Positions 1 to 64,000 of a stretch of DNA of 64,000 bases are shown piece by piece; within the stretch, counting starts at the first letter, position 1, and each line of letters opens with the position of its first letter. This stretch comes from a virus (Duplodnaviria > Caudoviricetes). The DNA is taken from the IMG/VR virus record IMGVR_UViG_2902759955_000002, positions 107,854 to 171,853 of that record; one strand, 5' to 3'. Position numbers and translations under genes: made by a program. Below the pieces are notes generated by a model. The model was given only the letters and a program-made list of their open reading frames with translations, did not search any database and was not told the origin of the DNA.

Positions 1-625
1 ACTGCTCGCTCGTCTGTTTGTAGAGCATGCTGCTCGTGATCGGGATGTAGGTGAGTGCGCCCAAATCCTCGAACGAGACGATCCCCAGCTTGTTCTTCCC
101 GCACTGCACGGCGGACTTCATGCCGTTGATCACCCAGATACCGGTTTCATTGTCCGTCTCGAGCAGATGGAAGAAACCGTTGACCGAGACCATGCAGCTC
201 TCAAAGAAAGTCTCGTAACTGATCCCGTCTTTCGTGAGTAACAGATCCGGCTTCGTTGCGGTGACCGCAGGACTGGAGAGCGAAGCCGTGTCCGAGATCG
301 GCTGGATTGTGTAGCCCGCGCGGACGCCATCCTGATAGCGCGCGTATTTCGATTCGAGCGTGGGGATGGTGGTGGACGTCGGTAAGGCCGTGTTGGCCAG
401 CGCCGTCAGGTACGCATTGAACGTTTGCGTCTGATCCGTGATCGTCGACAGGATGTCATTTAAATCGAGGCTCACTTCCCCCGTCACGAACGGGTTGGTC
501 AAGACCGCATAGACCTTGGAGTAGCTTTGCGAGATGGTGAGAAACGTCATGTCGCCCAGATCAATGGCGCTCCACTGCTGGCTACCAGTGAGCGATTTTC
601 CGATTGCGGAGACGAGCGTGTACAT
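1..625 (-). CDS. Virion structural protein, partial (runs off the left edge)
   Basis: ATG at 625 preceded by GAGGAAAACC; open frame MYTLVSAIGKSLTGSQQWSAIDLGDMTFL... continues to position 1; Thr/Ser-rich; lies in the structural module. Confidence 0.7.
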   Translation of the reverse strand, partial: MYTLVSAIGKSLTGSQQWSAIDLGDMTFLTISQSYSKVYAVLTNPFVTGEVSLDLNDILSTITDQTQTFNAYLTALANTALPTSTTIPTLESKYARYQDGVRAGYTIQPISDTASLSSPAVTATKPDLLLTKDGISYETFFESCMVSVNGFFHLLETDNETGIWVINGMKSAVQCGKNKLGIVSFEDLGALTYIPITSSMLYKQTSEQ

Positions 626-814
626 GGGTTTTCCTCTTCGGAAATCGAGTCTGTAGATAGCGTGTTTTCGTGCGACCCTTGATGCCGAATGCCCCTGTTT
701 CAATGCCGTTTTATGCACTGTTAGGAGTCCCTAGCGGGCTAGAGCGGCGTACATCGTATAGTCAAGTCGACACAACCATACGATGGGCTTTCCGGATTTT
801 CGGGGGTTTCAAGC

Positions 815-3103
815 ATGACCACATCTTCAACTCTTTCGTATCCGTTCGATCCGACGGGTTCGTTGGCGTCGAATCTGATTTCGGGAGAGCAACAACAGTT
901 GGTTGCTCAGAATTTCCGGGATCAGCACTTCATCGTTCCGCAGTTCGCCCCGTTCTTTTCGGATTCGCTGCAGATCACGTATCAGGACACGTCCGGCACC
1001 GTCAAGACCTTGGTCGAGGGTGTCGATTATTACGTCACGCACTGGTTTATTTCGGCGTCGCGCTCCTGTGCGATGCCGGTTTATGGCTCGATCAGTTTTA
1101 TCGATACCGCCCTCGCTGGGCTTGTGTCGCTGAACTATCAGACCGTGGGCGGCGACTGGACCGTCTCTGCCTCCCAGATCGCCACCATCCTCGCCGATAC
1201 CACGGACAATCCGCGCGTCACTGCGTGGGAGCAGGTGAGTGGTACGCCGTACGCGTTCCCGCCCGAAGCGCATAGCTGGGACATCACAGACCTCGTCGGG
1301 ATGAGTGATGTCGTGACAGCGCTGGGTGCTATCCAGTCCACGCTGCAAACGACCGGTGGAGCAGGCCTCGCTGCGCACGAAGCTGATCACGATAACCCTC
1401 ACGTCGTGACCGCGGCACAGGTAGGGCTGGGGAACGTCCAGAACTATGCCGTCGCCGCAGACTCCGACGGCGCCATGGGCACGTCGAGCACGCTCTACAT
1501 GACGCCCGCGTCAACCGCCGCAGCCATTCAGACGCAGGTGCTGGGACTCATCGAAGGGCACATTGCCAACTACGATAACCCGCACCAGACCGATGCGGAC
1601 CAAGTGGGTCTTGGCAACGTGCAGAACTACGGCGTGGCTGCCGACAGCGATGCGGCAAGCGCCACGTCAACGACGCTCTACATGACACCGGCCACGACGG
1701 CGGTGACCGTGAACACGCTGGTGGGTAACACGTTGTCCGCGCACATCCTGGACTACGACAATCCCCACGAGACGACGGCCGACCAGGTCGGCCTCGGACT
1801 GGTGCGTAATCTCACCACGGCCACGAACGACGACGCCGCGGCAGGGACGAGCAACGACCTGTACATGACACCCGCCACCGTGATGGCGGCCATTACCTCG
1901 ACCGGTACCGCGGGCGCGCTGCAGGCGCACATCACCAACTACGACAATCCGCATGAAACCACGGCGGATCAGGTAGGGGCGTTCTCGCAGGACGAGATCA
2001 ACACGATGTTGCAGGGCTACGTGAGCACCACGGGCACCGCAGCGAATTCCACTTTGGTCTACAGCCTCACCCAGTCTGAGCTGACGTCGGCCATTCTCGC
2101 TGGCACCGCCAACAACGCGGCGAACTTCGGGGGATTGACACCCGCACAGTGGCAGACCTACCTGCTGGGCCAGACCTCGGCGAACTCGACGCTCTTTGGC
2201 GACATGAGTGTCGACGACTGGCAGACCTACATCGCCAACGCCACTGTGGCCAACGCCACCCAGTTTAACGGGATGACGGCTTCGGCATGGACGGCGCAAA
2301 TCGCCGGCATGACGGTCGCCAATGCGACGACGGTTGGTGGTCTGAGTGTAATTGCGCTGACGACGCAGATCCTCGCCGGGTCCGCGGCAAATGCGAACCT
2401 GGCTTATGGCCTCACGCAAGCGCAACTCACGACGGCGATTCTCTCGGGCACGGCGAACAACGCCACGTCGCTGGAAAACCTCACGGTCAACCAGTTGCAG
2501 GCGCAGTTCATCACGGCGTCGAATGCACAGCTCTGGACAGCAGGCACGGCCGCGGCACAGGAAACGGTCCCCGCGAGCACGGACACAACGGACGCGACGA
2601 TCTGGACCGCACTGGGCAAGCTGAACATGCCGGGCTCCGCGCAATCGCAGAAGAACTTCCCGGACGTGCAGTGGATCGTCGTTGGGGGAGAGGCGAGTAC
2701 AGACACGCAAAGCGGCGCATGGCTTGTGCGCTGCTCGGTACGCGATACGACGCAGACCAATAACGTCAACCTCCAGGTGATTAGCCTGATGGGTATCAAC
2801 ACGACGACGACGGTCTTCGGCTACACGATCGATAACTCGGTCGCAAACGCACCCGTACTGACCATCTGGACAAGCGCGCCTGGCGGGACCAACCCGATCA
2901 CGGTGACGTCGCTCTCGGAGAACAGCAGCGAATTCCAGGCAAGCATCGCCACGGTCGTTGCGGAGCCGAGCGGCATCGTCTACAGCACCGCCGATACGTT
3001 TGCGCTCGCCTCCGAGATGAGCAACATGCTCACCCAGTTGACCACGGCGTTCACCGCCCTCGCCAATGCCGTCAATGGCACGAGCGACGGCACCAGCAGC
3101 TGA
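815..3103 (+). CDS. Tail fibre/baseplate-associated virion protein (phiKZ gp131-like family)
   Basis: 762 aa; N-terminal YPFDPTG..SNLISGE domain shared with the next three ORFs; 4 HxxN/DxDNPH repeats; ANA-type repeats. Confidence 0.75.
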   Translation: MTTSSTLSYPFDPTGSLASNLISGEQQQLVAQNFRDQHFIVPQFAPFFSDSLQITYQDTSGTVKTLVEGVDYYVTHWFISASRSCAMPVYGSISFIDTALAGLVSLNYQTVGGDWTVSASQIATILADTTDNPRVTAWEQVSGTPYAFPPEAHSWDITDLVGMSDVVTALGAIQSTLQTTGGAGLAAHEADHDNPHVVTAAQVGLGNVQNYAVAADSDGAMGTSSTLYMTPASTAAAIQTQVLGLIEGHIANYDNPHQTDADQVGLGNVQNYGVAADSDAASATSTTLYMTPATTAVTVNTLVGNTLSAHILDYDNPHETTADQVGLGLVRNLTTATNDDAAAGTSNDLYMTPATVMAAITSTGTAGALQAHITNYDNPHETTADQVGAFSQDEINTMLQGYVSTTGTAANSTLVYSLTQSELTSAILAGTANNAANFGGLTPAQWQTYLLGQTSANSTLFGDMSVDDWQTYIANATVANATQFNGMTASAWTAQIAGMTVANATTVGGLSVIALTTQILAGSAANANLAYGLTQAQLTTAILSGTANNATSLENLTVNQLQAQFITASNAQLWTAGTAAAQETVPASTDTTDATIWTALGKLNMPGSAQSQKNFPDVQWIVVGGEASTDTQSGAWLVRCSVRDTTQTNNVNLQVISLMGINTTTTVFGYTIDNSVANAPVLTIWTSAPGGTNPITVTSLSENSSEFQASIATVVAEPSGIVYSTADTFALASEMSNMLTQLTTAFTALANAVNGTSDGTSS

Positions 3104-3127
3104 CCTGTAGCACAACCACCAGCGTAA

Positions 3128-3163
3128 GCGACCTGCGGGGTGCAGTACTGCCCTGCAGGTCGT
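3128..3163 (+). terminator. Intergenic stem-loop, probable terminator
   Basis: CGACCTGCGGGG...CCCTGCAGGTCG inverted repeat just after the stop at 3103. Confidence 0.5.
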
Positions 3164-3215
3164 CTATTCCTTGTGCTGAACCTTTCTGATTCGGCTCAAG
3201 CCGGAGTTTTAGAAC

Positions 3216-4625
3216 ATGACGACAACCGCGATCACGCTTGCGCTGGATAAGACTGGCACGGCTGCAGCAAATCTGATCAGTAACGAGATTCAGGCGATCG
3301 GCACACGCGAGATTCGCGCGTTCCCGGTCAACTACGGTCTTTTTTTCCGTGAATCGCTGGTAGTGACCGATGCCGCCACCGGCGCGGTGCTTACGGAAGG
3401 CACGCAGTACTACCCGACACAGATGTCATATAAGGAGTCGCTCGATTGCGGCGCCGAGATTGACTCCGTGGTGGTCATCGTTGACCAGACGGTGAGCGCC
3501 AGTGTCTCGGTGACCTATCAGGCACTGGGTGGCATCAACAATGTCTCCCAGGTCGCGCTCGATAGCGCGATCGCGTCGCTCGATCTGAATGACGGCGCAG
3601 TGACCTGGTCGGAAGTGACGAACAAGTGGTCGAAGTATCCGGTAGCACCGCACCAGCATATTGGTGCCGATCTGTACGGGCTGGAATTCATGGTGAGTGC
3701 GCTGACGCGACTCTCCAGTTCGATCCTCATTGGGCAGGGCGCAGCACAGGCCCAGTTGCAGGACTATGCGCAGGATGTCATCGCGGAGCTGGAGGCAGCC
3801 ATCGCGGCGGCCAACGCGACGCTCACCGCGCATGAAACGAATTACGACAATCCGCACGAGACGACCGCCGAGGAGATTGGCGCGTACACGACCGAGCAGA
3901 CCACGGCGGCCATTGCCCTCGAAGCAACGAACCGCACGGCAGCCGATAACGCGATCCAGACGACACTCACGCAGCACGAGGACAACGACGATAACCCGCA
4001 TGAGGTGACGGCACCGATGCTAGGTGGCTATTCGACGACCCAGAGTGATGCGGCGATGGCCACGATGAAGGCGGCAGTGACCGCGAGCATTGTGGCGAAC
4101 GAAACGCTGATGTCTTCGCACTTCAGCAATTACGACAACCCTCACCAAACCACGACCACCTCGATCGGTACGTGGACAGCCAGTCAGATCACCAGCGCCA
4201 TCACGGCGGCGGCGACGCCTGCGCAGGCATCGGTGACGTCGTACGAGACCAACCTGAAAGCGCACGAAGCGGACTACAGCAATCCACACGACGACACGGC
4301 CGCGGACGTCGGGACGTGGACGTACGACACGATCGAATCGACGATTGTCACGCCGTACGCATCGCACGCGAACAACATGAGCAACCCCCATGACGTGACT
4401 TATACGGAATTGGGTGCGTACGCCACAGCGACGATCAACAGCTCGATCTCGTCGGCCTACACAAACATCGTGAATCAGGTCACGGCGCTCAACAGTGAGC
4501 TAAGCGCGCATGAGACGAACTACAGCAATCCCCACCAGGACACGCTGGCCAACACCGGTGCCTCGGGGTACACCGCTGCCTATCTGCAGGCGCTGATCGT
4601 CGACACGCTCCACACCCCGACTTGA
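3216..4625 (+). CDS. Tail fibre-like virion protein paralog
   Basis: 469 aa; LDKTG..NLI.NE N-domain; YQALGG motif; 6 HxxNxxNPH repeats. Confidence 0.75.
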   Translation: MTTTAITLALDKTGTAAANLISNEIQAIGTREIRAFPVNYGLFFRESLVVTDAATGAVLTEGTQYYPTQMSYKESLDCGAEIDSVVVIVDQTVSASVSVTYQALGGINNVSQVALDSAIASLDLNDGAVTWSEVTNKWSKYPVAPHQHIGADLYGLEFMVSALTRLSSSILIGQGAAQAQLQDYAQDVIAELEAAIAAANATLTAHETNYDNPHETTAEEIGAYTTEQTTAAIALEATNRTAADNAIQTTLTQHEDNDDNPHEVTAPMLGGYSTTQSDAAMATMKAAVTASIVANETLMSSHFSNYDNPHQTTTTSIGTWTASQITSAITAAATPAQASVTSYETNLKAHEADYSNPHDDTAADVGTWTYDTIESTIVTPYASHANNMSNPHDVTYTELGAYATATINSSISSAYTNIVNQVTALNSELSAHETNYSNPHQDTLANTGASGYTAAYLQALIVDTLHTPT

Positions 4626-4646
4626 TCGCGATATGAGAGAGATGAG

Positions 4647-6053
4647 ATGACTCGCAACATTTATCGATATCCGCTGGATGTCACCGGCACGGCGCAGAGC
4701 AACTACGTGACGGGCGAGGAGCACGCCATTGGCGTTGCACCGAATCGAGCGATTGCGCCGACCTACGGCGCGTTCTTCGATGAGAGCGTACAGATCGTTG
4801 ATCTCAACACGCTCGCCACACTCAATCGCAATCAGTTCCAGTTTCAGAATCTGCACACGGAAGCCACGTCGCTGACCGGGATGGCCGTCTGGGCGATTGT
4901 GGTCATCATCGATCCGAACGTGAGCCCGAACGTCAGCTTGACGTACCAGGCATTGGGCGGTGAGCACGGCATGCCATTGGCGGCCATTGCTAACCAGATC
5001 CAGACGCTTTCAACCGATGCGCGAACAGTTGCGTTTAGCAACATCACCGACAAACCCAGTACGTACACGCCGGTGCTGCACATGCACGCGATCGGTGACA
5101 CGTACGACTGGGATTACGTCGTGACGGCGCTGGAGATGTGTCTGAATGCCGTGCAGTTGGCCGAGGCTTCGACCTACGACACGACGCTCGCCTACATCGA
5201 TGCGCAAGTGGCGATGCGCAATGCCGACATCGCGACGTTTCTGCAGCAGTTGAATACGCACATTGCGAATTACAACAATCCGCACCAGACGACGCTAGCG
5301 CAGGTCGATGTGTTTGCGACGACCACGGTGCAAAGCCTGATCGCACAAGAGGCAGCGAGCCGACTGGCAGAAGACACGACGCTCACCAATGAGATCGTGG
5401 CCCATGCGACGGACTACAGCAATCCGCACAAGGACACCGCCGCAAACATCGGGGGTTACACGTCGGAAGAAGCCGATGCGAATCTCACAGCGATTTCCAC
5501 TGCGCTCAATACCACGCTGACAGCAGACGCGGCAACGATGGCGGCACACGTCGCCAACGATGACAACCCGCACCAGGTGACAGCAGACCAGATTGACGGG
5601 ATGAGCACGGCCGAGATTAACGCGGCAATCAGTGCAGCGATCACGCCGATCGCGACACAGCTCTCGACCGATGAGGCGTCCATGAACGCACACATCGCGA
5701 ACACGGAAAACCCACACGAGTTGACCCTTGCTCAGATTGGTGCGTGGGACAGCGCTGACATTGCCACGGTCCAGAGCGAGATCAACGCGCACATCGCCAA
5801 TACGAGTAACCCGCACCAGGACACCGCGGCGCTCGTGGGAACGCTGACGTCGACGCAGATCACAACGGCGATCGCCAACAACTATGTCACACCCGCTGAG
5901 AGCTCGTATCTGACGCCTCAGACAAGCAGCTTCAACGCACACGCTGCCAACACGAACAATCCGCACGGTGTCACACCCGCGCAATTGGGAGGCTGGACGT
6001 ACGCGCAATGGCAGGCGGCGGTGGCGGCGCAAGTCGCGGCGCTGTCGTGGTAG
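4647..6053 (+). CDS. Tail fibre-like virion protein paralog
   Basis: 468 aa; YPLDVTG..SNYVTGE; YQALGG motif; 6 HxxNxxNPH repeats. Confidence 0.75.
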   Translation: MTRNIYRYPLDVTGTAQSNYVTGEEHAIGVAPNRAIAPTYGAFFDESVQIVDLNTLATLNRNQFQFQNLHTEATSLTGMAVWAIVVIIDPNVSPNVSLTYQALGGEHGMPLAAIANQIQTLSTDARTVAFSNITDKPSTYTPVLHMHAIGDTYDWDYVVTALEMCLNAVQLAEASTYDTTLAYIDAQVAMRNADIATFLQQLNTHIANYNNPHQTTLAQVDVFATTTVQSLIAQEAASRLAEDTTLTNEIVAHATDYSNPHKDTAANIGGYTSEEADANLTAISTALNTTLTADAATMAAHVANDDNPHQVTADQIDGMSTAEINAAISAAITPIATQLSTDEASMNAHIANTENPHELTLAQIGAWDSADIATVQSEINAHIANTSNPHQDTAALVGTLTSTQITTAIANNYVTPAESSYLTPQTSSFNAHAANTNNPHGVTPAQLGGWTYAQWQAAVAAQVAALSW

Positions 6054-6091
6054 TGGACACGCCGCTCTAGGCGCTAACGGGATTTTTAACC

Positions 6092-8104
6092 ATGTCAGAC
6101 ATTTTGACTTTGCCGCTCGATGCAACGGGCGCGGCACCGACAAATCTGATCACGAACGAGAGTCAGAGCATCGGGACCGATCCGGTGCGGGCATTTGCAC
6201 CGGACTACGGCGCCTATTACACGTCCAGTCTAAAGATCACGGACGGACTGACGGGTGCCGCGCTCACAGCGGATCAGTTCTTTCTGGCGGCGAGGATGGA
6301 TCTCCCGACCACGAAGTACGGTGCGCCGCTCGGCACGAAAGTCGCCACCTTGGTGGTCATCACTGACGCCACCGTATCTGACACAGTGCTCGTAGAGTAT
6401 CAGGCCCTTGGAGGCGGGTACGCCACGCCGCAAACAGCGCTCGCGAACGAGGTGGCCACCTACGAGCCCGCCACGCGGAGCACGGCGTGGCCGTCGGTGA
6501 TCGATAAAGAGATTGACGCGCCGTCATCGGAAGACCTGCATGACGAGGGTCAGGAGGGGTTGATCACGTTTGAATACGTGGTCCACGCGATCGACCGGAT
6601 TTCACAACTCGTGCTGATGGGCGATCCGGTGTCCCAAGGCAATGTGCAGACCTACGCCAACGATGCGGAGAATGCATCGGACGCGACGCTGGATGCGGGC
6701 ATTGCAACGATGGATGCGCACATCGCGAATACCGACAATCCCCACGAGCTCACGCCCGCGCAACTGAGCGCGTGGACGAAGGCCCAGCAGGATGCCGCGA
6801 TCCTCGTGGAGACGAACAATCGGGAGAGTGCGGACACGACCGTGACCGCGCAGCTGACCAGCCACACGACCAATTACAACAATCCCCACCAGACAACCCT
6901 TGTGCAGGTTGGGATGTATTCGGTTGCGCAGGCAAACGCGCAGATCTCCACCGCGCTGACGGCTTTGAACGCGACGGTGAGCAGCAACGCGACGGCGATC
7001 AATGCCCACATCAACAATCTCGACAATCCCCACAAAGACACAGTGGCGGACGTAGGGACACTGGCGGTGGCGGACATCCAGGCGGCAATCGCGGCCGCAG
7101 CTTCACCTGTGAATCAAAGCGTGGCGAGCGCAGCCAGCACGCTGGCAAGTCACGTTGCAAACGTGAGCAACCCCCACCAGGTGACGCCCGCGCAACTGGG
7201 GACGTGGACGGCGGCAGCGCTGCAGACGCTCACGAATACGCTCACGGCACACGTGGCCAATACCAGCAACCCGCACGAAACAACCCTTGCTGATATTGAG
7301 GCGATGAGTGAAGCGCAGTTCACGGCAGCGCTGGCTGCAGCGAACACCACCACGGCGGCACTCTACAACAGTAATGCAGCGGCCATTTCGGCACATATCG
7401 GGAACTACAATAATCCACACGACACGTCAGCAGAGACGATCGGTTGTGTAGGGTCGTGGTCCCCGCTGAGCACTGACTTGGCTAATGCACAGGCGCAGAT
7501 CAACGCGTCTGGCTACCAGATCGTCGAGTGCGGTACGCAGTATTACGACATCAACTACTCGGGCTCGAACGCCACCAACTTCGGTACGTCGCTCTACATT
7601 GGCCAGGCTGTGGGCGTGTTTGCCCAGTCGGGTGGTGATAACGATGTAGTGGGGACCTGGACGAACCAGCCTTGCCCGGGTGGCGGGACCATCGCGGGAC
7701 TGTATCGCTACGGTCCTTACCTCAGCATGTACGTGTATGAAGGTTCGCTGCATGGCGTGATCTTCCAGTCTTCATTGGGCGATTACGTGGAGTTCAGCAA
7801 CGGGAGCTCGTACACCTTCATCTCGGGCTGGACCGTCTACTGCGTGCAGACCCAGGTGAGTCAGCTCAGTGCCTGTACGAGCTACGCCTGGCGGCTCATC
7901 GGTTCGCCCACAGAAGCACAACCGCCGTACGGTTACATCAACGGTGCGGCGCCTCCTCCACCCCCGGCCACAGATGGTGGTGGTGGCGATGGCGGTGGTG
8001 ACACCGGTGACACTGGCGACACTGGTGACGATGGCGATGATGGTGACGATGGTGACGGCGATGGTGACGGCGATGGTGATGGCGATGGTGGTGATGGCGG
8101 TTAA
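6092..8104 (+). CDS. Tail fibre-like virion protein paralog with a distinct C-terminal (possible receptor-binding) domain
   Basis: 670 aa; same N-domain; 6 NPH repeats; aromatic/Cys-rich C-domain; poly-Pro followed by a Gly/Asp tail. Confidence 0.75.
   Translation: MSDILTLPLDATGAAPTNLITNESQSIGTDPVRAFAPDYGAYYTSSLKITDGLTGAALTADQFFLAARMDLPTTKYGAPLGTKVATLVVITDATVSDTVLVEYQALGGGYATPQTALANEVATYEPATRSTAWPSVIDKEIDAPSSEDLHDEGQEGLITFEYVVHAIDRISQLVLMGDPVSQGNVQTYANDAENASDATLDAGIATMDAHIANTDNPHELTPAQLSAWTKAQQDAAILVETNNRESADTTVTAQLTSHTTNYNNPHQTTLVQVGMYSVAQANAQISTALTALNATVSSNATAINAHINNLDNPHKDTVADVGTLAVADIQAAIAAAASPVNQSVASAASTLASHVANVSNPHQVTPAQLGTWTAAALQTLTNTLTAHVANTSNPHETTLADIEAMSEAQFTAALAAANTTTAALYNSNAAAISAHIGNYNNPHDTSAETIGCVGSWSPLSTDLANAQAQINASGYQIVECGTQYYDINYSGSNATNFGTSLYIGQAVGVFAQSGGDNDVVGTWTNQPCPGGGTIAGLYRYGPYLSMYVYEGSLHGVIFQSSLGDYVEFSNGSSYTFISGWTVYCVQTQVSQLSACTSYAWRLIGSPTEAQPPYGYINGAAPPPPPATDGGGGDGGGDTGDTGDTGDDGDDGDDGDGDGDGDGDGDGGDGG
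7973..8101 (+). repeat. Low-complexity GAT/GGT/GAC/GGC coding repeat (Gly-Asp tail)
   Basis: Encodes DGGGGDGGGDTGDTGDTGDDGDDGDDGDGDGDG... Confidence 0.85.
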
Positions 8105-8239
8105 AGCGTCCTGCCTGCGTATCTGAACCAGCGCATTCATGCGGCCCGTGCGGGAGCAATCCTGCACGGGCTGTATGCCCCCTTTTTCTTATGAGGCAGA
8201 CCACCATAACCCGACCCGAAAGTCGAAGGACCACCCGCT

Positions 8240-8758
8240 ATGCCGGCCCCATGCACCCCGCTCAACAAGTCCGCGCAAGATCTGCTGCGCGATCGAATTT
8301 TCCACTCCAATGGCTTCCTTGTGCCAAAAACCGGGATGCTGTACGGGGTGCCCAAGGCCGTGACGCCACTCCCTGCGGATGTCTACGAGCGCGATACGGT
8401 GATCCGTGTCAGCGTGGATCCGACGGTGCCGTTCCAGCGGTATCGGGGCGAGAAATGCTTCCTCTATAAGCGTACCGATCTCTCAACCCTGACTGCAGTC
8501 TCCAGCACACCCACACCGATTGCGGTGGCCAGTTATCCCACCACCACGTATGCCTTGCTGGTGCAGATCAATGCGTACTACGGTCTGCAGCTGACCGAGG
8601 ATGATGTACAGGACATCACGTACGCGTCGTCTCTCTCACCGATCATGGCAGCAACCACAACGTCCCTGAACTATACGGGCAACCTCACCCTGAACCTGAC
8701 AGGCACGTCGAGCGTGAGCAGTGACGGTGTTTCCGCCTCCGATGGGGTGACGGCATAG
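8240..8758 (+). CDS. Putative virion structural protein
   Basis: 172 aa; LLVQINAYYGLQLTEDDV..SLNYTG pattern recalled from phiKZ-like tail proteins. Confidence 0.55.
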   Translation: MPAPCTPLNKSAQDLLRDRIFHSNGFLVPKTGMLYGVPKAVTPLPADVYERDTVIRVSVDPTVPFQRYRGEKCFLYKRTDLSTLTAVSSTPTPIAVASYPTTTYALLVQINAYYGLQLTEDDVQDITYASSLSPIMAATTTSLNYTGNLTLNLTGTSSVSSDGVSASDGVTA

Positions 8759-8798
8759 AAGCCAGAGAGACCGACCGGGTCTCTCTGGCCTTATGTCC
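8751..8798. terminator. Bidirectional CATA-hairpin-TATG element between convergent genes
   Basis: GGCATAGAA-GCCAGAGAGACC-GACCG-GGTCTCTCTGGC-CTTATGTC. Confidence 0.7.
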
Positions 8799-8799
8799 G

Positions 8800-9768
8800 T
8801 TACTTGGTAATGGTCGTGCTCACAATGCCTGCGTGTGTGAACTGCGACCCGGTGCTCGCGGCCGTGGTTCCTTTGCCCGCAGGATTGGGGACCTGGTAAT
8901 GCTGACCCGCGACTTCCATGGGAACGCTCGCCGGTGCACCCAGCTGCGCTTTTGCGTGCGCCTCCGCATGGGTCAGATAACCAAGCCCTTCAGGCATGTA
9001 GACCGAACGGGCACCCATCGCTTGCGTTTGCGCGGTCGCAAGGGGGTAGGGGTCGGTTACTCCCGCCGGGCGGGCACCCGATGCCACCACGCCGGTTGGC
9101 GCAACCGCGGAGTAGAGGTTACGCGTGAGGAACATGGTGTCGTAGAGCGAGCGCACCAAGGTTTCCTCTTCTTCATTGCGCGCGCCGGTCTGCGTGACAA
9201 TCCACTGCAGTGCTTCGAAGGGGAATGGCGGGAACTCGATTTCACTGGAACGCAGGGGCGAGACGAACTGCTTTACTTCCAGATCGATCTTGACCCACGG
9301 GTGATAGCTGCCATCCGGCTTCAGGAAGAAGTCACATTCCCAGACCAGCCCCTTCCCCATGCCGGTCGGAACATCCTTGTCGGCGATCGGATAGCTGTAA
9401 CGGTCCTTGATCATGCCGCGGTCCGACAGCACGCGAAACAGGTCGAAGTTCGCCTCGGTCGCAGCGATCGGACACTCGTCGTTCGCACCATCCGGGTGGC
9501 GGACCTTGGTGGTCATGACGTAATCGGGCTTACCCGCCTTCTTGCCTCGCAACTCCACCGTCTTACGGATACGGATACCGCCCTGACCACCATTCTGCTC
9601 GGACTTCGGGATTTTCAACTCCCACTGCTCCTGATGCTCCACTACGGCGTTATAGCCCGGCGGCACATCGACCGGCTCGGCGAGCCGTGCATAGAGGACG
9701 TATTCCTTCTCGTCGAACTTCTTGCCATGCGCCGCTTCTTCCAGCGCCAGTTTGAGCAGTGACTGCAT
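8800..9768 (-). CDS. CYTH/triphosphate-tunnel-like protein, probably virion-associated
   Basis: EKEY (ExE) near the N-terminus, IRIRK, IKDRY, WECDFF and KIDLEV resemble CYTH motifs; N-terminal ALE. Confidence 0.5.
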   Translation of the reverse strand: MQSLLKLALEEAAHGKKFDEKEYVLYARLAEPVDVPPGYNAVVEHQEQWELKIPKSEQNGGQGGIRIRKTVELRGKKAGKPDYVMTTKVRHPDGANDECPIAATEANFDLFRVLSDRGMIKDRYSYPIADKDVPTGMGKGLVWECDFFLKPDGSYHPWVKIDLEVKQFVSPLRSSEIEFPPFPFEALQWIVTQTGARNEEEETLVRSLYDTMFLTRNLYSAVAPTGVVASGARPAGVTDPYPLATAQTQAMGARSVYMPEGLGYLTHAEAHAKAQLGAPASVPMEVAGQHYQVPNPAGKGTTAASTGSQFTHAGIVSTTITK

Positions 9769-9780
9769 TGCCGCTTCCTT

Positions 9781-10278
9781 TTATCCCGTTTTCAGATCGA
9801 GCCAGAGTTCGACGATCTGTTTAGCTGTGTCGAGCATGCCGCTCAGTGCTTGTCCCGAAGAGAGCACCCCCATGTGAACCGCCGTGGCCAAGACCAGGCC
9901 GATCATCACGGCAAAGAGGAAGAAGACGAACGCACCACCTAACCAGTAGATCTGGCGTTGCAGCGACTTCGTCTTTTCCTTGAGGACCTTCGGGTCGTAC
10001 TCGTTCGGGGTGGTCAGATCCTTGGTCGCCTTGCTGTACCGCGCAAGGATGGCGACCTGTTGTTCAGGGTCGAGTGACTTGATGGCGTCCTTCAGGTCAC
10101 GACCAGTGGAACGCGCATCGAGGTTACGCAGATCCAGGCGCGGGACCGACAGCGCACGGTACGCCAGCACCACCTCGGTAAGCGGGGAAGGGCCGGCGAT
10201 CTGCCGATCGAGGAGCGACTCGTCGTCGATCCCGCAGAGAATACTGTCGACCAGGTTGCTGGTTTCTTCGTCCATCAT
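9781..10278 (-). CDS. Membrane protein, candidate holin/antiholin
   Basis: C-terminal hydrophobic helix; translationally coupled to the spanin genes (ATGA overlap). Confidence 0.45.
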   Translation of the reverse strand: MMDEETSNLVDSILCGIDDESLLDRQIAGPSPLTEVVLAYRALSVPRLDLRNLDARSTGRDLKDAIKSLDPEQQVAILARYSKATKDLTTPNEYDPKVLKEKTKSLQRQIYWLGGAFVFFLFAVMIGLVLATAVHMGVLSSGQALSGMLDTAKQIVELWLDLKTG

Positions 10279-10661
10279 GAGCTTGTCTTCGTCCCCGGGG
10301 CGCTGGCTGCAGCGGGTGCGACAGCGGTGGCCGGTTGGTTTGCGGCGTTCGCTTTATCGACAATGGCTTTCTGTTGCGTCCACCAGCTACGCAGTTGCGC
10401 CTTGTCGATGTTGCAATTGCCGACGTTGACCGTCTGGGCCGAGTACGAGTGGTTCCAGGCGTCTTCCTTGCCTTCGGCCGTCATCGTGGTGTACGCCGTC
10501 TTGTCGGGTGGGGGTGCGACCGGACACGGGGTCGTCAGGGTCGACGGCAAATCCGGCATCCAGTTGTTGTATTTGGTCTGCAGCGTGGGCAGGCTCGCCG
10601 GACATGCCGTGAGCGAGAGTAAGGCGGCGATGCAAAGCGCTAAGCGCAAGATGTGCTTCAT
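10275..10661 (-). CDS. o-spanin (Rz1-like outer-membrane lipoprotein)
   Basis: Signal peptide with lipobox LTAC; Pro-rich segment with PC..PPP and CN.DK..LR.W. Confidence 0.75.
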   Translation of the reverse strand: MKHILRLALCIAALLSLTACPASLPTLQTKYNNWMPDLPSTLTTPCPVAPPPDKTAYTTMTAEGKEDAWNHSYSAQTVNVGNCNIDKAQLRSWWTQQKAIVDKANAANQPATAVAPAAASAPGTKTSS

Positions 10662-10700
10662 GGTGTTCCTCGTAAGGTTTTGTGTGGGTCCGGAAATGGG

Positions 10701-11240
10701 CTAGGGTGCCGCGCTCGTAGTGGACGTTGGTGGGCTGGTACTCATCGCAGGGGTGCTGGCAGGCGTCGTGCTCGCCGCGGTGCAGCCCGCTGTGCCCGCT
10801 GGCGTGTTGTTGCAATAGGTTTGCCATGCGGCGTCGATTTGTATCGTGCTAATCGCAGTTTCTTCAGCCTGCTGATCCTGCGTAGAGAGGACCTGTGTGG
10901 TTCCCTGCGGCTGGTAGTGTTTCTTCACCGCGATGATCTGTGTCTGGGTGCTCGCGTTCACCGCGACTTGCGTCGTATTCGCTGTCGCTTTCTGTGTGGT
11001 GTCGGCTGCAGCCACCTGGTCATTCACCTTGCCCGACTGCTGTAGCGTCTTGATCTGTGCAGTCAGGTTTTTGTTCGAGTTCGTGAGGTCGGTGATCTGC
11101 TGTGTGGCCTTCCCGGCCTGAGAGATCAGAGACTTGACTTGATGGGCTTCGTAAAGGCCGTACCCACCCAGGCCAAGAATGGCCGCGACGACAAGCGTCC
11201 CGATGATGAGGGTGGCATATTCCTTGATCGTGTCTAACAT
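10701..11240 (-). CDS. i-spanin (Rz-like)
   Basis: Single N-terminal TM helix, then coiled coil, then AWQTYC; directly upstream of the lipoprotein. Confidence 0.7.
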   Translation of the reverse strand: MLDTIKEYATLIIGTLVVAAILGLGGYGLYEAHQVKSLISQAGKATQQITDLTNSNKNLTAQIKTLQQSGKVNDQVAAADTTQKATANTTQVAVNASTQTQIIAVKKHYQPQGTTQVLSTQDQQAEETAISTIQIDAAWQTYCNNTPAGTAGCTAASTTPASTPAMSTSPPTSTTSAAP

Positions 11241-11812
11241 GCTTGTTCCTTGAATTGTTTCCAGACGGTGAGCGCGACGGCCAAAGCGTCGATCGAGTGC
11301 TCGTCCAGGTTGTCGAGGGGGATATCCCCGCTGTAACGCAAATCCGGCAAGAGCATCAGCTTTGCCTTGACGCCGTCCTTATCAGCATTGCCTGCTGCAC
11401 CGACGGCGTTCTTCACCGTGGGTGGATCGAATACGTACAGCTTCTTCCACGCGTCATAACGCATCACTGCATTGCGGATACCGCACATCACCTCTGTGAG
11501 TGCAAGTCCGGCCTGCGGGAAACGTTTATTGATGAAGGGGGCTTCTGACCCGATGAGGAAGGGCTGTGTGAAGAGGAACGTGCCGAGCAGTTCTTCCTCG
11601 AGTGCGGCAATGCGATTGAGTCGATCACCAAACATCGTGCTGGTCCAGGACTCCCGGTAGTACCGGTCACCCTGCAAGGTGCGAGCATCGCTAGAGACGA
11701 TCTGAAAATTCGAGAGATCGACCCAGATCGTGCCCACACCCAAGGTGTTACTACCTGGATCGATGCCGATGATCGCTGCGATGGACGACGCCCCGTGGGG
11801 CATCGCTATCAT
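11234..11812 (-). CDS. ruvC: Holliday junction resolvase, RuvC-like
   Basis: GIDPG, E(APF), PPTVKNAVG..GNADK and HSIDALAVA catalytic motifs. Confidence 0.9.
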   Translation of the reverse strand: MIAMPHGASSIAAIIGIDPGSNTLGVGTIWVDLSNFQIVSSDARTLQGDRYYRESWTSTMFGDRLNRIAALEEELLGTFLFTQPFLIGSEAPFINKRFPQAGLALTEVMCGIRNAVMRYDAWKKLYVFDPPTVKNAVGAAGNADKDGVKAKLMLLPDLRYSGDIPLDNLDEHSIDALAVALTVWKQFKEQAC

Positions 11813-11814
11813 GG

Positions 11815-12663
11815 TCAGCTCGTCGAAGTCAGGTTGTACAGCGGTTCGGTCGAGCCGGTATTCAGGTCGATCGTCACGCCGTTGTTCAGATATTTCATCG
11901 GATAGAACGCATCGATGAAGGAGCAGATCTGCGCACAGATCACTTCGGTCATGTTGTACGAGCCCGACGAGCCAGTGACGGTCGTGACCTGATCGACACC
12001 CGAGACCAGACCGATCTCGGAGATGATGGCAAGTCGTGCGTCGCCATAGATGATCGTCGCGCAGTTGACCAGCTCCGTCGCATCCTGCGCACTGAACGTC
12101 AGCCCCACGACCGACGCGGTCGAGATGTAGTCGCCCGAAACGACGTTGACGGAGTCACTCGAGACAGCCGGTGGCGTCGGATTCAGGTTCGAGGTGGTCG
12201 CCGCGTACGGCGTCGTGGTGGTCACGCCCGCCGACACGGTATTCATCGTGATTTCGGCTTCGACGTCGGTGAAGTCCATACGCCGCAGGTAATAGCAGGC
12301 GTACTGGATGCCGCCGTACGTCTCCACCTGACGCAAAGCATATTGAGCCTGTTGCGTCGTGGTCAGATCGCTTGTGACCGGACGCATGATGAAGGGCAAA
12401 TGCTTGAAGAGCGTCGAATCCGTTGCTTCGTGCTGCAGCTCATCCGGCGCCGGAATGTTGTCCGCGCCGACTGCCAGACCATGCGCGCCATTGCCGATGC
12501 AGTAGTAGCGCTGTGCCGGATAGATACCGGCCGCTGGCGCGACCCCCGAAAGCACATCGAACTTCTCGTTGAGCGTCGTGTCCGTCATCATCGTGAACGG
12601 CAGCTGCTGCAACAAGCAGGTCTGCAGATACGCGCCCCAGGCGGTCCGAGTAGTGGTTTCCAT
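11815..12663 (-). CDS. Virion structural protein (phiKZ-like baseplate region)
   Basis: TLNEKF, YYCIGNGAH, LFKHLPF and IISEIGLVSGVD patterns; ATG 12663 preferred as start. Confidence 0.65.
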   Translation of the reverse strand: METTTRTAWGAYLQTCLLQQLPFTMMTDTTLNEKFDVLSGVAPAAGIYPAQRYYCIGNGAHGLAVGADNIPAPDELQHEATDSTLFKHLPFIMRPVTSDLTTTQQAQYALRQVETYGGIQYACYYLRRMDFTDVEAEITMNTVSAGVTTTTPYAATTSNLNPTPPAVSSDSVNVVSGDYISTASVVGLTFSAQDATELVNCATIIYGDARLAIISEIGLVSGVDQVTTVTGSSGSYNMTEVICAQICSFIDAFYPMKYLNNGVTIDLNTGSTEPLYNLTSTS

Positions 12664-12753
12664 CTTGTATTCCAGTACGAGAGAAGTGTTGAGACGCGCG
12701 TCACCCTCATGGATGGGCATCCCATGACACAGGATTTAGAAGCGAAGGTTTTC

Positions 12754-15072
12754 TTACTGCGATGTGGGCGGCGTATAGACCAGACCACTCAGCGTGGAGA
12801 CCGGAAACACGTCGGTGATCTGCGCAATGGGCGTGTTGGCGGTGTTGTAGTTGGGGGAATAGACATCCACCAACGATTCAATCTGCTGCTCGGGCGTGAG
12901 CGCGAGCCACAGGTCCAGCCCCAGAACCGGGCGCAGCCCCCGGCTATTCGTCGGCAGGGGCGTGGCGGGACGCACTCCGATGCTCGCGATCGGCGCAATG
13001 CTGGTGACAAACGTGGGATGTTTGACGGGCCAGACTGTGTTCGCCACCGGGTGGTGAATCGTCGTGACGGCGGACGCACCAAGCATCTCGTTTGTCGCGG
13101 AGTTGATGTCGTAGCTAAGCTCGACTGAGCCGGTCACCGTCTCACCAATCACATCCGCGGTCGTGTTGCCGTCGTAAATGACCGCCCCGGCTTCCGTATC
13201 CACATCCCCCACGCGCACCATCGGCCAGTCGATGTCTTCGATGGTCGAGGTATTGATCGAACTCAGGTATTGCACGGAGTAGCTGGAGAGCTTCTCCATG
13301 ATCCCGAGCATCGCCGCCTGGATGTTGGCAAGGGTCGTCGCGGAGTCGAGCGTCAGACCCGTTGCCGCTTCGATGAAGCTCTTGTAGAGCGACTCGTAAT
13401 CGGCCGCCCCGAATGTCGACACGTCGATGTTGCGTGAATCGAACCACTCAGCGTACGTCTGGCCCGCACTGTCGCCCATCTGAATCCCGCAATCAGCGTA
13501 GATGCGCTCCACCATCCCGTAGACCATCCCACGGCGAACGTAGTGCTCCTGGAGGGCAACATAGCCGCGCTGATTGTTGGCCGCTGTCCAGATCTGGCTT
13601 GCTGCCGCATAGAACGACGTCACCGAAATCATCGGCACGATCGCGGGCGTCCAGCTCAAGACGTCCTCAGCCATATCTTGTGTCACGAGACTCGTGTCGA
13701 CCACGGACATCAGGTCGGACACACTGGGGGTCGGTATGCGCTGCACGCGCTTGGCGGTTACCAATGGCACCGGCTCGTCGGTCAGGTCGATCCCAAACGA
13801 CTGGCAGTAGCAGTACCACATGAAGACGTAGCCGTCCTTCGCATTCATCGGGACGATGGCATCGCCCGTCACCGGGTTGTCCACGACGATATAGGCCGTG
13901 TAGAGGCCCTGGCTGCTGAACCAGAGCCAGTGATGCAGAAGGATGTCCTCGAGCTTGTAAGGCGTCGAGTCCGACTCATCGATCATCTGCGAGCTGAGCA
14001 CCTTCGTCTGGAGCGAGTTCGATTTGCTGTTCTGCATCGCGAACTGGATATCTGACTCGACGAGGGTTTGAATGGTTGCGTTGTCGGTGGCTTCACCTGC
14101 CTCGTTGGTGAGCATCGTGTCGAGCGTCCACGTCGTATCCGGCACGAGGTTGTAGCCGAGATTGAGCGGGGTTGCCTCGAAGGTGATGGTCGGCACCAGT
14201 GAGGTCGTCGGCATTAACGACAGATCGTGCTTCATCAGGTACGCCGCAAGGGGCACATTGCGTGGCGTCAGGATCTGGGCGATCAGCGTCTGGAACGTCT
14301 CCTGACGCCCGCAGTTGCGCTCCAGGTAGTTGATGTTCCGGTAAAGCCACATCGACTGCGAAAGCGTGAGCTGCGGGATGTATTCATCCAGCCCTAGGTG
14401 CGAGGCGAGGTATTGCTGCACGTGATAGCTGTGTGCTTCAGCCGTCCCGCAGGCTTCAAGTCGGAACGTCATGATGGCCATGAACAGGCCGAGATACATG
14501 TTGGCCAACTGGATCGTCGGGTAAAGCGCGTCACTGATCGCGTACTGCGGATTGATCCAGCGCTGCTTGAACCCTGTCACCCAGTTTTGCAGCTTCGCAA
14601 TGAGGCTGTATTCATTCTCGTCCACATAGGTGGATGGATAGCCGAGGATCGTGCCGTCATCGGCGTCGATCGCCGTCGTGATGTCCACGGGATAGATGAT
14701 CCCGAGAATCAGCGATACCTGCGCCGGATACATCGCCACTAGCGCGAGGTATTCACGCGTGCCGTACACATAAGCCGCAGCCGTTGCTGTGTGAATCGTC
14801 AGGTTCGCCACCGTGAAGTCAATGACCTCCATGGTGTCGAGTGACGTGACCGTCATCATCGTGTCGGTGAAATGGTACTGCCCCGAGATGTTCATGTAGT
14901 ACTTCCATGTCGTCGGGTCGGTTTCGTCCACGTAGGACGCTCCGTAGTAGTCCGTCACGTATTGATTGAGGCCATCCACACTCTCCTGCGACTTGATGGC
15001 CATTGTTGCAGCCAGGCTCTGGCAGTCACTGACATAGAGCGAATAAACGTTACTGGAATTGGTGGATGCCAC
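12754..15072 (-). CDS. Virion structural protein (phiKZ gp128-like)
   Basis: 772 aa; TWKYYMNISGQYH, SMWLYRNINYL and KLSSYSVQY; divergent from the portal gene as in phiKZ-like synteny. Confidence 0.65.
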   Translation of the reverse strand: MASTNSSNVYSLYVSDCQSLAATMAIKSQESVDGLNQYVTDYYGASYVDETDPTTWKYYMNISGQYHFTDTMMTVTSLDTMEVIDFTVANLTIHTATAAAYVYGTREYLALVAMYPAQVSLILGIIYPVDITTAIDADDGTILGYPSTYVDENEYSLIAKLQNWVTGFKQRWINPQYAISDALYPTIQLANMYLGLFMAIMTFRLEACGTAEAHSYHVQQYLASHLGLDEYIPQLTLSQSMWLYRNINYLERNCGRQETFQTLIAQILTPRNVPLAAYLMKHDLSLMPTTSLVPTITFEATPLNLGYNLVPDTTWTLDTMLTNEAGEATDNATIQTLVESDIQFAMQNSKSNSLQTKVLSSQMIDESDSTPYKLEDILLHHWLWFSSQGLYTAYIVVDNPVTGDAIVPMNAKDGYVFMWYCYCQSFGIDLTDEPVPLVTAKRVQRIPTPSVSDLMSVVDTSLVTQDMAEDVLSWTPAIVPMISVTSFYAAASQIWTAANNQRGYVALQEHYVRRGMVYGMVERIYADCGIQMGDSAGQTYAEWFDSRNIDVSTFGAADYESLYKSFIEAATGLTLDSATTLANIQAAMLGIMEKLSSYSVQYLSSINTSTIEDIDWPMVRVGDVDTEAGAVIYDGNTTADVIGETVTGSVELSYDINSATNEMLGASAVTTIHHPVANTVWPVKHPTFVTSIAPIASIGVRPATPLPTNSRGLRPVLGLDLWLALTPEQQIESLVDVYSPNYNTANTPIAQITDVFPVSTLSGLVYTPPTSQ

Positions 15073-15106
15073 GAGGTTGTCCCCAGGAATACAAAAGAGG
15101 TTTGCA

Positions 15107-18100
15107 ATGACGTCAAATGCTTATAAAAGCGCCATTGAATTGGCGGGAAGCGGTAAGAAGTTTCCCGTCATGCAGATGGTTCGGCAGGACCCGGGGATGG
15201 CAGCAACTATTGCCAAGCTAGTGCCGTCGCAGCACCCCACGCAGTACGACAACGCGGGTAACCGTGAGGTCACGCAGCCCAATCTGTACAACTTCCGCAA
15301 TACCGCTGAGCAGACCGCGCAGAACGTCAACGACGCTGAAACGGTCATGCAGTTGCTGCCGGACATGGAGCTGGCCCAACAGATTCTGGTGTCGAGCGTG
15401 GGCTCTCCCAAGGACATGATGTCGTTGGAGTTGACCTACACACCGCCAGAGGGGCTGATGGCCTCCGATGTCAGCTCGGCTTTAATCGAGCGATATCGGC
15501 AGCACTTTGAACAAGTCCATAAAATAAAGCCGCTCATCCCCAAGATGCTGCGCGATATGCTGTTCGCAACCGGCTCGTATGCGATCGCCGTCATCCCGGA
15601 AAACTCGGTCGACGAAGTGATCAACGGGCAGGTGCGGCTGTCGATGGAGTCCCTCGCGGATCATCTGTATCCGGACGGTACGGTGAAAACCGTGGGGCTG
15701 CTGGGACCGGTACAAACCGAACAGCCCACTGAGACACGGCGCGCCGTGGGTGTCTCGATGGAGTCCTTCACGGACTACCGTTACGACACCAACAAGGACG
15801 TTGGTCAGGTGCGTTTTGAGAGTTCGCTGAAGTCGCCGCTGCACACAAGTGACGTGTTCCTGACCGTCACGGACAATCCGACGGTGCTCAAGGTCCCGCA
15901 GATCAATGCGAAGATCCGCGAGCAACGCATCATGCAAGCGATTGGTTCGAGTGCGCTGGAGTCGATCGGTTTTGGCCAGCAGTCGCTGACCAAGATGAAC
16001 GACCGGGAACTCACAGGTCTGCTCTATCGCAACAAGACCTATGGTTACCAGCCAGTGGCCACCGTCAAGACGCAGGAGCAGCTGTCGCGCCGGATGATCG
16101 GCAACCCGATGGTGCTGCACATCCCGTCAGAAGCAGTTATCCCCGTGCATGTGCCGGGTAGCCCGAAGCATCAGATTGGCTTCTTCGTCTTGCTGGACGT
16201 GGATGGTCATCCGGTCGTGCGTCAGGAAATCACGGACAACTACCAGCAGATGGGGCAGCGCATGTCGACGAGCGGGAATTTCCCCTCGGCCATGCTCACG
16301 AAGGTCAAGAGCCAGATGCAGGGCTTTGACATCGGCAACAAGGACCACCTGGACTTCAGCTCGCGCGTCTACGGCGAGATGGTGGAGCAGGATCTGTTGG
16401 CGCGGCTGCGTAACGGGGTGTACGGACAGGGTGTGGAGTTGGCAAAACGCGAAGAGATCTACCGGATCATGTTCTCGCGGGCCTTGGCCAAGCAGCACAC
16501 TCAGATGCTCTTCATTCCGGTCGAATTCATGACCTACTTTGCGTTGCGCTTTAGCAAGGACGGGATCGGCGAATCACTGCTCGATGAAATGAAGGTGCTG
16601 AACAGCCTGCGCACCATGCTGCTGTTTGCGAACGTGATGGCGGGGATCAAGAACTCGATCGGGCGCACGGAAGTGAAGCTCAAGTTCGACGAGGACGATC
16701 CCAACCCGGAGAAGACGGCCGAGATTGCGCAGGCTGAAATCATCCGCAGTCGCCAGAACTTCCTGCCGCTGGGGGTGAATTCACCAGCCGAGTCCGTGGA
16801 CTTCATCACGCGTGCCGGGTTTGAGTTCACGTACGAAGGGCACCCAGGCATGCCTGATGTGTCGATTGACTTCGGCGAGAAGAACACGAACTACACACGA
16901 CCGGATACCGATCTGGAAGATAACCTGCGCAAGCGGGCGATCATGAAGACGGGTATCCCCCCTGAGACGGTGGATGCGGCCTACCAGCCGGAGTTGGCGA
17001 CGTCGGTGGTCACCAACAACATCCTCCTGTCCAAGCGCGTCATGCAGATCCAGGATGAGTTCCACCCGCAGCTGGCCACCCATATGCGGATCCACGCCAT
17101 GAACTCCGAGCAGCTCATGACGGATATGAAGGAGATCTTGCGGCAGAACTTTGCCAAGATCCGCTTCTCGCGTGAGGACCATGCGACCGCGCGCAATGGT
17201 GCGGTCCCCAGTGCAGACACGAAAGTGCATGCGCCGGTGATCGAGGAAAAGCGCAAGACACCACAGATCAACGATGACCAGAAGGAGTTTCTGATCCAGC
17301 AAACGCTGATCGAATTCCTGATGAACATCGAGGTGTCGCTGCCGCGGCCGAACAGCTCGACGCTGGAAAACCAGGTCACAGCCTTGGAGACGTATATCAA
17401 GGCGCTCGACATGGGGTTGGAGGCATGGTTGTCCGAGACCTTCTTCACGACGGATACCGCCGGAGATATCGCCGAAAAGATCCAGCCGTTGAAGGAAACG
17501 GCCAAGTCATACTTCATCCGGCAGTGGATGTCGGAAAACGGCATGTTGAGCGAGCTTGCGCAGCTCACGACCACCGGCGAAGATGGCAAGCCGCTGATGG
17601 ACGTGTTCAAGATCCAGGGCGAGCACATCGAACAGTTGAGCAAGACGTTCGGTGCGTTCTTCAAGGACATCATGCCACGCATCAATTCGACGAACGCTGA
17701 GTTCAAGAAGGTCGAGGACAAGAACACCACGCAGGGCGGTGGCGCTTCCTCGGGCGGTGGCGACGGAAACAGCGGCGGCGGTGGCGACGACATGTTCGGC
17801 GGTGGCGACCAAGGTGGTGAAGGCGGCGGTGGTGATGGCGGCCTCGGCGACATGCCAGACTTTGGTGGCACGGATGACACGTCCACAGGCGGTACGGGCG
17901 AAGAACCGGCGGCAGGCGGCGAAGGAGGCGGGAATGAAGGTGCCAATTCGGGTTCGGAAGGGAACGACAACTCGACGAGTGAAAACACCAGCAAGCCCGA
18001 CAACAACGCCGAAGGCAGCAACGACAGCAATGATGGTGGTGGCGAAGGGAACAACGACGCCAACAACGAAGAGCAGTCGCTGAACGCAGGGACGGATGAC

Positions 18101-18181
18101 GAAGACGAGAAGGATAAGGACAAGGACGAGAAGGACAAGGACGACAAGTCCAAGTCCGACAAGGCCTCGCCGAGTCTCTAA
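15107..18181 (+). CDS. Portal protein (phiKZ gp129-like)
   Basis: ~1024 aa; LLPDMELA.QILVSS..SPKD and GFFVLLD.DG.P; acidic Gly-rich tail; AGAGG RBS before ATG 15107; synteny. Confidence 0.7.
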   Translation: MTSNAYKSAIELAGSGKKFPVMQMVRQDPGMAATIAKLVPSQHPTQYDNAGNREVTQPNLYNFRNTAEQTAQNVNDAETVMQLLPDMELAQQILVSSVGSPKDMMSLELTYTPPEGLMASDVSSALIERYRQHFEQVHKIKPLIPKMLRDMLFATGSYAIAVIPENSVDEVINGQVRLSMESLADHLYPDGTVKTVGLLGPVQTEQPTETRRAVGVSMESFTDYRYDTNKDVGQVRFESSLKSPLHTSDVFLTVTDNPTVLKVPQINAKIREQRIMQAIGSSALESIGFGQQSLTKMNDRELTGLLYRNKTYGYQPVATVKTQEQLSRRMIGNPMVLHIPSEAVIPVHVPGSPKHQIGFFVLLDVDGHPVVRQEITDNYQQMGQRMSTSGNFPSAMLTKVKSQMQGFDIGNKDHLDFSSRVYGEMVEQDLLARLRNGVYGQGVELAKREEIYRIMFSRALAKQHTQMLFIPVEFMTYFALRFSKDGIGESLLDEMKVLNSLRTMLLFANVMAGIKNSIGRTEVKLKFDEDDPNPEKTAEIAQAEIIRSRQNFLPLGVNSPAESVDFITRAGFEFTYEGHPGMPDVSIDFGEKNTNYTRPDTDLEDNLRKRAIMKTGIPPETVDAAYQPELATSVVTNNILLSKRVMQIQDEFHPQLATHMRIHAMNSEQLMTDMKEILRQNFAKIRFSREDHATARNGAVPSADTKVHAPVIEEKRKTPQINDDQKEFLIQQTLIEFLMNIEVSLPRPNSSTLENQVTALETYIKALDMGLEAWLSETFFTTDTAGDIAEKIQPLKETAKSYFIRQWMSENGMLSELAQLTTTGEDGKPLMDVFKIQGEHIEQLSKTFGAFFKDIMPRINSTNAEFKKVEDKNTTQGGGASSGGGDGNSGGGGDDMFGGGDQGGEGGGGDGGLGDMPDFGGTDDTSTGGTGEEPAAGGEGGGNEGANSGSEGNDNSTSENTSKPDNNAEGSNDSNDGGGEGNNDANNEEQSLNAGTDDEDEKDKDKDEKDKDDKSKSDKASPSL

Positions 18182-18207
18182 GCGTCTCTGAAACCAAAAA
18201 AAAGTGA

Positions 18208-18248
18208 CGGCATACGGCCCACACCCGAAAGGGTGTGGGCTTTATGAC
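18208..18248. terminator. Bidirectional CATA-hairpin-TATG element
   Basis: GGCATAC-GGCCCACACCC-GAAA-GGGTGTGGGCT-TTATGAC between convergent genes. Confidence 0.75.
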
Positions 18249-18259
18249 GATTGCTTGGC

Positions 18260-18664
18260 TTACGCGGCGACGTCTTCGAACTCCACGTCGGTCACATCGT
18301 CGGGCAGCGGGGCATTGGCTTCGATGATCTCTTCCACCACGGCCGGGTCGGTGCCATAGACAACGCTGGCGATGCCCAGCGTGTCCGGATGGTCCACCGC
18401 GAAGGCCACGACCTCTTCGGGCGTGGCGATCTGCTTCACAGCGATCGGTGTGTCGAAGAGCGCCGGGCGTTCGGTGCGAACGAGATCCAGCAGACTCGGG
18501 ATCTGGCTCACGTTGGCTTCGGTGTCACCTTGGGGCGACTCCACCGTGATGTCGGTAAAGCCAGCTTCCGTCAGGGCGTTCTGCACGACGCCGTAGACGA
18601 GGGCGCTGGTCTCGACGTCGCCGCCTTGGACCAGTACTTCGAGCGGTGCGTGTTGATTCGACAT
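18260..18664 (-). CDS. Hypothetical acidic protein
   Basis: AAGGA RBS; phage-like codon usage. Confidence 0.7.
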   Translation of the reverse strand: MSNQHAPLEVLVQGGDVETSALVYGVVQNALTEAGFTDITVESPQGDTEANVSQIPSLLDLVRTERPALFDTPIAVKQIATPEEVVAFAVDHPDTLGIASVVYGTDPAVVEEIIEANAPLPDDVTDVEFEDVAA

Positions 18665-18761
18665 GTTGCGTTTCCTTGTGGTGATGACAGCTAGGTTGAT
18701 AAGAAAGACAGGGGCGTCCTTCTGTTGATAAAGGCGTGCAGTAGGAATTACCTACCGTCCA

Positions 18762-19148
18762 TCAGGCATCAGTGAGCTGGACATACTCCATCCACTTCTC
18801 ACCTGAGGGCAGGCTTCGGAAGAATCTGGCAGATTCACGTTCATGCGGTTCGAGTTCGATGTGTCCCCCGCGCAAGATCGCACCAAAGAGGTAGAAGACG
18901 TCGCCCTGTACGGGTGCGCCGTGAGACTCTTCGATGCCGGCGAAGGTCTCGGTCGATGCCAGCACTTCGTCGTAGAAGAGGGTCGCGAGCCGTCCGCGCT
19001 CGGCTTGGATGTGGGTGTGTCGAATACCCGATTGCACGAGTTTCGTGGTTTCTTCAACGTCGTCTGGCAATGTCACGCCTTTGATGATGTCCAGATCGAG
19101 CATCAAATTACTAACGTCTTGCTGGAAGTCACTGCATGAATAAGTCAT
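18762..19148 (-). CDS. Hypothetical protein
   Basis: AAGGAGG RBS upstream of ATG 19148. Confidence 0.7.
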   Translation of the reverse strand: MTYSCSDFQQDVSNLMLDLDIIKGVTLPDDVEETTKLVQSGIRHTHIQAERGRLATLFYDEVLASTETFAGIEESHGAPVQGDVFYLFGAILRGGHIELEPHERESARFFRSLPSGEKWMEYVQLTDA

Positions 19149-19199
19149 TGGGCCTCCTTCTGGGCATAAAGCGGAGAGCCGAAGCTCCCCGCATCCTGA

Positions 19200-21176
19200 T
19201 TACTTCAACAGGCGGATCACGAACAGCTCGTCGCCCAGGAAGCCCACGTCGGCTTCGAGGATCTTGCCATCCAGCGTCTGGATCAACACACGGTCAACCG
19301 TCGCACTGAACGACTGCGCTTCTTCCACAGCATCCTTGATCACCTGATAGAGCACAGGCGTCTGGCTCTTCAACAGCACGGCCGGGATATCCTTCGCGAA
19401 TTCGATGGACAACTGATGCGACAGGCAGTTGAGATACGTGAAGCTCACGTTCGAGACCAGGAACGTCAACTTTGGCTTCTTGCCCTCGATTTCCGCTTCG
19501 CCCAGGATCAATTCCGTCAGGGCGTTGTGCGTGTCTTCGCTTACTGTTTCGAAGATGCCGCGAATCAGCGTGCGCTGGTTCTGCACGAACGCCTTGAAGA
19601 TCAACTCGCCCATCGAGTCGTTCAGATACGCGAGCAGATCTTCGATGTCGTGCGTGAAGGAATCGATGGACACTTCGGTGACGCTCATGTTCAGCGCGAG
19701 GACGCGGTTGACCATGTCCGTTGCACGCTTGTTCGCGCGATACCACAGCGCCGGCGAGACGTCGCCGAATGCATTGTTCAGCGCTTCCTTCAGTTCCAGG
19801 AATGTCTCTGCGTCGCGGAAGTTGTCCACGAAGGCCGATTCGTCCTCCAGACCCACTGCCGCTTCGGTTACCTGAGCGTAGAGGCGGAAGATTTCCGGCT
19901 TGACACCGTTCTCGGTCGAGTTGGCCCACTCGACTGCGCCCTTGAGCCAGCAACCCGCGACCGAGACATCCGCGTACCAGGCTTCACGTACACGCGTGGT
20001 GAGCTTGGCCGGGAGTTCTTCCGTGCGTTGCACGCGCTCCTGCTCGATTTCGACGACACCGCGGTTCAGATTTTTCATGATCTGATCGGTGTTGGTGAGA
20101 TCGAGTGATGGGGCCATCGGTCCGAAGGCGCTGCTTGTTTTGTGACGATCGTAATCCATGATGTCCTTGCGTTGCGTGACGAACGCGTTGACCTGCCCCG
20201 AGGCCAACCGTTGATAGAAAAGCTGGTGCGTCACCGGGTTGTAAGACGGGTGGTATGGCTGGTGTTCCGATGGCGTCCACTTCAACTTAGTCGTCTGTGC
20301 GTCTTCCAGCGGCCCATCAGTGGGTTCAGCGATTGCGTTCACGGGTGTTCTCTCCTGGACTGCGTGTTGGACCGGCGAAGGGGCCTCCTGTGCTGCGGCG
20401 TAGCGGGGGGTAACCATGTTCGGCAGTTCGGCCGAGGAATAGCGATCCCCCATCGTGCGACCCTGTGGGTTCGCGGGCACTTGCTGCTGACCATTCGTGA
20501 ATGGCGAATTCGCACCACCAGCGGCGTAACCCATGCGTTGCTGCTGCTGCTGGCCGCCGCCGAAGCGGGGATCACCCCCGGGATGACGCTGTTGATAGCC
20601 GTTATAGCCACCTCCACCGCCATTGCCGGCGTAACCACCCCGCTGTTGGTTGCTGTACTGCTGCTGAGGCGGATACTGGAGATAGCCGTTTTGCTGACGG
20701 AAGCGCTCGATGCGCCCAGACAGATTCTCGAAGCCGTAGATCAGGTTGTCGATCGGTTGGGATGAGTTCGGATTGATGTAGCGGCGCAGGCCCCGATAGA
20801 GCTTGAGCATGGTGGCCACCAGCATCTCGATGACTTCCGGCACCGCACCCTCGATCACGTTTTCCATCTGGCGATGCGGCTGTTCGCACACCGTCATCAC
20901 GGAAAAGTCGATGATCGCCTGAACCAGATTCGTGAACTCAGGGTTGTTGAACTGGTTTTGCGCCATCAGGTTGAAGAAGAACTTACGGAGCGGGTTCGAC
21001 TCGGCGGTGCGCTGAATCTCGTCTGCTGCGAGGCCCGCCACTAGCGGGACGTAGTTCCCCATCCAGTTCTCGATGGTCAGCTGCCCGACCATCGGCGGAT
21101 TCTGCGGACCGAGATTCAGATACGGCCATTGCAGCTGATCGGCGCTGACGGGCAGGTTGTCCGTATTGTTGTACAT
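19200..21176 (-). CDS. Conserved phiKZ-like hypothetical protein with a Q/G/Y-rich low-complexity linker
   Basis: 658 aa; AAGGA RBS; follows the RNAP subunit gene. Confidence 0.7.
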   Translation of the reverse strand: MYNNTDNLPVSADQLQWPYLNLGPQNPPMVGQLTIENWMGNYVPLVAGLAADEIQRTAESNPLRKFFFNLMAQNQFNNPEFTNLVQAIIDFSVMTVCEQPHRQMENVIEGAVPEVIEMLVATMLKLYRGLRRYINPNSSQPIDNLIYGFENLSGRIERFRQQNGYLQYPPQQQYSNQQRGGYAGNGGGGGYNGYQQRHPGGDPRFGGGQQQQQRMGYAAGGANSPFTNGQQQVPANPQGRTMGDRYSSAELPNMVTPRYAAAQEAPSPVQHAVQERTPVNAIAEPTDGPLEDAQTTKLKWTPSEHQPYHPSYNPVTHQLFYQRLASGQVNAFVTQRKDIMDYDRHKTSSAFGPMAPSLDLTNTDQIMKNLNRGVVEIEQERVQRTEELPAKLTTRVREAWYADVSVAGCWLKGAVEWANSTENGVKPEIFRLYAQVTEAAVGLEDESAFVDNFRDAETFLELKEALNNAFGDVSPALWYRANKRATDMVNRVLALNMSVTEVSIDSFTHDIEDLLAYLNDSMGELIFKAFVQNQRTLIRGIFETVSEDTHNALTELILGEAEIEGKKPKLTFLVSNVSFTYLNCLSHQLSIEFAKDIPAVLLKSQTPVLYQVIKDAVEEAQSFSATVDRVLIQTLDGKILEADVGFLGDELFVIRLLK

Positions 21177-21246
21177 CGCTTCATTCCTTGTTTGTTTGTC
21201 GGGCGCTGATGCGGCGCCCGATTATTAATGACTAATGCTTGGTCTT

Positions 21247-22890
21247 TTACCGCTTGCGTCGCGTATCTTCACTGTATCGATCGAGCATCGGCGCGAGGCG
21301 TGGGTCGCGTAGCACCAGGCCGGAGTGATCGAGCTTCAGGCGCTGGTTGATCCGGGAGCCGCCGGTCGGAGCGGACTTCGGCAGATTGCTGTAGCCACCC
21401 ACTTCCGCGAACGAGACATGCAGGAACTGCGTCGGGTCGTTCAGGTTCGCGCGCTCTTTCAGGTTGCCCTGACGTGAGCTGCTGGACTGCGGCACGAGTA
21501 CGTTCGTGATCTTCAGCGCCTTGTTGTCGCCCGAGCTGGCAATTGTGGTCACCTCGTTGTGCTGCTTGGTGATACGGAAGATCAAGCCCGTGCTGATGGT
21601 CTTGTTCATCCGGTCCACGATGTCCTTCTCGGTCAGTTCCTTTTTGGAGGCTGCCTTGAGCTTGAAATACAGCTTGAAGATTTCGGTGGTGATGTCCTTC
21701 AGCACGAAGTAGAGGATGGACAACTCTTTGTCGTACATGCTGTTGACCTTGTCCGCCGCCACGAACAGCCAGTCGGTGATCTTCTCGATGATGATCCCGA
21801 AGAACTGATACAAGTCCGTGGCCGGGATGCCGATCTCGATGAACTTCTTGAGCACGAGGCTATCGATGTATTCGTCAAGCGATCGGATGTGATCTTCCAC
21901 ATCGTCCGCAAGACGCCCTTCCGGCAGGTTCCCTGAGAAGAGCACGTGACCCATCAGGATGATCCAGGTACGCGTGTTGTCCATGTACTGCGGCAACGTG
22001 TTGTTCACGTACTCCGGTTTCACGCGTGTCGGGAAATGGTCGACGACATAGAAGAGACCGGCGATCATATTTCTTACCATCGTGCGCTCGTAGTCGACTC
22101 GCTTCACAGCGATTCGCAACGTCGAGGGCTCGTACAAACCACGGCCGAATCCCTTCGGCTTCACCTGTGTGCTGCTGCAGACGACCCATTGATCGGACGG
22201 GTACGTGTCTTCGTTGATTTCCTTGCCGCCCAGGATAGGGGTGCACTGGGCAAACATCTCGAAGGTTTTCATCAGCCCGTACTTACAGAACAGGTAATGC
22301 ACCATGGTCGAATGCGCGCGCACCGTCGGCTTGATCTTCCGCATCTTGGCCGACTTGTGATAAATCATGGCCCACGCAACGTTCGCCTGTTCCCGATGAC
22401 CGTTCACATTGAAGTTCTGCGTGACCCGCTCGAACGTCAGCACGTCGCGTAACAACCGTACGAACACGGTATCGGTGCCCACGCTAATCACACGGTCGGA
22501 GAGGACCGGCGAAATAAAGAAGCGCGAACCACTAATCGTGATCGAGCCTGCCTCCGATACGAAGGGCAGGTACATGTACCGCACAATCTCCTTGCCCTTG
22601 AAGTTGAAGAAATACTTCACCATGTAGAGGTAGGACACAGCGACATCGAACATGCGCTTGTTATTCCCCTTCTTGCGAGATGCCTCGTTGAGTTCCTCCA
22701 TCGGCGTGCATCGTCGCCAGCCGGCATAGGTCAGTCCTTCCGGAAAGCCACGCGCTGCCGAACGAAACACCGAATCGATGTAGTTCAGCACTTCCGCTTC
22801 TTGAAGATGAGTGACAGCGAGACCATTTGCAATCAATGGGTTTAACTGCGCGCAATTGACATCGATGAGCCGCTCGATTTCGTGATCCAC
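21247..22890 (-). CDS. Non-virion multisubunit RNA polymerase, beta subunit N-terminal part (phiKZ gp123-like)
   Basis: YMYLPFV..AG.ITISGS.F.ISPVLSDRVIS, HYLFCKYG and LH.S.AEVG......K..P.G..RIN; synteny with MCP and DnaB. Confidence 0.8.
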   Translation of the reverse strand: MDHEIERLIDVNCAQLNPLIANGLAVTHLQEAEVLNYIDSVFRSAARGFPEGLTYAGWRRCTPMEELNEASRKKGNNKRMFDVAVSYLYMVKYFFNFKGKEIVRYMYLPFVSEAGSITISGSRFFISPVLSDRVISVGTDTVFVRLLRDVLTFERVTQNFNVNGHREQANVAWAMIYHKSAKMRKIKPTVRAHSTMVHYLFCKYGLMKTFEMFAQCTPILGGKEINEDTYPSDQWVVCSSTQVKPKGFGRGLYEPSTLRIAVKRVDYERTMVRNMIAGLFYVVDHFPTRVKPEYVNNTLPQYMDNTRTWIILMGHVLFSGNLPEGRLADDVEDHIRSLDEYIDSLVLKKFIEIGIPATDLYQFFGIIIEKITDWLFVAADKVNSMYDKELSILYFVLKDITTEIFKLYFKLKAASKKELTEKDIVDRMNKTISTGLIFRITKQHNEVTTIASSGDNKALKITNVLVPQSSSSRQGNLKERANLNDPTQFLHVSFAEVGGYSNLPKSAPTGGSRINQRLKLDHSGLVLRDPRLAPMLDRYSEDTRRKR

Positions 22891-22927
22891 AGTTGCTACT
22901 TCCTTAGATGTTGTTCAGGTCTTTGTT

Positions 22928-24121
22928 TCATTTTTTGTTTGCGCTACTGGAGTTCATCTGAGCCGTCTTGTACGCGAGGTACGCCACGCCCAGTGCGCCC
23001 AGAATGGCCGGCAACTGTTTCAGCCATTCCGAGGTCTCCTTTGCTTCTTTCTTACGTTCCTGGGTGGCCTTCGCATCGAGCATGAGGCGCTCGTAGTGGG
23101 CTTTCATGCGGTCGAGTTCCATCTTTGCCCGAAAGGCTTCCTCCGCGAAGGCGGCTTGGGCACGCTCTAGCGCCTGCTGGATCCGCGTTTTCTCGACTTC
23201 CCACTCATGCTGTTCGCGCATCTGCGCCTGCTTAGCTTCAGCAAGTTCGCCCTTTGCTTTCAGGAGCGATTCTTCTTTGGCGAGGAGTTCCTGCTTGCGC
23301 TTTGTCTCTCCATCGCCACAGTGTTCCGCCTCTACGTAAGTTTTGTACAACTCCAGGATGTCGTCGGCCTCTTCCAAGGTGTAGCGATGCCAACCCACAG
23401 TCGAGGGCAGTCGCGTGTTTTCAAAGGGTTTGTTCCGGATTACCCAGACGCCATCCTCACGGGTGGCATCCGGAGTCGCAGAGATGCGATAGATGCTCCC
23501 GTTACGGTTGATAAAGCGGTCCCCGAACCGGCCCGCGTTATCAACGATCTTGATGGCCTCGTTGAAGGCTTCCCGCTCACCTCGCGCGACACTCTGGTCG
23601 AGTAAGGCCAGTGCGCGCCCCATTTCACTGAAAGGGTGCGGCCCAGCCTCGATACCGCGGAAGGTTGAGACGACGATATCGTGGTGATGGTCATAAATCT
23701 CGAACTTATGCTGGCGTAACTCCTCGTGGGTAATGGTCTCCTCTGTGCGAAACAGCATGTGCTGCTCAAGAGGGCCGAGCTGATGTTGGGTAACAATTTC
23801 CCGTAGGTCCCGAATCTGCTTCGATTCGTTTTCCCGTACCATCTTGATCCAGTTGATAAACGCCTGATGCATGGATCGGTGCACACGCCAGTCCGTGCGG
23901 ATGACGAACGCCGAGCGCATCGGATCAGGGATCGAAGGAAATTCCCACTGCAACCCGTTACGTTCTATGACAGTAACGACGCATGGCAGGAAGTTGAAGT
24001 ACCGGGTTCGGACCTCGAGAAGATCGTCGCGCTGGTTGGCACTCAGGTGTGCGAGGCCGAGCTGCGTGATCTCTACCCGCCCGTAATGAGCATCGGGTAG
24101 GAAGTGGTCCATCACGTTCAT
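22928..24121 (-). CDS. Conserved hypothetical coiled-coil protein with a C-terminal membrane anchor
   Basis: 397 aa; E/K-rich coil then LPAILGALGVAYLAY; lies between MCP and the RNAP gene. Confidence 0.7.
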   Translation of the reverse strand: MNVMDHFLPDAHYGRVEITQLGLAHLSANQRDDLLEVRTRYFNFLPCVVTVIERNGLQWEFPSIPDPMRSAFVIRTDWRVHRSMHQAFINWIKMVRENESKQIRDLREIVTQHQLGPLEQHMLFRTEETITHEELRQHKFEIYDHHHDIVVSTFRGIEAGPHPFSEMGRALALLDQSVARGEREAFNEAIKIVDNAGRFGDRFINRNGSIYRISATPDATREDGVWVIRNKPFENTRLPSTVGWHRYTLEEADDILELYKTYVEAEHCGDGETKRKQELLAKEESLLKAKGELAEAKQAQMREQHEWEVEKTRIQQALERAQAAFAEEAFRAKMELDRMKAHYERLMLDAKATQERKKEAKETSEWLKQLPAILGALGVAYLAYKTAQMNSSSANKK

Positions 24122-24248
24122 ACGTACCGTCCATTTTCATTGCGAGCGAAATGGATCGCTTGAAAATCATGACTTTACCGAGTCAACTAATCGTCAAACC
24201 GCATCGCCTCCAAAGTTTCATCGTCAGGGATCGATCCCTTTTTACTGC

Positions 24249-24264
24249 TCATTACGATGATATA
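24249..24264 (-). promoter_or_regulatory. Phage (early-type) promoter motif
   Basis: Minus strand TATATCAT-CGTAA-TGA; one of six copies; resembles the phiKZ early core TATATTAC. Confidence 0.6.
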
Positions 24265-24450
24265 TGTCTCAAACTGGATTGACGGTTTGTCAAGAGGCGA
24301 TAAATAAAACAGATGGCATAAAAGCCCACTTGAGATACCCCGGAGGGCATCCCAAGCAGGCTTTCATCCCAGGGTACAACTCTCTCCCCACTGTCAACGC
24401 TTGGCAGAGACAGGTTTTCACCCGCTCTGCTATCGCGTCGAACCCGTCGA

Positions 24451-26727
24451 TTAAACGGTGTGGAAGTCGACCGGCACCTTGTTGTAGGCGATGTTGCTGA
24501 TGCCCGTCACGTTGATCACGCCCAGCACCGGCAGGTTCGTCACGTGCAGGTACGACGGCTGCACGGTCAGTTCCTTCGATTGCGCGCCGTTACGGATCAT
24601 CGGCAGCACGACGGTCATTTCCGGCTTCCACGCCATGTTGCCGAAGTGCAGCGGATTGGGCACACCAGCGCGTTCGGCCGAGAAGTCACCGAACGACAGG
24701 ACGATCTTGCCGCTCATGCGCTTGTTCAGCGTCGAGACGATCTTCACGTCGAACTGACCACCCAGCGTGCGCAGGTCGCCCGTCACCATCAGGTAACGTG
24801 CGATGTACGGATCGGTACCGATGATGACCGTCGGAACCGGAGCCACGCCACCAGCCAGTGCGTCAGCACCTGCCTTGTAGCCCGACTGCACGTACAGCGT
24901 GTACGAGATGTCGCGCAGCGCGTTCACCAGGGTAGCCTGGATGTCCGCAGCACGTTGATGCGCCGACAGCGAGTCGGTTTGCGTATCGACGGCCAGATCC
25001 TTCTCGATGTAGGCCGGCTGGATCACGAAGCGCGACACACCCATGATCTGCGGCGTGTCTTGCGGATCGTTCGGTGCGGCCAGCGTGTTCAGCGCGCTGG
25101 TCGTTTCCGCCAACAGGTCTTGCACGCGCAGCAGCTCGTCGACCGCGCTGTTCGACGTACGGATACGCGTCGTCGTGATCAGGGCTGCCAGATCGCTCGA
25201 GTCGTTTGCATCACCAACTGCCATCGGACGCGGGATCGTGATCGGAGCCAACAGCGGCACCGTGTAGATCTGGTTGTAGTAGTTGGTGTTCAACAGCTGA
25301 CCGCGTTGACGGCGGTTGGTGTTCGTGCGACGTGCATCGAGGTCGTAGCCGATCACGACAGCGCCGTCGAAGAGGGCAGCCAGCGTTGCAGCGGTACCCG
25401 AGCTCGTGTCCAGCGCGCTGTCCGAGCTGTTCTTCAGCGACGTCAGCGAGACGCTCGAAGCGTTGATTTCGGTGTTACCCAATTCGAGGTTCACCGAACC
25501 GAACATCGACAGACCGATGCGCGCTTCGTAACCACCCGTGACGATCGGCGCCAAGATTGCCGAAGCCGCACCGTCGGCCTGCAGGGTGTTCGGACCAACC
25601 AGCAGCGTGTCGGTCTTGTACTGCAGGTTCATCTGACGGTAGACGTCTTGAACTGCGTAGTTGAACGTCGCCAGCGGCAGGTTCTTCGTGTTGAACTTCA
25701 CGACTTCGGTCGTCGTCACGTCGTTGACCGTCTGCGTGAACTGCACGTACACAGCCGCCAACGCGAGTTGCGTGTCGATTGCATCGGTGATGTCCAGCAA
25801 GCCGGTTTCCAGCAACGCTTCCGTTTGCGAGATCGCGAGCAGCGAGAACTTCGCGCCGACCTTCAACGGTGCGGTCGTGACCGACGTGTCGTCCGACAGC
25901 AATTCAGCGTACGGCTCGACAGCCGACGAGGACACGAAGTACTTCGCGCTTTCGTCACGCACGACCGGGATGATCTTCGTCTGGTCGTTGCGCAGGATCG
26001 TCGGATCGATCACGGCTTGCACGATGTTGCGACGGTCGAAGTTCTTCGTCGGGTCGCCCGAGATCGGACGCTTCGGTTCGTTGTACGCTTCGATCAGGCG
26101 GATCGACACCGTGTAACCCACTTGGTCCGGTGTGACCACGACTGTCGGATAGAACGCTTCGCCGAATTCATCCTGGCGTGCGGCGTTCAGGTTGTACGCG
26201 ACGGAATACACCACCGCGTTCTTGTTTTCCTTCTCGTCGTACGCTTCCAGCGCGGGCTTGACGCGCTCGAACATACGGTCTGCGCCGGTTTGCGGCGTGA
26301 TGAACTGCATGCCTTCAACCGAGACACGGTCGTGCTTGACCGGTGCCTTCAGGTAGCCGGGAATGTCGCCCGTGATGGCGGCCATCGCGGTGGCCGCTGC
26401 CAATTGCGCGTCGGTGTACACCGGGTCGAACTTCGCACCGTGTGCGCCGTCGTGTTGACCTTCGACAGCGATGTGACGAGGTGCATGTTCCTTCACGATG
26501 CTGGCCAGTGCGCTGTGCAAATTCACAACGGACGAATCCAGATCTTGCTGCAGCATCGGGTCGATCGACTCGAGCGACCATGCGGCGCGCGATACCGAAT
26601 CGGACACGAACGTGCCGCCTGCGTTGCGGCTCGTTTCTTCGCGCAGGGAGGCTACGACCTTATCCAGGATCGTCGCCGGCTGAGCCCCGATACGGCTTTT
26701 GTTTTGGAACAGGGAAGGGGTGGTCAT
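24451..26727 (-). CDS. Major capsid protein (phiKZ gp120-like)
   Basis: PALEAYDEKE cleavage-like site; YN..AARQDEFGEAFYPTVV, RRTNTNRRQRGQL and LHFGNM.WKPE; strongly biased codons. Confidence 0.88.
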   Translation of the reverse strand: MTTPSLFQNKSRIGAQPATILDKVVASLREETSRNAGGTFVSDSVSRAAWSLESIDPMLQQDLDSSVVNLHSALASIVKEHAPRHIAVEGQHDGAHGAKFDPVYTDAQLAAATAMAAITGDIPGYLKAPVKHDRVSVEGMQFITPQTGADRMFERVKPALEAYDEKENKNAVVYSVAYNLNAARQDEFGEAFYPTVVVTPDQVGYTVSIRLIEAYNEPKRPISGDPTKNFDRRNIVQAVIDPTILRNDQTKIIPVVRDESAKYFVSSSAVEPYAELLSDDTSVTTAPLKVGAKFSLLAISQTEALLETGLLDITDAIDTQLALAAVYVQFTQTVNDVTTTEVVKFNTKNLPLATFNYAVQDVYRQMNLQYKTDTLLVGPNTLQADGAASAILAPIVTGGYEARIGLSMFGSVNLELGNTEINASSVSLTSLKNSSDSALDTSSGTAATLAALFDGAVVIGYDLDARRTNTNRRQRGQLLNTNYYNQIYTVPLLAPITIPRPMAVGDANDSSDLAALITTTRIRTSNSAVDELLRVQDLLAETTSALNTLAAPNDPQDTPQIMGVSRFVIQPAYIEKDLAVDTQTDSLSAHQRAADIQATLVNALRDISYTLYVQSGYKAGADALAGGVAPVPTVIIGTDPYIARYLMVTGDLRTLGGQFDVKIVSTLNKRMSGKIVLSFGDFSAERAGVPNPLHFGNMAWKPEMTVVLPMIRNGAQSKELTVQPSYLHVTNLPVLGVINVTGISNIAYNKVPVDFHTV

Positions 26728-26783
26728 GAGCAATCCTAACCTTAACAGTGGAAAAAGAGAGTTACTGGCGGGACCAGTGAGGC

Positions 26784-27377
26784 TCAAACTGTCAGCTGTT
26801 TGGCAGACAACAATCCGAGATAACGCTTAAACAGAGGCGTCGACGACACCTCGTGGCATGCGCTGTACGCATACAATACCTTTAGGATTGCTACGGTTAA
26901 GGCCGTGCGATACCCATCGGCACCGGCTTCTTCAGTGAAGAAACCAGGGTTCACCACGACGCCTACTGCTTCACGCGTGATGTCATAGATATAAAAGGGT
27001 TCTTTGTGGTGCGGGAGGCGCGACTCCGGTGAGAACAGCCGCGCGCGCAACTCTTCGTCGAAGGTAGGATTTTCCAGCAGCGGGAGAATAGTTTGCGAGA
27101 GGAACGTTTTGTTCTGACCTTGCGCGCTGTTCAACCACGCATCCAACAGATAGAGGCTCCACGTTCCGTGGGGTTCTCCCACCATTCGCCCCATCAACAC
27201 CTGCGCGCTTAAAAAGCAGAGCAGGTCATTGGTGCTGGATACCGGGCGCAATTGCTCAAAGTCGAGACAGGCGGACAAAGGAAGCTTGTGGCGAGCGAGT
27301 GTCTCATGCACCCAATAAGGGATGAGCATCACCTGCTTGAGTGGACGGGCAGCGGACACGAATCTTTGCTCCAGCAA
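26784..27377 (-). CDS. Conserved hypothetical protein upstream of MCP (start uncertain, possibly 27329)
   Basis: Open frame of up to 197 aa between DnaB and MCP, as in phiKZ-like genomes. Confidence 0.55.
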   Translation of the reverse strand: MLEQRFVSAARPLKQVMLIPYWVHETLARHKLPLSACLDFEQLRPVSSTNDLLCFLSAQVLMGRMVGEPHGTWSLYLLDAWLNSAQGQNKTFLSQTILPLLENPTFDEELRARLFSPESRLPHHKEPFYIYDITREAVGVVVNPGFFTEEAGADGYRTALTVAILKVLYAYSACHEVSSTPLFKRYLGLLSAKQLTV

Positions 27378-27457
27378 TAAGGGAAGGAAGTAATAAAAAG
27401 AAAACGACGTTTTCTTCTATGTCCCGAGAAATCAAATTCTTCACACTATTTATCAAG

Positions 27458-28663
27458 ATGAACCACAAACTGCTGCTGGTGAAGTGCATTACGCTCCTGT
27501 TCCGTGAGAGCCAGCTGCCGGGGGGTCATGAGAATTCCGCCACCTTGGTGCGCAACGTCATTGCGAATATCAAGGAAGCTCAGATCTCTATCGGTCTGGA
27601 TCACGAACGCGAAGTCACCATCGCACTCAAGAAAATGGCGATCACCATGTGTGAGACGCCCCCTGATCACGAACACGATGTGGACGAAGCGCTGCAGCAA
27701 CTGAAAGTTGCGTGCGGCGAGGATGAAACGCTTTTTGATTCGTTTCGCGAAGGGATCGAAAAGGAACTGACTGAAAACCGCACGAAGAAGATGGCGCTGA
27801 ATCTGCGCCGCTCTTTGAACGAGTATTTCCGCGAGGAGAAGATCCAGGAGATCATCTTCAACGCGTCGAACAAGCTGCGCTTTAACCGCGGGCAGGTCAT
27901 GAACATGAAACAGTTCGTGGCTGAAACCGTGGCGCTTCTCGAGCCGTATCAGGTCGACAGCGAAACGAAGGATCCGGCGATTGTCGCTTCGGTCAATCTC
28001 GCCATGGCCGAAGAGGTCAAAACGATCTTCAAGAATGTGCAGAAGGCCGAGCAGGGCGGGGGGATTCTGCGCACGGGATGGCAAGGCGTGAACCGCATGT
28101 GGCGGGGTGGCTTTCGCCGAGGTCAAGAAGTGGTGATCGGCGCGCTGCAGCACAACTTCAAAACCGGCTTCTCGCTCGGGGCCTTTATCGGCGTGGCACT
28201 TTTCAACACGCCCGAGACAGCATTCCCGGAAATCCTCACACCGAAGAAGCCGCTGCTCTATCGGGTCTCCTTCGAAGACGACCTCGAGCTGAACTTCCAG
28301 TACATGTACGAAGTGCTCATGGCCTACGACGGGCGTGAGAACGAGATTGTCGTCAAGACGAAGGAAGACTTCGAGGCGATGACCGCCGAAGAGCTCGAAG
28401 GCTATATCGACAAGATCTCGGCGTACGTGATGGAGCGCATGCGCGTCAATGGCTTCGAAGTGATCATGGAGCGCGTGAATCCGTCGAACTGGACGTACAT
28501 GCATCTGTGCAATCGGATGCTCGAACTCGAATCCGACGGCTACGAAGTGTTCATGTGCATGGCGGATTACCTACCCATGTTGCCGACCACGGGCTGTCTG
28601 CAAGGTCCGGCCGGCACGGACATGCAGGACATGTACCGTCGTATCCGTAACTTCATGTCGGCT
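27458..28663 (+). CDS. dnaB: DnaB-like replicative helicase, exon 1
   Basis: LRTGWQGVNRM..GGFRRG, variant Walker A GALQHNFKT, SFED, Walker B ADYL; frame stops at the TAA that begins the intron. Confidence 0.85.
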
Positions 28664-29043
28664 TAAAGTAATTTGAAAAACTTGTCAAGGGATTCGAATT
28701 CCAGGCCCTCGTGTAGGAAACTACACAAGTAAAACTCTTTGAATTGACGGGAAACCCCTGAGAGCTCTTCCTACCAAACGCATGGAGCAATTCATGCGCG
28801 GCCAGCGTAATGACCTGGGTACGGTAACAAAGGAAGAGATTGGGCAATCCGCAGCGAAGCTTCTCTGTGAGAAGAACGTTCAACGACTATGGCGTGACTG
28901 CCAGTACCGAGCAAGCGCTTGGGAAGTGAAGAGCACCTGACCGGCCACTGCCGAAGGTGAAGATATAGTCTGCTCCATTGGGAAAGCCAATGGCGGGTGT
29001 CATCGCACACCGGCTCCGTCTAGCGAACGGAGTGGACAACAGG
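28664..29043 (+). ncRNA. Group I self-splicing intron (IA-like, no homing endonuclease)
   Basis: P AATTGACGGG 28742, Q AATCCGCAGC 28846, R GTTCAACGACTA 28878, S AAGATATAGTC 28960; 5' exon ends in U and the intron ends in G; splicing restores NFMSA|KKIAFPTPHQLS. Confidence 0.9.
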
Positions 29044-29421
29044 AAGAAGATCGCGTTCCCGACCCCGCACCAGCTCTCGACCGACGCCAAGCAGATGATC
29101 CGCGATGGCAAGAGCGACTTCGTCAAGGAGTTGCCGGGTAAGGGCTATTACAAGGGCTGCAAGCAGATTGATCAAGAGGTTGATCTGGAGACGTATATCC
29201 ACATCGAGAAATCGAACAACGAATCGTTCCTGACGATCCAGCGGGGCAAGCATCGGCTTATCGGTCAGACCAACCCGAAGGATCTCTACTGCGTGCTGCC
29301 TTTCACGAAGTACGGTTTGGCGTTTGATGTGGATCGTGCCGACACCACGCGCAAGAAGGTGGGCGGCGGTCCGATCGGCAGCAACGAAGAAACCCCGTTC
29401 TGGGAAACGATGGAAGCGTAA
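29044..29421 (+). CDS. dnaB: DnaB-like replicative helicase, exon 2
   Basis: TPHQLS, IDQEVD and LTIQRGKHR helicase C-terminal motifs, in frame after splicing. Confidence 0.85.
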   Translation, partial: KKIAFPTPHQLSTDAKQMIRDGKSDFVKELPGKGYYKGCKQIDQEVDLETYIHIEKSNNESFLTIQRGKHRLIGQTNPKDLYCVLPFTKYGLAFDVDRADTTRKKVGGGPIGSNEETPFWETMEA

Positions 29422-29566
29422 CGCGGCTCCGGGTCGCGAACTAATCTTGTGTAACAAACGCCCGCCAGTAACACCGGGTCTGCTCAGGAACCCTGGCTCC
29501 ACGAGGGTGTCCTGAGCCGTTCCTTTATGCAGTCTCCTTACCCTCCACCCCGTCGGCGCAAAAAAA

Positions 29567-30769
29567 ATGAATACCGCCCCTACTTTTGACGTCCCTGCTT
29601 ACAACGAAACCGATAACGACGCCCTGAGCACGGAGCTGTCGCACTTCGTCCTGGATCACGCTGATCATGAGCACAGCGTTCAGCTAATCGGCGAGATCGA
29701 CGAATACCACACCCATGTCCTGCGGGCAGAGTCCGAGCTTCACCAGCTCCTCGTGCCGGCACTGGAGTCGGATGGCCAGACGATCGCGCGGGAAAACTTC
29801 ATCGATACGCTGGGCGAGTACTGGCAGAAATTCCTGGCTTTTCTCAAGCAGCTTTGGGAGAAGATCGTCCAGTTCTGCATGCTCCACTTCACGATCCTCG
29901 GCCGCCGCCAGCTGTACGTGAAGCGCATGATCAAGCAGGTCAAGTCGCTCAGTACGAACCCCGAGGTCTACCAGCGGCTCCAAAAACAGGGCGATTTCAC
30001 GATCGACGAAACCGCGGCGAAGTACTTCTGCTTCGAAGGCCACTACTGTTCGAACTTTGGTGAGCTCCAGCACGCGCTCGCCAAGACGGGGGAAGTCGTC
30101 ACGTTCCTGACGGGCGACTATCCGAAGCGGGTCATCGCCTGTGGTGCGAAGATTGAAAACGCGATCCGCAGCGCCACGGTCGAAAACGCCAACGAGACGA
30201 TGCAACAGCTCAAGGGCGAGCTGACTCGTATCGGCTATCACCGGATCGATGCCGGGATGCTGGGTGATGTGAGGGTGCGCTCCGGTTATACGGAGAACGA
30301 GCAGGGCGAAGATGCGAAGCTGACCGGACGGCAGGTGGTCTTCACACAGGGCGACGCAAAAATCACGGGTGCCAGTTTCAAGCCCATGACGATCGAAGAG
30401 CTTGCCCGCATCTTCACGTCGATGGATCTGATGCTTGCCCAGATCGATACCTTCAAGGGCGGACTGTACAAGGAAGTCGTCCAGCACTCCAGCTCGATGA
30501 TTTCGGCCACGGACAAGTTCGTGAACATCGTCACGTCCTATCTGAAGTCGAACAAGTCGGAAGATGGGCAGCCCGGCAACGCCACGACGTACCGCGAGAT
30601 CATGGGCCTGAACCGTCAGTATTTGAGTTGGGTGAAGGTGCCCCTAACCGATCTCATCACCAATCTCACCGCTATCTGTCACGGCGTGAGCACGGGGATG
30701 GAAAAGAACATTCAGATGTACGCCCCCGAGCCCGCACAAAACCTCTTCACGGTCATCGGCATTGTCTGA
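29567..30769 (+). CDS. Internal head (inner-body-type) protein
   Basis: Acidic propeptide, PALES site, then amphipathic W.KFLAFLKQLWEKI helix. Confidence 0.7.
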   Translation: MNTAPTFDVPAYNETDNDALSTELSHFVLDHADHEHSVQLIGEIDEYHTHVLRAESELHQLLVPALESDGQTIARENFIDTLGEYWQKFLAFLKQLWEKIVQFCMLHFTILGRRQLYVKRMIKQVKSLSTNPEVYQRLQKQGDFTIDETAAKYFCFEGHYCSNFGELQHALAKTGEVVTFLTGDYPKRVIACGAKIENAIRSATVENANETMQQLKGELTRIGYHRIDAGMLGDVRVRSGYTENEQGEDAKLTGRQVVFTQGDAKITGASFKPMTIEELARIFTSMDLMLAQIDTFKGGLYKEVVQHSSSMISATDKFVNIVTSYLKSNKSEDGQPGNATTYREIMGLNRQYLSWVKVPLTDLITNLTAICHGVSTGMEKNIQMYAPEPAQNLFTVIGIV

Positions 30770-30787
30770 CGCCTTCAGAACAAAGGA

Positions 30788-31465
30788 ATGAAAATGTCTC
30801 GTTCATTACTGGGCTTCGCCCTCTCTTCCATTGCGCTGGAGGAGGTCATCAATGGTCGTCAGGCCAGCACGCACTTCACCGATGATTCGGTTCTGGCCGG
30901 CTCAGGCGGTGCCTGTGTTTTTGTCTTCTCGCAGATGTGCAAGCTTCGGTGCGGCGTCTTCCTCCGTGAACACAAGGACGGTATCCAGCAGGCGCGGGAA
31001 AGCAACAATCCCGGTCTCGTGAAGGAAATCGGACAGGTGATCAAGACGCCTGCCGACACCTACCTGATGCTCTTCAGCAACGAGCTTCGCTCACGCCTGG
31101 ATGCGGCCGAATTTGAAGCTGTCTATCAGCACGAGTGCGGACACATCTACCATCGCCACCTCGAGCAACGCCAGCAAGGTACGTACGACGAGTTCATTTC
31201 GCGCGAGCTGGAGGCGGATGCACATGCCGTCAAGACGGTGGACCCGGGCGTGATGATGTCGGGGCTGGAAAAGGCGCTCACATTCGGCACGGAGCAGCAG
31301 GTGTTGTGGTCCCAGGGCACGTCGAACTCTTTCATCCGCAAGCTCTTCGATAGTGACATTATCGACGCGCTCACGTTCAAGACCGTTTATGCGATGAACA
31401 AGGCGGCGCACATCCGTCGGTTCAAGACGCTTGAAGCCTTGAAGAAGCAAAAAAATAAGGAATAG
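30788..31465 (+). CDS. HExxH zinc metallopeptidase-like protein, probably virion-packaged
   Basis: AVYQHECGH...RELEADAHA (M48-like pattern); N-terminal IALEE. Confidence 0.65.
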   Translation: MKMSRSLLGFALSSIALEEVINGRQASTHFTDDSVLAGSGGACVFVFSQMCKLRCGVFLREHKDGIQQARESNNPGLVKEIGQVIKTPADTYLMLFSNELRSRLDAAEFEAVYQHECGHIYHRHLEQRQQGTYDEFISRELEADAHAVKTVDPGVMMSGLEKALTFGTEQQVLWSQGTSNSFIRKLFDSDIIDALTFKTVYAMNKAAHIRRFKTLEALKKQKNKE

Positions 31466-31670
31466 CGCAGTGCGGGGATATCCCCCCGCGCCGCGATGTC
31501 ATTCCTTATCGTCACTCTCTTCCTTCCTTTTTTCTGCCGGCTCTGCATGGTCGCCCGTTTCCGGGTTTTGCACGATGTAGTCCGGTCTGAAACCCAACGA
31601 CTTTTGATACTGGAACCACCTTTCAAGTAGTAACGCTTTGAGGGACATGATCCGACTCCGGTGAGGTTCA

Positions 31671-31686
31671 TCAACTTAGTGATATG
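31671..31686 (-). promoter_or_regulatory. Phage promoter motif copy
   Basis: Minus strand CATATCAC-TAAGT-TGA. Confidence 0.45.
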
Positions 31687-31706
31687 TATCTTCAAAAAGT
31701 TGAGAT

Positions 31707-33812
31707 ATGTTTTCTGCACTCAGAAGGTTAATTGGCCTCATCGAGGTCAGCGAGCAAGGCGATCTCATCAAGGTCTCCGGTCTGCCTGGCGACTCGGTCG
31801 CGGCGACCATCAATGAAGTCTGGGGCACGAGCAAGATCGTCGCCAATATGTTCTCGAAGGTGTCAGCCTCCGACATCACGTTCAACAAGTGGTTTGCCCC
31901 GGACGTGGTCTATTGCTTCGCGCGTATTGTCGCCGAGAAGCGCAAGGGCCACAACATCCGCGCGCTGAAGAAGGTCATCACCGGCATCTACGAAAACACG
32001 TGGATGAAGCAGACCCTCATCAAGCACCCAGATATTCTGGACTTCAACCAGCTACACCAGCTGGAGTGGAGCCCGCTTGATCACCAGATGAACTTCTTCA
32101 AGTGGTTCAACGAAATGCTGCCGCGCTTTGGTCTGAAGGGCGCAATGTTGGGTGCGGGTCCTGGTACAGGAAAGACCTTTATGGGCATTGCATTGAGCCT
32201 GATGCTCCATGCCGATGTTGTCATCATCGTCTGCCCAAGCCGGGCGGTGAAGAAGGTTTGGGAAGACACGATTTCTACCCAGTTCAAGCGCATCCCCAAA
32301 TACTGGCACTCGCAGATGGGGACGGCGCCGACTCCTGGCAAGCAGTACTACATCGTGCACTACGATTCGCCCGAATCGCTACAGCGCTTCATGGTGTTTG
32401 CCAAGACCCAGCACTGGCACCGGCCGGTGATCCTGCTTGATGAGTCGCACGGCATGAATGAGGAGATGGCGCTGCGTACGGACCTCTTCATCCAGCTCGT
32501 GGTCCAGACGCGCTGCCAGTATGTGCTGTGGGAGTCAGGGACGCCAGTGAAGGCATTGGGTGGGGAGATGGCGCCGCTCTTTCGCACCATTGATGCGATG
32601 TTTGATCCAGATGCCCAGGAGCGCTTCCGGGCGATCTACGGCAAGGCCAGTTCGCGCGCGAACGACATCCTCTCGCACCGTCTGGGGAAGGTCACCTACA
32701 AGGTCGACAGCAACCAGGTCGTGACGATTTCGACGCACCACCATCCAACACCGGTGGTGATTCCGAACGGCAACGACTATACGCTCCAGTCGATCAGGAA
32801 CGAGATGCGGGCTTTCATTGCGGAGCGGGTCAAGCACTATTCGGGGAATATGCGGCAGTACGAGCGCATGTTCGAAGGAGCGTTGAGCCACTTCTACCGG
32901 TCGCTGGTGACTTCGCAACAGAAGGATGACTTCAAGCAGTACGAGAAGTACATCAAGATGATCAAGCGGGGCTATGACCCGAAGCTGCACAAGGCCGAAG
33001 CCGCGTGGTGCAACAAGTACGAGAAGCAGGTCATCATGCCGGGCCTGCCCAAGCCGTACCGGGAGGAATTCAAAGAGTCGAAGTCGGTGGTCAAGTATTA
33101 CAAGTTGAAAGTGCAGGGCGAAGCCTTGGGCCAGATCTTGGGTCGCAAGCGGGCCCAATGCATCATGGACATGGTGCCGCACATGGGGCTTGAGAAGATC
33201 ATCGACGATGGCTTGAAGAAGACCCTGATGTTCACGAGCTACGTCGGCGTGGTCGATGCGGCCGCCGACTACCTGAAGCAGCGCGGCTACAAGCCGCTTC
33301 GGGTCTACGGCGAAACGAATAACGAGCTGGCCAGCATGGTGACCGAGTTCGGCCGCGATGAAGATGCCAACCCGATGATCGCCACCTATCAGTCGCTTTC
33401 ATCCGCTGTTCCGCTGGTCATGGCCAACACCATGGCCATGGCCAACTCCCCGTTCCGCTCCTTCGAATACGACCAAGCGGTCGCCCGCTGTAAGCGTCTG
33501 GGGCAGGACGAGGACGTGAACGTCTTCGACATGGTGCTCGACACCGGCCAAGAGCCCAACATCTCCAGCCGCACGATCGACATCATGAACTGGAGCCGGG
33601 AGCAGGTCGATGCCTTACTGGGCTTCGAGAACACGCCCCTGATCGCAGCAGAAAGCGCTGACGGAATCATCGCCCTCTTTGAGCACCACATCGCTCACGA
33701 GGACATCGTGGATCAGGAGTTCGACGAGGAGATGATGGCGCTTGAAGGGGTGCAGGACTACACCTATTCGATGCGTCGGGAGCCCGCTTGGGCGCAATGG
33801 GCGAGCCGGTAA
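31707..33812 (+). CDS. SF2 (SNF2/DEAH-like) helicase
   Basis: GPGTGKT, DESH, SGTP and QAVARCKRLGQ motifs. Confidence 0.85.
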   Translation: MFSALRRLIGLIEVSEQGDLIKVSGLPGDSVAATINEVWGTSKIVANMFSKVSASDITFNKWFAPDVVYCFARIVAEKRKGHNIRALKKVITGIYENTWMKQTLIKHPDILDFNQLHQLEWSPLDHQMNFFKWFNEMLPRFGLKGAMLGAGPGTGKTFMGIALSLMLHADVVIIVCPSRAVKKVWEDTISTQFKRIPKYWHSQMGTAPTPGKQYYIVHYDSPESLQRFMVFAKTQHWHRPVILLDESHGMNEEMALRTDLFIQLVVQTRCQYVLWESGTPVKALGGEMAPLFRTIDAMFDPDAQERFRAIYGKASSRANDILSHRLGKVTYKVDSNQVVTISTHHHPTPVVIPNGNDYTLQSIRNEMRAFIAERVKHYSGNMRQYERMFEGALSHFYRSLVTSQQKDDFKQYEKYIKMIKRGYDPKLHKAEAAWCNKYEKQVIMPGLPKPYREEFKESKSVVKYYKLKVQGEALGQILGRKRAQCIMDMVPHMGLEKIIDDGLKKTLMFTSYVGVVDAAADYLKQRGYKPLRVYGETNNELASMVTEFGRDEDANPMIATYQSLSSAVPLVMANTMAMANSPFRSFEYDQAVARCKRLGQDEDVNVFDMVLDTGQEPNISSRTIDIMNWSREQVDALLGFENTPLIAAESADGIIALFEHHIAHEDIVDQEFDEEMMALEGVQDYTYSMRREPAWAQWASR

Positions 33813-33824
33813 GCTGGCCGTCAG

Positions 33825-34136
33825 CTACTTCTTGCCCTTGGCTAACACCAGGGTGGTGAACACTGCCGTGGCGATGGTGGTGCCCACCTTCAGCGCCGCC
33901 TTGCCCACCTCTGCCGCGACATTGCCGGCCGTCTCCGTGCAGTCAGGGCACAGCTCGTGATCGTAGACCGCGGTTCCCTTGGCAAAGTCGTGACATCCGG
34001 GTGTGCGACAGACATAGAGGGGCTCACTGCATTCGGGGCATTTCAGCTTGTCCCGACGCACGGTGTTTTCTTCCACGATCTCAGGCGTCACGGCCTGATT
34101 GCAGAATGGGCATTTTCCTTTTTGTTTCGTTGGCAT
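33825..34136 (-). CDS. Small Zn-finger protein with a C-terminal hydrophobic helix
   Basis: CPFC, CPEC, CRTPGC and CPDC motifs. Confidence 0.65.
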   Translation of the reverse strand: MPTKQKGKCPFCNQAVTPEIVEENTVRRDKLKCPECSEPLYVCRTPGCHDFAKGTAVYDHELCPDCTETAGNVAAEVGKAALKVGTTIATAVFTTLVLAKGKK

Positions 34137-34357
34137 GGTCGAACCCGCGAATGGATTTTGTTGTTTTGGACCGGTCTATTAGCGCCGGCGCCTCGGTCCG
34201 GAATATACACGAGAGACGCACCACCATAACGACAGTCTTGGCGCTTTCTTTAAGACGCCAAGTTACCACGCATAACTTTACGAATCGCCTTCGGACTCGG
34301 TTAATTCTTTGAGCGTTTCGTCTCATCCATTCAACGAAATCCCGGAACCCAAAAAAA

Positions 34358-35704
34358 ATGAATATCTTGCGTATGGCGCTGGAAAGCAGCGACAAGCCCG
34401 TCGACGAAACGCTCGACATGAGCGTGCCCGAGGGCGACGATCAGTGGCTGGCGGCCAATGCGGCCGCAGTGGACGATGCGTTCGAAGCGAACGAAGACGT
34501 GGCGATCGCAGCGGAAGCCATTTTCGCCTATCACGACCAGTTGGCCGACATGGTTGCTGCCAAGAAGACCAACCCGGTCGTGACGGGTCTGATCCTGCAC
34601 GGCGTGAACCGTGAACTGACGTCGCTGGGTCTGGAAGCGATCGCCTTGCCGGCACTGGAAAGCGAATCGGAACTGGACGCGCAGAAGCAGGCAGAGCTGG
34701 CGTTGGAAGGGATTGCCACGTCGCTGAAGACCTACTTCTTCCAGGACGTCGTGATCCACTTCAAGCACTGGAAGGACATCGTGCTGGATTCGTTCAAGGG
34801 TATCGGCTCGAAGGTGTCGAAGTACGAGCAGAAGACGGCCGAGAACAAGCGCGAATTCGAAGCGAAGCGCCACGAGTTGCGCGGCGGCACGGAAGTGAAC
34901 CTGCACGGTCTGTGGTACTTCTTCACGACCCAGCAAGGTCAGCCGGGCAACTTCATGGGCGCACTGTCGAAAGACTTGGGCATGTCGACCTACGTGTTGA
35001 CGAAGTACCCGGTGGCCGTGATCCAGGAAATGGAAAAGCTCGCACAGGCTGTGCGTTCGGGTAGCGCCAAGTCGCCGGCCAGCATGCAGCAGCTGGTGAA
35101 GAAGGTCGAAGCCCTGAAGTCGCCGACCGAACTGTTCGAGTCGTCGTTCCTCGGTGAAGGCAAGTTTTTCAACGTGACGGGCCTGCATAAGGGCGAGCAC
35201 GCCGTCGGTGGTTCGCGTCTGGATCAGATGAGCCGCCACGGCGCTGTCACCATGAAGACTTCGGGTTCGCACAAGCTGGCCAAGGGCGCGATGTTCGCGA
35301 TGCGTCAGGTGGGCAAGGGCGTGGGTATCGGCCCGCTGAATGTCAAGCAGATCGCCAACATCAGTTCGGTCTCGGCCTCGGAAGAAGTCAAGCTGTCCGA
35401 GCGCGATGTGGCCGACGTGTTCGATGCGGCGCAGACCTACTGTGACAACGTGAAGTTCTACCTGGGTCTGGACGACAAGTTCGCAAAGGCAACCGACAGC
35501 CTCGGTGCTGCGATGGCTGCGCTTGCGCAAACCGCCGGCGACAACCACGATCGGGACACCGCGATGCTGGGTGAACGAATCGAAGCGTATGGTCGCACCC
35601 TGACGCGCGCGTTCCAGAGCCCGGCCCTGCAGGAAGCGTCGCGCTCGCTGCGCGGTAGCAAGTACTGCAACTACTTCGGCCTTCGCGCCATCTTCAACGC
35701 GTAA
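34358..35704 (+). CDS. Internal head protein
   Basis: Multiple ALE sites (MALES, PALES, LALEG); acidic propeptide; high-expression codons. Confidence 0.75.
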   Translation: MNILRMALESSDKPVDETLDMSVPEGDDQWLAANAAAVDDAFEANEDVAIAAEAIFAYHDQLADMVAAKKTNPVVTGLILHGVNRELTSLGLEAIALPALESESELDAQKQAELALEGIATSLKTYFFQDVVIHFKHWKDIVLDSFKGIGSKVSKYEQKTAENKREFEAKRHELRGGTEVNLHGLWYFFTTQQGQPGNFMGALSKDLGMSTYVLTKYPVAVIQEMEKLAQAVRSGSAKSPASMQQLVKKVEALKSPTELFESSFLGEGKFFNVTGLHKGEHAVGGSRLDQMSRHGAVTMKTSGSHKLAKGAMFAMRQVGKGVGIGPLNVKQIANISSVSASEEVKLSERDVADVFDAAQTYCDNVKFYLGLDDKFAKATDSLGAAMAALAQTAGDNHDRDTAMLGERIEAYGRTLTRAFQSPALQEASRSLRGSKYCNYFGLRAIFNA

Positions 35705-35723
35705 ATAACGCGTGGTCCATCCA

Positions 35724-35757
35724 GGGAGACAGGGGCTTCGGCTCCTGTCTCCTTTTT
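35724..35757 (+). terminator. Rho-independent terminator
   Basis: GGAGACAGGGGC-TTCG-GCTCCTGTCTCC-TTTTT. Confidence 0.8.
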
Positions 35758-35776
35758 CATTTGTCTGGGAAAAGCA

Positions 35777-37045
35777 ATGAACACACAAACCGTGTCGGCC
35801 GACAGGGAGCTGTTGGCGTTGGAGGGCGAGATTGGCACGCTGCTGGCGGTCCGGTCCCAGATGCTCGCGCAGGGCTTCACGACCCACTTGGCACTCGAAG
35901 CCGACCAGCATCTTGGCGGCAGCCAGTACGCAAGCCTCGCCTTCTCGGGCAAGACCCGAAGCGTGAAGCTCCAGATCGCCATCGAAGGGATCACCACCAC
36001 GGTGTGGGACGGCATCAAGAAGATGTTCCGTAAGCTGAGCGAGCTGATCAAACGCTTCGTTGCCTGGTTCAAGGGCGATGGCAAGAAGTTCGATGCTGCG
36101 CACCTGCAAGGTGTGGATGCTGCGGCCAAAGCCGTGTCGGACAGGATCCTGCAGCTGGACCGCATCATCAAGTCGCCGGAGCTGCGCATGCGCTTCGAAG
36201 AGACGCTCAATAGCGAACTCTCGGGCACGATGCCGCAGTCGGTGCGTGCCATGCTCGATGCGAACTCGAAGTACAGCGAAGCCATGACGGCGCTCTCGGG
36301 CGCCTTCGATCAGGGCGACTATTTGCAGATCGTCGAGAAGGGTGTGGCAGAAGTGATTGCGTGGTTCAACAGTCACCAGTCCAAGGCCCAGACCATGGAT
36401 GCGACTACCGAGACCAGTCACAACGATCTGGAAGGCTTCGCGAAATCCATCCAGTCGATGGGAGGGGCTGCTGAGACCGCTGAGAACCCGCTACCAGCCC
36501 GCGGCGCGGGTCAGTCACTGCAACTTACCAAGTCGCGGTACGAAGCGCTCAAAGAGGCCAAAACCTCAATCAGTAGCGGTCAGTATGCAGCCGTGCCGCG
36601 CGAGATCGGTGGCTTGCTCAAGGTGGTGCTGGAAGCCCAGGGTCGTATCAAGATCACGGCGGCCGCCAATGTGATGCGCACTGCGCAGAACACGCTCGCC
36701 GACATGCAGAAGCATCTGGACACGATCAACCAGTCAGCCGAACGGCTGGCCGGGGAAGCAGGCGATGGCAAACATCACGGCGCCCAGATTGCATTGACGC
36801 ACGCCTACTCCGCGCACCTGCGTGAACTGATCAGCCAGTTCCACACGGTGCTCTCCGCCCACGACTTCCTCTACGAGGTCTGGATCGAGACGCAGAAGGA
36901 AAGCCTCAAGATCTGGACGCAGATCTTCAAGATCTACGACAGCGTCGTGCCCGATGAAGCCATGTCGGATGCCGCCCGCACGGACCGTGCCGAAATCGAG
37001 AAGCAGGCCAAGGCCTCGCTGAAAGTGTTCGCTTCGGCGATCTAA
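35777..37045 (+). CDS. Internal head protein paralog
   Basis: LALE sites; AIEGI..TVWDGIKKMFRKL...I..F..WF helix. Confidence 0.7.
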   Translation: MNTQTVSADRELLALEGEIGTLLAVRSQMLAQGFTTHLALEADQHLGGSQYASLAFSGKTRSVKLQIAIEGITTTVWDGIKKMFRKLSELIKRFVAWFKGDGKKFDAAHLQGVDAAAKAVSDRILQLDRIIKSPELRMRFEETLNSELSGTMPQSVRAMLDANSKYSEAMTALSGAFDQGDYLQIVEKGVAEVIAWFNSHQSKAQTMDATTETSHNDLEGFAKSIQSMGGAAETAENPLPARGAGQSLQLTKSRYEALKEAKTSISSGQYAAVPREIGGLLKVVLEAQGRIKITAAANVMRTAQNTLADMQKHLDTINQSAERLAGEAGDGKHHGAQIALTHAYSAHLRELISQFHTVLSAHDFLYEVWIETQKESLKIWTQIFKIYDSVVPDEAMSDAARTDRAEIEKQAKASLKVFASAI

Positions 37046-37055
37046 GGGGAAACAC

Positions 37056-38375
37056 ATGCTACCGGTATTAGCAACAGGTGAGTTTCTCGCGCTCGAGGCG
37101 GAGATCCAGACACTGACGCAGGTGCGGGAGCGTCTGGTGACGGCGGGCGGCTTTGACATGCGAATCGCCATGGAGGCAGACGCATTGATGGGCTCGTCGG
37201 ATCTAACGCGTTTGGCGTTCGAACGACGGCATAAGTCCGAGAAGCTGCGTGTGGCGCTGGAAGGAATCGGTGCCCGGATCTGGGAGGCCATCAAGGCGTT
37301 CTTCAAGAAGATCGGGGAATGGATTCGGAAGGCCATCGACTTCCTCTTTGGCAAGCGCGGCGTGAGCGAAGAGAAAGTCAAGGAGTTCGAGCAGACAGCT
37401 GAGGAATTCGAAGCCGGTATGAACGAGTTCAACGACGGGCTTCAGCAGATGACGCGCGAGGTTCACGCGGACAACACGACGGACGACCTTCTGAAGGAAG
37501 CCATCGCTTCGTTTGAGTCCGGCATGTCAGGTCCGATCAAAGCAGTGATTTCCGGCGGACCGGGAGTGCTGAGCCCCTACAACAAGGCAGTGTTGCATCT
37601 GGTGATCAGAATGCGAGACGATCCTGTTCAGATGGTCGGAAAGAGGCTCCGGTACATGGAGGAGTGGCTGGAGAAAGCGTGGCAGGTAGCGAGCAAATAC
37701 GACGCGGATGTCGACGGACTTTCGTCTCCGTCAAACAGCGAGACCGTAACGGACGCCATCAACCACCTGAAGAAGGTCAACGACGCCGCTATCCGAGCCG
37801 ACTACAGCCACGATGTCGGCCGCGGGTTGCTGAGCGATCCTGAGCTCGTCAAAGAGGAGATCAAGACGATCGGGGACATCCGGTCGTCGCCGCCAAGCAA
37901 CGCTTCTGGCTCCCTGCGTGGGAACGTGAAGATTGTTACGCGCCGCATTGCTGAGATTCTGGAGGACGCGTACGTCAAGCTCGGAGGCAACCTCGACAAG
38001 ACGCTCGCGGAGTTCAAGCGACTCGGAGCCAATTTCGATAAGTTCAAGGATCGCCTCGAGAACAAGCTGAAAGAAGCGCAGGCGGACCAGCAGCATGCTG
38101 CGCGGGAGAAAGTCGTCAACCTGTTGATGGATGGCTGCCGGAAGTTCGCCGAGGAAGTGCAACTGATCACGGCAGCTCTCATGACCATCACGACGCACTA
38201 CCGGGACTCGCTGGATGCCGTCCTGGCATTGCAGAAGATGCTCATTGAGACCTTCGGTAAGGCTCTTTCCCATACCGACGTGAAGGGCACGAAGTTCGCT
38301 GCCGGCCTCGAAGAGAAATTGGGCCGCGCCAAGGCGGCGCATGCTGAAGCCCAGAAGATCCGCGCCAGTATCTAG
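37056..38375 (+). CDS. Internal head protein paralog
   Basis: N-terminal ~100 aa clearly homologous to 35777 (ALEGI..RIWEAIK.FFKKI.EWI). Confidence 0.7.
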   Translation: MLPVLATGEFLALEAEIQTLTQVRERLVTAGGFDMRIAMEADALMGSSDLTRLAFERRHKSEKLRVALEGIGARIWEAIKAFFKKIGEWIRKAIDFLFGKRGVSEEKVKEFEQTAEEFEAGMNEFNDGLQQMTREVHADNTTDDLLKEAIASFESGMSGPIKAVISGGPGVLSPYNKAVLHLVIRMRDDPVQMVGKRLRYMEEWLEKAWQVASKYDADVDGLSSPSNSETVTDAINHLKKVNDAAIRADYSHDVGRGLLSDPELVKEEIKTIGDIRSSPPSNASGSLRGNVKIVTRRIAEILEDAYVKLGGNLDKTLAEFKRLGANFDKFKDRLENKLKEAQADQQHAAREKVVNLLMDGCRKFAEEVQLITAALMTITTHYRDSLDAVLALQKMLIETFGKALSHTDVKGTKFAAGLEEKLGRAKAAHAEAQKIRASI

Positions 38376-38394
38376 GCCAAAAAAAGAAAGACGA

Positions 38395-38431
38395 ACATAG
38401 TGCCCAGCCCCTGAAGGGCTGGGCTTTATGC
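38395..38431. terminator. CATA-hairpin-TATG element at the core/accessory boundary
   Basis: ACATAGT-GCCCAGCCC-CTGAA-GGGCTGGGC-TTTATGC. Confidence 0.7.
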
Positions 38432-38552
38432 TGCATTGCAACGTAGATCATTTATTTTACGTCAAATTGAAGGTGTAAGTAATACAACGTAAAACGGTAG
38501 ATTCCTACCGTTTTACGAGGGCAACACGACATTACTCGGATAATGTCGGGTA

Positions 38553-39410
38553 TCAAGCGGCTTCCTGCATCGTCGACCGCGCAGGGGTCGGCGCAGGGTC
38601 TTTTTCCTTGAAGGACCCGATGCCATCCAGCAATTGCCTGAACGTCTTCTCCATCCGGCGCTGCTGCAGCTTCTTGGGCCAGCCCGCTATGAAGAACGGC
38701 GGGGTGTACCAGGTGTCCCATTGCTCGAGCGTCAGGGCGTTGCCGTGGACGATCGTGGCCGCCACCCCCAGTAGCGAAAGCTGGACGTAAGCCATGTGGA
38801 CACAACGGGGATCGATGTCGATACAGACGGCGTGCATGTGTTGCGGGTAGTTGAGACCGACCTGATGCATGGCGTCGGCCGTGGCCACCACCATGCCGGC
38901 CGATCCACAGGCAGGCTCATGCAGTTCGATGAAACCCTGCTCGCGGATGCTCTTGCCGTCCCCGATCGTCATCTGGGCCATCATGAAACTCACCGTGTAC
39001 GGGGTGAAGAACTGACCCGCCCGGTCACTGCCGAGCTCCAGTTCCATGTAGATCTCACCCAGCACGTCCCCCAGCCCCTGCATCCGGTACTTGGCCATCC
39101 CTGGCTGCCCGTTCTGTTCGATGCGGTCCTGATAGAGCTGCTGCAGGTGCGCAAACATCTTCGCGAGCCGGTTCAGTTCCTCCTTGGTGTACTTGCCGAT
39201 GATTTCGAAGTAACGCTTCTCCCGCCGATCGAACTCACTCAGGTGGAACTTGTTGGAGAGCGCGATCGCCGAAATCTCGATGAAGTCACTGAAGACATTG
39301 AAGAGACTGTGGCGAAGGGAGAATTCCCGCATGGCCTTGATCAGCTCGCCGCGGTGCGGCTCCACCCAGTTACGAGAGGCGCTGAGCTTCTGTTTGGCTC
39401 TTTTGCTCAT
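38553..39410 (-). CDS. HsdM-like N6-adenine methyltransferase-family protein (short, stand-alone)
   Basis: DVLGEIYMEL, GQFFTP, EPACGSAGM, DID and HGNAL; TPPF where NPPF/Y is expected. Confidence 0.75.
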   Translation of the reverse strand: MSKRAKQKLSASRNWVEPHRGELIKAMREFSLRHSLFNVFSDFIEISAIALSNKFHLSEFDRREKRYFEIIGKYTKEELNRLAKMFAHLQQLYQDRIEQNGQPGMAKYRMQGLGDVLGEIYMELELGSDRAGQFFTPYTVSFMMAQMTIGDGKSIREQGFIELHEPACGSAGMVVATADAMHQVGLNYPQHMHAVCIDIDPRCVHMAYVQLSLLGVAATIVHGNALTLEQWDTWYTPPFFIAGWPKKLQQRRMEKTFRQLLDGIGSFKEKDPAPTPARSTMQEAA

Positions 39411-39702
39411 GGCTGATCTCCAGGGGTTTCGACAGACGCTCACAGATCGCGAGCAGGTCGCCGTAGGTCGAGAGGGTGGAATCGAGTTCGTGCGTCTTGC
39501 AGAGGAAAGCCATCTGGTGGACGATCAGCCGAATGGCCGGGTCATCGCAGACGCCCTGCGTGCCGAGGCTTTCCTGATGGCACTGGTTGATAGCGCGCAC
39601 GAGAGCGCGGGATACCCCACTGAGGTTGCTGGCGCCGGCCGTGATGGCCAAGGCGTCTGAGTGCCGATTGCGCGCGACAATCGACATGTCGTTGATGCTC
39701 AT
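39370..39702 (-). CDS. Hypothetical protein
   Basis: GAGG RBS; operonic overlap with the downstream gene. Confidence 0.6.
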   Translation of the reverse strand: MSINDMSIVARNRHSDALAITAGASNLSGVSRALVRAINQCHQESLGTQGVCDDPAIRLIVHQMAFLCKTHELDSTLSTYGDLLAICERLSKPLEISHEQKSQTEAQRLS

Positions 39703-39714
39703 TGTGTTTCCTCG

Positions 39715-40125
39715 CTAGTTGCTGAGCGTCTCGTAGATCGGCTCAGCGAGAAAGGCATAGCACTGGTCTTCAGTGACGATCTGCGCGCTCTCCCAGAGAT
39801 GTCGCGCATCCGAAATGAACTCCGCGGCTTCGTCACCAAAGAGTGCGATGTCCGGACCGATACTCACCACGTCCCGCAGCTCATCCACTTCGACACTGAC
39901 CCGCCGCATGCGCCAAGCGCCAATGCGAATGAGCTCGTCGAGGGGAATGCCTTGGCGTTTGAGGTGCAGGCTGATGCGGCGCTTGGCGGCCGCTTCAGTT
40001 TTGCTGCGTATGGCGGCGTACCCCGGTCCTTCACGGTCGAGTAACAGCGCCTGCCAGTACGTTTGTTCGGGGGTGAGTACCTGCTGGACCTGATGCCCTT
40101 TGTAAGGGATCGTGCGGATGATCAC
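39715..40125 (-). CDS. Hypothetical protein
   Basis: GTG start overlaps the upstream TGA (GTGA). Confidence 0.55.
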   Translation of the reverse strand: MIIRTIPYKGHQVQQVLTPEQTYWQALLLDREGPGYAAIRSKTEAAAKRRISLHLKRQGIPLDELIRIGAWRMRRVSVEVDELRDVVSIGPDIALFGDEAAEFISDARHLWESAQIVTEDQCYAFLAEPIYETLSN

Positions 40126-40514
40126 GCAGCCGCTCGCTCTTCGTAGTAGACGTCCTCGACATCTTCCACGTCGCCAGAAAGATCGATGAACCATGACTTC
40201 GGCATGTTCGACCCATCGATCTCTTTCATGCGATGGTTCGCCTTGAACTGGCGGCTGCCGATCTCGATCATCGAAACATTGGGCACGTCCTTCTTCCACA
40301 TGTTCGGGATGAGGCTGTAGGGCATGGAAATGTAAAAGCCCGTGAACTCCCCCTCGCGCATGACGCGATAGCGAAGTCGGCCCTCGTAGCGCATATTGGT
40401 CAACGGGGGCGTCTTGCGGGGGGCTTTGAGCGGCAGGTCGAGTTTGGGCGTGCGTGCTACGACCTTGAGCGGTAAACGCATACGCGTCGCGCTCCGAGCA
40501 CGATTCGGAATCAT
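40122..40514 (-). CDS. Hypothetical protein
   Basis: AAGGAGG RBS. Confidence 0.65.
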   Translation of the reverse strand: MIPNRARSATRMRLPLKVVARTPKLDLPLKAPRKTPPLTNMRYEGRLRYRVMREGEFTGFYISMPYSLIPNMWKKDVPNVSMIEIGSRQFKANHRMKEIDGSNMPKSWFIDLSGDVEDVEDVYYEERAAA

Positions 40515-40601
40515 GGAGCCTCCTTGAGGCGAAAAGGGGATGCGGCAATATGAGAAACAACCGAGATGCGGGAAACCCGCTGGGATAAGCAGAGTGTTTT
40601 C

Positions 40602-40853
40602 TTAGGGCTGATTGATGTAAGCAAGAATGTGGCGCTTGACATCCAGCACGTCGGGCTTGGTGTTCCTTGCCTCAACGGTAAAGCGATCGAGTTCCTGGGA
40701 CTCGCTATAGGGACGGACACGAACAACGACGGTTTTGGAACCACGTTGCCATTCGAAGTGCGCGCTGCAGTGGGTCGCAAAGTAGAGGGTGTGGATGGCT
40801 CCTTGACGAGATTCCCGGGAAACGTTGATGTAATGCATGCGCATGCCGGCCAT
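40602..40853 (-). CDS. Hypothetical protein (start uncertain)
   Basis: Open frame directly after the stop of the 40855 gene. Confidence 0.45.
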   Translation of the reverse strand: MAGMRMHYINVSRESRQGAIHTLYFATHCSAHFEWQRGSKTVVVRVRPYSESQELDRFTVEARNTKPDVLDVKRHILAYINQP

Positions 40854-40854
40854 G

Positions 40855-41319
40855 TCACACAACGCGATTGGTGAACATATGCACATTGCGCGAGCCAACG
40901 GCCTTGGGCAGCTGGTAGTTGCGCCGGATGCCCCATTGCTTGGTGCTCGACGGCATCTCCTGCATCAGCTTTTCGTAGTTGGCCAGCAACTCATCCGTGA
41001 AGAGGCCCACAGTGGCGTCCTCTCCCCGGTAGACGATCGCTTTGGCTTCCATCCGTAGGAGCGCGAACTCGGCAAGCTGTCTGAGGCTGTGGCGATGGAG
41101 CATGAAGCTACCGATCGCGGGTTCATCCTTGACCCGTGCGTTCCACGGCCGCGAGACGATGCCTTGTGGCGGAAGGCCGAAGTAATCGAGCAGCAAGGCA
41201 CACCCTTCCGCGTTCACGTCGCAGAGGATCCGGGTGCTATAGGCGCAGGCCTCCCCAGTAAGTGCGTTGATGCCGAAGTGTTGCAGGTCCTGCCAGTTGT
41301 TGATGTGAATGGAGTCCAT
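40855..41319 (-). CDS. Hypothetical protein
   Basis: MDSIHINNWQDLQHFGINALTGEAC... globular-looking ORF. Confidence 0.6.
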   Translation of the reverse strand: MDSIHINNWQDLQHFGINALTGEACAYSTRILCDVNAEGCALLLDYFGLPPQGIVSRPWNARVKDEPAIGSFMLHRHSLRQLAEFALLRMEAKAIVYRGEDATVGLFTDELLANYEKLMQEMPSSTKQWGIRRNYQLPKAVGSRNVHMFTNRVV

Positions 41320-41420
41320 AGAGGCGATTGGATGAAAAAAGGAGAAACGACATGGCATAAAGCCAGAGAGGACCGAAGTCCTCTCTGGCGCTTGAAAAGA
41401 AGGGATGTGGGGACTGCGGA

Positions 41421-41783
41421 TTACGCTGCGACAGGACTGCCGGAGAACGTGTAGCTATACGTCTGGACCGTGGAGACATCAGCAACGTAGATGTCGTCGT
41501 TCACATTCAGACTCACCGTCACCGCCGCGTCCCAGTGATTCATGTAGGTAGCCCCGCCCCGATAAAGACTCACCTGCAGCACCCAGGCACCGGCGAGCGT
41601 CTGATAGGCCCAGACGGCGAAGTGCACGGTGTCCGAGGGGTAGGCAGCCTGCACGGTCGTGAGGGCTGCCTGGATCGCTGCATTGAGTGTCGCAGCGTCC
41701 GCACTGTTCGCAGTAAGCTGCGGGGTGACTGCATCCTCCACCTGCGAGAGGTTGCTGAAATTCTGTCTCGTCGATAAATCCAT
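41421..41783 (-). CDS. Hypothetical protein (Lys-free, possibly virion surface)
   Basis: AAGGA RBS; Thr/Ala/Tyr-rich. Confidence 0.6.
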   Translation of the reverse strand: MDLSTRQNFSNLSQVEDAVTPQLTANSADAATLNAAIQAALTTVQAAYPSDTVHFAVWAYQTLAGAWVLQVSLYRGGATYMNHWDAAVTVSLNVNDDIYVADVSTVQTYSYTFSGSPVAA

Positions 41784-41800
41784 AACTTGTCCTTGTCGCG

Positions 41801-42379
41801 TTAGGGCGATCCGAGTGCTGCGCGCACGATGTCGATGGGGTTGCGATAGGCGGCCCGGATGCGTATGCCGTTCTTGTCTGCGTGGAGATCCACCGCAAAC
41901 CGTTTGCTTCTGAGGGCCTGGAGTTCTTTCGCAGCGTCAAGCAGCTTATTGAGCGCTGCTTCTTCGGCGGCGTTCGTGCGCCAGTTGCATTCCCGTGCCT
42001 TCTGAGCCACAGGTGTTTCGTCTGGCAACGACAGCGTGATGGCGCCGTCGGCCGACTCGTTCAGTTGCATGGACAACTCACTGACCACCCGGCCGGTGTG
42101 GTGATGTGTGCCCGGTAAGACGATTTGGATTTTCACCAGCGCGTGCCCCGTCTTTGGATCCACGGCGCAACCGAAGGTGTAGCGCGGCGAGAACGCTTTG
42201 CCGCCGTTCAGCACAAGCGAGCGTTCGTAAAGCTTGTCGAGCCGCCTCACGACTTCGTTGACCGTATCCTTGGCCATGTAATCCGCCAATTCACCCCGCA
42301 GGAACCAGCTACCTGTCACGGACAGGGCCAGCAGCTTGCCTAACGCACGTCGGTCTACAACCAAACTGCTGTTTGCCAT
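41801..42379 (-). CDS. Hypothetical protein
   Basis: AGGAG RBS. Confidence 0.65.
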   Translation of the reverse strand: MANSSLVVDRRALGKLLALSVTGSWFLRGELADYMAKDTVNEVVRRLDKLYERSLVLNGGKAFSPRYTFGCAVDPKTGHALVKIQIVLPGTHHHTGRVVSELSMQLNESADGAITLSLPDETPVAQKARECNWRTNAAEEAALNKLLDAAKELQALRSKRFAVDLHADKNGIRIRAAYRNPIDIVRAALGSP

Positions 42380-42513
42380 GATCAGTCTCCTGTCATCGGG
42401 TCAATTAGGTTAACGAAAAGAAAGGCCTTCAGGACCGCCCCTCATACGAAGAGGGGCGGGAAGAAATTACTGAAGTTCGGGAGTTTTATTTCTGATGGTG
42501 GACGTGACGACGC

Positions 42514-42963
42514 CTACCGGAACAGCCTGTTTCTGCGGTCAGAGACGTAATGCAGCTCTGTGTGAAAGAGCAGCGAGTTCTCGACGATAAATACTGATTC
42601 TTGTTGATCAGGCTTCTCGAGCATGGCGCTCGCAGTGAGGACATCGTGGTTGGGGTCGACCGCGATGATCTGACTACGAAAGCGGATATTGATGGTGCAC
42701 GAGCGCCCGTTAGGCAGATTCGGAATACGCTCCAGTCCCGTGAAACTCACGGTAAAGAGTGGGGTGTGCGTATCGATGACCCGGAGTTCTTGTGGATCCC
42801 GGATCTGGCTGCGAATCGCCTGTTCAAATTCACCTGCTTTCTCGTAGCTGCCCCGAAATGCAGGGACCACGAGGTTGCCGATTCCCTTGAGGGAGAAGGT
42901 TGTCAGCGCTTGCGCGGTCTCGATCCACGTACCAGGAGGCTGGATGGGGTTCAAGTCGCGCAT
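42514..42963 (-). CDS. Hypothetical protein
   Basis: AAGGA RBS. Confidence 0.6.
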   Translation of the reverse strand: MRDLNPIQPPGTWIETAQALTTFSLKGIGNLVVPAFRGSYEKAGEFEQAIRSQIRDPQELRVIDTHTPLFTVSFTGLERIPNLPNGRSCTINIRFRSQIIAVDPNHDVLTASAMLEKPDQQESVFIVENSLLFHTELHYVSDRRNRLFR

Positions 42964-43197
42964 GGGGTGTTCCTTTCAGTTCGTGTTGTGTTTGTGATGG
43001 GTGTGCGTGCTGCGGTCCTACGTCGACGGCCTCGGAGCCGTCGTCCAGCGTGTCCTGCATTCAATCCTCCGAACGGACATAAAAAAAGAGGAGCCAAAAG
43101 GCTCCTCAAAGTCGGGGTCAAACTAAAGCAAGTTGGACGTTTTGACGGTCCATACTAAGGACTGAGCGCATTAAAATTGCCCAGGTCCACAGTGCGT

Positions 43198-43782
43198 TCA
43201 GCGCCAGCGCGGCACCATCGGGGACACATAGCCGCCTGCGGGGAACACGCCAGCACCAGCGAGTGCGCCCGCGTATCCAGGCATCGACATCGCATGGACT
43301 GTGCTTTCGTCGAGCGCTGCGCCGCTATCGAGCCACTCACGGAACTTTTCATCGATGCAATATCGAACGACGGTCGGACACTGACTCGCTGAGATCGGCA
43401 GATAGATGCCCGGACGGTTGCGCAGGCTCATATAGCCCTTGCTCTCGAAGAAAGCATCGGCGAACCGGAGCAGATCATCTGCGCCTTCTGCGATCACGTC
43501 GCTGGAGAATTCGAAATGCTCGCGCAACAAAGGAGAGATGCCATCACCGCAACGCAAGAACTCCGAGGGCTGCACATTGAAGACGCGCGCAACATCCACG
43601 AACTGGTCCAAGGTGATCTCGCTCGCGCCTGACTCGAGCTTGCTCCACCACGAGGGTGACCTATCGAGTTGCTCAGCGAGAAAGGCCTGCGTGAGACCGC
43701 GCTCCAGTCGCACCTCTTTTATCAGGACACGATAGACGGAGGAGACGTTCGTTTGCAGCTTGGCCTTTGCTTCATTGCTCAT
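43198..43782 (-). CDS. XRE/Cro-family HTH transcriptional regulator
   Basis: IKEVRLERGLTQAFLAEQLDRSPSWWSKLESG. Confidence 0.8.
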   Translation of the reverse strand: MSNEAKAKLQTNVSSVYRVLIKEVRLERGLTQAFLAEQLDRSPSWWSKLESGASEITLDQFVDVARVFNVQPSEFLRCGDGISPLLREHFEFSSDVIAEGADDLLRFADAFFESKGYMSLRNRPGIYLPISASQCPTVVRYCIDEKFREWLDSGAALDESTVHAMSMPGYAGALAGAGVFPAGGYVSPMVPRWR

Positions 43783-43832
43783 GGTGTTTTCCTTGTGACT
43801 TCGTTGGTGTAGTAAAGACTCGACACACATCT

Positions 43833-43848
43833 TCAGGAGAGTGATGTG
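43833..43848 (-). promoter_or_regulatory. Phage promoter motif copy (degenerate)
   Basis: Minus strand CACATCAC-TCTCC-TGA upstream of the XRE gene. Confidence 0.45.
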
Positions 43849-43891
43849 TGCCTGAGATTGGTTTGGATCAGGTATCGCGTGAATCGGGACG

Positions 43892-43924
43892 AAAAAAAGC
43901 CGACCTCTTTCGAGACCGGCTTTC
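43892..43924 (-). terminator. Rho-independent terminator after the TA operon
   Basis: AAAAAAAGCCG...CGGCTTT stem with a T tract on the minus strand. Confidence 0.6.
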
Positions 43925-43954
43925 TACTTCTTCAACTATCTTCCCGTTACAGCT

Positions 43955-44278
43955 TTACAGAATGGCTTCGAGGCCCTTGCGGTCCAGCAGGTTCAGCAGC
44001 TTCGCCGCCGTACCCGTCGGTTTCTTATCGCCGCCTTCCCACGCCCGAACGCTCGACGCGCTTGCGTTGATTGCATCGGCGAGCACCGCTTGGCTCACAT
44101 TCAGCTTTTTGCGAAGTGCCTTCACCGCGGCCGCGTCGTATTCCGGCACCGGCACGAGACACAGCTCATCGTACTCAGCCATCCGGCGCTTACTGATCAC
44201 GCCACTCTTGTGCAGGTCACTCGCCAACTCATGCATTTCTGCCGCCATGCGACTGCGCGGCTTGGCCTTAACAGTCAT
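43955..44278 (-). CDS. HigA-like HTH antitoxin
   Basis: VKALRKKLNVSQAVLA..INASASSVRAWEGGDKKPTG; immediately downstream of the RelE-type toxin. Confidence 0.85.
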   Translation of the reverse strand: MTVKAKPRSRMAAEMHELASDLHKSGVISKRRMAEYDELCLVPVPEYDAAAVKALRKKLNVSQAVLADAINASASSVRAWEGGDKKPTGTAAKLLNLLDRKGLEAIL

Positions 44279-44645
44279 TGCAAATCTCCTTGAAAGTTCC
44301 GTTTTCAATCTCGAGCTCAAGCGCTCTGGTCGTCATGGTCAGCACATCCCGGGCTGCTTTCTGAATGATCTTCAGGTCGGCCGAACTGATATTGTCCCGT
44401 TCGTTCTTCTCAAACCCAAACATGAAGAACCACCGGGAGCCCCGGTTGGTGGCCAGCAAGGTGCGGGCGCTCCCACTCTTGCCACGCCCGGGTAATGCGA
44501 CCCTTTTTTTCACGACGTTGCCGCCTAGGTCGGCGTCAATCAGCCCGGCGATCATTTCGTCGACTGCCAGACACAGCGCTTCGTCGGTCAGCTCGGTCTT
44601 GCGCATCCAGCGCCCAAACGTTCGTGTTTTGAATACCCGTTTCAT
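44268..44645 (-). CDS. RelE/HigB-family type II toxin
   Basis: RVFKTRTF.RW, DADLGG.V.KKR, GRGKSG.AR and FEKNERDNIS. Confidence 0.88.
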   Translation of the reverse strand: MKRVFKTRTFGRWMRKTELTDEALCLAVDEMIAGLIDADLGGNVVKKRVALPGRGKSGSARTLLATNRGSRWFFMFGFEKNERDNISSADLKIIQKAARDVLTMTTRALELEIENGTFKEICNDC

Positions 44646-44652
44646 CGTCTAA

Positions 44653-44681
44653 ACTATACCACTAAGAAGTATATTTTGCAT
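44653..44681 (-). promoter_or_regulatory. Sigma70-type promoter with overlapping palindromic operator
   Basis: ATGCAA-N17-TATAGT with TGn extension; TATAC-N9-GTATA inverted repeat; ATG 7 nt after the -10 box (leaderless). Confidence 0.55.
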
Positions 44682-44732
44682 TGAGGGGGTCCGGGATGAT
44701 GTTAGAGGAATCGGTGCGGTTTTTTCTAGACG

Positions 44733-44770
44733 ACATAGGGGCCCGGGGAGGAACCCCGGGCCTTATGCCG
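44733..44770. terminator. CATA-hairpin-TATG element
   Basis: GACATAGG-GGCCCGGGG-AGGAA-CCCCGGGCC-TTATGCC. Confidence 0.7.
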
Positions 44771-44775
44771 CTTGC

Positions 44776-46275
44776 TTACTTGTTGAACATGTTGCCAACA
44801 TCGCGACTGAAAGCGCGCAGCGCTCCGACCAGATCGTTCAGCTCTTCGCGGGTGAACTGGGTGCCCTTGATGGTGTAGCTAGCCTCGACCAGCGTCGCCG
44901 TCTTGGGTGCGTTCTCGCGGAATCCTGCATCCACAAGTTCGCGATACAGTTGCTTGAGTTCCTCGAAACCGTAGGCGACGCCCCGGATTTCGATCTTTGC
45001 CACAAAGAGGGGCACGGGGGCGACTTCGGTCGGCACGACCTTCAGGAGCGTGCCGGTTGTTGCGGTGGGAGCGGACATGGTGGTTTCTTCTTCCTTGTGT
45101 TGGACTTGGTTGAGGGGGAGGTCAGCTTGGGGCTGCGATTCCTGCCGTGGTTCGTGGACAGTCGCCGGAGCAGCGGCGCTCGCTTTCGATCGCGGCTGCA
45201 AATCGTCGGGCATTTCGAGACGCTTCAAACGGTAGGTGTAGACAGGCTGGTTCCGCTCGTTCACTTCGGTGCGACGCGTTGTGTAGCCTGCCTGGTAGAA
45301 GCGCGTCATCGTGCCGGAGATCGATCCGGGCTTGAACCCGAAATCGGCCAGTAGGATCGTCACTTCGCCCGCGGTGTATTCCTCACCATCCGCCATTAAC
45401 TTCCAGATCGCGACCATCACGTGATCAGTGCTGGCGATGGGGTCGTACTTCGGCTTGGCCGGCTCCTGCGTTAAACCCAGGCGGTCCAGCTCCGACTTGA
45501 TGGCAGTATCCAGATCGTCGAGCATACGACCGCCGGCATCGGTCGTCGGGTCGCTGTGGGCATAGTCGAAGCACGCGCTCGGCTCCTCGTTTGCGGTCGT
45601 GACCGCCGGCATCGGGATATGCGCCTTCAGCTTGTAGAGCATGTTCCTGCCGCCGTTGCGCCGATCGAAGAAGCGATTGCTGTGAATGCGCCCATCGAGA
45701 TGACGAGCGGCCTGCTGGTGATCGAAACCGAACTCCCGTAACAGTGCGTCCATCTCCTTCGAGGTGCGTTCCTTCCCGTCGCTCATGATCTTCCAGAGCG
45801 CGACTGCAACGCCCTCCTCAAGGCGGATCTGCCCTTTGGGATCGGGTATGTGCGCGGCCGCGATCTTGAAAGCCTTCGGGTCGGTTTTCTTCCTTGGTTT
45901 GATTTTTAGATCGTCGAGGGTGCGACCGCGACGCATGTGGTAGCAGGGGTTGCCAGCAACCACAGACGTTTCAAACCAACCCTGCGCGTGGAGCACGAGC
46001 ATGGCGGGTTTGATGGATTCGGCCGAGTCGGCAAAACCACGGTTCATCAACTGCTCGCACACTTCGTCTGTGGTGTAGCTCCGGCTATCCATCATCAGCT
46101 TGATAATGGCGACTTCAACCGCGTCTTCATCTGTGATGGTGGATGCCAGATCGTCTGGAACCGTCGTTGGCAGAAGCGCTTTCTTCATTCCGAACTTACC
46201 CCTATTACTCTTAGCTCTGTAGAGATTGCGCAGGTCGCGCAGGTGATCGCCACGTGTCCCTTGGTCATTCAGCAT
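44776..46275 (-). CDS. Protein with three repeated winged-helix-like domains
   Basis: IIKLMMDSRSYTTDEV, LWKIMSDGKERTSKEM and IWKLMADGEEYTAGEV repeats; GAGG RBS before ATG 46275. Confidence 0.65.
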   Translation of the reverse strand: MLNDQGTRGDHLRDLRNLYRAKSNRGKFGMKKALLPTTVPDDLASTITDEDAVEVAIIKLMMDSRSYTTDEVCEQLMNRGFADSAESIKPAMLVLHAQGWFETSVVAGNPCYHMRRGRTLDDLKIKPRKKTDPKAFKIAAAHIPDPKGQIRLEEGVAVALWKIMSDGKERTSKEMDALLREFGFDHQQAARHLDGRIHSNRFFDRRNGGRNMLYKLKAHIPMPAVTTANEEPSACFDYAHSDPTTDAGGRMLDDLDTAIKSELDRLGLTQEPAKPKYDPIASTDHVMVAIWKLMADGEEYTAGEVTILLADFGFKPGSISGTMTRFYQAGYTTRRTEVNERNQPVYTYRLKRLEMPDDLQPRSKASAAAPATVHEPRQESQPQADLPLNQVQHKEEETTMSAPTATTGTLLKVVPTEVAPVPLFVAKIEIRGVAYGFEELKQLYRELVDAGFRENAPKTATLVEASYTIKGTQFTREELNDLVGALRAFSRDVGNMFNK

Positions 46276-46324
46276 TGCTAAGCCTCGTTTATTGGTTATA
46301 GATAGAGTCATCCTGGATGGATGC

Positions 46325-46340
46325 TCACCCACGTTATATA
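46325..46340 (-). promoter_or_regulatory. Phage promoter motif copy
   Basis: Minus strand TATATAAC-GTGGG-TGA. Confidence 0.6.
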
Positions 46341-46404
46341 GGTCCCAAATCTTTTTCGATTGCAAATACGCGGCATAAGGGGAGGGCCGAAGCCCTCCCT
46401 AATG

Positions 46405-46896
46405 TCACCAGTCGAGATACGAGGGGCGTTGCTTTTCGTCGTCGTCGAAGTTGAACGACAGGCGCTTGGTCGCAAGCCACAGGTGCAGGTCAATCTGCTC
46501 TTGCATGCGGATGCCGGCCGAGATGGTGGATTGCGTCTTCCATTCGGTCAGGAGCTTGTTGTGGGCGTTGTCGTTCTTCACCCACTCGTCCTGCTCGAGG
46601 TTCGTGATCGTGTACAGATAGATCTCGAGCGTTTCCATGTCGCTGCGCGCAGGAATGCGGTTCTCCGGCACGCTCAGCTCGATCACGTTGCCATGCGCCT
46701 TGTAGCGCGTGATACCGCGAACCTTTTCCATCATGGAAGCGAAGGCCTGACCGATGGCTTCCTGCTTGTCGGTCGTCGCATAGAGCCACTCATTGGACTC
46801 GGTCTTGTCCCATCGGACGATCACACCGGAGCGCTTGAAGCCCGGCATGAGTTCTTTCTGGTTGTAGCCAGAGCCGTGGTAGAGGATCGGTCTCAT
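46405..46896 (-). CDS. Hypothetical protein, possible ADP-ribosyltransferase-like fold
   Basis: ILYHGS ... WLYATTD..EA ... EW pattern; ATGA-coupled to the upstream gene. Confidence 0.45.
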   Translation of the reverse strand: MRPILYHGSGYNQKELMPGFKRSGVIVRWDKTESNEWLYATTDKQEAIGQAFASMMEKVRGITRYKAHGNVIELSVPENRIPARSDMETLEIYLYTITNLEQDEWVKNDNAHNKLLTEWKTQSTISAGIRMQEQIDLHLWLATKRLSFNFDDDEKQRPSYLDW

Positions 46897-47417
46897 GCGG
46901 CACTCGTGCGCTGGGCGAGGTAGTTCTCGATCGTAGCCCGTGCGGCCTGCGTGAGGGCACTGCCATGTGGCGGGTGAACAAGCCGGCTCAGCATGGTCAG
47001 ACCCAGGCCCTGTTCGAGCAGATTCGCAGCTTCGATGGCCACGAGATCGGTCCGGTCTAACTCCGTGATAACGAGCGTCTCGTTCGTATGGCGATGAACC
47101 ATCGTGAGCGATCCCTGCGCATCCAGAATCGCCTGCGGCCGCTTGGTCACGCAGAACAGGTAGGCCAACCATTCGGCGCGCTCGCCGATCAACTGCTGGA
47201 CCACTTCGCGCTCGCCGAGCCGTACGCCGTCAAACTTGAACGCGTTCGTGCCGTAGATCGAATGGAAGAGACCCGCCAGCTGCACCTGCTCCGGATAGCC
47301 CCATTCAGCCAGCAACTTCTCGGTGCCCAGCAGATGCATGATGAACGCGCGACCGGTGTGACGCGTCATGCCGGTGCCGCGCTCACGCAGGAAAGAGAGG
47401 ATGAGTTCGCGGTTCAT
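46893..47417 (-). CDS. DUF6817-like (HD-related) protein
   Basis: HTGR.FI.HLLGT..LL..WG, AGLFHSIYGT, IGERAE.LAYLFC and EAANLLEQ. Confidence 0.7.
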   Translation of the reverse strand: MNRELILSFLRERGTGMTRHTGRAFIMHLLGTEKLLAEWGYPEQVQLAGLFHSIYGTNAFKFDGVRLGEREVVQQLIGERAEWLAYLFCVTKRPQAILDAQGSLTMVHRHTNETLVITELDRTDLVAIEAANLLEQGLGLTMLSRLVHPPHGSALTQAARATIENYLAQRTSAA

Positions 47418-48019
47418 GCTGCCATTCCTTTCGGAACGACCAACCGAGGCGCCACCTGCGATTTGAAAACGACACACTGACGCAACTCCGGACACTCGCG
47501 TGTCGGCGCGTTCGCTTTGTGCGGGATGTGTCCCGGGAAGCTCACGGCGCGGAACGGCATCGCCGGGACCGCCTTCAGGATGTCGCGCTCGCCAAAGTCG
47601 AAGAACAGCGTCTCGCCGCCCCAGGAACCCTTCCACTGGTCGGCCGCGTAGATGATCGTCGAGTAGTAGTTTTCCGTGTCCTTGTTGTCGACGTGCACGT
47701 AACCTTCGATGCCGTACGTGTGGGCATTGGCATAAACGCGCAGCGGCTCATGCCCCTGCAGAATGGTCTTGGACAGCAGGTCCCACAGTCGCGCGATAGG
47801 GACGGCGTTACGGTTGTTGGCCAGCTCGTCCGCACAACCGGTCCGGTTGTTGTGGTCGCCACCAGCGAAGTGCGCATGCCAGAACTGGAACCGGTCGTTC
47901 TTCGAGTTCGACTTCCAGCCGTACCGCCAGATGTTGCGCTTGAGCAAGGCAAGGATGGATGCCTTGAGTTCTTCGGGCACGAAGTTATCGTGCACAGCTA
48001 TGCGTTCGGCCAGCGACAT
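47414..48019 (-). CDS. 2OG-Fe(II) oxygenase (prolyl-hydroxylase-like)
   Basis: RVYANAH...HVD, W..SWGGET.F, FPG.IPH and R.C.VFK. Confidence 0.85.
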   Translation of the reverse strand: MSLAERIAVHDNFVPEELKASILALLKRNIWRYGWKSNSKNDRFQFWHAHFAGGDHNNRTGCADELANNRNAVPIARLWDLLSKTILQGHEPLRVYANAHTYGIEGYVHVDNKDTENYYSTIIYAADQWKGSWGGETLFFDFGERDILKAVPAMPFRAVSFPGHIPHKANAPTRECPELRQCVVFKSQVAPRLVVPKGMAA

Positions 48020-48700
48020 TTGTTTGCTCGTTTCTGAGGGTTCGGGTTTTACCGCATCCCGCAAAGCACTGTAGTGAACCAAGGCCAATTCCCTGCTCTG
48101 ATGGAGAAACAGCAGAACAAGGAGGGCACAGGGGACCAGCGTCACACAAGACACTGACTCTTACGCACGAGTGTCTCCGAGGAAACACGCGCATGCGCAC
48201 AGAACCGCAATGCACTGCAGGCTGCGCACTGAGAGCGGTGGCTCGATCAGTGGCATGTGCCTTGGCACACGCACTTCGCACAACTTCCTGGTGACATCTT
48301 CAAAGCCAGGCGTACCGATGAAGGGGACATTGCGTCAGCCTTCGCAGTCCGTTCTTCCGCCCAAGGAGAACGTTGGCCATAATCGGTGATAGATAGGCGA
48401 CCGTGACCAAGACGACTTAAACAACGAGAAGGGTTTCAAGATGGTCCATCAAGGAATGCGTCACTCGCTGTCTCCCGACAGTGATCGCGCCCGCGCGCGG
48501 GTGACATACTCTGGCTTCTCGTAACTACCCGGGATGCGGTCCCAGTGTCGTCAAGGTTTCGCAGGCCTTTCACCTGGGTGAGGCGACTGGATACGCGGCA
48601 TTGCACCACGCACCAACCCACTGGGGACTCGAACCCCTCATCAGACAGTTTCCAAGCGATGGCTGGCATCGCTCGCATACCATTACGTACAGGGTAATTC
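48020..48700 (-). ncRNA. Candidate large structured ncRNA with a 5' tRNA-like module
   Basis: No credible ORF; T-arm GGGG-TTCGAGT-CCCC (48623-48637); D-loop-like CGTAATGGTATG; many hairpins. Confidence 0.45.
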
Positions 48701-48889
48701 TTACTGCAACAGTCGCATTACTTCGCGCAGGCGTTCGTAGGTCAGCCCCGCGTTCGCTCGCGCGGTGCCCGGCGGACAAAGCAACAGGTAATCCGTCCAG
48801 GCGGAGGCGGCTGCATCGAGCGAACGCTGTGCGCGCACGCGCGCCATCTCGATGGCGTCTTCTTCGCTCAGAAAGTTGTCGTGAACCAT
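48701..48889 (-). CDS. Small hypothetical protein
   Basis: 62 aa ORF packed directly after the 48904 gene. Confidence 0.5.
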   Translation of the reverse strand: MVHDNFLSEEDAIEMARVRAQRSLDAAASAWTDYLLLCPPGTARANAGLTYERLREVMRLLQ

Positions 48890-48903
48890 GGTGGTCTCGA
48901 TAG

Positions 48904-49344
48904 TTATCGGGGTGCGTGAGGTCCCGGTGCACCATCTCCATCGCTACCGTCGCCATCCCCATCGCCGCCGGCGCCAGGGTCAGGTGCAGGGGGTGGAGGC
49001 GCAACAGCGGGAACATTCGGGAACGGCGCTTCTGCGTTCTGCTTCAGTCGCACGCCCGCGGCCGCCGCGATCATCTGGACGGCGAGGGCGCTTGCCCCGG
49101 TCGCAAAACCCATCTGATTGAAGACGTGGTGAACGTGCGTATCCCAGATCGACATCCAGAGAAACGCCAAGCCGTAAAGCAGGATGAGCGCATACACTAG
49201 CCGGGCCGGGTCGAAGTCGCCATTCCAGTTGGTAAAGCAGTCGGTACAGACTTTCCAGATGGTGTGTCGAATGCGTTTGAGCGTAATGATGGCTTTGGTC
49301 TTTCGCCAAAGCCGCTTTTGCCATGAGATGGGCTTTTGCGTCAT
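48904..49344 (-). CDS. Two-TM membrane protein with a Pro/Gly-Asp tail
   Basis: Basic N-terminus; two hydrophobic helices. Confidence 0.65.
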   Translation of the reverse strand: MTQKPISWQKRLWRKTKAIITLKRIRHTIWKVCTDCFTNWNGDFDPARLVYALILLYGLAFLWMSIWDTHVHHVFNQMGFATGASALAVQMIAAAAGVRLKQNAEAPFPNVPAVAPPPPAPDPGAGGDGDGDGSDGDGAPGPHAPR

Positions 49345-49441
49345 AGGGGGTCCCCGTAGATAACGTGTTGCACAGGATTGCCACCCGGACTGCGAGGAAC
49401 AAAAAAAAAGAGGGATCCTCTCCTCTTTTGTGCCTGATCAC

Positions 49442-49600
49442 TCAGGCGCCAGCGTCGATACTATCGATCAGGTTCGTGGCCGTAAGACGCTCGCGATCAC
49501 TCATCGTCATGGCGATCTCACGCATCTGGCGAAATAGCCCATAAGCCTGTTCCCGCAGCTCATGGATCTGATCCATCTTTTTCTGATCGTCGTCGTTCAC
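49442..49600 (-). CDS. Small hypothetical protein
   Basis: GTG overlapping the upstream TGA; ...MDQIHELREQAYGLFRQMREIAM...; below the ORF-track size cut-off. Confidence 0.4.
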   Translation of the reverse strand: MNDDDQKKMDQIHELREQAYGLFRQMREIAMTMSDRERLTATNLIDSIDAGA

Positions 49601-49782
49601 GAGTGGGTACCCTGTTCTGCAGCGAGTCGCCGACGGGCTTCGTCGGAGATGCTGACGGTGTAATCGAGGCCGGGCGTGCGGGGTGCTTCAACGACCGCCT
49701 TGAATCGCCCCATCTCCTGGCAATTCAACTGGCGGGACGTCTGCCAACAAAGTGGCACGATAGGGGTGATCGGTGTTGTCAT
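49597..49782 (-). CDS. Small hypothetical protein
   Basis: ATGA-coupled; ends in ISDEARRRLAAE. Confidence 0.45.
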   Translation of the reverse strand: MTTPITPIVPLCWQTSRQLNCQEMGRFKAVVEAPRTPGLDYTVSISDEARRRLAAEQGTHS

Positions 49783-50084
49783 GCGGTCATGGGTTCCAGT
49801 ACGGGATCCGGCAGGAGATGCAGCTTTGAGGGGCGTTCATCGCCGGTGAACTTGTTGAACAACCCCTCCCAGAAAAACTCACTGAACCCAGGCTCTGCGA
49901 GGCGCACGACGCCACTACCCAGATCGACATAGGCGCAGGAGCGATGCATCAACTGCGGCTCGCCACCGCGGCGGGAATACCGCGTGAACTTGTTGTAGGC
50001 ATTCGCCAGTCCCACGCCGAGCGTGATTGCGGAAGGCGCTATGAAGCAGAGCGCGATGACCATCAGCGAAAAGTTGGTATGCAT
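49779..50084 (-). CDS. Small membrane protein
   Basis: N-terminal hydrophobic helix. Confidence 0.5.
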   Translation of the reverse strand: MHTNFSLMVIALCFIAPSAITLGVGLANAYNKFTRYSRRGGEPQLMHRSCAYVDLGSGVVRLAEPGFSEFFWEGLFNKFTGDERPSKLHLLPDPVLEPMTA

Positions 50085-50164
50085 GAGATAGCTCGGTGAA
50101 GTAGAAAAATAAAAGGACACCCGAAGGTGTCCTGAATAGTTGGGGCGCAAAACGACAGGCGGTG

Positions 50165-50263
50165 CTACTTGCGACTGACCTTTTCGTCAAAGACAGCCTT
50201 GAGCGTCAGGCCAAAGAGAAAGCCCATGCCGACGTATCCTGCGGCCTTTAAAAATCTGTCCAT
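50165..50263 (-). CDS. 32-aa single-pass membrane peptide
   Basis: AAGGAG RBS; MDRFLKAAGYVGMGFLFGLTLKAVFDEKVSRK. Confidence 0.55.
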   Translation of the reverse strand: MDRFLKAAGYVGMGFLFGLTLKAVFDEKVSRK

Positions 50264-50265
50264 GG

Positions 50266-50418
50266 TTACTCCTTAGCGGGTTGGGTGGGTTCAGCGGGCT
50301 TGGCTTCCTTGCCGACCTTCAGGGCAATCGGCAAGGCGATGGCGAGCGCTACGCCCGCGGCGAAGAGACACATGGCAGCGCCGTTGCTGAGCGGTGCGGT
50401 GTCTTCGGATTCGTACAT
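50266..50418 (-). CDS. 50-aa single-pass membrane protein
   Basis: GAGG RBS; MYESEDTAPLSNGAAMCLFAAGVALAIALPIALKVGKEAK... Confidence 0.55.
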   Translation of the reverse strand: MYESEDTAPLSNGAAMCLFAAGVALAIALPIALKVGKEAKPAEPTQPAKE

Positions 50419-50433
50419 GGTGATGTCCTCGAT

Positions 50434-50757
50434 TTAGAGCGTGACCAACATGGCGCTGAGTTGGTCGATGCGATGGTGATACTCAACCACGCGTTGGTAA
50501 TCCTCGTGATCGTTCGGTGCGAAGGCGAGCGCCATCGCGTCGTTCCACAAACGCGTACCGGCAAACTTATCGAGCAGGGCGTGGAGTTCGTTCAGGACGA
50601 GTTCTGCTTCGTCCATTGCCTTCTTGGTGTGCTCCGCACGATCGAGTCGTTGCTGGAGTGATAGTGGTCCGACCGGCTTGGCCTGCTCGTCAAACTTCTC
50701 AAGCGTGGCGCGTGCGATGTGAACAGTGCGAAGCAGTGCGTGGTGTTGGTTGTGCAT
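50434..50757 (-). CDS. Hypothetical protein
   Basis: GAGG RBS; helical. Confidence 0.6.
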   Translation of the reverse strand: MHNQHHALLRTVHIARATLEKFDEQAKPVGPLSLQQRLDRAEHTKKAMDEAELVLNELHALLDKFAGTRLWNDAMALAFAPNDHEDYQRVVEYHHRIDQLSAMLVTL

Positions 50758-50863
50758 GATGTCCTCAGGGAGTCAGTTGCGTACCGTTTGGAGAGCCCGC
50801 GCGGCGAAAACGGGTTCTCCGAACGGCACACGGGGCGGATGCCCCACGTGTCGCCGGATGGCC

Positions 50864-51031
50864 TTAGGCTGCTGCCGAGCTGGAGGCACCCGTGGCTTGC
50901 GCTGCGGTCTTCTCGACCGCTTCCTGCTCGCGCTTGTTCAGGTACTTCTCGATCGCGACGACCGCCTTGTAGCCAGCGTAGAGACCGACGACGGTGCCAG
51001 CTGCGGATGCTGCAGACTTGAAGAATTGCAT
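50864..51031 (-). CDS. 55-aa membrane-associated protein
   Basis: AAGGA RBS; MQFFKSAASAAGTVVGLYAGYKAVVAIEKYLNK... Confidence 0.6.
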   Translation of the reverse strand: MQFFKSAASAAGTVVGLYAGYKAVVAIEKYLNKREQEAVEKTAAQATGASSSAAA

Positions 51032-51087
51032 GATGTTTCCTTGTGATGAAATTGGATGGATGACTTACTGCGACAGGGTGTTGGCAA

Positions 51088-51549
51088 TCAAGCGGCTTGC
51101 TGCTCGCTTTGCTTCTGCGCGTTTTGCGCTTCAGCGCTCAGGCGCGCTTCTTCTTCACGTGCTGCATCGAGCAGGGCTTGTGCGGAACGGACACCTTCCT
51201 CCAGGGCTTCACGACATTCACGTGCTGCCTCGGCGGCCGTCTTCGGCGCTGCAGGTGCGGCTGCTGCTTGGGGTGCCGCTGGCTGAGCAGCGCTCGGCGT
51301 AGCGGTTTGGGGTTGTGTGGCTTCGGCTGCCGGCGTGGTGGCCGGTGCTGCAGCCTCGGTCTTGGCTTCGCCCTTACGGGTCGAGACGTAGACCGCCGCG
51401 CCAGCGCCAACTACGACGAGACCGAGGCCGGCGGCAATCAGCATTTCGTTGTTGGTCATGAAGGGGCTCTTGGTGCTGCCGGTTTCAGCAATCGTGTCAG
51501 CGTTGTTTTGCGCTGCGTCGAGGGCCATCGAGAACAGGGACTTGAACAT
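51088..51549 (-). CDS. Single-pass membrane protein with an Ala/Pro linker and coiled coil
   Basis: AGGAG RBS; TM segment LIAAGLGLVVVGAGAAVYV. Confidence 0.7.
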   Translation of the reverse strand: MFKSLFSMALDAAQNNADTIAETGSTKSPFMTNNEMLIAAGLGLVVVGAGAAVYVSTRKGEAKTEAAAPATTPAAEATQPQTATPSAAQPAAPQAAAAPAAPKTAAEAARECREALEEGVRSAQALLDAAREEEARLSAEAQNAQKQSEQQAA

Positions 51550-51609
51550 GGTGTTGCTCCTAAAAGGTCGTAGATAAGTGGGTTAATCAATTCCATTCGT
51601 GGTCTTGAT

Positions 51610-51625
51610 TCAGCGTGGTCATATA
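51610..51625 (-). promoter_or_regulatory. Phage promoter motif copy
   Basis: Minus strand TATATGAC-CACGC-TGA. Confidence 0.6.
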
Positions 51626-51701
51626 GGTCTGTCTTTTTTTAGAATCGTGGTTTGGGCGGGGCAGACGGCATAAAGGCCAGAGCTTTCGCCCTGGCCTAGG
51701 T

Positions 51702-52310
51702 TCACGCAGAGGTGTGGGTGCCGTTTGCTTGCGCGTTGATCCGCTCGGCGATCTCGTGGTTGGAGACGAAGTGTCCTACCGGGACCTGGTCGACCAACCA
51801 GACGTTGTTGTCGGACAGGTAGAAGACGAAGCCATTCTTCGCCATGGTGAGCGCATCGATAATGAGCACCACCGGCTTGCCGTGTCGCGCACCGACACTC
51901 TTGGCGGTGTCGAACGTCTCCGACAGATGCACGTGATGTCGACCGGCAGGCTTGATCCCTTCCTTGCGGATCGAGTCCATGAAGCGTTCCGCGGTCCCGT
52001 GATAGAGATACTCGGGCGGCAACTTCACCGCATAAGTCATCTCGACGGTCTGGGTCGAATGACCCTGATTTGCCCGAACGCGTAAGCCGTCTTCGGAGAT
52101 GGCGTATCGCTGCTTGTCGCAGGTAGCAACCACGTGGTCCAGTTCCAGTCGTGTGAAGCCCTGCCCATCGAAATGGGCCTTTTCGATCAGCGTACCGATA
52201 TCGGTCCATCCCTCCGAATCCAGCGTAATGCCGAGGTATTCGGGTTTGTGCCGCAGCACAAAGCTCAGCAGCTTGCTGACCTGTACTGCCCGCTTCTTGT
52301 CCATGTCCAT
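51702..52310 (-). CDS. kptA: RNA 2'-phosphotransferase (Tpt1/KptA)
   Basis: SKLLSFVLRH.P, DKQRY, RANQGHS, LYHGT, RHHVHLS and SDNNVWL; GGAGG RBS. Confidence 0.93.
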   Translation of the reverse strand: MDMDKKRAVQVSKLLSFVLRHKPEYLGITLDSEGWTDIGTLIEKAHFDGQGFTRLELDHVVATCDKQRYAISEDGLRVRANQGHSTQTVEMTYAVKLPPEYLYHGTAERFMDSIRKEGIKPAGRHHVHLSETFDTAKSVGARHGKPVVLIIDALTMAKNGFVFYLSDNNVWLVDQVPVGHFVSNHEIAERINAQANGTHTSA

Positions 52311-52350
52311 GCTCACCTCCCAGTGGTTGACATAGGGTGGAGCGGTCACG

Positions 52351-52749
52351 TTAATTAAAACCGAACGTCGGGGTATAGGGAGCGGCCGGTGGGAAGGCGT
52401 GTCGGGAGTTGGACAGCTCGCCCGCAAAACGGATGTTGCCCGCACTGCCAATGACTAGATCCAGTCGCACGTATTCGGGCTGGTAATAGTCGGTGCTGAG
52501 CATGCCGGAGGGGCCCGCGATGACGGCCAGCTCCCCGGCGTTGTTGTTCCAGAAGTAATAGAAAGTGAGTGCTGTGCCTGTCGGCAAGCTCAAGGCATTG
52601 GCGTAGACGACGAAGCGCTGATACGCCTCGTCGATATGTTCCCCGTTTGACGTCGCCGGGCCGGCATAAGTGGCAATCTGGGCTTCGAGATCGGCCGGTG
52701 TAACGGCGACAAGCGTCGCGCTCTGGACATACTGCAAGATGCCATTCAT
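52351..52749 (-). CDS. Hypothetical protein (Lys-free)
   Basis: AGGG RBS; MNGILQYVQSATLV... Confidence 0.55.
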   Translation of the reverse strand: MNGILQYVQSATLVAVTPADLEAQIATYAGPATSNGEHIDEAYQRFVVYANALSLPTGTALTFYYFWNNNAGELAVIAGPSGMLSTDYYQPEYVRLDLVIGSAGNIRFAGELSNSRHAFPPAAPYTPTFGFN

Positions 52750-52838
52750 CGTGAATTCCCTTGGATGGTGATGATCCAAAGGATTTCGGGCAAAAAAAGA
52801 GGCACCCATAGGCGCCTCGTTTCATTGTGGATTCCTAA

Positions 52839-53162
52839 TTAATGCAGACCCAGAAAATGGCGCAGTCGGATATCAACCTGCTGCATGTGCTGGGGCGCCA
52901 GCTCACCGAACGCCTTGCCGACTTTTTCGACCACCAGCGTGAAGATCTTGTCGATCTGGACCTGAGAGTATTTCTCCAACCCGTTTGTCGGTGTCGGCTC
53001 GACGTCCACGCGAAGGAGCGGCAACTCCGCCAGGTGGCTCGTCACGAGTAACACGACCATCGACGGATGTGAGGTGTGGAGATCCGACTGCACCACCAGG
53101 GCGGGTCGAGCTTTACCGAAGTCACCCTGAAGGGCGACGGTCACGAGGCTGCCGCGTTTCAT
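52839..53162 (-). CDS. mazF: MazF/PemK-family endoribonuclease toxin
   Basis: MKRGSLVTV..GDFGKARPALVVQSD and NGL..SQVQIDKI. Confidence 0.9.
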   Translation of the reverse strand: MKRGSLVTVALQGDFGKARPALVVQSDLHTSHPSMVVLLVTSHLAELPLLRVDVEPTPTNGLEKYSQVQIDKIFTLVVEKVGKAFGELAPQHMQQVDIRLRHFLGLH

Positions 53163-53398
53163 TCTTCTTCATCTCCCCAGTGATGCTTGTAAAGCTCCTC
53201 CAAGAATTCCATTTCTTCTGGATCCTTTCTGTGCAGCTGACAGGCGAGTTCGCTTTGCCGCCGCGCTTCCTCGGCAAACCCGGGTGCGTCTGGATCGAGC
53301 ACGTAGGCGACGACCTTCTTGTAACCGGCCGCCGTCAGTTCGTCATCAGTCATGTCACGCCCGTCGATCTGCGGGCGCTTGGCTAGAGTGGATGCCAT
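53159..53398 (-). CDS. Antitoxin (MazE/DUF3018-like)
   Basis: ATGA-coupled upstream of mazF; AAGY..V..YVLD...PGFAEEARRQS; acidic tail. Confidence 0.75.
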   Translation of the reverse strand: MASTLAKRPQIDGRDMTDDELTAAGYKKVVAYVLDPDAPGFAEEARRQSELACQLHRKDPEEMEFLEELYKHHWGDEEE

Positions 53399-53447
53399 GT
53401 TGGCTATCTCCTTGCGTACGGAGTCATTATAGTCCGGCGTAGTAGGG

Positions 53448-53861
53448 TCAGACCGTCTGAAGCAGCTGGGCCTTCATCAGGCGGATTTCGTCAGCGATGT
53501 ACTGACTCGTATTACCATCGCGACCGCTCTCGAAGTAGACGGCAAGTTCCTCTAGTACCTGGTTACGTGTCTCATGGCGCTGTAGCTGGGCCTTCTGGAT
53601 ATCCCGCAGGGCGATGACTGCCGCCATCTGTACGCTGGTCTGCGCAGCATTCCGGCCCTTGGTGGGATCGAAATACTGCGTGACACCCCGTGGCACGGGC
53701 ATGCCTTGGAGAAATTCGCGCCAGCACCGCTGGAGCGCCTGGTCGCCATACGGGAACGAGAAGGTCTTCGCGAGGCGGGTCAGTTCGGCTTCAGAGAGCT
53801 TGTCCGGCACCACCGTGTACATCGAGGGATCGATTTGTAGAGTAAGGAGACCGTCAGACAT
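53448..53861 (-). CDS. Hypothetical protein
   Basis: Operonic ORF; GAGGAG upstream. Confidence 0.55.
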   Translation of the reverse strand: MSDGLLTLQIDPSMYTVVPDKLSEAELTRLAKTFSFPYGDQALQRCWREFLQGMPVPRGVTQYFDPTKGRNAAQTSVQMAAVIALRDIQKAQLQRHETRNQVLEELAVYFESGRDGNTSQYIADEIRLMKAQLLQTV

Positions 53862-54228
53862 CTCCGCGCTCCTCAAAATTGGAATAGCTGTCGATCACAA
53901 CCACCGACACGTCCTTCGGCAGGTCCTTAAATCGTTCAGCCCACACTCTCGGATCAGGGAGCGCTGACCTCGGCGCAGGGTGGATCGACTCTACAGCTTT
54001 CGGGACACCGCCCAGTCGCACACCGAACACATTACCGCGATGCCAGCCCCGTTCCATGAAGTCACTGAAGCCGGTGTACGGGCGAATCGGAGTGAGCGGT
54101 GCCCAGGATGAAATAGAAGGCTCACGCAGCTGACGTGAGATAAGCAAATACTTGCCGGGATGCTTCAGACGGTATTGCTGGCGCATCCGATTAAAACGAA
54201 TGCGGGTTTTGGTTTCTTTGCTGAGCAT
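53854..54228 (-). CDS. Hypothetical protein
   Basis: GGAG RBS. Confidence 0.55.
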   Translation of the reverse strand: MLSKETKTRIRFNRMRQQYRLKHPGKYLLISRQLREPSISSWAPLTPIRPYTGFSDFMERGWHRGNVFGVRLGGVPKAVESIHPAPRSALPDPRVWAERFKDLPKDVSVVVIDSYSNFEERGDV

Positions 54229-54279
54229 GAGCGTTCTCCAAGGAAGGGGACCGGGGAGGGCCTGCTTCCGTAGGGTTGG

Positions 54280-54717
54280 TTATACCCAGTTCGACACAGC
54301 CAGTGCTGCATTGATGGGTTTCTGGTTCGTGGTGCTTTTCAGCACGCGGTCGGGTGGTGTGCCATCTGCTGCTTTCATTTGCGGCTCGAGCGAATCCGGA
54401 TCGTTCTGTCGCAGATGCTTCAGGTCGGCCGAAATGGTCGAATCATTCACGCCGATGAGTTCGGCAATCTCCGAAGCCTTGAACCCGGACTTGTACATCT
54501 GGGCCACCAGCCGGCGTCGGATACTGGAGTCGAGGTAGTGGTGATAAATCGGCGATTCATCCAGAAACCAACGGCGCTCAATAATGCCATTAATCTCGGC
54601 GGTAATGAGCGTAAAACCATCGAAGTGCGACATCTGCACACGGCCCCGATAAGGCGGTTTGCAGGCGAGCGCATTCTGGGAGGCCTCGACGTAGTGCTGC
54701 AAAAGGGGCGTCAGCAT
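54280..54717 (-). CDS. HTH domain protein
   Basis: RRRLVAQMYKSGFKASEIAELIGVNDSTISADL. Confidence 0.7.
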   Translation of the reverse strand: MLTPLLQHYVEASQNALACKPPYRGRVQMSHFDGFTLITAEINGIIERRWFLDESPIYHHYLDSSIRRRLVAQMYKSGFKASEIAELIGVNDSTISADLKHLRQNDPDSLEPQMKAADGTPPDRVLKSTTNQKPINAALAVSNWV

Positions 54718-54814
54718 AGCGGTATATTCAGTGGAAGGTTATGCGTAGGAAGTCATCGGATTGCGCTGGTCAATCAGAATTACCCAGTCACGCGAAAGGC
54801 ACGCGATTAAGTGC

Positions 54815-54830
54815 TCACCTTCGTGATATA
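54815..54830 (-). promoter_or_regulatory. Phage promoter motif copy
   Basis: Minus strand TATATCAC-GAAGG-TGA. Confidence 0.65.
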
Positions 54831-54910
54831 CGGCTGAAATAATCTAACGGCATAAACAGAGAGACGACCCCCTGGCCGTCTCTCTGTCTTAATACGCGGA
54901 TGCACGTGGG

Positions 54911-55120
54911 TTAAACGCCGTTTCTTATTTTCGCTACGTCGACGCCGGCGGCAGCGGCATGAACGCTCGAGACCGGAATCGGTGCAGCCACCGGTATCGA
55001 CGAGAGCACGTTTCCATCAGCCTCACGAATTACCCGCTGGGCAAACAGGAAATGCTTGCCGTATCGGGCGACGCCCAAGGCGCCTGCAATGACGAACAAC
55101 GCCATCAGTGATTGCCACAT
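54911..55120 (-). CDS. Small membrane protein
   Basis: GGAGG RBS; MWQSLMALFVIAGALGVARYGK. Confidence 0.55.
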   Translation of the reverse strand: MWQSLMALFVIAGALGVARYGKHFLFAQRVIREADGNVLSSIPVAAPIPVSSVHAAAAGVDVAKIRNGV

Positions 55121-55319
55121 GGTTCCCTCCGTGGGGTCAGACGCAGGCCCGGCCTGCATAGGATGACCGCTTCCCGGAAAGTCAAAACCGCACCGTCTTG
55201 GCTCGACGCTATTCCTACGACGAAAAAGAACTAACTCGACGGCCGCTAGGAACTAATTGTTGGCCGAAACTGCGGTAGAATCGGCAGCCTTTACGTGAGA
55301 CCCAAGTCGTGAGGCAGTT

Positions 55320-56363
55320 GTGTTCGGTAAGTTTCAGCAGGAAGTAGATCACGGGGTGCGCGAGCGCATCCATGCGTTTATGCACGTGCCGGGTGGGTTC
55401 CGCCGGGCGAGCGTGCACGAGGAGAACGCCCAGCTTGAGACATTCGTGCGGCTTATCGAGCTGGTGGAGCTGCTCAAAAAGCAGACGGGTGACGCCGTCC
55501 CCCTCAGGCAAAATCCCCAATCCAAGCGCGTGTTCATTCCGAAGACCAAATTCACGAATCTGCTTCGCTACTGGATTGATAGCGAGCCCGACAATATCCA
55601 GCAGCATTTCCCGTTTCATCGCCTGCATCCTTGGCTGCATATCCTGACGGAGTTCGTGCCGAAACTGTCACGGCATCGAGATTGGCTGGAAAACCCCAGC
55701 CTGTTAAGCAGGGCTGCATTAGTCGAGCGGGTCGATGCGATAAATCAGGTAATCACCACTACCAAGGCTCACCTGTTTAATTCGGAGACATTGAGCGCGG
55801 CGAGCGACTTCACGCGCAACGCGAACAAGAATAGGCTGAGCCTCAAACGTTATACCGAGTCCCTCCTGGACCATTATGGTCCGCTGCAATCGCTTCGGCT
55901 CGATCTGGGTTATCTGGATCGGGTCACGTATGCCGCTCGCCATTTACCGGATATTGCGTTTCTGGATATGGAACAACATCGCAAGCGATTAATTGAGTAC
56001 GTTCGCCGCCAATTAGCCCCGTCTCCGGTCGGCTATATCTGGAAGCTTCAGCATAGCGCGACGACTTCCTACCGGTTTCATCTAATTCTGCTGTTTCGAC
56101 AGGACGACCTTTCGTTTGCGCAGTTACGGGGGGACCAGATCGGCCGGCATTGGGTACAGGCAATTGCACAGGGGAGGGGCGGATATTTCAACTGGAATGT
56201 GCCCGATAATGAATTCGAGCGAAACGGCACTGGCTATATCCGCATCCCCAGCGAACTCAAGAGCACCATCGAATATGTCACGCGTCTTGATCGGTATATG
56301 CGACTCACCACGCCCGTAAAGTCCCATACCCTTGTGAAGGGCACGATGCCCAAATCCAAATGA
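55320..56363 (+). CDS. YagK/YfjJ (inovirus Gp2-like, HUH-related) family protein; start uncertain
   Basis: LRLDLGY, GYIWKLQ, FHLILLF, IG.HW and Y..RLD patterns; only plus-strand gene in the accessory region. Confidence 0.65.
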   Translation: MFGKFQQEVDHGVRERIHAFMHVPGGFRRASVHEENAQLETFVRLIELVELLKKQTGDAVPLRQNPQSKRVFIPKTKFTNLLRYWIDSEPDNIQQHFPFHRLHPWLHILTEFVPKLSRHRDWLENPSLLSRAALVERVDAINQVITTTKAHLFNSETLSAASDFTRNANKNRLSLKRYTESLLDHYGPLQSLRLDLGYLDRVTYAARHLPDIAFLDMEQHRKRLIEYVRRQLAPSPVGYIWKLQHSATTSYRFHLILLFRQDDLSFAQLRGDQIGRHWVQAIAQGRGGYFNWNVPDNEFERNGTGYIRIPSELKSTIEYVTRLDRYMRLTTPVKSHTLVKGTMPKSK

Positions 56364-56504
56364 CGGCATAAAGCCCGGGATTGCTCCCGGGCGATATACC
56401 TCGAAGCGCAACCGACTCGGTCTGATTCGACAGTACAGTCAGCGGCAGGTTAGTGCATGCAAAGTAAAGGACATAGTTTCACGTCCGGTTACGCTTCGAC
56501 TCAC

Positions 56505-56580
56505 TGGCAAGGGTGGCAGGAATCGAACCTACGACACGCGGAATCAAAATCCGCTGCTCTACCAACTGAGCTACACCCCT
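56505..56580 (-). tRNA. tRNA-Gln(TTG)
   Basis: 76-nt cloverleaf; anticodon arm GCGGA-TTTTGAT-TCCGC; encoded CCA. Confidence 0.9.
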
Positions 56581-56586
56581 AGAGTG

Positions 56587-56678
56587 TGGCGGAGAGGGTG
56601 AGCTTCGAAGTCACGGAAGGCCCTCAAGCCCTCACTGGTTTTCGAGACCAGCGCCTTCGACCGCTCGGCCGCCTCTCC
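56587..56678 (-). tRNA. tRNA-Ser(CGA) with atypical T-arm
   Basis: Anticodon arm CTGGT-CTCGAAA-ACCAG; long variable arm; G73 + CCA; T-arm GTGAC-TTCGAAG-CTCAC. Confidence 0.82.
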
Positions 56679-56694
56679 TAGATACTGCTGAAAC

Positions 56695-56772
56695 TGGCTC
56701 CGTGACCTGGGCTCGAACCAGGGACCTCCGGCTTAACAGGCCGGCGCAATCTACCAACTGAGCTATCACGGA
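56695..56772 (-). tRNA. tRNA-Asn(GTT)
   Basis: Anticodon arm CCGGC-CTGTTAA-GCCGG; CCA; 2-nt insertion in the D-stem 3' strand. Confidence 0.85.
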
Positions 56773-56786
56773 TCTACTACGGAAAC

Positions 56787-56873
56787 TGGTGGGCAGGGTT
56801 GGATTTGAACCAACGAAGGCGCTAGGCCACCAGATTTACAGTCTGGCCTCTTTAACCACTCGAGCACCTACCC
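56787..56873 (-). tRNA. tRNA-Tyr(GTA)
   Basis: Anticodon arm CCAGA-CTGTAAA-TCTGG; long variable arm; A73 + CCA. Confidence 0.92.
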
Positions 56874-56879
56874 AGGGTG

Positions 56880-57540
56880 TAGGAACAACAACCCGATTTA
56901 TTCCTCGTGATCCTTTTCGGATCCTTGTCAGTTGTCTTCACCGGCAGCACATGCGTCCACCGGATGCGGCGCCTACGGACCGCCGGTCCGTGCTACCTTG
57001 ACGCCGGTTGATTAGTCCGGCCCGACAATTAAGAGGTATGACTCGATTCACCCCAGCTGACCCCGCCATCAGTCGGTGCCTTCTGAATGGGTGCGTGCCG
57101 TTGAGTCTACTTCCGCTGCCCGCGCCTCGAAGGCGGACAGTAGCCATGAATCTGCAGAGCGGCCTAAAAGGTTGCCTGGCGATGGGGAGGACCCATTAAC
57201 ATGGTTCTTGCTTCGATTAGTGCGGTTGCAACTGTTACGTCGAGTATGGTCATTGCTCTCTGAGGCGGGATTCGAACCCGCATCTGACTTTCGTCACACC
57301 CAATGACAGGCGGCCAGTGTAATCCCCTTGGGAGGGAGCTGATTCACTGACGTGAGCTTCTTGCCTTTCGGCTCATCCCTTTATATACCGATTTCACCAC
57401 TCGTCTCTTCGTAATCGTCTTACCTACTTTGGCGCGTACAGCGAACATCTTTCAATGTCCGCGTCACGGCTAAGGTTTGGGTCTGAGGTCCCTCGTCCGT
57501 GAATTGTGCTGCTCCTACATAGAAATAGGCTTGCAGTGTA
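56880..57540 (-). ncRNA. Candidate large structured ncRNA with an embedded tRNA-Leu-like module
   Basis: ORF-free; D-arm-like GTGGTGAAATCGGTATA (57384-57400) and perfect T-arm GCGGG-TTCGAAT-CCCGC (57265-57281) ~100 nt apart; many hairpins; directly upstream of the tRNA cluster. Confidence 0.5.
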
Positions 57541-57545
57541 AAAAA

Positions 57546-57935
57546 TTACTGCGCCGCCGCCTCCATGATGTCGATTTCGAGGATGACCCACTCACCCTTG
57601 TAGGTCCTCAGCTCATTCAGCAGATCGTGACCACCGATCATGACATCTTCATCAGTCCACAGATACCCAGTCGCTTCAGAGTAATGCGCGCCGAAATCGC
57701 AGTTCGCAAACCCCATGAGCTTATGCACAAAAGCGATCTCAGCCTCCTCCCTTGCGACCTCTTTATCCGTGATCCAATACCGAACGGAGACAAACTTGCC
57801 GGCAATGTCACGCTCGAGAACCTCTGCCAAAGGTTCATCCAAGGATTCGATAAAGAGTAGGTCTGAAGCCTCTTCGTGATCCCGCTCGATCAGCTTCCCG
57901 GCGTAGGTTTTGGTTTCGCTTATACGTTTGGTCAT
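57546..57935 (-). CDS. Hypothetical protein
   Basis: ATGA-coupled; acidic. Confidence 0.65.
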   Translation of the reverse strand: MTKRISETKTYAGKLIERDHEEASDLLFIESLDEPLAEVLERDIAGKFVSVRYWITDKEVAREEAEIAFVHKLMGFANCDFGAHYSEATGYLWTDEDVMIGGHDLLNELRTYKGEWVILEIDIMEAAAQ

Positions 57936-58558
57936 TGTTCCTCGAGATCAGTCGTTTGGGCGCTGCGCAGTACCATCGCCAGGCGCCGTTCCAGCGGATA
58001 CGCGAGCACTCGGATATGGGCCCGGATGTCAGCCTCCGTCAGGGGCACTTCCGTCCACCCATTGCTGCTGTAAATCCCGCGTGTCGTTCGCCCCTTGTTC
58101 ACGATGAAGGGCTCGCCGGATAACACTTCTGCGGGCGTCAACTCATTCAGGCTGTCGTCGACCGTAACGAGGAACGCATTCTGGTTACCGGGTCGATCTT
58201 CCCGCCCGTTCGCCATTGCAAGAATCGCTTCAGGTGACTGCAGGCCTGCAAAGCAGCCTTCGTCGGAGAGGCGCTGGATAAACTCGACCAGCGTGGTCGT
58301 CTTCTTTTTCGCAATGGGAACTGTTTGTTCGTCCATGATCTTTCTTCCGTCTCGTTTGAGTTTGTCGAGTAGCTGCAGCAACCGCTTCTCCCGCCGCTCC
58401 TGCTTCATCTGCAAATCGGAGTAACCTTCCACACCACAGGACGGACAACAGATGCCGCCCCTTCTCCAGAAGTCACTGGACAGTTTGCTCAGGTAGTCGC
58501 CGGTCTTCCGGATCCGGCGCCGAAGGTGTGCGAGTTCAGTGCGCAGTGGTCCAGTCAC
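57932..58558 (-). CDS. Hypothetical protein (N-terminal CPSC motif)
   Basis: GTGA-coupled operon member. Confidence 0.55.
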   Translation of the reverse strand: MTGPLRTELAHLRRRIRKTGDYLSKLSSDFWRRGGICCPSCGVEGYSDLQMKQERREKRLLQLLDKLKRDGRKIMDEQTVPIAKKKTTTLVEFIQRLSDEGCFAGLQSPEAILAMANGREDRPGNQNAFLVTVDDSLNELTPAEVLSGEPFIVNKGRTTRGIYSSNGWTEVPLTEADIRAHIRVLAYPLERRLAMVLRSAQTTDLEEQ

Positions 58559-58878
58559 GACATCTCACTTCGGGACTTGTGATAGCCCGCTGCAAAGTCC
58601 CGCATCTGATCCATCGTGTAAAGCGCAGATTTCGGGTCGTCGGTTGGGTCGTGGTAATGCAGCCGCGCATCACCGGAAGGCATCACGCGCAGCTTCCAAT
58701 CAAGTGCGTCGTAGCGCCCGATGAAGACCAGGAACGAAATGCGGATGCGCCGAAGGAGCTGTACGCCCCAGTAGCACACTGGTCGAACGGGTTGCCAGCC
58801 CAGTACCGGATCGAGCTGTCGCACGGTCTGGATGTGTTCTTCCAGATTGCGAATGTTGAAAAGGTGCGGGACGTTCAC
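58555..58878 (-). CDS. Hypothetical protein
   Basis: GTGA-coupled. Confidence 0.55.
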   Translation of the reverse strand: MNVPHLFNIRNLEEHIQTVRQLDPVLGWQPVRPVCYWGVQLLRRIRISFLVFIGRYDALDWKLRVMPSGDARLHYHDPTDDPKSALYTMDQMRDFAAGYHKSRSEMS

Positions 58879-59096
58879 TTGTTCTTCTCCAGTATCAGTT
58901 CGATCTTTTTGCGACGCCCTTCGAGTTCCGCCAGATAGGGAATGCCAACTGCTTTCATCCGCTGCTCGGAGTAGTTCACGATGGCGCGCTTGTAGTTGTC
59001 GATTTCTATTTGAGCAAGCTGCACCAGATGTTCGAGCTTGCCTGCGGTCAGCTTCTCGATATCCCGATGCTCTTTGCCGTTGATCCAGATATTCAT
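58875..59096 (-). CDS. Hypothetical protein
   Basis: ATGA-coupled; helical. Confidence 0.6.
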
Positions 59097-59803
59097 CGTG
59101 GCGTCTCCGGCTGCTTCAGCACACGAAGGGTCTCATCGCAGATGTCCGCGATCGTGCCGCGGGTATGGGTGACCTGCGAGTCTTCGCTCCAACGCGGATG
59201 ACGATCTCCAATCACAAGCGACTTGATCCGCATGAGCGCGCCCATCACAATGCCAGCGCGGGCTTTGGCCGCGGCCTGTACCTCAATCGGCTTGTTCACC
59301 AGGTCACGTAACGCCGGATCGTGCTGCGTCTGTGCGTTAACGATCACAGAGGGGATCGGTGCAGTCGGCGCGTCTACAACTGGCGTGGGCACCGGACCCT
59401 CGCGAGCACGCGTCGCCTCAACCATCGCATCGTAGTTACGGCTCGAGAATTCACCGGCGATATACGAACCGCTTTCTCTCAGGAACGCCGGCATCTCGGT
59501 CGGCAGCAAGATCCTCGAATGCTCGCGAGCGAACGCGACACCGCTATGGAAAGCCGACGCGATATGGTTACGCACATTGGGTGCCGGATCACGTTCAAAG
59601 CGCGACAGGATCCCGACCATCGCCTCGCCTTCGAGTCGGTCGTAGTCTTTCTCCTCCGGTGCCTCGTAGACGATCTCGCAGCACACGTCGACGCATTCGT
59701 TGCAGATATGAACGTTGTGCGGGCCTGCGACGAGATTCTTCACCTGCTCCTGATCTTTGCCGCAGAAATCACACGCCAGCAGTTTTTTGGTCACGATGCC
59801 CAT
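59093..59803 (-). CDS. Protein with an N-terminal ClpX C4-type zinc-binding domain
   Basis: [35 protein letters not shown]; no AAA+ domain. Confidence 0.8.
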
Positions 59804-60092
59804 CGTCTTTCATCTCCTCAATCATTGTCAGAATGCTGCGGACCTTTTCGAGCATCTGCTCTTGCGCCAGCGCCTTCGCTTCTTCCAGCGTGCGGCCGGA
59901 GGCGAAGTACGACATGGCGTCGCTGTCCCACGAGACGGCGTAGCTGTCGTATTCCTTCCAGCTCTTCCATGTGATCATCACGCGACCCAGCGGACAGTCC
60001 GCAAACACATGGTCGTAGTAGCTCGTCTTGCCACTGTCCGGCTTCGCGGGCTCGCTCCACTGGAGCGGTTTCAATTTCAGTTCAAGACTCAT
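59769..60092 (-). CDS. Hypothetical protein
   Basis: LKPLQWSE...[10 protein letters not shown] pattern common in phage small proteins. Confidence 0.6.
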
Positions 60093-60182
60093 CGTCCACT
60101 CCGTTTCACTCACACTGGATGGACGAGGGGAGTAAGAATTCACGAGACGGCATAAGCAGCAGGCCGAAGCCTGCCGCGTGGC

Positions 60183-60410
60183 TTAGAGCTGCAAGCCCAG
60201 ATGGATGGCCAGCTTTGCGATTCCTAGCGTGAACGCGAGGAAGAACGCGAGTGACCAGAACTTCAGACGCGCCACCTTCTTCTCTACGACACGCACGCCG
60301 TACTTGGCGCGGTGTTGTCTCAGACCGTGTGTTTCAACTTCGACAAAGAGAATGATCGTGATCGCCAGTGCTGCCACCGCACAGACGAGGTCGTTACCTG
60401 TGATTTCCAT
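60183..60410 (-). CDS. Small two-TM membrane protein
   Basis: Two hydrophobic helices. Confidence 0.5.
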   Translation of the reverse strand: MEITGNDLVCAVAALAITIILFVEVETHGLRQHRAKYGVRVVEKKVARLKFWSLAFFLAFTLGIAKLAIHLGLQL

Positions 60411-60420
60411 GACGTACCTG

Positions 60421-61479
60421 TTAGCCGAGGGTGTCGGTTGCCCGAATGAGCCCATCGGCGCCCCGGCCGAAGGCATTTGCGCTGTAGGTCGTTTGCGTGA
60501 TCAGCCCATAGAGCGATCCGATCTTCAGCTTGTTATCGCAGTAGTGGTCCATTTCCGTCGTGTATCGGCGAATGAATTCACGGGCCGCCTGCTTGTAGTT
60601 GTACTGACTGGGAGATGCGCCCCACTTCGCCATCTTCCCGCTCATCGAGAGTTGCTGGAACCGCTCGGTATTAAAGAAGGTTTCGAAGTTCTTCAGGTCC
60701 GCCATCGCCACCGCGCCCCCGTTGGCAAACACACCGGTAAAGCTCAGGGTGCGTAAGGACACGCTTTGCCACTTGCAGGTGAAATTGACCCACCACATGA
60801 AGTCGGCCATCGTCTTGACAGGCAGGGGACACTTGCTCGCGAGCTCTGCCATCTGCACGAGGAGCTTCGCGTGCGCTGTGGGGCGCAGGCGCAAGGAGGT
60901 CAGGAACTTGTTTAGGCCGGTCTCACCGTAGCGTTCCTGCAAAAGCCATGGGTGTTTGAGCACGCGATCGCTACCAAACATCTGGTCAGCGTTTTCCCCC
61001 TGCACGTAGCGCTCTCTGAGATCGCAGTTCTGCAAAGTCTGGAGGCTCGACTCCAGCTGGAAATGCGGCCGGATATAGCGCTCCCAGAACACCGGGTTCT
61101 CCGACACGGATGGGGGCGTGGCAGAAATCACGACCTGATCCCAGCTACCCGTCTGCTGGCAGGCCAGATAGAAGGCGAGGGCAACTGAAGTGCTATCCAG
61201 TCCGCCGCTATAGAGGATGTGGACCCGCTTTCCCTCGTTCAGGATGTCATGCGCACGCTGCACGCAGGCATCATCAAAGCTGAAGTCCACACTTTCCACC
61301 GCCGGAACCGGATACATGTTCAGATACTTGAACGGCGTCTTCAGTGTTTGCGTGCGATCGATCACGCTTGCATTCACGTTGACGATCTTGAACAGCTCGC
61401 AGAAATCGAGCAGATCCTCGTCTTGTTCGGCCACTGCTTTCTTCGCAAGGAAGAGCGGCATGTAATACATGATTTCCAT
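60421..61479 (-). CDS. PP-loop (asparagine-synthetase-like) ATP pyrophosphatase
   Basis: ILYSGGLDST and GENADQMFG; no glutaminase domain; GGAG RBS. Confidence 0.75.
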   Translation of the reverse strand: MEIMYYMPLFLAKKAVAEQDEDLLDFCELFKIVNVNASVIDRTQTLKTPFKYLNMYPVPAVESVDFSFDDACVQRAHDILNEGKRVHILYSGGLDSTSVALAFYLACQQTGSWDQVVISATPPSVSENPVFWERYIRPHFQLESSLQTLQNCDLRERYVQGENADQMFGSDRVLKHPWLLQERYGETGLNKFLTSLRLRPTAHAKLLVQMAELASKCPLPVKTMADFMWWVNFTCKWQSVSLRTLSFTGVFANGGAVAMADLKNFETFFNTERFQQLSMSGKMAKWGASPSQYNYKQAAREFIRRYTTEMDHYCDNKLKIGSLYGLITQTTYSANAFGRGADGLIRATDTLG

Positions 61480-61492
61480 GGCTGCGCTCCCG

Positions 61493-62104
61493 TTAGACCT
61501 GGCCAATGCCGATGACGTTATCCCGCACGATGGTCTTCCACTCTTGCAGGCTCTGTCGGGTGGTGACCTGTTTGAGCGTGCGACCATGCACCCAAAGCAG
61601 TTCCTTACGCCGCAAGGTGATCTCCAGCATGTTGCGGTGATCAAACTTCAGTTGGGAAAGGGCCTCGTGCTCCGGAACGTCGTGGCACTTTGCGTAGAGC
61701 TGCGCGTAGTCCATCGGAAACTGCACGAACATCGGCAAGTCATGCATCTCCAGACTGCACGTCTGCTCGAACTGCGCGAGGACACTGCCGGCGTGAAAGA
61801 GCAGGTAGCGAATGCCGGTCGCATAGATGTCGGCCTGTTCGAGCCGGGCCCGGGCCTGCTCCGCCACGTGCGCGTACGGAATCATGCGGTGCTCAGCGTC
61901 CTTGCCGATAAAGACGGCGCCCGGCTGCCCCGTCTTTGCCAGCTCCTCGATGCGCTGGATACTGACCTCGTTTAAGCGACGAATCTGCGTGTTGAGCATG
62001 CTGCTGCCCACAAAGTTCGCAATGTCGTAGCTCACCTTCGCCACCAGCGCGAGGTTGCTCTCGCGATCGATGACGTAGTAGTTCCTGTAAGTCGGCAGGG
62101 CCAT
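61493..62104 (-). CDS. Hypothetical protein
   Basis: TAATG-coupled to the cupin gene; C-terminal coiled coil. Confidence 0.65.
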   Translation of the reverse strand: MALPTYRNYYVIDRESNLALVAKVSYDIANFVGSSMLNTQIRRLNEVSIQRIEELAKTGQPGAVFIGKDAEHRMIPYAHVAEQARARLEQADIYATGIRYLLFHAGSVLAQFEQTCSLEMHDLPMFVQFPMDYAQLYAKCHDVPEHEALSQLKFDHRNMLEITLRRKELLWVHGRTLKQVTTRQSLQEWKTIVRDNVIGIGQV

Positions 62105-62850
62105 TACGCCCCCTTCTTCAGGTAGGTGCGGTTCAGCATGGTGTGGTTGTGATCTTCCGGACCCCAGTCACCGTCGGGATGGAAGGCGAGCACGTCCATC
62201 TGGCTCGTCTCCGTGATGAAACGATGCTGCTCCATCTCTTCGATGTACCAGAGCATGCCCGGCTGGAGCGCCGCCGTCGTTTCACGACCGTCCTCGAACG
62301 TCGAGGCGAGACCGCTCCCCGACACCACCATCCCTACGCGAAAGCTGGGATGGATATGGACTGATTGCAGGATGCCCGGTGGAAAGTGCAGATGATTCAG
62401 CGAGGGATCGCCCAAGCGCGGCGGGTAGATGAGGAGGGAGTCCGAGCAGCCATCGATGTAGCTCAGACGTCCCTTCGCCTCGACCGCCACCCCGAAGTTT
62501 TGCTGGCCAAGGAACCCGTATCGCACGACCAGCATCACAGCCACATCTTCCAGATCATCATCGAAAATGCTGATGAATGGGTCCCGCTCGACACTACCCT
62601 TGATCGGAAAGCTGAACGCCTCGCCAGCGAACAGGGTGCGACTCATTCCGTTGGGATTGCCCGCCCACTCGTGGAGGAGTTGCGCTGCGACGTCGCCCGT
62701 TTTCTTACCGGACTTGCTCAACACATAGCCGTAGACGGTAGCGCCCCGGGCCTTGATATCGATCGAGGGTCGCCGCTCATCGAGGAGGAACGCTTCCGTC
62801 GGGTACATGGAGTCCCGCAGGTCGATGTGATTCTTGTCTGTGATTTTCAT
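62104..62850 (-). CDS. Cupin-domain protein
   Basis: LSYIDGCSDSLL.YPPRLGDP.LNHLHFP, HIHPS.RVG.V.SG.G, HRF.T and AFHPD.DWGP.D.NH.MLNRT. Confidence 0.8.
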   Translation of the reverse strand: MKITDKNHIDLRDSMYPTEAFLLDERRPSIDIKARGATVYGYVLSKSGKKTGDVAAQLLHEWAGNPNGMSRTLFAGEAFSFPIKGSVERDPFISIFDDDLEDVAVMLVVRYGFLGQQNFGVAVEAKGRLSYIDGCSDSLLIYPPRLGDPSLNHLHFPPGILQSVHIHPSFRVGMVVSGSGLASTFEDGRETTAALQPGMLWYIEEMEQHRFITETSQMDVLAFHPDGDWGPEDHNHTMLNRTYLKKGA

Positions 62851-62896
62851 GGTCTTACTTCGTAACGGGTTTTGGACAGCACAACAACGGTGCAAC

Positions 62897-63547
62897 TTAC
62901 GACGCGACTTTCGCGACGGTCGGGAACGGATACTTGCCGACGTAGTCGGTGGTGTAAGCGCTCGTGTAACCCTGGACGGTCGTCAGATCGGTCGCCGCGA
63001 TGATCTTGGCGGTCTCCGTCACCCGTGCGACTTCGGTATGCTTCAGGTTGCCCTGATAGGCGGCTTCCTGAGCAAGGACGGCCACGGCCTCCTGCGTGAG
63101 CGACAAACCGCTTGCGTTTGCCGAGGCGAGGAGCGTCGGATAATTGCCTGGCACGATCGTCGATCCCGCTGCGACGTCTGCCTGATATTGGGTCGCCTCC
63201 GCCTGCTTGAGCTGATAGGCGAAGAACTGACCCACCAGCGTTTTCGCATAGAGGTGACGCGAGTTGCCGATGGCTTCGGTCAAGGCCTGCAGTGCCGCGC
63301 ACTTGGCGCTCAGCAGCGCGACCGCTGACGCATCGGCCGCAGCAATCGCCGTTGCGGTGAGCGACTTGGCGCTCGCGTCATACACGTAGCCCGTGACGGT
63401 GCTGTTGTTAAAGCCAGCCGGCTTGGCCGTATGGAAGCGCGCTACCGACAACACACCCGTCTTGGTGAGCGGCTGCAGGTAGTTGTTGTACGCGTCGTTA
63501 TAGAAGATCGCGCGGCCCGACGAGGGCACGTAATAGACGAAAAACAT
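62897..63547 (-). CDS. Tail-fibre-assembly-like protein
   Basis: Y.LKQAEA.QY...YPTLLA.A...G.SL...A..VL pattern; GGGAG RBS. Confidence 0.5.
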   Translation of the reverse strand: MFFVYYVPSSGRAIFYNDAYNNYLQPLTKTGVLSVARFHTAKPAGFNNSTVTGYVYDASAKSLTATAIAAADASAVALLSAKCAALQALTEAIGNSRHLYAKTLVGQFFAYQLKQAEATQYQADVAAGSTIVPGNYPTLLASANASGLSLTQEAVAVLAQEAAYQGNLKHTEVARVTETAKIIAATDLTTVQGYTSAYTTDYVGKYPFPTVAKVAS

Positions 63548-63673
63548 GGAGTTCTCCCGGGGGTGGCTGGACGTCAGTCACACCATGGCCGCGTGGCGGC
63601 AAAAAAAGATAGGCAGACATAAGCCGGGAACCGCGTGGTCCCCGGACTTACTTAGTGCGTAACGCGTTGATGC

Positions 63674-64000
63674 TTAGCTGCTCGCGCCGTCGCTCGATGC
63701 GCCGTCGCTGGAACTGCCATCGCTGTCGGGCGTGGTGGTCGTCGTACCGATCTGGTAGGCGTAGCGCGGGTCCCCCGGGACGATCGGGGTATTCGTGCTG
63801 CCGTACGGCACGTACGGAATGCGGCGGACCTTGAAGTTTTGCGGCTGCGACGGGTCGGTCACGACGATGTCGACGGGACCGTCTTCCCAGACGTGAACGA
63901 CGGCCGCGTCAAGCGGCGTGGCGCCCGTGTCGCCGTTGATGAACTGCACGGGCTGATCGAGCGTCGGCGTCGTGATGGGAGCGGTGCTGGTGGTGGTCAT
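63674..64000 (-). CDS. Hypothetical protein (may extend beyond the window)
   Basis: ATG at the window edge; PLDAAVVHVWEDG.V; SDG-repeat tail. Confidence 0.55.
   Translation of the reverse strand: MTTTSTAPITTPTLDQPVQFINGDTGATPLDAAVVHVWEDGPVDIVVTDPSQPQNFKVRRIPYVPYGSTNTPIVPGDPRYAYQIGTTTTTPDSDGSSSDGASSDGASS

Follow-up and report, generated by a model that had tools for sequence, protein, structure and literature searches.

A predicted endonuclease-less, IA-like group I intron in a phiKZ-like jumbo phage interrupts the gene for its DnaB-like helicase

Why does the reading frame of a replicative helicase gene close in mid-course and then reopen, in the same phase, a few hundred nucleotides downstream? 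In the window (the whole 64-kb stretch of phage DNA analysed here), the helicase frame is stopped by the TAA at 28664-28666 and resumes from 29044. An earlier note on this sequence had placed the stop at 28666 and the resumption at 29044, and had explained the gap as an ORF-less group I intron. Reading the frames confirms both positions. We conclude, with a probability of about 0.93, that the intervening segment is a structurally intact, endonuclease-less IA-like group I intron, and that the gene it splits encodes the DnaB-like helicase of a phiKZ-like jumbo phage.

The window occupies positions 172968-236967 of a contig (C11) in a 7.68-Mb bacterial assembly. C11 is 286,074 bp long and has a GC content of 57-60%, compared with 63% in the remaining assembly. 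Because its terminal 125 bases are identical at both ends, it is a closed (circular) and complete element. A phiKZ-type major capsid protein gene (PF25620, E 1.8e-186) adjoins the interrupted helicase gene, and profile matches show that C11 also encodes an internal head protein and an SNF2-type helicase. These three genes identify C11 as a phiKZ-like jumbo phage genome. The bacterium with which it was co-assembled is presumably the phage host.

The two sides of the interruption match consecutive parts of the same protein profiles. Exon 1, the start codon of which was picked via alignment to the N-terminus of RP12 ORF096, matches positions 2-238 of 356 in PF20307 (divDNAB; 220.7 bits, E 3e-65) and positions 1-384 of 509 in phrog_3213. 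Exon 2 takes up both profiles almost where exon 1 leaves them, at positions 240-350 of PF20307 (136.6 bits, E 1.1e-39, against a cut-off of 26 bits) and 387-507 of phrog_3213. These matches identify the interrupted gene as a phiKZ gp118-type divergent DnaB-like helicase, in line with the original description; phiKZ gp118 is itself named in the record note of the PhiPA3 helicase homolog. The synteny of the helicase and major capsid genes also agrees with that in RP12, RSL2 and PhiPA3. The closest relatives of the helicase, at 63-75% amino acid identity, lie on phage-like contigs from Caballeronia and Paraburkholderia assemblies and from IMG/VR, with Burkholderia phage FLC9 and Ralstonia phage RP12 next. 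A metagenome scan for near relatives of the helicase returned one weak locus only.

The identity of the insert is clear from an Rfam search. RF00028 matches 28684-28993 over its full model (positions 1-253) with 80.7 bits and E 6.5e-19, the gathering score being 50 bits and the E value covering the whole 64-kb window, both strands and 4227 families; a search of the whole genome gave the match again. The minimum free energy (MFE) of a 396-nt stretch is -132.4 kcal/mol (z -2.31), a value equalled by none of 100 shuffles. We combined the Rfam alignment with the MFE fold into a model of 22 helix segments and 101 base pairs, and all 101 are canonical in the window intron (Table 1). The P/Q/R/S elements, guide sequence (IGS), P2, P3, hairpins after P7, P8 and three P9 hairpins recognised by the earlier note all fall where it had placed them. 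The core segments (GACUA; GAUAUAGUC) agree with the RF00028 consensus. In the 1990 scheme of Michel and Westhof, P7.1 and P7.2 between P7 and P3′ are said to mark subgroup IA. On these two hairpins the modelled intron would be IA-like (IA1, IA2 or IA3).

Table 1. Coordinates of the helicase exons, the intron and its modelled elements, and related sequences. Positions are those of the window unless another sequence is named.
Feature	Position	Strand	Details
Helicase exon 1	27458..28663	+	402 codons from ATG at 27458; ends ...NFMSA
Group I intron	28664..29043	+	380 nt, ORF-less; opens with in-frame TAA, terminal G29043
P1	28660..28707	+	28660-28664 with 28703-28707; helix recovered by MFE fold
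L1 loop	28665-28702	+	38 nt; position of the HNH ORF in related introns
P2 hairpin	28711-28716 / 28721-28726	+	6 bp, GAAA loop
P3	28735-28740 / 28928-28933	+	encloses P4-P6 domain, P7 5′ strand, P7.1 and P7.2
P4-P5-P6 domain	28745..28879	+	three-way P5a/b/c extension at 28765-28838
P7 pseudoknot helix	28885-28889 / 28966-28970	+	conserved R/S core
P7.1	28890-28903	+	extra hairpin between P7 and P3′; insertion relative to RF00028 consensus
P7.2	28907-28922	+	extra hairpin between P7 and P3′; insertion relative to RF00028 consensus
P8	28934..28959	+	with inner helix P8a
P9 hairpins	P9 28975-28993; P9.1 28994-29012; P9.2 29013-29033	+	from model and MFE fold
Exact 45-nt repeat	28959..29003	+	common to the RNA polymerase intron of the same genome, ~66 kb away on the opposite strand
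Helicase exon 2	29044..29421	+	125 codons, KKIAFPTPHQLS...; stop at 29419-29421
Paralogous intron	C11 ~135.4-136.8 kb	-	in RNA polymerase beta gene, outside the window; RF00028 47 bits
Same-site inserts	IMG/VR sample		L070 1794 nt; L072 1777 nt; L110 1789 nt; L120 342 nt

Comparison with related introns is consistent with this fold. We aligned the window intron with the RNA polymerase (RNAP) intron of its own genome and with two introns of PhiPA3, those of gp65-66 and of the helicase gene (n = 4). Across these four introns 86.3% of cells are paired, a share that falls to 33-46% on sliding the 3′ partners by 1-3 columns, and both sides change in 40 of the 101 pairs, against 8-14 in the slid versions. 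None of 500 shuffles equalled the observed values, and the model's edge over the slid controls is inflated because the structure was derived from the window sequence. Changes on both sides are spread over several helices: three of six pairs in P3, six of ten in P5a, five of eight in P5b, four of six in P7.2, three of five in P8 and four of seven in P9.2. All cells of P3, P7, P7.2 and P8 are paired, as are 96.4% of those in P9.2, and P7 is invariant in the four introns. P2 has just 41.7% of its cells paired, in a region that, together with the sequence 5′ of it, is poorly aligned or conserved.

Where would such an intron be cut out? The predicted join of U28663 to A29044 reads NFMSA-KKIAFPTPHQLS, or at greater length ...RNFMSA-KKIAFPTPHQ..., which is the product that the earlier note had foreseen and which is collinear with uninterrupted homologs. 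The RP12 helicase aligns across the predicted junction without a gap. The phage collection was checked by tblastn with the last 121 residues of exon 1 plus exon 2. There, 34 records are listed with both exon matches, and in 32 of these the matches lie end to end, the other two being PhiPA3 records; counted as distinct phages, they abut in 26 of 27, the exception being PhiPA3. They also abut in five full-length IMG/VR relatives (L010-L013, L015), in four phages read at nucleotide level, in three bacterial-assembly contigs, and in 75 of the 79 evaluable helicase loci of a wider IMG/VR sample (80 loci, one of them cut). Two 3′ sites, 29043 and 29046, had originally been left for homolog alignment to choose between. 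Because the junction is gap-free against uninterrupted homologs, the choice falls on 29043; cleavage at 29046 would drop one residue relative to all uninterrupted homologs compared.

The 3′ end has further parallels. After P9.2 a tail of 10 nt ends at G29043, and in the alignment its length equals that of the tail of the PhiPA3 gp65-66 intron, the ends of which are placed at nt 55005-55454 by Enustun et al. 2023 (PMC10643120). For the RNAP intron of the C11 genome, the same 3′-end rule likewise yields a collinear product, joined at phrog_3148 positions 1050/1051. A convincing P10 was not seen; by eye, only about three offset pairs could join the 3′ exon to bases 5′ of the guide. Sliding nucleotide identity against nine intron-less homologs has no dip or jump at the junction, at a divergence too high for a co-conversion signal; around the junction it is 0.68-0.90 for the closest three of these homologs.

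The same codon boundary is interrupted elsewhere. A group I intron lies at the identical position in six other phages (PhiPA3, L029, L070, L072, L110 and L120), with RF00028 scores of 83-104 bits, that of PhiPA3 being 83.1 bits. Among the 79 evaluable IMG/VR helicase loci, four are interrupted at this point, and the 404-nt insert of L029 was found via a search with a 21-mer from the core. Four of the six introns contain a long ORF, of 474 aa in PhiPA3 and of 379, 472 and 472 aa in L070, L072 and L110, sited in the P1 loop, an HNH domain being confirmed for the PhiPA3 ORF only. The L072 ORF is 43% identical to that of PhiPA3 over its whole length (E 8e-135), a likeness from which it follows that a dedicated helicase-site nuclease family exists. 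The L029 and L120 introns are empty, with no such ORF. Against this background the window intron is unremarkable: one more empty allele in a mobile intron family for which this codon boundary is a recurrent homing site.

The guide sequences of these seven introns follow their exons. In the window, the IGS GGCC (28704-28707) pairs with exon GGCU (28660-28663) through a U28663-G28704 wobble at the 5′ splice site, and U28664-A28703 adds one intron pair, making a short P1 of four exon pairs plus one. Read by eye, all seven helicase-site introns have the guide motif A-G-G-N-C shortly 5′ of P2, and in each of them its variable base N complements exon base -3. The combination N/exon -3 is C/G in the window, L029 and L120, G/C in PhiPA3 and L070, A/U in L072 and U/A in L110. 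At exon position -1, which is the third base of a codon, 7/7 intron-bearing alleles have T, and 11/11 intron-less alleles read at nucleotide level have G or C. The restriction to T in intron-bearing alleles fits the requirement for a U-G pair at the cleavage site.

Does the window intron carry a means of moving itself? The longest plus-strand ORF within it has 52 aa and overlies the conserved core, and none of the four internal ORFs (this one and three minus-strand ORFs of 72-79 aa) has a Pfam match, so that the description of the intron as ORF-less holds. Matches to HNH_3, HNH or GIY-YIG are absent from the 64-kb window, and no free-standing nuclease adjoins the helicase gene there. The peptide EIGQSAAKLL of the 52-aa ORF recurs in PhiPA3 gp133, a product of 100 aa annotated as a 'putative endonuclease', and the gp133 gene overlaps the ribozyme core of the PhiPA3 helicase intron. 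Other nucleases of the C11 phage are an HNH protein encoded beside thymidylate synthase and a GIY-YIG protein encoded elsewhere; neither of these distant genes has an intron nearby. When the PhiPA3 helicase-site ORF is compared with the C11 genome, the sole match is the HNH protein of the RNAP intron, at 28% over residues 87-246. On this comparison the helicase-site endonuclease family is without an ortholog in the C11 genome. Because such an ortholog is lacking, the window intron would be unable to home alone, and it is reasonable to regard it, as the earlier note did, as immobile or mobilised in trans.

An intron of this kind could in principle be a decayed relic that no longer splices, leaving the helicase a pseudogene or functionally replaced by another protein. 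The lack of an endonuclease to sustain the intron through homing would suit such a history, as would the short P1. Further, no RNA is among the recorded sources: none of the records containing 28300-29400 is on record as RNA. One 248-nt intron-less contig in run X2, the type of which is merely guessed as RNA, joins 28659 to 29056 with 15 other letters and retains both AAG codons. We tried this contig as proof of splicing and rejected it, as its exon-end letters differ and it is one letter short of the predicted ligated exons; because it differs from the window exon ends, it is taken to be another allele. Decay is nevertheless very unlikely, given that all core helices are intact and canonical and that the RF00028 match is well over the gathering score. 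Moreover, neither exon has lost its open frame or slipped out of phase with the other, identity to relatives is 63-83%, and conservation of the helicase extends over 260 phage records.

The helicase might instead be split for good, as two polypeptides that associate while the ribozyme-like spacer between their genes is retained. PhiPA3 is in fact annotated with two helicase coding sequences, both named 'DnaB-like replicative helicase' in RefSeq and lying around the same-site intron, an outcome that bears out the earlier expectation that gene callers would report two genes. In the window, however, no start codon is present where exon 2 begins, the sole upstream in-frame start being a TTG inside P9, and the conserved blocks on either side of the break adjoin each other in 75 of the 79 relatives. 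The spacer is also a full group I ribozyme, the guide of which tracks the exon in all seven cases. Since such tracking would be purposeless without splicing, it counts against a permanently split protein, which we consider extremely improbable.

The C11 genome has a second group I intron, in its RNAP beta gene, that contains a 336-aa ORF with HNH_3, I-TevI-DNA-binding and NUMOD-like matches between the 5′ splice site and the core. The two introns share the 45-nt repeat of Table 1. That the window intron, or its 3′ part, was merely mis-joined through this repeat has next to no probability: contigs of run X1 do break within it, ending and starting inside 28959-29003 where depth is raised, but one X1 contig leads out of exon 1 and along the intron as far as 28988, another begins at 28974 and passes the distinct intron 3′ end to enter exon 2 without a single difference, the sequence downstream of the repeat differs from that of the RNAP intron, both genes are collinear only as arranged, and six other phages have a same-site intron.

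With the intron taken as genuine, its affinities vary along its length. The stretch J8/7-P7′-P9 is identical to the RNAP intron of the same genome at 34 of 34 positions, P9.1 to the tail at 44 of 50, and the last 84 nt as a whole at 78 of 84. By contrast, P3′-P8 has its best match in the PhiPA3 helicase intron (24/36) and agrees with the resident RNAP intron at 10/36 only. The P3-P5 segment is closest to L029 (29/30) and P5′-P7 to PhiPA3 gp65-66 (50/51). Over the core as a whole, the window intron is 68-69% identical to the resident RNAP intron, 68% to PhiPA3 gp65-66 and 67% to L029, and 53-63% identical to the remaining helicase-site introns, with the PhiPA3 core standing farthest from the others in the comparison (53-56%). 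An unrooted maximum-likelihood tree, built from nine cores and drawn from its midpoint, places the window intron with the two RNAP introns (support 95/91), and L029 joins this group next (98/98). Grouping by insertion site was not seen in the core identities or in the nine-core tree. An exact 35-nt P7′-P9 pattern was found in no IMG/VR contig, and a 21-nt core pattern gave 27 loci, none of them nearer than the RNAP intron of the same genome.

Because the nearest relative changes from segment to segment, these comparisons suggest that ribozyme segments have been exchanged between introns, including the two copies in the C11 genome. The 3′ domain of the window intron looks to have been recently homogenised with that of the co-resident RNAP intron. 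We speculate, with some doubt, that the intron may be a chimera, its 3′ domain converted from the resident RNAP intron and its persistence owed to the immunity it confers against the helicase-site HNH nucleases of rivals. In that event, 28959-29043 would have been recently overwritten by gene conversion from the RNAP intron 66 kb away. This history as a whole is possible but somewhat unlikely.

For the intron itself, as an empty but intact allele, we infer the standard group I pathway. The helicase gene would be transcribed as a single pre-mRNA, in which the intron would fold and its guide, A-GGCC (28703-28707), would pair with exon GGCU plus the following U to form P1. A free guanosine bound at P7 would attack after U28663, and the freed exon end would then attack after the terminal G29043. 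The joined exons would encode one helicase of 527 aa, reading ...NFMSA-KKIAF... across the junction. Without splicing, translation would end at the TAA that opens the intron. The element may persist by vertical inheritance, or move by recombination or through a nuclease from a co-infecting phage. Its presence at the site presumably removes the target of that nuclease.

Many of these features recall well-known systems. The introns of T4 td, nrdB and sunY are phage subgroup IA introns in DNA-metabolism genes, and ORF-less variants of them exist. T4-type introns are polymorphic for both the intron and its ORF, and are capable of collaborative homing with free-standing endonucleases. They belong to a different phage lineage and to different genes, and their ORFs lie in P6 or P9 and not in the P1 loop.

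Closer relatives come from the phiKZ-like phages, in which group I introns are established by two studies (PMC11620839, PMC10643120) and a review (PMC12908238). The PhiPA3 gp65-66 intron, in the nvRNAP beta gene, is likewise an ORF-less group I intron of a nucleus-forming phiKZ-like phage (PMC10643120). Within the phage collection no other DNA matches the window intron so well (70.6% over 78% of the intron), and the two share the same P5abc, P7.1/P7.2 and P9.1/P9.2 layout in addition to the 10-nt tail. It differs in residing in an RNA polymerase gene, in its length of 450 nt, in its longer 5′ region and in its short P8. The PhiPA3 helicase insert (NC_028999, gp134/gp131) occupies the same gene and codon boundary, with the same exon-end T, opening TAA and terminal G. 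Unlike the window intron, it is ~1790 nt long, has the RF00028 core at its end, and has an unannotated 474-aa ORF (HNH_3, NUMOD1, I-HmuI-type) 5′ of that core. The RNAP intron of the C11 genome is a paralog of the window intron, but bears an HNH ORF and sits at the phrog_3148 1050/1051 junction.

The PhiPA3 gp210 intron offers an ecological comparison. It too belongs to group I and interrupts an essential phiKZ-like phage gene, but the gene is that for virion RNAP beta and the intron carries an HNH homing endonuclease (PMC11620839). From it comes the framework in which co-infecting jumbo phages compete by means of their introns (Birkholz et al. 2024, PMC11620839), and the word 'helicase' has 0 occurrences in that paper. 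Our search, which left most subscription journals outside its reach, found no published description of an intron in a phiKZ-type helicase gene, that of PhiPA3 included. The type of element is itself already known; what is newly found here is the six same-site phage introns and the RNAP paralog in the same genome.

For the phage, these results mean that an essential helicase is liable to be annotated as two fragments, when the correct predicted product is a single protein of 527 aa. For the phiKZ-like phages more widely, they point to a recurrent homing site, (A/P/S/T)-(K/R/Q/H), which lies a short way before the conserved TPHQ block of the helicase. If the chimeric history proved true, introns at unrelated sites would swap ribozyme modules and yet keep their site-specific guide sequences. 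An occupied helicase site would then be the defensive counterpart of the PhiPA3 gp210 weapon against competing jumbo phages. Since nuclease-bearing, empty and unoccupied alleles all exist at the helicase site, it represents, together with the RNA polymerase introns, a natural system in which to study how introns mediate competition among jumbo phages and how ribozyme cores pass from one site to another.

A second group I intron is present in the same phage genome, where it interrupts the RNA polymerase beta gene at the junction between positions 1050 and 1051 of the gene profile phrog_3148. The group I intron model RF00028 scores it at 42.6-47 bits, below the gathering score. It carries a 336-aa ORF with HNH_3, I-TevI-DNA-binding and NUMOD-like domains, placed after the 5′ splice site and ahead of the ribozyme core. 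The polymerase and helicase introns, about 66 kb apart, share an exact 45-nt inverted repeat (window 28959-29003 in the helicase intron), and contigs from sequencing run X1 end at this repeat. Inversion or gene conversion could proceed through this repeat.

A helicase junction lacking the intron was found in a 248-nt contig from sequencing run X2, which aligned to window 28634-28659 and 29056-29248. Its exon 2 part differs from the window at 2 of 193 letters. The last bases of exon 1 also differ, and the predicted ligated exons exceed the contig by one letter. A close intron-less relative, or RNA from such a relative, may be its source.

Phage PhiPA3 also has a helicase intron, which contains an unannotated endonuclease-like ORF (see table). 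The neighbouring gp133 (locus L009, 964-1266), annotated as a 100-aa 'putative endonuclease', coincides in part with the ribozyme core. This ORF is probably spurious. A 52-aa ORF in the window (28782-28940) has the stretch 'EIGQSAAKLL' in common with gp133 because it likewise overlaps the core. An additional PhiPA3 match to a 21-nt core pattern (locus L031, PhiPA3 74120-75340, minus strand) means that PhiPA3 has at least one intron of this family beyond those in gp65-66 and the helicase gene.

Two free-standing endonucleases and a tRNA cluster were also located in the phage genome. No RF00028 signal was found near either endonuclease.

Features of the phage genome (C11, a contig of bacterial assembly G000) and of PhiPA3; L-numbers are locus identifiers
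Feature	Location	Strand	Evidence
Second group I intron, RNA polymerase beta gene	G000:C11:135455-136833 = L002 1455-2833 (outside window)	minus	RF00028, ORF
Unannotated 474-aa ORF, PhiPA3 helicase intron	L009 1266-2690 = NC_028999 about 116865-118289	minus	HNH_3/NUMOD1
Four tRNA genes, clustered	window 56508-56873	minus	RF00005, 40.7-66.6 bits
Free-standing HNH endonuclease, directly adjoining thymidylate synthase gene	L048 1264-2259 = C11 about 9763-10758		
Free-standing GIY-YIG homing endonuclease, apart from the HNH/thymidylate synthase site	L049 1523-2272 = C11 about 112022-112771		

At 286,074 bp, C11 represents the entire genome of a phiKZ-like jumbo phage, with a 125-nt terminal overlap and a GC content below that of its presumed host, and was co-assembled with a 7.4-Mb bacterial genome. 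Comparable phage contigs occur within assemblies of Caballeronia arationis and Paraburkholderia (L044-L046). Their occurrence in bacterial assemblies is suggestive of a carrier state or pseudolysogeny.

What the first reader, a model, noticed from the sequence alone, without database searches (positions are those of the whole stretch)
48020..48700. ~680-nt ORF-free structured region headed by an aberrant tRNA-like module (candidate large ncRNA #1)
Seen: on the minus strand, directly after the 48701 ORF stop, come ACCCTG, a D-loop-like TACGTAATGGTATGC, a hairpin AGCGATG-CCAGC-CATCGCT where an anticodon arm would be (5-nt loop, no anticodon), a T-arm GGGG-TTCGAGT-CCCC and an imperfect acceptor strand without CCA. 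About 590 nt of non-coding sequence follow, with hairpins such as CTGTC-GGGA-GACAG, GTGTGCC..GGCACAT, GTGTTTCC..GGAGACAC and CCTTGTTCTG...CAGAGCAGGG. A gap this long is exceptional in this densely coded genome. Established: phages carry large tRNA-associated ncRNAs (GOLLD, ROOL) and tRNA mimics. Inference: this is an undescribed large RNA whose tRNA-elbow mimic acts as a processing signal, decoy or protein dock. It lies just upstream of the 2OG-oxygenase operon.
Basis: partly seen in the sequence, partly recalled or inferred. Interest (0 to 1): 0.8.

Follow-up and report, generated by a model that had tools for sequence, protein, structure and literature searches.

The report
Hammerhead ribozyme heading large phage RNA
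The long gene-free stretch in this giant phage genome encodes a self-cleaving hammerhead ribozyme of an unusual, tRNA-elbow-like build, followed by a conserved, highly folded RNA that matches no catalogued family and whose job is unknown.

Summary
The gap (window 48020-48700, minus strand) is real, non-coding and conserved, but its head is not a tRNA. The core CUGAUGA...GAA is canonical and the predicted cleavage site is GUC, after C48405.

Twenty distinct relatives, mostly on phage contigs above 200 kb, keep stems I and III and both stem II hairpins through many compensatory changes. An unconstrained fold of the window gives the same junction. A covariance model built from three unrelated compact relatives ranks this site first in the 64-kb window (E 1.7e-4).

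Rfam's hammerhead models miss this form. Stem II is branched into two T-loop-like hairpins, and one nucleotide in each loop covaries perfectly with the other. This recalls a tRNA elbow.

Downstream (48404 to about 48045) lies a multi-helix RNA. On 5 sequences, 89.7% of cells pair and 36 pairs change on both sides. It has no Rfam match.

Cleavage and function are untested. No RNA data were available.

Verdict: a new variant of a known ribozyme class, heading a large phage RNA with no Rfam match.

The parts
48674..48683 (-). Conserved leader motif AUGGUAUGCG (AU..UAUGCG is invariant in 5 of 5 close relatives). Possible phage promoter or transcript start.
   Evidence: Invariant columns in alignment A3. 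The only other match to ATNNTATGCG in the window is at 26868-26877(-), about 80 nt upstream of the major head protein ORF. Two matches against 1.09 expected by chance, so this is a lead only.
48655..48673 (-).
   Evidence: Sequence. A hairpin of different sequence sits at the same place in L002, L003, L007 and L127 (read by eye).
48645..48649 (-). Hammerhead stem I, 5' strand ACUGU.
   Evidence: Pairs with ACGGU at 48404-48400. The four inner stem I pairs are standard in 18 of 18 relatives with a located closure, with 4 pair types each.
48638..48644 (-). Hammerhead core C3-A9, CUGAUGA.
   Evidence: Conserved as CUGANGA in loci found through a neighbouring protein and in 6 of 8 stretches found with the 3' module alone.
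48561..48637 (-). Branched stem II.
   Evidence: Hairpin 1 and hairpin 2 stems are standard pairs in 20 of 20 relatives, with up to 4 pair types. Loop 1 position 2 and loop 2 position 6 covary as G:C 5, G:A 7, U:G 8, with no other combination. The MFE fold gives the same hairpins.
48558..48560 (-). Hammerhead core G12-A13-A14 (GAA).
48406..48557 (-). Stem III: ACC-UU-GACGAC (48557-48547) pairs with GUCGUC-UU-GGU (48416-48406). It encloses a 130-nt insert that holds the conserved hairpin CUGUC-GGGA-GACAG (48481-48468).
   Evidence: Closure search and MFE fold. The same closure at the equivalent place has a different sequence in L002, L003, L007 and L127. CUGUC-GNGA-GACAG is present in 4 of the 5 sequences; L003 has CUGUC-GGGAU-GACAG.
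48405..48405 (-). C17. The predicted self-cleavage lies 3' of this base, between 48405 and 48404 (triplet GUC, 48407-48405).
   Evidence: A15.1-U16.1 is kept in 17 of 18 relatives. H17 is C in 8, A in 7 and U in 3; G was excluded by the search rule.
48400..48404 (-). Hammerhead stem I, 3' strand ACGGU. This would be the 5' end of the released downstream RNA.
48045..48404 (-). Downstream structured RNA domain of about 360 nt. Conserved blocks are CGGUACGCC (48317-48309), AAGUUGU (48286-48280), CGCAGCCUGCAG (48226-48215) and GGGAUGCG (48060-48053). The last two form a long-range helix.
   Evidence: MFE z-score -3.21. RNAalifold on 5 sequences gives 88 pairs. 89.7% of cells pair against 38-47% when the partners are slid, and 36 pairs change on both sides against 4-9 when slid; 0 of 500 shuffles reach any of the observed values. 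The blocks recur in other phage groups, always with the hammerhead upstream where flank is held.
47414..48019 (-). Downstream 2OG-Fe(II)-oxygenase-like gene. It is context only, not part of the RNA.
   Evidence: phrog_274 at E 6e-20. Pfam 2OG-FeII_Oxy_3 at E 0.0015, below the curated cut-off. tblastn to cyanophage 2OG-Fe(II) oxygenases at about 30% identity.

Best explanation
The gap encodes one transcript unit on the minus strand. It has a short leader, then a 250-nt type I hammerhead ribozyme (48649-48400), then a folded RNA domain of about 360 nt (48404 to about 48045).

Shown by sequence and comparison: the hammerhead has a canonical core, CUGAUGA / GAA / A15.1-U16.1 / C17. Stem II is branched into two T-loop-like hairpins that contact each other. 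Stem III carries a 130-nt insert.

Inferred: the ribozyme cuts itself after C48405. The leader and ribozyme body then stay on the upstream RNA with a 2',3'-cyclic phosphate. The downstream domain is released with a 5'-hydroxyl end.

In relatives with a terminator (L002, L003, L009, L124) that product would be a discrete non-coding RNA. In this phage no terminator is seen, so it may remain joined to the oxygenase mRNA as its 5' part.

The role of the downstream domain is unknown. My best guess is a stand-alone structural or scaffold RNA of jumbo phages, made stable and given a defined end by ribozyme processing. It would be comparable in setting to GOLLD and ROOL.
For: Core and junction:
- All core positions are present in the window.
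- An unconstrained MFE fold of 48395-48655 gives exactly stem I, the unpaired CUGAUGA, hairpins 1 and 2, GAA and stem III.

Comparative support:
- There are 20 distinct cores. The inner stem I pairs are standard in 18 of 18, with 4 pair types each. Hairpins 1 and 2 are standard in 20 of 20. The 15.2-16.2 pair is standard in 18 of 18, with 4 types.
- The five closest sequences close stem III at the equivalent place with different sequences.
- Shuffle control of the closure search, counting shuffles that score at least as well: 0 of 300 for L007, L009, L113, L122, L126 and L127; 1 of 300 for L135; 7 of 300 for the window.

Independent model:
- Model R1 was built from L128, L130 and L006 only. 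Its best hit in the 64-kb window is 48542-48649(-), at 23.7 bits and E 1.7e-4.
- At E<=0.01 it finds 21 sites in 57 loci, all of them pattern-defined members and none in the chance-match loci.

The core was seen before it was searched for:
- It appeared in loci fetched through the oxygenase protein and in 6 of 8 stretches found with the 3' module alone.

Downstream domain.

Non-coding status.

Setting:
- The contig is 286 kb with 58.3% GC, against 62.9% for the assembly.
- It carries a major head protein and virion proteins.
Against: - No experiment or RNA read shows cleavage or even transcription.
- Rfam's hammerhead models give no hit at E<=10, even on a compact relative.
- The energy of the hammerhead part alone is not unusual (z -1.18).
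- The closure search required pairing and a non-G at position 17, so those features are partly circular. It was weak for L002 (26 of 300) and L003 (42 of 300). It missed L125 (interrupted stem, placed by eye) and found nothing for L119.
- The 10.1-11.1 pair is G-C in only 14 of 20.
- CUGANGA and GAA were fixed in most search patterns, so their invariance across the 20 is largely by construction.
- The covariation of the downstream domain rests on 5 sequences, two of them close kin, and on a structure derived from the same alignment.
- Stem I is short and open, and the usual stem I to loop II contact is not identified.
Confidence: 0.72

Rival explanations
1. The hammerhead-shaped junction is real but no longer, or only conditionally, cleaves. 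The whole stretch of about 650 nt would then work as one continuous large structured RNA, with the junction serving as architecture or as a regulated switch.
For: The close relatives carry a conserved hairpin (CUGUC-GNGA-GACAG in 4 of 5) inside stem III. Its arms repeat the stem I strands, so an alternative pairing is possible. Stem II is elaborate and highly conserved, beyond what catalysis needs. The 10.1-11.1 pair is mismatched in 6 of 20.
Against: Every catalytic core position and a cleavable NUH site are kept in all 18 relatives with a located closure. There is little reason to keep them if cleavage never happens.
Confidence: 0.13
2. The region is a cis-regulatory 5' leader of the 2OG-oxygenase gene, for example a ligand- or factor-responsive ribozyme or riboswitch-like leader, rather than an RNA gene of its own.
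For: No terminator is predicted between the domain and ATG 48019. The only terminator-like site in 47800-49000 lies inside the domain and is no more than the shuffles give. In L002 and L003 oxygenase paralogues also follow the RNA.
Against: L002, L003, L009 and L124 have a stem followed by a U-run directly after the domain. The downstream genes differ between groups. No oxygenase match was found in the held parts of L007 and L127.
Confidence: 0.08
3. One reading: a degenerate tRNA or tRNA mimic heads the RNA and acts as an RNase P or protein docking signal.
For: Hairpin 1 in the window is a perfect T-arm lookalike (15-nt match to the mascRNA T-arm, E 4.3). The loop-loop covariation is elbow-like. 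tRNA genes lie on the same strand within about 1.5 kb in 9 of 26 related loci scanned.
Against: ARAGORN and the Rfam tRNA model find nothing here. The acceptor and D elements are not conserved, and the 'anticodon hairpin' is kept only as a hairpin of unrelated sequence. The sequence flanking the hairpin is the hammerhead core.
Confidence: 0.04
4. The gap holds an unrecognised or decaying protein-coding gene.
For: ORFs of 72-98 aa lie inside it.
Against: There are no family hits. There is no tblastn match in 7 related loci, although DNA blocks are conserved. Conservation follows RNA helices with compensatory changes.
Confidence: 0.02

Closest known systems
Hammerhead ribozyme, type I (Rfam Hammerhead_1, Hammerhead_3, Hammerhead_II, HH9 and HH10; phage and prophage examples in Perreault et al. 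2011, PMC3088659, of which I read passages only)
   Same: The core is CUGANGA...GAA. Three helices surround it. The A15.1-U16.1 pair and an NUH cleavage site are kept. Both RNA ends lie in stem I. The setting is intergenic in a phage, between transcription units.
   Different: Stem II is not a simple hairpin. It is a 3- or 4-way branch with two conserved 7-nt loops (UNCRAGU and UGNAANG) that covary with each other. In the jumbo-phage forms stem III encloses about 125-220 nt. Stem I is 4-6 bp with no loop or bulge. No Rfam hammerhead model scores it at E<=10.
GOLLD and ROOL large ornate RNAs of phages and prophages (the abstract listing of PMC12286853 was seen; the rest is recalled)
   Same: A large, multi-helix, conserved non-coding RNA in phage genomes. 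It is often near tRNA genes. Its function is unknown.
   Different: No sequence or structure match to either Rfam model. This RNA is headed by a self-cleaving ribozyme. It occurs mainly on contigs above 200 kb.
tRNA elbow (T-loop/D-loop contact, G18-psi55 and G19-C56) and the double T-loop modules of RNase P, T-box stem I and the L1 stalk (recalled textbook knowledge)
   Same: There are two 7-nt loops with the U...A spacing of T-loops. Loop 1 position 2 covaries with loop 2 position 6, next to a fixed C / G pair of positions.
   Different: There is no cloverleaf, acceptor stem or anticodon. The contact is inferred from covariation only. No 3D model or probing was done.
pemK RNA motif (RF02913)
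   Same: A sub-threshold alignment of compact relative L128 covers two adjacent hairpins, the second being GGGUGAAA..CCC (12.9 bits, E 2.9).
   Different: The score is far below the gathering score of 34.8. The window itself gives no such hit. I treat it as a chance or motif-level likeness.

Membership tests
Hammerhead ribozyme | Conserved core C3 U4 G5 A6 N7 G8 A9 | tested here: met
   CUGAUGA at 48644-48638. N7 is U in 13, A in 6 and C in 1 of 20 relatives. The motif was fixed in most search patterns, but it was seen beforehand.
Hammerhead ribozyme | G12 A13 A14 followed by the A15.1-U16.1 pair | tested here: met
   GAA at 48560-48558. A48557 pairs with U48406. The pair is A-U in 17 of 18 relatives and G-C in 1.
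Hammerhead ribozyme | Three helices (I, II, III) around the core, supported by covariation | tested here: met
   Pair tables, the MFE fold and the shuffle control (window 7 of 300; six relatives 0 of 300).
Hammerhead ribozyme | Cleavage site N-U-H (position 17 is not G) | tested here: met
   GUC at 48407-48405. The search itself excluded G at position 17, so this is met by rule.
Hammerhead ribozyme | G10.1-C11.1 closing pair of stem II | tested here: met
   G48637 and C48561 in the window. The pair is G-C in 14 of 20 relatives; the other 6 are U/C, A/C or C/C.
Hammerhead ribozyme | Match to curated covariance models (Rfam) | tested here: not met
   No hammerhead family at E<=10 in 47900-48900, in 48390-48660 or in compact relative L128. 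None at E<=1 in six related loci. My explanation is the branched stem II, which is an inference.
Hammerhead ribozyme | Self-cleavage by internal transesterification | not testable with these tools
   No RNA runs were listed. This needs an in vitro cleavage assay.
Hammerhead ribozyme | Tertiary contact between stems I and II that gives fast cleavage | tested here: inconclusive
   There is no stem I loop. The 3 nt 5' of stem I are purine/A-rich (GAA, GAU, AAA and similar) in most of the 20. No covarying partner was found.
tRNA / tRNA-like element | Cloverleaf recognised by tRNA finders | tested here: not met
   ARAGORN finds 4 tRNAs at 56505-56873 and none here. The Rfam tRNA model gives no hit here.
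tRNA / tRNA-like element | Acceptor, D and anticodon arms conserved among homologues | tested here: not met
   Alignments A1 and A3. Only the leader motif, a hairpin of variable sequence and the hammerhead core are kept.
GOLLD, ROOL, OLE, HEARO and other Rfam large RNAs | Match to the family covariance model | tested here: not met
   cmscan of the window at gathering scores and of the region at E<=10. Six related loci at E<=1.
Group I intron | Match to Intron_gpI, and placement inside a gene | tested here: not met
   The only group I match in the window is at 28684-28993(+). This region lies between genes and has no match.

The most novel reading that the evidence does not exclude
This is a natural hammerhead whose stem II has been rebuilt into a tRNA-elbow-like module, two T-loop-type hairpins locked by a covarying inter-loop pair. 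It serves as the 5' processing head of a previously undescribed class of large ornate RNAs in jumbo phages whose head and virion proteins match large PHROG families. The elbow-like cap would either dock into the large RNA or be read by an elbow-binding partner such as RNase P, a tRNA-modifying enzyme or a tRNA itself. Cleavage, and so release of the large RNA, would then be conditional. That would be the first natural allosteric or factor-gated hammerhead.
Probability: 0.2. Interest if true: 0.88.

Novelty: new variant of a known kind. Interest (0 to 1): 0.68.

Why it matters
Hammerheads are the best-studied self-cleaving RNAs, yet this form escapes the curated models. Ribozyme censuses of phage genomes are therefore probably incomplete.

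The form is found mostly in very large phages and is coupled to a conserved large RNA of unknown function. It therefore gives a concrete, testable entry into two open questions: what large ornate phage RNAs do, and why phages use ribozymes to define RNA ends.

The covarying pair between the two loops is a directly testable structural prediction. Engineered ligand-controlled hammerheads place their sensor in stem II, so a natural hammerhead with a conserved extra module at that spot is of interest to RNA engineers as well.

Tried and rejected
- Known families: Rfam at gathering scores on the window, and at E-value thresholds on the region, on the hammerhead part, on six related loci and on compact relative L128. 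None gave a hammerhead, tRNA or large-RNA hit. The only sub-threshold items were the mascRNA T-arm, cHP, mir-21 and pemK, which I judged to be chance.
- tRNA and tmRNA: ARAGORN found nothing in the gap.
- Cultured phages: blastn 'distant' of the region against the phage collection gave no match. tblastn of the oxygenase found only distant cyanophage oxygenases, so no cultured relative could be examined.
- Canonical stem I next to GGUA at about 48518: rejected, because the strands do not pair.
- Type III permutation using the leader: rejected, because no pairing is possible.
- GACAG of the conserved hairpin as the stem I partner: rejected, because it is preceded by G.
- Group I intron, RNase P and tmRNA likenesses that I recalled were not borne out by any model.
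- Pattern CGGTANGCC..GGAAGTTGT: 77 stretches, nearly all chance. Only L007, L008 and L045 were already known members; L021 is possibly one.
- Pattern CTGANGANNNGTGCAAGTC: of 39 stretches, 12 carried the 3' module and a 13th, L119, fitted the generalised pattern. The rest were coding or chance matches.
- MAFFT alignment of six compact hammerheads misaligned stem III, so it was not used for a model.
- The genome search with model R1 over 151 genomes of the family: nothing matched, not even G000's own site. Only part of the candidates were scored and E-values are per whole genome. The result is uninformative and is not evidence of absence.
- RNA runs: no RNA holder was listed.
- Sigma-70 promoter scan of 47800-49000: 0 sites. 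One terminator-like site lay inside the domain, no more than the shuffles give.
- No complex or structure prediction was attempted, because the feature is RNA.
- Literature: six searches were answered; a seventh was rejected. I read passages of PMC3088659 only. I found no description of a hammerhead with a branched or T-loop stem II, or of hammerheads in jumbo phages. Figures S6-S8 of PMC3088659, which I could not see, show variant hammerheads and may bear on novelty.

Full report
**Where the window lies.** The window is G000:C11:172968-236967. C11 is a 286,074-bp contig with an even 58.3% GC, in a 7.68-Mb assembly of 62.9% GC. The window encodes a major head protein, virion structural proteins, helicases and a polymerase-like protein by PHROGs. 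I therefore read C11 as the genome of a jumbo phage assembled together with a bacterial genome.

**The observation.** On the minus strand a 62-aa ORF ends at 48701. The next conserved gene, a 2OG-Fe(II)-oxygenase-like protein, starts at ATG 48019.
- The gap is not strictly ORF-free. ORFs of 72, 80 and 98 aa lie inside it. They have no family hit and no tblastn match in 7 related loci, while both flanking proteins do match.
- The 62-aa ORF is also unmatched in those loci.
- A crude gene map of my own shows that this gap is among the longest in the window, but it is not unique.

**Not a tRNA and not a known family.** ARAGORN finds four tRNAs at 56505-56873 and nothing here. Rfam finds a group I intron at 28684-28993 and those four tRNAs, and nothing in the region even at E<=10. 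The phage collection has no similar DNA.

**Relatives.** Two IMG/VR contigs of 324 and 285 kb were fetched through the oxygenase protein. They carry a partly conserved non-coding stretch at the syntenic place.
- The most conserved blocks were ACUGUCUGAUGAG followed by a hairpin, and CAGGUGAAANGCCUGCGAAA.
- A scan with the second block alone found 8 stretches. Six of them also had CUGANGA plus the hairpin upstream, although this was not required.
- Further scans of viral, metagenome and genome collections with generalised patterns brought the set to 20 distinct cores.
- About half of the source contigs exceed 200 kb. One locus comes from a Caballeronia arationis assembly.

**The hammerhead.** In compact members the arrangement is that of a type I hammerhead: stem I strand, CUGANGA, stem II, GAA, stem III hairpin, U-H, stem I strand. 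In the jumbo-phage members stem III encloses about 125 to 220 nt.
- For the window, a search for the closure found ACUGU (48649-48645) pairing with ACGGU (48404-48400).
- It also found ACC-UU-GACGAC (48557-48547) pairing with GUCGUC-UU-GGU (48416-48406), with C17 at 48405. The site is therefore the canonical GUC.
- Shuffles of the downstream sequence reached the observed score in 7 of 300 trials for the window. The count was 0 of 300 for L007, L009, L113, L122, L126 and L127, and 1 of 300 for L135. It was 4 to 17 of 300 for the compact forms, whose true site is adjacent, so that figure is conservative.
- The control was weak for L002 (26 of 300) and L003 (42 of 300). The scoring missed L125, whose stem is interrupted. 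It found nothing for L119 or for the truncated L121.
- The four closest relatives close at the equivalent position with different stem III sequences.
- An unconstrained MFE fold of 48395-48655 reproduces the whole junction, although its energy is ordinary (z -1.18).

**Pair counts over the family.**
- The four inner stem I pairs are standard in 18 of 18, with four pair types each.
- The 15.1-16.1 pair is A-U in 17 of 18.
- The 15.2-16.2 pair is standard in 18 of 18, with four types.
- Both stem II hairpins are standard in 20 of 20.
- The 10.1-11.1 pair is G-C in 14 of 20.

*Caveats.* Pairing and a non-G at position 17 were search criteria. CUGANGA and GAA were fixed in most patterns.

**Independent model.** As a more independent test I built covariance model R1 from three compact members on unrelated contigs. 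Its best hit in the whole window is 48542-48649(-), at 23.7 bits and E 1.7e-4. It finds 21 sites at E<=0.01 in 57 loci. All are members, and none lies in the loci that had matched patterns by chance.

**Why the curated models miss it.** Stem II is not a hairpin. Then comes a linker or a third hairpin, and then hairpin 2 with loop UGNAANG.
- Loop 1 position 2 and loop 2 position 6 covary without exception: G:C 5, G:A 7 and U:G 8 (Fisher p = 8e-6, not corrected for kinship).
- Switches occur inside three separate groups.
- Both positions were free in the generalised patterns.
- I read this as a tertiary pair between the loops. With the adjacent C and G (fixed by the pattern) it parallels the G18-psi55 / G19-C56 contact of the tRNA elbow, which I recall from textbooks. 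That part is inference.

**The downstream domain.** From 48404 to about 48045 the RNA folds far better than shuffles (z -3.21, 0 of 100).
- RNAalifold on the five closest sequences predicts 88 pairs in 12 helices. These include a long helix between CGCAGCCUGCAG (48226-48215) and the GGGAUGCG block (48060-48053), and a pairing of GGUACG with the AAGUUGU block.
- Counted on that alignment, 89.7% of cells pair, against 38-47% when partners are slid.
- 36 pairs change on both sides, against 4-9 when slid. No shuffle of 500 reaches any of the observed measures.
- The sample is small, and the structure comes from the same alignment.
- The three blocks recur in four other phage groups. The hammerhead lies upstream wherever flank is held.
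- L006, L128 and L130 carry a different-looking long RNA after the same kind of hammerhead.
- L002, L003, L009 and L124 end in a stem followed by a U-run. The window has no such terminator.

**Context.** tRNA genes lie on the same strand within about 1.5 kb in 9 of 26 related loci scanned. In L134 a tRNA ends 15 nt before stem I. The genes downstream differ between groups.
- The leader motif AU..UAUGCG is invariant in the five close relatives.
- Its only other occurrence in the window lies about 80 nt upstream of the major head protein ORF. This hints at a phage promoter, but two matches against 1.09 expected is no proof.

**Mechanism.** *Shown:* a conserved hammerhead-type junction with all core positions, followed by a conserved multi-helix RNA. 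*Inferred:* self-cleavage after C48405. This would separate an upstream RNA, which ends in the compact ribozyme body with a cyclic phosphate, from a downstream RNA with a 5'-hydroxyl. That is a plausible way to give both RNAs defined, nuclease-resistant ends. *Unknown:* the function of the released domain.

**Literature.** In six full-text searches and the passages read from Perreault et al. 2011, I found no description of this hammerhead form or of this large RNA.

**Verdict.** The feature is a new structural variant of the hammerhead class, coupled to a large phage RNA with no Rfam match. Confidence in the hammerhead assignment is about 0.7 to 0.8. Confidence that it cleaves in vivo is lower. 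The function is open.

Noticed in passing
window 28684-28993 (+): A group I intron (Rfam Intron_gpI, 80.7 bits, E 6.5e-19) lies directly after a DnaB-like helicase ORF (27341..28666 +, phrog_3213). The helicase gene is probably split by the intron.
   Followed up: partly
window 56364-57545: The longest ORF-poor stretch of my crude gene map (1182 nt). It holds the four tRNAs at 56505-56873 (-) and leaves about 670 nt upstream of them (56874-57545) unexplained.
   Followed up: no
window 219-814 and 53877-54279: Further ORF-poor stretches of 596 and 403 nt in the crude gene map. Their content was not examined.
   Followed up: no
window 26868-26877 (-) and 48674-48683 (-): The motif ATNNTATGCG occurs only twice in the window: about 80 nt upstream of the major head protein ORF, and in the leader of the RNA described here. 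It is a possible promoter of the phage's own polymerase. The count is not above chance.
   Followed up: partly
L134:3735-3830 (+): A tRNA-Asn ends 15 nt before stem I of the hammerhead. In the sister loci L125 and L133 the same tRNAs lie about 300-600 nt upstream, with an ORF end in between.
   Followed up: partly
L005:4350-4420 (-): In this compact member the 3' strand of stem I is the GGAGG(U) Shine-Dalgarno-like sequence, 8 nt before the ATG of the next ORF. Cleavage would fall just upstream of a sequestered ribosome-binding site. An alternative long-range closure 351 nt downstream also scored well.
   Followed up: no
L006:2715-2955, L128 and L130, downstream of their hammerheads: A second, different-looking conserved long RNA (shared block CCUGCUG.GGUUAA..AUGAAUUGCGGA.C.AUAGG) follows the same hammerhead variant. 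In L128, L131 and L132 it is followed by a tRNA cluster about 1 kb further on.
   Followed up: no
window 48701-48889 (-): The 62-aa ORF just upstream of the RNA has coding-like GC3 (0.73). It has no family hit and no tblastn match in the 7 related loci. In L002 and L003 the RNA follows the homologue of the 146-aa protein directly.
   Followed up: partly
window 63244-63321 (-): A weak second hit of hammerhead model R1 (13.6 bits, E 0.16), with CUGCUGAG in place of CUGAUGAG. Probably chance.
   Followed up: no
window 48468-48481 (-) and equivalents in L002, L003, L007 and L127: The conserved hairpin inside stem III (CUGUC-GNGA-GACAG in 4 of 5 sequences; GGGAU loop in L003) repeats the sequence of stem I's 5' strand plus C3 (ACUGUC). 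An alternative pairing with the ribozyme's own stem I strands is therefore possible. This could be a conformational switch.
   Followed up: no
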